64,000 nt of DNA, from assembly GCA_051530055.1 (NCBI GenBank), contig CM121342.1, positions 1 through 64,000 of the forward strand. Direction: 5' to 3'. This DNA is from Neoechinorhynchus agilis (lineage: Eukaryota > Animalia > Acanthocephala). The translations under genes and the position numbers were made by a program. This document shows positions 1-64,000 of this stretch, one piece after another. Under the pieces are notes generated by a model. That model saw only the letters and a program-made list of their open reading frames with translations, did not search any database and had not been told where the DNA came from. Positions within the stretch are counted from its first letter, which is position 1. Every line of letters begins with the position of its first letter.

Positions 1-21949: not shown

Positions 21950-23225
21950 AGACAAAGAAATTAAATAACGGAAACAATGACGAGGTTAAATCTCATACAC
22001 TTGAACAAATTACTAGTTTCCCAATGCCCGACATATTATGGCTTAGTCTGCTCGTGTCGCAAATCGAATTTATTTTATTCGTGGCAAACTCAACAACATG
22101 AGATTAGCCCTTGAAATGGAGAAGATGATATCTAAGGCCAAATTTACCGGAATCACAATTCCATTATGGAAAGTAGAAGCATTGCTACATAAAGGAAACA
22201 GAATTAAACGCACTAACTTGCCCCAGCGACTGATCTTAGCGATGAATAATCTTAATCGAATTAAGGAGATACGTATCATGAAGTTGGACAAAGGCAGAGG
22301 TTTCTGTATTGTAGATGAAGAACATTGTGTAGATATTCATTTAGGAATTAATTATGATGGTGAACTGAAGGAAAAAATTATGAATATATTAATCAGAATT
22401 TTCGACCAATGCATTTGTCTTCTTCAGTGATTGTTAGTAAGTTTTACACTAACTGTACTGAAGAAGACCAACGCATTGGTCGAAAATTCTGATTAATATA
22501 TTCATAATTTTTTTCTTCAGTTCACCATCATAATTATGATGAAGAACACTACCATAGAATGGCTGTGGATATCTTATCGGTTCCAGAGTTCCGATCTAAT
22601 AATGTATGACCCACTAAAAAGCGAGGAAATATCTTCAACCAATATCTACTAACACTAAAGAAGCATGGAAGGATTGATGAGCAAATATACCAAAAACATC
22701 GTTCCAACAACGGACTTACACCTAACATGTACTTATTGGCAAAAGTACAGAAGTCCCCACTAAAGGCTCGGCCAATTATTGCATCGCATTCTGCATATAA
22801 TACGTAAACAGCTTGATATTGGCTACCATGTTAAGAAACTCAGTGCCTCCGGACGAGCACACAGCGTCATCAAGTGTGGAGTTACAAGGGAGATTGAATT
22901 CGCACGCATGTGCAGAATATAGAATGATTTTTGCTGATGTCAAACTTCGAAGGCAAGAGCTATGATCAAGTAGATGGTTTGTGCTTGGGGAAGGGGGAGT
23001 CCACTTGCCCCAGTTCTAACCGAATTGTTCATGCGCGAATGGGAGGCTAGGAACGTTTCAAGCCTACCTGGGGTGAAGTTCCGGTAGAGAAACGTATATG
23101 GCACTTTTATCTTAGTCGATGAAATCACAGAACCGGAAAATTTTTCTCACGTGCTGAATTAGAAGCACAGCAACATTCAATGGGCAGTGGACGGAGAATC
23201 ATAATGCGATCTTTTTTGGACGTTT
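21950..23225 (+). mobile_element. Decayed Penelope-like RT
   Basis: IMKLDKGRGFCIVDEEHY, PNMYLLAKVQKSPLKARPII, LYDQVDGL..GSPLAPVLTELFMREWE; frameshifted. 5' limit approximate. Confidence 0.75.
22325..22537 (-). mobile_element. 213-bp fold-back insert with a hammerhead ribozyme core in each arm, flanked by an 11-bp direct repeat
   Basis: Arms 22350-22428 and 22457-22535; GATGAAGAACA at 22314-22324 and 22538-22548; CTGAAGA-A-GACCAA-cgca-TTGGTC-GAAA-ATTC at 22458-22489. Confidence 0.8.
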
Positions 23226-24270
23226 CGATAACGCGACGTAGCAAATCGCATTTGTTTGATTCGTAAAAAGTCGTCAACAAAATTTGAGAACATCGGTGCA
23301 ATCACCGCATAGGATATACCTTAAAAAGCATACAAGGTCTAACATGCTTAATCGCTTAAATTATTTATTTCTGATGTTTTTATGAACGTCAATAGGTAAA
23401 CTAAAACAAAGATGACGATAGCGACAAAACCCTTTATATGAGGGTTAAATCAGCATAAAAAGTTGATCAAGGAAAGGTTTATTAACTACAAATTAATTGC
23501 TGTTTTTGATATTGATAATAACGGTTGCTTTTAAAAGAAATTAAAGACGAAAACCAAAAGAACTTTTAAAGCTGTCGCAAATCTGAAAACGGATTTGCAA
23601 TCAGATCGTCGAGAAGTACTAAATTGACAATACTGTATATGGTGAGTTTTCGTTCTAACGTCGCAAATCGCATTTGTAAAATTCGTGATATAAATACGTT
23701 AATTAATTTATAATTAAATAACTTTTTTCCTATCAACGTTTAAGGCTTATTTAACATGCATTAACTGTTTTTTTGTTGCTATGCTCATCTATGTCTTTAG
23801 TTTACCTATCGAAGTTAATGAAAGACACCAGAAATAAGTAATGACACCGATTAAGCTGGTAAGACCTAATAAGCTTTTTTGGGTATTTCTGATGCGGTGC
23901 TTTCAATGATGTTATCGAATTTTGTTGGCATTTGCAGATTTAGCGACCTTTCACGTTTGTGACTTTTGATGAATTGAACAAATGCGATTTGCGACGTTAA
24001 TACGAAAGCCAACAATATGCAGTAGTATCTATTTAGTACTTCTCGACGCGCTAACTCGAAATCCGTTTTCAGATTTGCGATAGCTTCAGTAGTTCTTTAG
24101 TTATTCATCTTTAAGTTTTCTAGCAAACAACCGTGATTATTGATATCAAAACATCAAATAATTTACATTTAAATAACTTTTTCTCTATCAACTTTCAACG
24201 CTGATTGCACCTGCATATGCTGTTTTTAGTTTCTATGCTCGTCTATCTCTTTAGTTTACCTATTGAAGTT
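23225..24270. repeat. Diverged monomers of the 454-bp repeat family in inverted arrangement
   Basis: 23715-24270 has ~453-bp periodicity and resembles the 19477 unit (GATTTGCGATAGC, TGATTATTGATAT.AAAACATCAA); 23225-23690 is the reverse-complement monomer. Confidence 0.7.
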
Positions 24271-24274
24271 GGCC

Positions 24275-24420
24275 GCGAACGGGAAAACCTGAACCGCCGG
24301 GACGAATTGGCAGGGAGCATGGACCTCTTGTGAACTCCCTTTGTGTGTTTTAGATTATCAAGGAACCTGAAGAAGGCGTGAGGCGCCGAAATATCGGATT
24401 CAATAAAAGATTGTGTGTGT
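24275..24420 (+). ncRNA. Penelope-like 3' end: endonuclease C-terminus plus minimal hammerhead ribozyme and AATAAA
   Basis: ENLNRRDELAGSMDLL* resembles the GIY-YIG PLE C-terminal LNRD motif; CTGAAGA-A-GGCG-tgagg-CGCC-GAAA-TATC at 24367-24395; AATAAA at 24402. Stem I is weak. Confidence 0.6.
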
Positions 24421-24451
24421 CCCTCAACGTCTAAAAAATCAAAAACCATTA

Positions 24452-24860
24452 ATCAATAATGTTTTCCAAAAGCGCGTCTAAATAAAGGTGAAACACTAAG
24501 AGTGAATACACGAATGCGTTTTCAATTCTCTTGTTTTTATTGATAATGTCTTCCAAAAGCGCGTCTAAATTAGAGTGAAACACTACAAGTGAGTACACTA
24601 ATGCGTTTTTATATCTCAAGTTTTTATTTGATTGATAATGTTTTCCAAAAGCGCGTCTAAGTTAGAGTGAAACACTACAAGTGAGTACACTAATGCGTTT
24701 TTATATCTCAAGATTTTATTTGATTGATAATGTTTTCCAAAAGCGCGTCTAAATTAAAGCGAAGCACTAAGAGTGAGTACACGATTGCGTTTTCAAATCT
24801 CTTGTTTTTATTTGATTGATAATGTTTTCCAAAAGCGCGTCTAAATTAAAGTGAAGCACC
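24452..24860. repeat. Tandem repeat, period 92 bp (first unit 87), ~4.5 copies
   Basis: TTCCAAAAGCGCGTCTAA recurs, with AGCGCG at 24471, 24558, 24650, 24742 and 24834. Confidence 0.95.
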
Positions 24861-24867
24861 TTTTACG

Positions 24868-27800
24868 ATGATCGGACTCGATGTTACTGATTCTTGTCGG
24901 TCACGTAAAAGAAGCAGCTCTGGCGATGCGGCAGCGAACGGGAGCAACAAAATCATCCAGTGCAACGGAAAAAGCGAGGGCGTCGTAGCTCTCGCCGACG
25001 ACTTGAGTGTTGAAATGAGCGAAACTGTCGCCAGAGGCAACGAAAGCGTCAGTTGAAGCTCATCACCGTGTTGGGTACGGACTGTTCAGGTGGTGCTGAC
25101 AGCCGTAAGCCCTCTGACCCAGCTATTTTAGATAGGAGAGAATTACGAATCGGATCCTTGAATTGTAGGAGTCTGCGAGCGCAATGGTGTAAGGGAACCC
25201 TGGCCAAATTGGCAAGGGACGCCAGAATGGATCTTGTGTTTTTACAAGAATTGCGCATAAGAGGCCAGTCAGACACAGACGTAAACCAGGAGGATTTAGG
25301 AGGAGGCTGGTCATTATGTTACCTATCGGCGGGCAGTCGAGGAAATGGAGGTGTAGACGTTTGTTTATCACCCCGCCTCCGAAACTGAGCACTATGCAGT
25401 ACTATAACTAACCGAATCCTTCGTGTCAGCAAAAAGCTTCGGTCGAGAAATCTCTATGCTTTTGGCGTATATTCACCGACCACCTCGTCGGATGAAGAGG
25501 CGGTTGAAGGATTTTATGGGAATCTAGCCGAAGCATTAGATGATGTACCGAACAGAGACGCCCTCCTAATAGCCGGTGACTTCAACGCAATTTTACCGCA
25601 TTCCGAAAGATCGCTATATGTGTTGAAAGGCGAGAATCGGAACAGCCGGTACTTGGTTGAGGCACTGGAGCGGCATGATCTCGTGTCTGCTAACACTTTA
25701 TTCCGGAAGCGTCCGTGGCGTTTTGCGACGTTTATGGGTTAAAAGAATCGGTCCAAACATGTCATGGGAAAAAATCCCAAGAGACGCTTAGCTCAGCTTG
25801 ACCATGGATCAAAAATGCTAACACGTTCACAGTTGATGGGCTGCCAACCGTCCACAAGTTGGTGATGTGTCAATTGAGCATGAGTGACTCGTTGTTCCGT
25901 GCGCCTCAGCATCCTCCACGTCCGTTCTATGGCGCCCTCGCTAATGAGGAGAAGAGGAGAGTTCGATATCGAACTAGAAAATGAACTAAGTTTGATGCCA
26001 GCTGCTGAAACGGATATTGATTTTTATTACAAGTCAATCTGCGACGCAGTGACCGAAGCGGCCGAGAAAACCCCCCAAAAATGGGCGTTTAAAAGCTGCA
26101 AAGGTTATATGGCAGGAGGACTGTGAATTTATGGCAATGGCTGAGTAGATCAAAACTCTAAGAAAAAGAGGAAAACGATCTGAGGCTCCCATTGCAAGTC
26201 TTGAACTTGCCAACCTCTGTAATGAAAAGCAAAAGGCTTCGATAGAGGATGCAGTTCGTTGGATCGCATATAAGGAAGGTTTTGTTCGTACCTCCTTAGC
26301 ATGGAGAGCGATAAACATTATCACAGGAAGACCCCAAAGACAGCCAAATTTGATTCAACGTCCCTCCCCGGAAATCAGAAAAAAAGAGAATCGCAAATTA
26401 TTTTGCGGAAATTCTCAATTCGCCATTATCGTCTTTCGAAGTGAATCCTGCACTTCCAAAAGGCACAATCGTCCCAAGCACAGAGGCATACTTCACTGGA
26501 CCGTTTTCCGTGAAGGAAGCGATCGCTGCGGCGAAAATGATGCGTGCGGGACGTGTATTAGGCCCAGATGGAATAATGGTAGAGGTACTGAGGTTTGAAT
26601 CTATTGCCAGAAAAATCATACTGATAATGATTGGCATAATGAATGGTGGCTCAGTACCTCAAATCTGGCAAACGGCGCATTTAACAATGATCCCCAACAA
26701 ATGCTGCTCGACAAAGGTGGAGGACTACAGAGATATATCCTTGATGTCCAACACGGCAAAACTTTTCAGCAGCATTTTGAGACGCCGAATTCAGCCAATC
26801 CTCGAGCCGTTTCAAAGAATTGAACAGAACGGCTTCAGGAAAGGTAGAGGCACCACAGAGCACATATTGGCTTTGAGGAAGATCCTCGAGGAGGTACGAA
26901 TTCATCAAACGGATGTGTCGCTGTTATTTGTTGATTTCCGTCGAGCTTTCGATTCGGTAAATCGAACGATGATTGGCGGTAACCTAAAGGAGTCACATCC
27001 TTTATGGCATTATATAAAAACACAAGGTCCGCCATCAAGACAGCTGACGGTTTGACAGAATACTTTTCCACCACTTCAGGTGTTTTGCAGGGCGACACAT
27101 TGGCTAGTTTCCTCTTCATCTTAGTGCTTGATTGGGTAATGAGATGGACACTACCGAATGATGAGATGAATTTCTTCTGATGAGGATAAAAGTTCGCAGG
27201 TACCCTGGGATACGCGCCTCCTACATGGCATATGCCGGCGACATCGTATTGATGTCCTCAACAGTCGAAGGGGCCCAACGCATGCTAAATCGACTGTGCG
27301 ATAGGGCGAGTATGATTGGTCATACCATCAACTAGAAAAAGACGGAATTCTTGACGATTCCGCATGTCGCGCATGCAGTCTCTGGCGAAGGGCCGAATGG
27401 CGTTGGGCAATTAAAACAGATAGAGCGGTATTTCTATCTGGGAGCTGTCGTTCCTGAAGTGAGTGCGGATGTCAGCCGACGGAGAGCTATTGCATGGAGA
27501 ACAATAGGGCAACTTAAGCCACTGTTTGGCAGTGAGTCTTTGCCAGATGAACTCCGTTCGCAGCTGTTCAGGGCTCTAACTGAGAGCATTCTCTGCTACA
27601 ATGCAGAGACGTGGACACTGTCGCCAACGGCGACGAGTCAGTATGACCAAAATCATTCATCTCTCTTACGTACGGCGTTTAAGGTCAGATGGTCAGATAA
27701 AGTGACCAACAAAGCACTGTATATGAGAGCCGGAGTCCAACCGCGCAGTGAATATTTGCGCCGCAGACGACTGCAGTTATCGGGCAATATAATTCGGTCT

Positions 27801-27980
27801 GAGGCATCTTGCCCACAGGTCGTGCAACAGTTCCTTTTCTGGAAGCCAACGACATTGTATCGTAAAGGCAAAGGAAACTGTCGTACATACGATCACCTGA
27901 ATTTAAGAGACGCGAATTGCCCGCATAACAGGACTGCTGTCCTGTATTTTAGATCCCTTGCGGAGTCTAATTCTATCTGA
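24868..27980 (+). mobile_element. Decayed RTE-like LINE (APE endonuclease plus RT)
   Basis: LRIGSLNCRSL, DLVFLQE, AGDFNA, GPDGI, YRDISLM, EQNGFRKGRGT, VDFRRAFDSV, GVLQGDTL, YFYLG; many frameshifts. Confidence 0.87.
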
Positions 27981-27989
27981 CGGGCTTAT

Positions 27990-28340
27990 ACCTACGGTGC
28001 AACATATGAAAGTACCGTTGCACACAATACAATACAATTTAGAGGGGCAAAATGCTTGAACGTGAGAAATCTCGCTAGAAGTGATTGAGAGTGAGAGGGG
28101 ACCCGGTGCATACGTAATGATTGTAAGATCATCAGCATACAAGAAGTATTTAGAATAAGAAAAGGGTGGAATAAGATCGTTCAAGAAAACGTTGAAAAGA
28201 ATGGGGGAGAAAACAGCTCTTCGAGAACTCTCTTGTTGATTGCTAAGGTGTTCGGGTGATGCTCCCTATTTCGATAACTTGTAATCTATTGTTTAGCAAA
28301 GAATTTCAAGCATTTGATTTGCCAGGCGCCACGACCAAAT
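27990..28340 (-). mobile_element. CR1/L2-like LINE RT fragment
   Basis: LNNRLQVI...FLYADDLTI; same family as the piece at ~62165-62470. Confidence 0.7.
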
Positions 28341-28381
28341 TTAAAGCATGTGTCAAGGAGAAGATTGATCGGCGGAATCAG

Positions 28382-29232
28382 AAAAAATAGGCCTTCCGAT
28401 TTACGTTCGAAAATGTCTATTGGGTAGGAGGTCCTTCGAGTTGGGCATCTTTTTCAAGGAGCTGATTTCTGTATTCGAATTAAGGAGAGCGAGCAATTGC
28501 ATTCTTACTCCGGGATTAAGTGAACCTTTTTAAGATAAGGCGTAAGTTTGTCATCCTCCGCCGCAAAGTAAGCTTGCAAGTTTTTGAAACTAAGTCCTTT
28601 TTCACCAATCGTTCCATCTGGTTGAAAACAGATTTTATATGCTGCCAGCTTTACAAATCGATTATAAATTTTCATTCTGAGAAACTTAAAACTGACCCTT
28701 TAAATCAATAATGAATATTTTTCGTGGAATGCCTTTAAAAAAGAATAAAATCCATGAAAATTTAAAGACTTCGAGCAAGCAGACTACATTACTAATTGTC
28801 ACAAATTATTTCGATTAAAAAATGAAGATTAAAATTTAAACGTGCGCCAAATAATTTCACGGACTATATTTCTTCCGTTTTTTGTACATTGCAAATCGCC
28901 GTCTGTTTCTTATCGCTGCTTGTACATTCCGCGCATCGTTCTGTTGTGTTCGCTGATGAATTGAGCGATTTTGGAGCTGATGGTTTTTTGACCTTTGTAA
29001 TGAGGACCCGCGATAGCGCCTCTGAGTATCAATGAACGTGAGTAATTTTTTGAAAATAAATAGAAACTTATTTTCCACTATTAATGGAGGCTTCCGATCG
29101 GCGGAGAATATCTCTCTAAATCTCAAGAAACCTTGTATCTTGGATGGAGATTATTGTTGATTAGCTCATCCACCACGATCTCATACGCAGATGCCCTTCA
29201 CACCTGCGTTTTGACTGTGGCGTACTATTCAA
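28382..29232 (-). repeat. Repeat unit U, copy 3, headed by 34 nt of 28S downstream flank (29233-29266)
   Basis: On the minus strand: TAGCCAAATGCC...GTGACGTG, then TTGAATAGTACGCCACAGTCAAAACGCAGG..., ending GGCCTATTTTTTCT. Confidence 0.85.
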
Positions 29233-29234
29233 CA

Positions 29235-29266
<32 letters not shown>

Positions 29267-29772
29267 AGGTCGAATTTATTTGTTTATAACAAATAGGTGC
29301 TGTTACAATCTTTTTAATCTTTGGCTTGATTTCGTTCTTCGGTTGCTTTCGTGATTTTTCTTTTATTATTATTTTTTGAGCTGCTTAACAATTGTAAATT
29401 GTTTTCATGTCCCATATAATTGTTGTATGCTTGAATGGACTGCTCCGCTGCTGTTTGTGTCATGTTTAACGCGGTCTTTTTGGCTAAGTTGAACTCGCGT
29501 AATCTTTTCAATAGTGCCGGCGAGTACGTTTCTCTTCTTCCAACTGCTAACACAATAGTCTTAACGTCGTGTTTTTTAAATTGTATTGGGCCGCCACGTT
29601 CTCAACGATTACTTTGTACTTATTTTCCTTCTCGGCAATTATATTTTCCTCTCGCTCGCTTGTCGTTTCGTAATATACCGCGAAATCGATTATGTTTGCT
29701 TGCCATCAGCAGAACGTCATCGGCGTATACAAGATGCGACAGACGTACGTGTCCTTTAAGCTGAACACCTAT
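29267..29772 (-). mobile_element. R2-like element C, 3' part (RT YADD fused to RLE C-terminus, 3'UTR)
   Basis: GVQLKGHVRLSHLVYADDVLLMA joined directly to IIDFAVYYET...KTALNMTQTAAEQS; ends AATAAATTCGACCT|TAGCC. Confidence 0.88.
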
Positions 29773-30008
29773 CGTTGACATGGTGGATGAACCAAACAGC
29801 ATACCAGTTTTTCAACAAAACTGTTTTTGTACAACACACACTATTTTATGCCCATTTACGCTAGCCCAATCAATAGCGTACTTACCACATTTCCTCCCCC
29901 GCAAATTCCTAACCTATTTTGCGGTATTCGTCGTACGGCCGTATAGGAGGCCTCCGGCCCTGATTTCGTGACTTCACCTCCATCTTCTGCATTGAACTCT
30001 ACCTTCCT

Positions 30009-30782
30009 TTAAAGTTCTTCCTCTTCAACCTTTATGCTTACATTATCCTTTTCTTGTTCACATTCTTCGTAGTCTTCTTCCCTTTTCCTCACGAAATCCC
30101 CGTGCGCCCTATTTTGCGTTCCGTTTTTATCCACGATTCGATAGGACACCGGTCTTGATCGTTGATCCACGACTTCCTTTTGCGATTTCCCAGCTCTTCC
30201 TTTTTTCCACCACACTTCATTGCCTTCCCCAAACTCGCGATAACGCCCCTCCGGTCTCTGCCTCTGTCTTCGCGCTGTCCTGTCTCGCACTGTTTCCTCT
30301 GTATTTGGTCTGATATTGTCGAACACTGTATTCATCCTCCTCCCTAACATCATTTCTGCTGGAGTTTTTCCTGTGATTGCATGAGGCGTGTTTCGGTATG
30401 TTTGTAGAAATTCCGTAAGTGCCCTTCGAGTATCCATTCCTTCCCCTACCATTCCGCGTCGTTTAGGGGTTCCTATGAATCGTTCTACCAACCCATTCGT
30501 TTGTGGGTGGTAAGGACTCGCCTTTATGATCTCGATCCCATTTTCTTCGCAAAACGCCTTGAACTGTTGCGACATAAATTGAGGCCCGTTATCGCTCACA
30601 ATTTTCTTTGGAGTCCCGAATCGAGCAAATGTTTCCCTCATCCGATCGATCACCACTTCGGATGTTATTTTGCATGTATTGTAGAACCAAACCTCGGGCC
30701 ACTTACTCCTTGCATCTACGATCTCCAAATACATCTTGGAGTTTGTCGGTCCTGCCAAATCGTTGTGCACGCGCTCCCACAC
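30009..30782 (-). CDS. pol: Gypsy integrase core (fragment)
   Basis: VDARSKWPEV, SDNGPQF, SPYHPQTNGLVERF, YRNTPH. Confidence 0.9.
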   Translation of the reverse strand: MWERVHNDLAGPTNSKMYLEIVDARSKWPEVWFYNTCKITSEVVIDRMRETFARFGTPKKIVSDNGPQFMSQQFKAFCEENGIEIIKASPYHPQTNGLVERFIGTPKRRGMVGEGMDTRRALTEFLQTYRNTPHAITGKTPAEMMLGRRMNTVFDNIRPNTEETVRDRTARRQRQRPEGRYREFGEGNEVWWKKGRAGKSQKEVVDQRSRPVSYRIVDKNGTQNRAHGDFVRKREEDYEECEQEKDNVSIKVEEEEL

Positions 30783-30883
30783 TTCCGCCGGACAGTCCCA
30801 AGGTATAAGCGGCAGTTGTTGAATATTTGGTCGGGCTATTTGGCACCTTTCGCAACCTTCTACCTTCCGCCGTATGTCATCTT

Positions 30884-32797
30884 CTATACCGGGCCACCAT
30901 GCGTAATATCAGATAGAGCTTTTGTGCCTTCAATTCCTGGATGACCACGATGTAACATATCTAACACTTCCTTTCTCAGAGAAAATGGGATGACAATTCT
31001 TTGTAGGTGCATGACAATGCCGTTTTCGCAGGATAACTCATCTGCTCGGGCCGCGAACTGCCTGTCCGTATCGAGCATCGTTTTCGGCAATCCGAGCTGC
31101 AAATATCGTCCAATCCATACCAGTTGACGATCTTTAATCGATTCCGCTTTCAATCTTGATTTCGTTAAACCGCAAGCCTCCACCTTCTCCTCTTGCACCA
31201 TTCGTAGCGTTATTGTCTCCTCCTCTGAGTATTTCTGCTTTGGAGGGTCTACCGGAAATCTCGACAAAAAATCAGCACATTTGTTCTCGACCCCTTGAAC
31301 ATATTCGATCTCAAAGTCGTATTGATTCAAGAACAGGCCCCAGCGTACCAGTCGATTATTCGTCATCTTGGACAAATCTCTCCGCATTCCAAAAATATGC
31401 TTCAGGGGTTTGTAATCGGTCTCTAAGATGAATCGATGTCCATATAAGAATTGGTGGAACCTCTTGATCGAGCTGACGATTGCTAAAGCTTCCTTTTCTA
31501 TAGTCGCGTATTTCTTTTCCGCTGAGGTAAATGTCCGGGATACAAACATGATCGGTTCTTTGCTCCCATCTTCCTTCTTATGGAACAATCCCGCACCAAT
31601 TCCTTCTTCGCTTGCGTCGCATGTCAGCACAGTCATTCTTTTGATATCGAAAGGTACTAGGACCTTGTGATTTTGGACCGCTCGCTTTACTCCATCGAAG
31701 ATGTCCTTCTCATACTTTCCCCATTTCCACGGAACTCCTTGTTTCAGTAACGCATACAATCCCCTGCAGTGAGATTGCAATTCGGGAATGAAGCGTTCTA
31801 GATAGTTGACCATACCGATGAACGACTTAAGTTCTTTTTTATTTCGTGGGTATCGCGCCGACGTTATCGCAGTCACCTTTTCTCCTTGCGGTTTTATTTT
31901 CCCGTCTTCTAAGCTGTGCCCCAAATATCTCACCTGTGCTTCCATAAATCTACATTTATCTCTTTTGATGCCTATCCCTGCCTCCTCAAGTCGCTCGAGC
32001 ACTGCCTTTAAATTTTGGAGATGTTCTGCGTCATTCTTTCCGGAGATGATTATATCGTCGAGATAAGCTCCGGTACTTGGGATATCTATCAACAAATTGT
32101 CTATAAATTTCTGGAATATCTGCGGAGCGCAACTTAGTCCGAACAGCATCCTCCGGTACCGGAACAATCCCCATGGAGTCGATATATTTAGGAGTTTCCT
32201 ATGGTCGTCTGCCACCTCTAACTGCAAGTAAGCATCCGATAAATCAATAGTAGAGTACTTCTTGCCATTCCCCAATCTCTGTAGCATGTCGTCGAAAGTT
32301 GGCATATGATAGCTGTCCTGCCTTAAAGCTTTAATGACGGTGATTCTGAAATCCGCACAGATTCGTATTTGTCCATTACTTTTCTTCATGATGACCATAG
32401 GGGTTCCCCATTCTAAATTTGTGTCGCCTGTCTCCACTCGTTCCAATACCCCCTTGTTCGTCAATCGTTCCAATTCTTTAACTACCGCATCCTGTAATGC
32501 CCACGGCACTCTCCTCGCTGGTATCCACGTGGGCTGAGCACCGTCTGCAATCGGCAGTGTTACTCTGAAATTCCTGATGGGGGTACACTTCTCCTCGAAA
32601 AGTACTTTAAACTGTTTTAGCATCTCATCCACTGACTCCTGTACGGTTTTTATTCCCCTGACGATCACTGAAGGGGGTAACTCCATATCAAACAGCTTTA
32701 TCCAGTCAATCCCCCACAAACATCCCTTCGTTCCTTTTACCACGTGCACCGCTGTATTCTTCTTTATCCCTCTTGTTGTCGATTTCGGATCCTCCAA
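30884..32797 (-). CDS. pol: Gypsy RT-RNaseH (fragment)
   Basis: RICADFR, FGLSCAPQIFQ, YLDD, LTCDAS, ETDYKPL. Confidence 0.92.
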   Translation of the reverse strand: MEDPKSTTRGIKKNTAVHVVKGTKGCLWGIDWIKLFDMELPPSVIVRGIKTVQESVDEMLKQFKVLFEEKCTPIRNFRVTLPIADGAQPTWIPARRVPWALQDAVVKELERLTNKGVLERVETGDTNLEWGTPMVIMKKSNGQIRICADFRITVIKALRQDSYHMPTFDDMLQRLGNGKKYSTIDLSDAYLQLEVADDHRKLLNISTPWGLFRYRRMLFGLSCAPQIFQKFIDNLLIDIPSTGAYLDDIIISGKNDAEHLQNLKAVLERLEEAGIGIKRDKCRFMEAQVRYLGHSLEDGKIKPQGEKVTAITSARYPRNKKELKSFIGMVNYLERFIPELQSHCRGLYALLKQGVPWKWGKYEKDIFDGVKRAVQNHKVLVPFDIKRMTVLTCDASEEGIGAGLFHKKEDGSKEPIMFVSRTFTSAEKKYATIEKEALAIVSSIKRFHQFLYGHRFILETDYKPLKHIFGMRRDLSKMTNNRLVRWGLFLNQYDFEIEYVQGVENKCADFLSRFPVDPPKQKYSEEETITLRMVQEEKVEACGLTKSRLKAESIKDRQLVWIGRYLQLGLPKTMLDTDRQFAARADELSCENGIVMHLQRIVIPFSLRKEVLDMLHRGHPGIEGTKALSDITHGGPV

Positions 32798-34041
32798 ACG
32801 TCTTCAATCGCTTCGTCGCTTTCAAACTCGGCTTTCCGATCTTATTCCACATATCCTCGTCGATGATACTAACTTCCGCGCCAGCATCAAAATTCATTGT
32901 CACTTGACATCCATCGACCCTCGCCGTTATTTCTGCTCGATTACCTTCGTCATTTGCAGTGCAGATTAGCCCATAACAACCATAACCTTTCTTAAGTTCC
33001 CACTCATCCTCTCTAGGCTGCACTCCTTTTACAGCTTCTACTTGTCTCACCCCCGCTTTTCTACACATTCGGGCAAAATGTCCGCTAATACCACACTTGT
33101 AACATTTTCCTCTACTTGTCGGACATTGAACTTTATCTCGATGAACGAATCCGCACCTTCCACATCGATTACCGAACTTCTCTTTCGGTTCTTGTACTCG
33201 CTTATCCTCTGGTTTCCTTGTGAACCTTTGACTTCTTATTATTCGATCAACCTCGACCTCTCCTCTTTGATCCGAACGCTCGTTACTTTTTGAATCACAT
33301 AACAGCTCACTCGCCTTTTCTGCTACCTCGATCGCTTCGGCAATCTTTAAGACTTCCTCCAATGATGCTGAATCCTTGCCTTGCATCGCAGCTTTTCTTA
33401 AAGCTTTCAAAGGTGTCGCCACGATTATATGATCTTTAATATTTTCGTCGACCGCTGATCGTTCATCCTTAACTTCCTTGTTGTAGAAACCGCATCCTCG
33501 TGCAGCTCCTCGTAGTGCTGTAGCCCACTCGGCGTGAGTTTGTCCTTCTGCTTTACGGCATGTACTAAAGAGGTAGCGCGCCGTTATCTGGTGCATTGGC
33601 TGTGCTACGTATCTACATAGCTGACTTCGTCGAACGGTCGGCCGGCTACCTTGGATCCATCCAGGCCAATAGACAGGATCTACGCTTTTCTTCGTCGCTT
33701 TCTTTGATTCCATTGATTTCCATGTGGGCTTCGGCTTGTTCTACGTACTCGGCCCAGTTCTCGACTCCATCGAAAGTGCGGAATGGGGTTATCTGTGCTC
33801 CCCGTATCACATTTTTCTGTTCAATCTGGGCCTTGGACACCATTTTGAACATCTCTTCCATCCACACCTTTTGCTGTCCCATGATACCCTCCATCCATGT
33901 CTTCCATTTGTCCTCGTCGCCAGATGTTGACATGGTGGATGAACCAAACAGCAGACCAGTTTTTCAACAAAACTGTTTTTGTACATCACACACTATTTTA
34001 TGCCCATTAACGCTAGCGCAATCAATAGCGTACTTACCACA

Positions 34042-36474
34042 ATATCAAGCCTTCGAACTTCTTGCAATTCCTCGTCTAGACAACGCGAATAGCAAGGGGG
34101 AGAGGGGATCCACTTGCTTTACTCCTCTTCGGAAACTAATAGGGTCTGGCGTTGGGCATACGGATCTTCGTACTGCTTCCGCAGTAAGAGCTCATCACTT
34201 ATCTTTGCAGATAGTGAGGACACCCTATTTTACGAAGCGATTCCTCTATGGTAGCATGTGAAACAGTGTCAAAGGCACTCTTTATGTCGAGCACACCCAC
34301 CGCAAAAGGTATCCTGTTTGCCCGCTTTTCTTTAACAACACTACGAAGAGTTAGTGGATTAGCCATACATGCCGACGGGTCAAACGCCGTTTGTCCAGCG
34401 TCCAGACAGCATACTCTTCGAAGCCGCTTTAGAATGATGCGATGCAAGACACGCATCAAAATGGAGGAGATCGTAATCGGTCTCCAACCGGCCTGAATTT
34501 GCAGCGTTACCGGTGACGCACTTGATTTGGGCAACAGGATAGTTTTGGACTCATTCCACGATTGTGGCGGGCCTCCGTGTTGCATGACGAAGTTAAAGAG
34601 CAACGTCATACCCAGAAGTAACGGATCGAAGGCTCGAACATGTCGAACCGTTATCTTATCCGGACCCGATGCGCTTGAAGACTTAATGCTTTTGAGGGCA
34701 TCTTCGACTTCCACCGTTGTGATGACTGGCCAACGTTCCTCTGGAGACTGCTGTTGATCTGCAACAGTACTCTTTAGCAGACTCGCAGGTTGGACGTTCC
34801 CTTCAAATAGACGACGATAATGGTCAATTGTTTCTTGCGGATTCAGCTCATATTCCCTTCTCTCTGCATTTTTAAACACCTCAGCTGCAAGCTTCGGGGT
34901 GTTTTCAAAATCCAGGGCGCGATTTCGTCTCCTCTTGAGTCCACCGTCTTGGTATCTCGCAATACCGCGACATCCAACACATGGATAAATGCCGTATGCG
35001 TCGATCCACACGTTGTAAGCGTGTGTTCCAATCCCGGCACAAAAGATTCGACGCACTTGTCTTTCTAAAGGCGAATTTACCGAGAAATCACTTGAGTATA
35101 CTGGAGTGGCAGCGAACTAGGGGATACTACGCTATTCTTTAAAAGACCTCCAAGTTGGACTTCCAGAGACACGTTCGCGTCAAAGACGTTCTGTGCAACT
35201 TGGGCATATTATTCCTTGTTGTTTTGAACCTCCATTGTGACTTTCGTTACTACCTTCTTCCACAATGAAGGATTACCCAGTACGTGGTAGGCAATAGCGG
35301 TGAGAGCCTGAGTCAGACCTTTCCTGAGCTTAATGATCTTAAGGCCTAATTCTCGCGCTACAGAGACTTGAGGCACCTCGTTACTCCGATCACATCGCAA
35401 GTACTGAGCATATCGCATAGTCGCCGCATTGACAAATTCACCATTAATGGAACCTTCCGATTGACGGAGGATATCTCGCTCCGTCTCAAGAAAACCTCTG
35501 TACCTTGGATGGAGATTATTCTTGTTCAGCACGTCAACAACACTTTCATACGCCTCGACCACTGTAAAGACAGTCGACTTGATAGAACAGTCTGCCATTG
35601 TGGTGCCCCCTTCACACCGGCGTCTTGACTGTGGCGTATGATTTTCATGCAAGAACTGGCGTTGCGTTTCCATGCCACCTACAAGGGTAGGTGAGCGGAT
35701 AGAAGGGCTTTCTTCGTTTAATACCTCTGGAGGTTCGCGTTCCTCCTCGCTGACCAGCTCGTTGACCGATTGCTCTGTAGGCGGATCCATTCTGTCGTTT
35801 CTTTCACTTTCCTGATTATTGGCCACGGATGAAGCCGCATCCCGTCTACATTTGCAGACATTCATGTGGCCCCGGACAGACACATAATTGTCCGACCTGT
35901 ATGCCGAACACGCCGGGCATTGATACAACACTGATGTTGATCCGTGTTCGTGCATAAGGTGGTCCTTCAAGACTTTGGTCCGGTTACTCCCGTGGAATGT
36001 GGCGTAGCATTCTGAGCATTCCACGGGTCCCTCTGGCTCTTTGTTAGCGATGATAAGGCCACCTTTCCCTGCTAAAGGGGCCACTTTTACGACTGTCTCT
36101 TCATCAAATAGGGCTGCTGCCTTTGGCGGGTTCTTTTTGGAGCACGTCTTAAAGTGTAGGCCAATTGAACAGATGGACTCCTTCGTCAGTCCACATACAC
36201 CACACATCCATTCCACAGCCTGCTTGTGGAATGATGTCATGTGCTCGCTAATCAGTCTCACTTTCGTCTTTCCGGTAAATATCACTTTCGGCTTGCAATC
36301 TGGGCATTCAATACATTCCTGATGGACCCGATGGTACTGCAGGTATACTTTTGCATGCCGTTGTTCACGCGTTGGTCTTTGGTTATCGCCATCTAGAATT
36401 AGGAGCGCCAAGTCCTCGGTGGGAGGGGGTGTATCCGATGACTCGTCGTCAATTATTTGGTTTCTTTCAGAAGA
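34042..36474 (-). mobile_element. R2-like element C, 5' part (four zinc fingers, OTU-like segment, RT domains)
   Basis: 5' junction TAACTATGACT|TCTTCTG; ORFs 35209-36492 and 34199-35056. The RT reading RRLD-I-GVQLKG resumes at 29772 across the gypsy insertion. Confidence 0.93.
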
Positions 36475-36527
36475 AGTCATAGTTACGTCCACCGTTTACC
36501 CGCGCTTAAATTAATTTCTTCACTTTA

Positions 36528-36558
<31 letters not shown>

Positions 36559-36682
36559 CGTCAACACCGATTACAGCTATCGCAATGCTTTGTTTTAATT
36601 AAACAGTTGGATTCCCCTTGTCCATACCAGTTCTAGGCCAGCTGTTTAACGCTGATCGGATCCCCGCGCAAGAAGCGAGCGT
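36475..36682 (-). pseudogene. 28S: 208-nt 28S fragment upstream of the R2 site (equivalent to 4962-5169)
   Basis: Near-exact reverse complement of the first 28S copy. Confidence 0.95.
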
Positions 36683-38990
36683 CTCCCCCTCCGCAAATAG
36701 ACATCATTCGGTAGGGTGGGGCGTTTTCTCGTCCCTACACTTGTGCGCAGAATCGGCACTTTTGATTCTTGAGATGCTTCAACTTCTTGATCATCAATTT
36801 ACTATTCTACTTTTACGGCGATTGTTTCTTTGCTTTCTTCATTCTCGTCTGGCCCTGCTTCTTGCCCCGAATGCTTCTCTTCAGCAGTTCTTTCTACTTG
36901 GTTTCTCGGCTCGGTCTTTACGATTGCCTCTTCCCGCTTTCTTATCTTGTTTGCATGTGTTCGACGCGTTCCCATATCGGTGTCCACTTCATAGGATAGT
37001 GGACCATTTCGTTTTGCGATTGTCGCCTCCTGATATTTTCCAGTTTGCATATTCCTCCACCATACGGGAACTCCTATGCCAAAACTTGTTTCCATCGCGG
37101 AAGCTTGATCGTGGTGTGCCTTGGATTTGTCCGACCTATCTTCGTGCCAACTTTTTAGACCATGCCTCCAATTATCGAAAATTGTCGGTACTCGTCGACG
37201 AATTATAGCTTCTGAGGGACTTTTACCTGTGGTCGAATGCGGTGTATTTCGGTTGACTTCCAGGAATCGCCAGAGATTGGTATTCCTATGGTCCGGTCCT
37301 CTTTTCAGTACTCGGTCCTTTAATGTTTGGACGAATCTTTTTGCCAAACCGTTTGTCTGCCTGTGGTACGGACTTGCCTTGATGTGTGTTATGCATTCGT
37401 CCATGCAGAACTTCCGAAAGGCAGCAGCTATAAATTGTGGACCGTTGTCGCTAACAATTTGCTTCGGTGAGCCTCATATAGCGAACATTCCTCTCAATTT
37501 CTTAGCTAGCGATTCTGACGTCCATTGCTTTGCTGGAATCACCTCCGGCCACTTGCTGTGAGCGTCCACCAACACCATATATAGCAATCCGTGGACCGGA
37601 CCGGCGAAGTCGACATGAATTCGTTCCCACGGTTGCTTTGGATAGTCCCACATTAGCATCGGCTGTTCCTTCGTTCTTGGACGAATCGTTTGACAGCTGC
37701 CATCCAACTGAGGCCACCACACATAATACCGGGCATAGCTTTTCATTGCCGCCTCCCCTGGATGCCCGCTGTGCAGGATCGACAAGACTCGCGTTCTAAG
37801 GGACTCCGGGATCACAATGCGCTGTAGCCACATTAACATTCCATTTTCGCATGAGATTTCATTGTTGAACTTGAAGGTTGGCAATCTCGTGATAAATTCA
37901 ATCCCGAGGTCACGTTCTGAAACTTATCGTTTGCAGCAACAGTTTCGGGCCAACCAAACTTCATGTATCGACAAATTCTTTGCAATTGATGATCCCCTCT
38001 CGATTCGTTTCTGATCAGGAACGCCGACAATCCAATCTGATCACTTTTCTCCTGCTGCAAGCAATATAGATTATCGAAAGTTTCTATCGGCCGCTCTCAA
38101 TGGGTGACCGTGATAGTGCATCGGCGTAGACGTTTTGTTTGTACGACACGTTTTGGGTTGCATAGTTATAGTTCGTCAACAACAGGGCTCATCTCACCAT
38201 ACGATCTTTCGACATTTAGGAAAGATCCCATTCAGGTCCAAATATATATGTTAAGGCCTTATGGTCGGTCCATATCTGAAATTCGCGACCATAAAGATAC
38301 ATGTGAAAACGTTTGACTCCAAACATGATCGACAAAGCTTCCTTATCTGTTGTACAATACCGAGATTCGGTCTCGGAGAATACCCTCGACACGAATGAGA
38401 TAGGTAAGAGTTCGTTTTTCTTATTCAGATTGCATAGAACTGCTCCGAGTCCACTATTACTTGCGTCGCAAGCGAGAAAGAGGGCTTTCGCTTGTGAATA
38501 TGGAACTAGCGTATGTGGTATTGATAGGATCTCTTTGGCTTTACGGATCGCATCTTCCTCTTTTTCTGTCCACACAAATTGCTTCTATTTCCGTGCTAGA
38601 TCATGTAAAGGCTTACAGATGTCCTGAAGATGCGGCGTAAATCGTGAGTTGTATGATGCCAACCCCTGCCATGATTTAAGATTCTGTTTTGTAGTTGGTC
38701 GTGGAGCATCTCTTATAGCTCGTGTCCGCTCTTCGTATGGTCGGATAGAATTCTCCTTTATAACGAAGCCAAGGTACTCTATCTTATCTGTATAAAACGA
38801 ACATTTTTGTTTAGAAACTGTAAGTCCAACTTCACGAAATCTCTCCAACAATCGCCTCAAGCTTTTTATATGGTCTTCTTCGGTATCCGAAACGATTATC
38901 AGGTCTACTTCTACACCCGGTAAATGATTATTTATTAACGACCTTTCGAACCTCGTCGGCTTCATCATCCGTATGTTTGTTAGCTAACAT
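36683..38990 (-). mobile_element. Ty3/gypsy (Mag-like) RT/RNaseH/integrase fragment; PPT abuts 28S; no LTR
   Basis: FLACDASNSGLGAVL, WTDHKAL, VDFAGP, VDAHSKWPEV, SPYHRQTNGLAKRF; GCGGAGGGGGAG purine tract at ~36683-36694. Confidence 0.88.
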
Positions 38991-38999
38991 GTAAAGTTT

Positions 39000-40780
39000 T
39001 GTGTTAGGTATTTGGAAAGCAGTAGAAATAAAATAGGCGAAAGCGGCGAACACTGCGGTACTCCAGTCAGAGGATATAATAACGTTTTTGAGGTGGCATG
39101 GTCGTAATAGAAAGATTCCGTGAATAATATATTATAGATTCTAGAGATAACATTGCAAGGAATGCAAAAAATTCTAGAATTTCCCTAATAAAATGAAGAG
39201 ATATTTTGCCAAATTCTAGAGACTCCCACGGTTAAAATAGCCCGGATGGGTATGCTTGAGTTACTAAAACTGGAACAAAAATAGGTTAGTACTAAGTAAC
39301 GAAGGTTATTGGAATAATTAACAGATCTTTTACCGTTTTTAACCCGAAAAAATCCGTGTCGATATATTGTATCCCCTCTAAGCATAGGGAGAGCAATTGA
39401 GCACCAGTTTTGCAAAAAGTAAATAGAATCCTGCGACAGAAGATTAAAAAATTTGGTGCCAGTGATGCTATTAGAAGAGGATAATTTTTGATTCATCGGC
39501 CATACTTTTAGCATGTCATTAAGAATCAGGTCAGAACGGATTGCTATTAAGCTGCGAAAAACTATAGATGGCATATTGCAATTAGCACAACTTAGTGAGT
39601 GAAATTCAAATACTGTACCAAGAATATTATCTAACGTGACGGATTTTTGACAGTTTGAAAGTTTCGGCTTCCAGTTGGTGAAATTTATCTTAGATAAAAC
39701 GTTTCACCACCCAGGGGAAAATTTCACGGTTTCTAAAAAAGCACTTTCATGTCTTTGTTGCTACCTGCATCTAGCAGTCCAGTGGCGTTTCTAAGGAACT
39801 TTATTGAGGAGAACGTCGTTACCCTGTTTAGCTAAGTATAGTTATCACCTCAGAATACAAAAGGATCTGCTTTCACATGATCTAAAGAAGGCCTGTTCTG
39901 GTTTATAGAGATAGATGCTAGCAGTCAACATACCTAAGATTAACCTGATAAAATTGATGAGATAAAAGGTTATTGATTACAAAACGAAAGAGAGCGCGTT
40001 CCGTGTGAGCTTATAAGCAATGAGTCATTGGGTAGGCAGGACCATAGTGCAACGTCGTGTCTAGCAAAGTCAAACAAAAATACTTGACCTTTGACTCGAA
40101 GTAAGAAATTAATATTCCTCTAATGTACGAAGAGATCTAAGAATGAATGAGTGTTGTTTGTGACCAAATAAAAAGAGGGATTCAGTGGTATCGTAAAGTC
40201 GAGATTTCTTACTGCGTTAACTATTGGTTTAATCGATTTAATTGAGGGATCATTAAAATCTCCAACTACAACATCGATGTTAGATTTGAGAAGCCACTTA
40301 AGCCTATTTTTAGTGGAGGGACGATGCGTAAAATCGGGGTCTTGTGTATAAGTTCACAATGGTAAATTGCTGCTTATTGAATAAAAAAATTAAAGAGGGA
40401 GTTGGGCAATTCATTCGAAAGGAATGAAGAGATAACATTTGCATTGAGCGACAACTAAAAAATTGAAATGAGACCTGCCTGCCTTCTAGTCTATTACTCG
40501 GCTAAAGTCCGTTGGTGAGGAATTGAGCTCTTTGTTAAGTTGTGGAGACTGAAGATCTAATTGGGCAGCTTGGAATTTAGGTAGTCGCGAGAAAGGGACA
40601 GCAATTTTTGGATTGTTAAGTAGAACTTCATTGTTCCACCTAAATGATTCGATGATTTGATGCTTTTTACGCGGTGGTTTTTTAATGAACGAATCTACGG
40701 GGTAGCGCTTTAATATAACATTGATTGTTTAGGCATGACCGGATTGAACTTGATAATTAATACGTGTGATAATCTTTTAA
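39000..40780 (-). mobile_element. Highly decayed APE-type LINE (CR1/L2-like)
   Basis: VVVGDFNDP and SFLDLF endonuclease motifs at ~40130-40290; the rest is only weakly recognisable. Confidence 0.5.
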
Positions 40781-40791
40781 TGGAATAGAAA

Positions 40792-41643
40792 AAATAGGCC
40801 TTCCGATTTACGTTTGAAAATGTCTATTGGATAGAAGGTCCTTCGAGTTGTACATCCTTTTCAAGGAGCTGATTTCTGTATTCAAATTAAGGAGAGCGAG
40901 CAATTGCATTCTTACTCCGGGATTAAGTGAACCCTTTTAAGATAGGATGTCCGTTTGTCATTCTCCGTTGCATAGTTAGCTTGCTATTTTTTAAAACTAA
41001 GTCCTTCTTCACCAAATCGTTCCATCTGGTTGGAAACATATTTTATATGCTGCCAGCTTTACAAATCGGTTATAAATTTTCATTCGGGGAAACTTAAAAC
41101 TGCACTTTAATTCAGCAATGAACATCTTTCATGGAATACCTAAAAAAGGAATAAAATCCATGATAATTTAAAGACTTCGAGCAAGCAGACTACATTACTA
41201 ATTGTCACAAATTATTTCGATTAAAAAATGAAGATTAAAATTTAAACGTGCGCCAAATAATTTCACAGACTATATTTCTTCCGTTTTTTGTACATTGCAA
41301 ATCGCCGTCTGTTTCTTATCGCTGCTTGTACATTCCGCGCATCGCTCTGTTTTGTTCGCTGATGAATTGAGCGATTTTGAATCTGATTGTTTGTTTTAAC
41401 CTTTTTTCCGAGGACCCGTGATGGCACCTTGGAGCATCAATGAACGTGACTAATTTTTTGAAAATAATTCTAAACGTGTTTTGCCGTATCGATGGAGGCT
41501 TCCGATCGGCAGAGAATATCTCTCTAAATCTCAGGAAAACTTCTGTACCTTGGATGGAGATTATTGATGATTAGCTCATCCACCACGATCTCAGACGCAG
41601 ATGCCCCTTCACACCTGCGTTTTGACTGTGGCGTATGATTCAA
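40792..41643 (-). repeat. Repeat unit U, copy 4, headed by 34 nt of 28S downstream flank (41644-41677)
   Basis: Same head and same GGCCTATTTTTTCT end as copy 3. Confidence 0.85.
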
Positions 41644-41677
41644 AACGTCACCAATTGGATGACGAGGCATTTGGCTA

Positions 41678-43034
41678 GGCATGCATTTATTTTGGAGATA
41701 TGCTGTTTCACACGGGTTTAATACTTCATCAATTTTTTTCCATATTTCTTTATAGCTGATTTTTCATTTATTTGAATTGTGTTCCATGCATTTTATTCTC
41801 AGGCCCAGGGCAAAAAATTCGTCGTTCGTTCTTATCGAAGGGGGTGTTGACCGTGAAATCGCAGGAGTATGCTGCGACAGCAGCACCGAGGTGAACTTCC
41901 AGTAGTACATTCGCGTCCGAGACGCTAAGTGCAACGTTTTGATAGTACTCCATGTTGCTCTGTACCTCCGTTAAGGTCTTCGAAGATACCTTTCTCCATA
42001 ACGAAGGGTTACCTAGTACATGGTAAGCGATCGCACAGAGTAACTGACGAGGACCTCTGCTCAGCTTAATGATCCTCAGGCCCATCTCCCTCGCTCTGGA
42101 GGTAGTAGGCACTTCAGTGCTACGCAGGCAGCACAAGTACTGTTCATACCGCGACGCTGCCGCATCCACAAAATCACCATTCGGTGGACCTTCCTTGTGT
42201 CTTAAGACACGTCCCTCGTTCTCGAGGTGACTGCGCTGTCGAGGATGTAAATCCTCTTTACCGAGAACCTCGGTAATAAACTCGTACGCCTCGGCAACAG
42301 TAAAAACTGTTGGCTCGACAAAACAGTCAAGTGCATAAGTATCGCATTCACTCGTAGCACAAGACTGTAGCGTACTCATCATGGAGCTTTCATGGCCGGC
42401 CGGTTCCACGTCACCTGCAAAGCCAGCTGATTCTTGGTCAGAGGGGAGGCGTCCGTCTTGATCATTGATTAGTTCGATTGCGTTATCCTCCATAGACTGA
42501 GGTTGGCTGATCTCAACATGTTCAACATGTTCCACATTATTTGGCTCGCCACTTGCTCACACGGCATTGCTTGCACTCAAGCGGCCCATCAGTTTCCTTC
42601 GTTGCAATGACAAGTCCGTGTTTTCCTGAAATGGGCGCGACTTTGACAATTGTGTTTTCGTAAATTTAGGCCTTCGTCTTTGCCGGTTGTCGAATAGATC
42701 ATGTCTTAAAATGAAGTCCGATTGAGCCGATCGAATCGTTTCTTAAACCACAGATGCCACACCCGTCCTACAGCTTGCTTGTGCTTCTTATTCATATGAT
42801 CACTTATCAATTTGATTTTGGATTTTCCAGTCAACACCATGGAAGGCTCGCATTGTTGACATTTGAAAAGTTCCTGGAATGACCGATGATATGGTAAATA
42901 GACTTTGTCCGGCTTTTGTTGTTCACGCGGTGAAGATTGAGGCAGTTAATGCGCGTCATCTGCAATGGGAAGCGCACAGTCGCCGGTGGATTGGGGAGTA
43001 AAATTTGACTTGTTTGTTGTCGGTTTTTTGGAAA
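41678..43034 (-). mobile_element. R2-like element D: 1357-bp internally deleted derivative with both ends (no RT or RLE)
   Basis: ~30-nt 28S leader (43035-43064) ending TAACTACGACT|; zinc-finger and OTU-like coding; RRIFCPG joined to a ~100-nt 3'UTR ending AATAAATGCATGCC|TAGCC. Confidence 0.87.
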
Positions 43035-43099
43035 AGTCGTAGTTACATCTTCCGTTTACCCGCGTGCTTTTAGGTTTTTAAATACAGTCCCTTATTAGG

Positions 43100-43880
43100 C
43101 AAGGCATAAGACAGCTATGCAAGGTGGTGCTTGAAGATGATGTCATTGAAAGCCCTCTGAGCGCGACAGAGAAGCATGTGGTATGAAAAAGGTTCATGTT
43201 GGTGACGTAATTGATAGCTCTCTGAGGCAAGCAGAGAAGATAAAAGGTGTGGGCTATGTGACGTCATTAAAAGCTCTCTGAGGAAAGCAAAGAAACTAAA
43301 AGTTCGGGCTATGTGACGTTTTTTAAAAGCTTTCTGAAGCAAGCAGAGAAGTTAAAGGTACGGGCTATGTGACGTTATTAAAAGCTCTCTGAGGCTGGCA
43401 GAGAGGCTTGCGGTATTGGTTGTTGATTAAAACGTTCGATGTTAGAAGGCATAGAACTTTGAGAAGAGTTGGGTACAGACGGAACGTTCGTTCTTGTTTA
43501 CGATACAAAAGTATCGGATTAAAAATGTTGAAAAAATAAGGCATTTGAATTATTGTATTAGTGATTGATTTAAGTTGGTGTTAGGTAAGACTGTTAGTTG
43601 GCGCTAGTGGTTTATATGTCATATTATTGGATTAATGTGATTACTGAAAGCTAACTTGGATGTTGTTGAACTCCATCTGAGTAACTGGTGGTTGAGTTGA
43701 GCGGTAAATAGTGGCGGAAATGCCAATTGATGGCGTTATGTGCACGTGAACTATAATGTTAGTAATGCTAAGTTAATAAAATTATCTGACCTACGGGTCA
43801 GTTAGAACTGTTGGTGACTCATATAAATGGTGCAAACGGATTTTGATTATCCTTCTTGGTTGAAGTAGAGATGTTTAGTA
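43100..43880 (+). repeat. Displaced rDNA IGS-like block with ~50-60 bp subrepeats
   Basis: AAAGCTCTCTGAG...CAGAGAAG units (43130-43410) and a tract matching 58490-58630; 43410-43540 also resembles 21660-21780. Confidence 0.75.
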
Positions 43881-43979
43881 AGTGGAAGATTTGGGAGGGC
43901 ACATGGTAGCGTTCATCGAGTTGAGTGTGTTTTCGAGCTGACATTTATACAGATTGGCGAAAGGCTGATATCTGTGAAG

Positions 43980-57301: not shown

Positions 57302-57659
57302 GTGCTAAAGACACAGTTCACCAGTCCATATCCCCGAGTAACGCAATAGTACACAGGTTTGATCGAGAATGCTTCAAAAATGACAACGCCTATACTTTAA
57401 AGTGCGATACTTCTTATGCTGTGACGACTATGATGGTCCGGTCAACAACTTTAAAGTAAGATGGCGCGATCGAGAAGCATGTGATGTGTGCTATGACGTG
57501 ATAATAGGGGGATATCCGGTGTGAAACTTAAAGTCTCGTGACGTAAGCAATGTAAATGTGTTGAACGGGGTTCAAAACCTGGGTATATATGAGGGACACC
57601 CTCCATCGGGGTCCCTCTCTGGCCAAAGCATAGGACAGGCTATGCAAGATGGTGCTTGA

Positions 57660-58480
57660 CGATGACGTAATTGATAGCTCTCTGAGCGCGATAGAGAAGC
57701 ATGTGACAAAAAAGGGTTCATGATAGTGTAACGTAATTCAAAGCCCTATGAGCTGTGCCGAGTAGCGTGCGGTGCAAAAAGGTTCATGTTGGTGACGTAA
57801 TTGTTGTTTCTCTGAGCATGACAGAGAAGCATGTAGCATAACAAGGGTTCATGCTGGTGTGACATAATTGAAGGCTCGATGAGCTGGGTCGAGAATCGTG
57901 CGGTATAAAAAGGTTCACGTTGTTGACCTAATTGATAGCTCTCTGAGAACGACAGAGAAGCATGTGGTGAAAAGGGTTCATGATGGTGTGACGTAATTGA
58001 AAGCTCTATGAGTTGGTCCGAGTAGCCTGCGGTGCAAAAAGGTTCACGTTGTGGACCTAATTGATAGCTCTCTGAGCGCGACAGAGAAGCATATGGTGAA
58101 AAGGGTTCATGATGGTTTGACATAATTGAAAGCTCTATGAGCTGGGCAGAGAAGCTAAAGGTGTCAGTTATGTGACGTCATTGAAAGCTCTCTGTACATG
58201 GCAGAGAAGCATGTGGCATAAAAAGGGTTCATGTTGGTGTGACATGATTGAAAGCTCTATGAGCTGGGCCGCGAAGCGTGCGGTGCAAAAAGGTTAATAT
58301 TGTTGACCTAATTGATAGCTCCCTGAGCGCGACAGATATGTATGTGGTAAAAAAGGGTTAATGCTGGTGTGACGTAATTGAAAGCTCGCTGAGCACGGCA
58401 GAGAAGCTAAAGGTGTCAGCTCTGTGACGTCCTTGAAAGCTCTGTGAGCGCGACAGAGAAGCATGTGGCATAAAAAGGTT
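57660..58480 (+). repeat. rDNA IGS subrepeat array, ~60-65 bp units, about 13 copies of alternating types
   Basis: TGACGTAATTGA(T/A)AGCTCT(C/A)TGAG...GAGAAGC...AAAGGTTCA(T/C)G motif, downstream of the 28S end. Confidence 0.85.
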
Positions 58481-58667
58481 AATGATGGTGTTGGCGGAAA
58501 TGCCTATTGATGGCGTTATGTGCACGTGAAAAATTATCTCACCTACGGGCCAGTTAGAACTTTGGATGACTCATATAAATGGCGTAAACGGATGTATAAT
58601 ATCTTTCTTGGTTGAAGTAGAGATGTTTAGTGTTTCGGTTTCAAACCAAAACTGTGGTTTTGCAAAC

Positions 58668-60770
58668 GTTGTAATTGTGAAGGTATTTGAGTCGGTTAAA
58701 TATTGATCGTGCGTTCTACTATCGAGTAGATAATGAGTCGTGTAAGATGAGGAGAGTACACGTTGTTGCATCATACTTTTATTAACAGAATTAACATGAA
58801 AGTCACGTTCTCAGTTCGCATGGGAGACTCCGCTGAACTAAAGCATATCAATAAGCGGAAGAAAAGAAACCAACTAGGATTCGAATAGTAATGGCAAATG
58901 AACAGGGAGAAGTTCATAATTGAATCGCGCTGACTTGTCAGCTGCGAATTTTTGTGTACGATCAGTTTGTGGGTTCAGTTGCGTGGTAATTAGTCCAGGT
59001 TGAATACGGCTTTGGCCGAAGAGGGTGACAGTCCCGTATTTGCTAGGTCTTGGCTACTGTTCCCTAGAACTGATTTGTGAGTCGAATTGTTTGAGATTGC
59101 AATTCAAATATATCTGGTAAACTCCATACAAAACTAAATACGACGACGGTACCGATAGCGAAGAAGTACCGTGAGGGAAAGTTGAAAAGGACTTTGAAAA
59201 GAGAGTTAAATAATACGTGAAACTGCACATTGAAAAGCAAATGGGTACGCATAAGGTTCGGTCTTGGCAATTAAGATGTGTTATCTGCTGGTACATACAC
59301 ACACTCGTATATGTGCACTGCAGTGCACATCGCAATTTGTTGGCTGACGCTCTGCATGACTTTTCCTCTGCCGCAGACGAGTTGAACTTCACCTATTTAC
59401 TTTGTCTATATTGGTGAATGGACATTGGATTAGTTCGCAAGAGCACATATCCATGTGGTGGTCAAATTGCCTTTGCAGGACGAATTATGCTTGAACTATT
59501 CTCAAACTTTAAATGGGTAATAAGCTCGGTAACTTCTTCACAGTTACTTATGCTGCTGAGTGTCGGGTGTAAATGCGATGGTACCAAGTGGGCCATTTTT
59601 TGTAAGCAGAACTGGCGATGTGGGAAGAACCAAAAGTTGAGCTAGGGTGCCGAAAGTGCTTCTCATGAGATACCATGAAAGGTGTCAGTCGATATTGACA
59701 GCAGGACGGTGGCCGCAGAAGTAGGAATCCGCTAAGGAGTGTGTAAGAACTCACCTGCCGTATCGACTGGCCCTGAAAATGGATGGGGCTGGAGACGTAT
59801 ATCCATGCTTGACCGTCGATGCCAGACACAAATGTACAAATGGCTTGACGTGTAGAAGGGCGTATGCGGTGGTGTTGAAACTTGCACCGAGAGGTGGAGA
59901 TGAGCCGCCGCTAGTGCAGATCTTGGTGGTAGTAGCAATTATTCAAATGAGAGCATTGAAGACTGAAGTGGAGAAAGGTTCCATTTGAACAACATTTGGA
60001 CATGGATCAGCCGATCCTAAGAAAACGTGCAAATTCGTGATTAAGCGTGTTGCATTGCGCAATACAATCGAAAGGGAATCGGGTTAATATTCGTGAGCCA
60101 GGATGCGGTTTATGCTTGATCTATTCAGATATTCTTCTTGGGCAGATGATGTTCAGCATAAGTGGTGACACGATCAATCCCAGAGAATAATTATACGAAG
60201 TCTGGGGAAGAGTTTTCTCTTCTTTGTTAGGAACTTTATCCCTGGAATTAGATCGTCTGTTGATAGGGTACACGTTCCGTAATGCAGCGCGATTCCTGCG
60301 ATGTACCGAGCGCTTCGTATTGTCCTTGAAAATCTGGGTGCGAGAATATTCAGACCGTACCAGTTCGTACTGATTTCCGCAGCAGGTCTCCAAGGTGAGT
60401 AGCCTCTAGTCTATAGGGAAACGTAGGCCAGGGAAGTCGGCAAATTAGATCCGTAACTTCGGAAAGAGGATTGGCTCTACAAACTGAGTTGGCTGGGCTG
60501 TCGCGAGAAGCGGTATGTTGTCGACTCTTGGATCTGTCTCAGTTATTTGCTCTTGCGAAAGAGTCGATTTCGAGGACGGAACGTGGTGCTGCGTACTGTG
60601 AGAAGCGATAGCTATGCTCCGCGTTTGTTCGGCGTATCCAAACGGGCACGCTCGCTTCTTGCGCGGGATCCAATCAGCGTTAAACGGCTGGCCTAGAACT
60701 GGTATGGACAAGGGGGATATAACTGTTTAATTAAAACAAAGCATTGCGATAGCTGTAATCGGTGTTGACG

Positions 60771-60801
<31 letters not shown>

Positions 60802-60820
60802 TAAAGTGAAGAAATTTTAA
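58668..60820 (+). pseudogene. 28S: ITS2 tail plus 28S 5' portion with a ~600-nt internal deletion, ending ~45 nt before the R2 site
   Basis: Collinear with ~2370-5135; jumps from the ~3183 to the ~3790 equivalent near 59480; joined directly to IGS without ETS, 18S or 5.8S. Confidence 0.92.
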
Positions 60821-61199
60821 ACAAGCTAAAATCAAAGGACAACTACTGCGAAAACCGAAATTTCGAGGAACTCTTCCTTGAGGAGATTTTCTGACTGTCA
60901 GGTTTGAGGCTTGTATCTCGCTATAGATACCTGCAAGATATAACTGATAAAAGTCTGAGCTCTGCTCATTGTATTGTTTGCCCGAGCACTGCCCTATTAA
61001 CCTGCCACTCACTCGCTCCCGCAAGGAGGTTTTATTTTGAGCCAAAGACGTGGTTTTGGGGTTTTCAATACAGCCGGTTTCATTTTCAAATTATATCAGT
61101 TTTTTATCCAATCGTCGAGCTTCCGAGATAGGAACACCTCGTGAGTTTTAAGAAATAATCACACTCAAGTCACTTTAATCAGTATCTTATTCTAACACC

Positions 61200-62160
61200 T
61201 TGATGAATTCCTTAGAAGCGCCCGGAAGCGCAGAAATTTTAGAAATCGAGGTTTTATAGAGCCCCGGCAGTCAGAAGGTGAGCGTTGGTCGCTAATCACG
61301 GTAGCGGAAGTCGAGGACGCAATCAAGAGGTTGAAGACTTCCAGCGCTCCTGGACCAGATCGGATAACGGTCAAGGACGTACGTGCCTTTGACCCGCGTC
61401 TGCTGGGCATGACAATGTTATCCAACTTTGTCATGTAGCACGGTTGCCCACCACAATCGTGGCGTGAGGCAAAAACTATCCTACTTCCGAAATCAAAAGC
61501 ACCACCGACGAAGCTAATAACGCAGGAAGGGTGGCGACGGATAACAATTTCATCTATCATAATGCGTATTTTGCATCGAATCCTCCTGAAGAGGCTTCGA
61601 CCGGTATGTGACCTTGAGGGGGGGCAAACTGCATTTGAATCATTTGCCTGTATGGCATATCTCCTAACTCTTCGAAGCATCATGAAGGAAAAAAGACTGA
61701 GAAGGAAACCTCTTGCAGTCGCGGTCCTAGATATCAAGAGTGCGTTTGACTCGGTATCTCATGAGGCTGTGAAAGAGGCACTGCGGGAAGAAGGTTGCCC
61801 CACCTACTTGCGAAGATACGTGATGGGGACCTATGAAGAAAGTTTCACGAGAATCAGAATGAACAACGAGCAGCCCTCGAGGCCCATTCACTTTGCGAGG
61901 GGAGTACGACAGGGAGAACCTCTCACCTCTACTTTTTGCAATGATAGTCGATGATGCGTTGCGCCAGGTAAGTAGGCTTGGGCTTGGCTGCTCATTGCGA
62001 AACGAGGAACGTCTCGCTCACATGACCTACGCCGATGATGTTATCCTCCTGGCCGACGACGCTGAAAGCCTGCAGAAGATGATTGAGATTTTACAAGTGA
62101 AGTTGGCATTGAAGAGGCTATGTCTTAACGCTTCAAAATGCCTGATATATAGGCAGACGG
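61200..62160 (+). mobile_element. R2-like RT fragment (lineage G)
   Basis: GPDRIT, WRRITISS, LDIKSAFDSVSH, GVRQG, HMTYADD. Confidence 0.88.
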
Positions 62161-62164
62161 TAAG

Positions 62165-63900
62165 ACATTTAGAGGAGCAAAACGCTTGAATGTGAGAAAT
62201 TTCGTTAGAAGTGATTGAGGGTGTCGATGAATGTGTAATGATTCTAAGATCATCAGCATGCATGAAGTATTTAGAATAAGATCGTTCAGAAAAATGTTGA
62301 AAAGAATGGGGGAGAGAACAGCCCCTTGGAAAAACTCCCTTCTTGATTGCTAAGGTGTTCGAGGCGATGCTCACTATTTCGATAAATTGTAATCTATTGT
62401 TTAGAATGCTTAGATGTTCAAGACCAAGAGAGTGAAGATTTGCTATCATTGTATCAATCTCCTGTGATGCCATTTGTAGATTGGCTGAGGTAGGATGTTA
62501 GATGCCGATAATGGTTAAATTTCGGCTGCCTGGGCGAAGTTTGAGAGAGAGCGTTATGTTGATTTATTCTGAGTATGGTGATGGGTAAGGAGTTGAGGGA
62601 GAGAGGGAGTAAGGGAAGGTCGGACCCAATGAAAATGGTGACGTGGAAAGACGTGTAGCCAAGGATCAAAGCGGTGACGGAATTGGAGGAGTGTAGCTAT
62701 GTTTCCACAATGACTAGAATGTCTCCGTTGGTGGTAGTGGCTGAAGGTGAAGGATGATCTATTTTTGGTAACAAAATTCTTATGTCAGTGAAAGAAAATG
62801 GAGGGAAATGGCTGTTTGAAAGAGCTTGAAGGGGGATGTAGTTTGCGAGAGTTGATTGTTGGGAGTGTTGGGTGGATATGTTTCTGAGCGGATTTTGAGC
62901 GAGTGGCAATGTTTGATTCTGCCAACGTACAGTTGTGAATTTTGGAGATGTCCAAAAATTTACATGTGAGTGTTGAGAGTATGTTTTGGATTGTAATAAG
63001 TTAGCGGAAGGGGAGAGAAGACGGTTATGCATAGGCGAATGATGGATGGAATTTACAGTTTGAAGTTAGCGGTCTTGGTATATTCGGTACGGTAGGGAGG
63101 AATTGACAAGTAAGAAGCGCTTTTGAAGAAAGGAGGATGCGGTGTTTGGAAGATGGAAAGTGATTTTGAATTGACGATTAAGGGAGTTTTTGGAGTTTTT
63201 GTTGGGGATGCGCTGAAAGGAGACCGGGGAAGAAAAATAAAAAAGAATGCAGGAATGAGCTGTCGACAGACAGTATTAAGGTGATGAATGTAGTGTTTCT
63301 GAAGGTCTAATTTGGATAATGTTGTGATTTCGGGGATACTGGAGAGGAAGATGTTATGTGTAGTTCCGTAGTTGAATGATATATTATGATAGGGTTTGTT
63401 GCTAGAGGCCTGTTCCGGTGTTTGTTGAGGAAGATTGGTTTTGCGATAGGCATCAGTGGTAGAGGTGTATGGATGTTTTCGAACTAAAGGTCTTGTGGGA
63501 GAATTTTTTGCGTAAATAATCAAAGAAGGCGGGGAATTTTAATATAGTTTGGTGGACAGTTTTGAGCGAGTTAGGTGGAGAGTTTTGAGAGCTTCGAAAA
63601 GTTTGGGAGCAGGTGGGGATTTTTAGGAGAGGTGGGGCGAATTCAGAGCAACGGGAGATGATGGCAGGGGTGGAGAAGGTGTATCATTACCGAAATGAAT
63701 CACAGGGGTGATTGTTTTTGAGAGTATTCCTCCTGTTGTTCTTGTTTCCAGTCGTTCAGACGTTTCTTCGATCTTTTGTTTGACCGTAGCTATCTTGGTA
63801 GTTACTGAAGGTGAATCGCTTTCGCTTTTCCTATCGTTACCTTTTATTCAATTCACAATATCATACTCCACAGCAATTTTAGGGTCAAGTACTACATGCT
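62165..63900 (-). mobile_element. Decayed CR1/L2-like LINE pieces
   Basis: LNNRLQ..MHADDLRI RT piece matching 27990-28340; DILVIVET endonuclease remnant. The distal part is only compositionally similar to 45000-46240. Confidence 0.55.
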
Positions 63901-64000
63901 GAGTATCCTCTAAGGCTGGTTGGTACCAAATCCCAAGTAATTGTCGAAATATTCGCAGTGACCGCTTCACTATCCGATTTCAGTAAACCTTTAATTTGTT

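Follow-up and report, generated by a model that had tools for sequence, protein, structure and literature searches.

R2 retrotransposons of Neoechinorhynchus agilis with a reading frame that opens inside the host 28S rRNA leader and a possible start at a host AUG

The R2 elements of the acanthocephalan Neoechinorhynchus agilis described here have no 5′UTR of their own. As had been predicted, the ORF in these lineages opens inside the 28S rRNA sequence to which the element is joined. We have high confidence that this arrangement of junction and ORF is genuine. In two lineages, C and G, the ORF is in frame with an ATG of the host 28S rRNA gene, located in helix 69. Judged from the sequence, the 28S AUG may well be the initiation codon in these two lineages, making the first two codons, Met-Thr, rRNA; we consider this plausible but somewhat short of probable.

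The stretch of DNA analyzed, referred to as the window, comprises positions 1 to 64,000 of N. agilis contig CM121342.1. It consists of degenerate rDNA (pieces of 18S, 5.8S, and 28S) with many retroelements, including nested insertions. Four R2 copies, A to D, are each joined to 28S directly after ...TAACTATGACT. A 26-nt 28S pattern (GGTAAACGG..GTAACTA(T/C)GACT) occurs four times in the window while no occurrence is expected by chance, and R2-type sequence lies directly 3′ of all four. Copy A (5140..5300, plus strand; junction 5169/5170) is 5′-truncated and begins inside the reverse transcriptase (RT), with the same join position after ACT. Full-length 5′ ends were found in copy B (junction 11485/11486, plus strand), copy C (36475/36474, minus strand), and copy D (43035/43034, minus strand). 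Homologous sequence begins no more than about 50 nt past the 28S junction. The distance from the 28S ATG to the common ACC codon of TE[N/D]LALL is 55 nt in B, 60 nt in C, and 53 nt in D, which agrees with the original prediction modulo 3. The claim that three full-length ends join at TAACTA(T/C)GACT was confirmed, with zero chance matches expected. That all three are joined to 28S held for B and C, but the “28S” ahead of D is an internalized and mutated leader of 30 nt, not the 28S gene. None of the window copies is intact.

The elements are R2-type 28S-specific non-LTR retrotransposons. Their nearest database proteins are R2-like RT proteins, copy B contains an RVT_1 domain (E 9e-33), and the translations display zinc fingers and C-terminal CCHC and restriction-like endonuclease motifs, the single-ORF R2 layout. 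A Myb domain had no Pfam match in the N-terminal parts. The 3′ junctions lie at the conserved 28S R2 site before TAGCC, both in the window (copy B, 15699/15700; another copy, 56124/56125) and in lineage G (locus L004, 6744/6745).

Copy C presents the arrangement most clearly. Its 30-nt 28S leader (36475..36504, minus strand, as are all copy C features) holds both an in-frame TAA (36498-36496), which closes the frame five codons upstream, and the helix-69 ATG (36478..36480). The N-terminal ORF (35209..36492), encoding zinc fingers and an OTU-like region, is 427 codons long from a GTG and 423 codons long from the 28S ATG, so the predicted in-frame relation with a long ORF was borne out. No other ATG is found ahead of the next in-frame Met, codon 81, which is already within zinc finger 1. 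An RT-proximal ORF piece (34199..35056) is off-frame relative to the N-terminal piece in this copy, while both are in one frame in an RNA-library contig. Copy C is damaged by in-frame stops, a short deletion, and the insertion of an LTR element. The inserted element is a Gypsy-type LTR retrotransposon with gag, protease, RT/RNase H, and integrase ORFs (about 29100-34150, minus strand) that splits copy C; a second Gypsy-type element lies behind copy B (about 16188-18817, plus strand).

Reads were placed on positions 34150-36530, with a 28S flank of 56 nt. The data were raw genomic reads (X8), contigs that are probably DNA (X1), and contigs that are probably RNA (X2 and X3). Lineage C reaches a read depth of several hundred-fold. 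Most of its reads are 90–99% like copy C, which is thus one diverged representative of an abundant family. Between the 28S ATG and position 35700, the best-supported indels in X8 are both of 3 nt: a loss at 36469 (214/283 reads, and all RNA-library contigs) and a gain at 35700 (545/703 reads). Two contigs from the RNA libraries span the 28S/R2 junction: X2 record 10, which is 2019 nt long and includes 27 nt of 28S, and X3 record 21. The former differs in length from copy C only by the 3-nt loss, the 3-nt gain, and 10 extra letters at 35102-35117. These 16 gap letters (3+3+10) bring the zinc-finger ORF, with the 28S ATG, and the RT ORF into one frame. The 3-nt indels and the frame of this contig thus make the in-frame relation a property of lineage C and not of a single copy. 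Alignment of the 5′ junctions in reads, the check attached to the original prediction, accordingly found most lineage C copies in frame, with indels near the 5′ end of 3 nt. Furthermore, 20 of the 39 listed differences between the majority form and copy C are synonymous, which indicates that lineage C diverged under selection.

Several other features of the reads were considered and set aside. Ends of RNA contigs at 36501 were rejected as an RNA 5′ end; they are best read as an assembly branch point, because 27 nt of 28S and 4 lineage-distinguishing nt make up the 31-mer of the assembler (k=31). Short 28S contigs carry adapter directly at 36500 in X2 and X3, and at 36487 and 36483 in one run each. 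The ends at 36500 were not accepted as an upstream cleavage product, given the similar adapter ends at 36483 and 36487 and the extreme depth of rRNA; the adapter-bearing ends may be ends of abundant fragments or reflect an rRNA break near helix 69. In five further lineages, seen as loose read ends, the first 10 codons are stop-free, which is uninformative, as stops are nearly absent from all three frames of this A/C-rich sequence. A word-indexed protein search for intact C-lineage N-termini returned nothing, and an exhaustive protein search returned only fragments and other lineages.

The same exhaustive approach yielded the relatives of these elements: lineage G, elements of Pomphorhynchus laevis, and more distant loci. 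Lineage G (P0060; GenBank “hypothetical protein ACOME3_004666”, N. agilis CM121342.1) lies behind complete upstream 28S, with the same 5′ junction, at locus L004. Its ORF (2989..5904, with the ATG at 3001) has 971 codons from a leader GTG and 967 from the 28S ATG, and begins MTFPK. The GenBank model (L004:3001-5904) already starts at the 28S ATG, such that its first two codons, Met-Thr, are 28S rRNA. Lineages G and C are only about 29% identical and differ in the 79-residue stretch before zinc finger 1; both are in frame. Lineage G has a further in-frame Met at codon 17. It is damaged too: its RT carries a deletion, and the frame shifts after codon 967.

Decay has affected copies B and D, neither of which is in frame. 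In the 28S leader of copy B (11456..11485, plus strand), the ATG (11480-11482) is off the coding frame by +1. Copy B (11486..15699, plus strand) has a zinc-finger region broken by two stops, followed by a 1113-codon ORF (12254-15595) with RVT_1 and a 3′ junction before TAGCC. Copy B also has an ATG of its own at element position +2 (11487-11489, plus strand), in the TENLALL coding frame, whose ATGAC sits 7 nt past the ATGAC of 28S. A TAG follows this ATG inside the segment antisense to 28S (window 11487-11520, plus strand); the complement of CUAUG contains UAG. Upstream of copy D lie the internalized 30-nt leader, in which the ATG has become ACG, and a 21-nt spacer with a AAAAACCTAAAAGCA motif (together 43035..43085, minus strand). 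The decayed 5′ part of copy D (41492..43034, minus strand) carries stops and has its coding frame shifted by -1 from the position of the leader ATG. In this coding frame the leader of copy D, from AACTACGAC, reads N-Y-D (window 43035-43046, minus strand). Two P. laevis R2 proteins begin M-F/L-N-Y-D (L007:1501-1515 and L008:1501-1515), and their N-Y-D codons differ from those of the copy D leader only synonymously (AAC/AAT, TAT/TAC, GAC/GAT). This hints that a 28S-derived stretch may be translated in a second frame in some lineages.

The prediction of an in-frame 28S ATG therefore held for most lineage C copies and for lineage G (967 codons), but not for B (+1) or D (-1). One of three window copies in frame equals the chance expectation, so that any significance comes only from the added reads and relatives. 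When C, G, B, and D are taken together, two of four are in frame, which is not significant. For both lineages with long open frames, C and G, to be in frame has a chance of 1 in 9.

In P. laevis, three loci (L007, L009, and L010; GenBank KAI0985678.1 and KAI0989611.1) have the junction as in N. agilis, after ACTATGACT. The 5′ ends of the three contigs are identical, which indicates recent R2 activity in the clade. The 28S ATG shares the ORF frame here too, with a fixed TAA at codon 59, after 58 codons. For the annotated ORF, the start is an ATG of the element itself, which follows the 28S ATG by 198 nt and stands behind a 192-nt 5′UTR. The 5′UTR-less design is thus upheld for the N. agilis lineages but does not extend to this relative. 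Over the 192 nt, the frame of the 28S AUG has one stop vs. two and four in the other frames; by shuffling, the probability of at most one stop is 0.09. In L001, L002, L003, and L007, a stop is followed by 7–31 codons, the first ATG, and then zinc finger 1. The upstream stops of the distant relatives L001, L002, and L003 are genuine and their first ATG comes 12–31 codons later; since these elements begin at the first ATG after a stop, AUG starts look like the rule in this R2 clade. The equivalent stop and first AUG of C and G both belong to the host 28S. The MSSS... start of P0059 (L003) was considered as a homologue of the 28S-ATG start and is suggestive only, the region having no alignment to B, C, or D.

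The same 5′ junction recurs in B, C, and G and in the copies from P. laevis. In contrast to this uniformity, 5′-truncated C copies join 28S at 36480, 36483, 36484, 36485, 36487, and 36497, often with extra letters. In the reads, some copies have an additional, internal 28S leader, starting at 36504 (the commonest), 36499, or 36491. Uniform full-length junctions, variable truncated ones, and leader duplications are the pattern tied to R2 RNA that is cut upstream in 28S (PMC3774820). The upstream cut is typically at -28 and at most at -36, so the 28S leader stays on the RNA (PMC3774820). Taken together, the junctions and internal leaders suggest that the mobile R2 RNA of N. agilis carries a 28S leader of about 30 nt that includes the AUG. 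The retained leader of about 28 nt in other R2s already holds the helix-69 AUG, without using it (PMC3774820).

The internalized leaders mostly begin right after UUUAAG. They are preceded by a recurrent AAAAACTTACAAGCA-like spacer (window 43065-43085, minus strand; genomic reads at 36474-36504), which is similar to the opening 18 nt of D/E-type elements and, loosely, to the spliced leader of bdelloid rotifers. Joins farther upstream in 28S, which exclude the 28S ATG, occur in N. agilis after GGTGGAC (L005:2440-2520) and in P. laevis after GGCGGAAG (L008:1040-1070); these look like variant or truncated junctions.

On the element side of the junction, the first 9–10 nt resemble positions -9..-1 of 28S (CTCTTAAGG) with lineage-specific changes (L007:1300-1320; 36465-36474, minus strand; L004:3007-3016). 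The Rfam alignment of the P. laevis junction likewise shows the opening 9–10 nt of the “element” to be 28S -9..-1 in diverged form. What appears to be a 9-bp deletion of the target may be 28S sequence re-templated downstream of the top-strand nick. If so, the top-strand nick lies about 9 nt upstream of the bottom-strand nick.

The original prediction also stated that any ribozyme would have to overlap the ORF or the leader, or be absent, and proposed a search for an HDV fold around the junctions. This search gave no support for a ribozyme: around the junctions of B, C, G, and P. laevis no HDV-type or other ribozyme family matched in Rfam at E up to 10, and shuffled sequences matched an HDV-topology descriptor as often as the real ones did. 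An HDV-like fold with P1 CGGUGG:CCACCG, P3 (GGA:UCC, AUU:AAU, AGU:AUU), and P2 GUCAUC:GAUGGC could be constructed for C and D but not for B or G. It was not accepted as evidence, also because it has no L3 G and equally good matches occur in 17–94% of shuffles, depending on the descriptor. In these decayed copies, the candidate L3 loops (UACACCCCC, UAUCUUCCC, and UUACUCCCC) contain no G that could be the conserved guanosine, and the candidate for the catalytic C of J4/2 has no fixed position, being in different columns in C vs. D and absent in B. The pairing CGGUGG:CCACCG (CUACCG in B), at the position of P1 in known R2 ribozymes, is kept in B, C, D, and G.

Just one RNA module is conserved, and it overlaps the ORF, as had been predicted. 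It is an antisense copy of the 28S leader at element positions +27..+75, kept in B, C, D, and G. In copy C it occupies 36400..36448 (minus strand) and codes for TEDLALL; its pairing with the leader takes in the AUG. RNAalifold paired 21 positions of 28S (-31..-4) with the module, and the AUG was paired in 3–4 of the 4 sequences. Single-sequence folding gave z values of -3.0 for B, -1.8 for G, -0.4 for C, and -0.5 for D. The reading frame of the module differs between C and G, which places the constraint on it at the RNA level.

The best overall explanation, which we judge to be only just short of an even call, is a 5′UTR-less R2 whose ORF opens after the 28S TAA, whose RNA retains the leader, and whose translation starts at the 28S AUG. 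According to this model, the element is presumably co-transcribed with 28S, and the processed mobile RNA would keep about 30 nt of 28S leader, as in upstream-cleaving R2s, so each new copy would again stand behind a host-encoded stop and AUG. Each insertion would re-template the first 9–10 nt of the “element”, as diverged 28S -9..-1. The ORF of C and G runs in frame from the helix-69 AUG via about 55–80 poorly conserved codons into the zinc fingers, and its nucleotides +27 to +75, antisense to upstream 28S, are predicted to fold back and cover the AUG. More tentatively, and as a rather doubtful possibility, this would be an R2 family that owns neither a 5′UTR nor a start codon: its insertions would be placed so that the host stop and the AUG of the helix-69 loop head the ORF, its first 75 nt would act as an antisense clamp controlling 5′ processing and access to the AUG, and its protein would begin with two rRNA-encoded residues.

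A start at the 28S AUG has to be weighed against a reading in which the ORF is merely open to the 5′ end, translation begins without an AUG or internally, driven by RNA structure, and the in-frame AUG in C and G is incidental. We regard this as a substantial possibility, though well below even. R2 proteins have been described as translated without an obligatory Met codon, by an unknown mechanism and from a position that cannot be deduced (PMC13580325, PMC13188248), and a role for the ribozyme fold in promoting cap-independent initiation is presumed (PMC12203849). Within the present material the same reading is favored by the out-of-frame copies B and D, by the 58-codon upstream frame from the 28S AUG that P. 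laevis tolerates, and by the usual 28-nt leader of other R2s, which has the same AUG and leaves it unused (PMC3774820). The 28S AUG itself is predicted to be held in a stable helix, and its context is weak (C at -3). Against an incidental AUG, the close relatives all start at the first ATG after a stop, both long-frame lineages are in frame (1 in 9), and the lineage C indels near the junction are multiples of three.

It could also be argued that all examined copies are dead relics whose 5′ frame relations are drift and have no bearing on translation. Indeed, none of the copies read from end to end (C, G, B, and D) is free of defects, and the setting is degenerate rDNA with nested insertions. 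This is nonetheless unlikely, as lineage C reaches several hundred-fold depth, has a majority form that is coherent, occurs in the RNA-library contigs, and has an excess of synonymous differences, while the three identical P. laevis 5′ ends point to recent activity in the clade. Least probable, in our view, is that the 5′ end is made by something other than a ribozyme, either by cutting at an AG 30 nt upstream of the junction (e.g., spliced-leader trans-splicing) or by a double-strand RNase acting on the leader/antisense duplex. Trans-splicing would yield a capped mRNA with the 28S AUG as its first AUG. The ribozyme searches that found none fit such a process, as does the commonest start of internalized leaders (36504), directly after UUUAAG, and the recurrent AAAAACTTACAAGCA-like motif before the leaders is loosely like the 3′ half of the bdelloid rotifer spliced leader (PMC3795323). 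However, that spacer is also like the first 18 nt of D/E-type elements and may be a partial 5′-end duplication, the leader starts at 36499 and 36491 do not follow an AG, and a spliced leader is not known for acanthocephalans.

The N. agilis elements share much with the upstream-cleaving R2s of silkmoth (R2Bm), earwig, Nasonia giraulti, planaria, and zebra finch: insertion at the R2 site of 28S, co-transcription, a 28S leader of about 28 nt (36 at most) that stays on the RNA and includes the AUG, uniform full-length 5′ junctions with occasional tandem or internalized leader duplications, and an element segment that pairs with 28S at -29/-28 (PMC3774820). In those R2s, a 5′UTR of hundreds of nucleotides with a demonstrable ribozyme lies between leader and ORF (PMC3774820), whereas in N. 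agilis the ORF adjoins the leader and in two lineages is in frame with the leader AUG. The complementarity to 28S is about 34 nt in N. agilis, vs. a 7-bp P1 in the upstream-cleaving R2s, and an HDV-like core is not demonstrable. The R2 ORFs of Drosophila and others that have no Met are also alike in that, as George and Eickbush (1999) are summarized in PMC13580325 and PMC13188248, the ORF extends far upstream of the first zinc finger and its start is undefined and assumed to be cap-independent. The Drosophila ribozyme removes all 28S, leaving no host AUG, while in N. agilis the host AUG is the first AUG of the ORF. The P. laevis R2 belongs to the same protein clade (paired zinc fingers, OTU-like region, and RT) and shares the junction, the first 9 nt as diverged 28S -9..-1, a CUACCG-type segment complementary to 28S, and the 28S ATG in the ORF frame. 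It differs in the fixed TAA after 58 codons and in the element-encoded ATG behind the 192-nt 5′UTR.

Since 1999 it has been asked how R2 protein is made from an RNA that is excised from a Pol I transcript and bears no cap, and reviews call the mechanism unknown and the N-terminus undeducible. Lineages C and G provide a natural case in which a host rRNA AUG stands a few codons past a host stop, and copy C has no other AUG before the DNA-binding domain. The antisense module shows a copy of the target serving as an RNA element within coding sequence, in a frame that differs by lineage. For annotation, pipelines call R2 ORFs from the rRNA ATG, and the GenBank N. agilis model already starts with two 28S codons.
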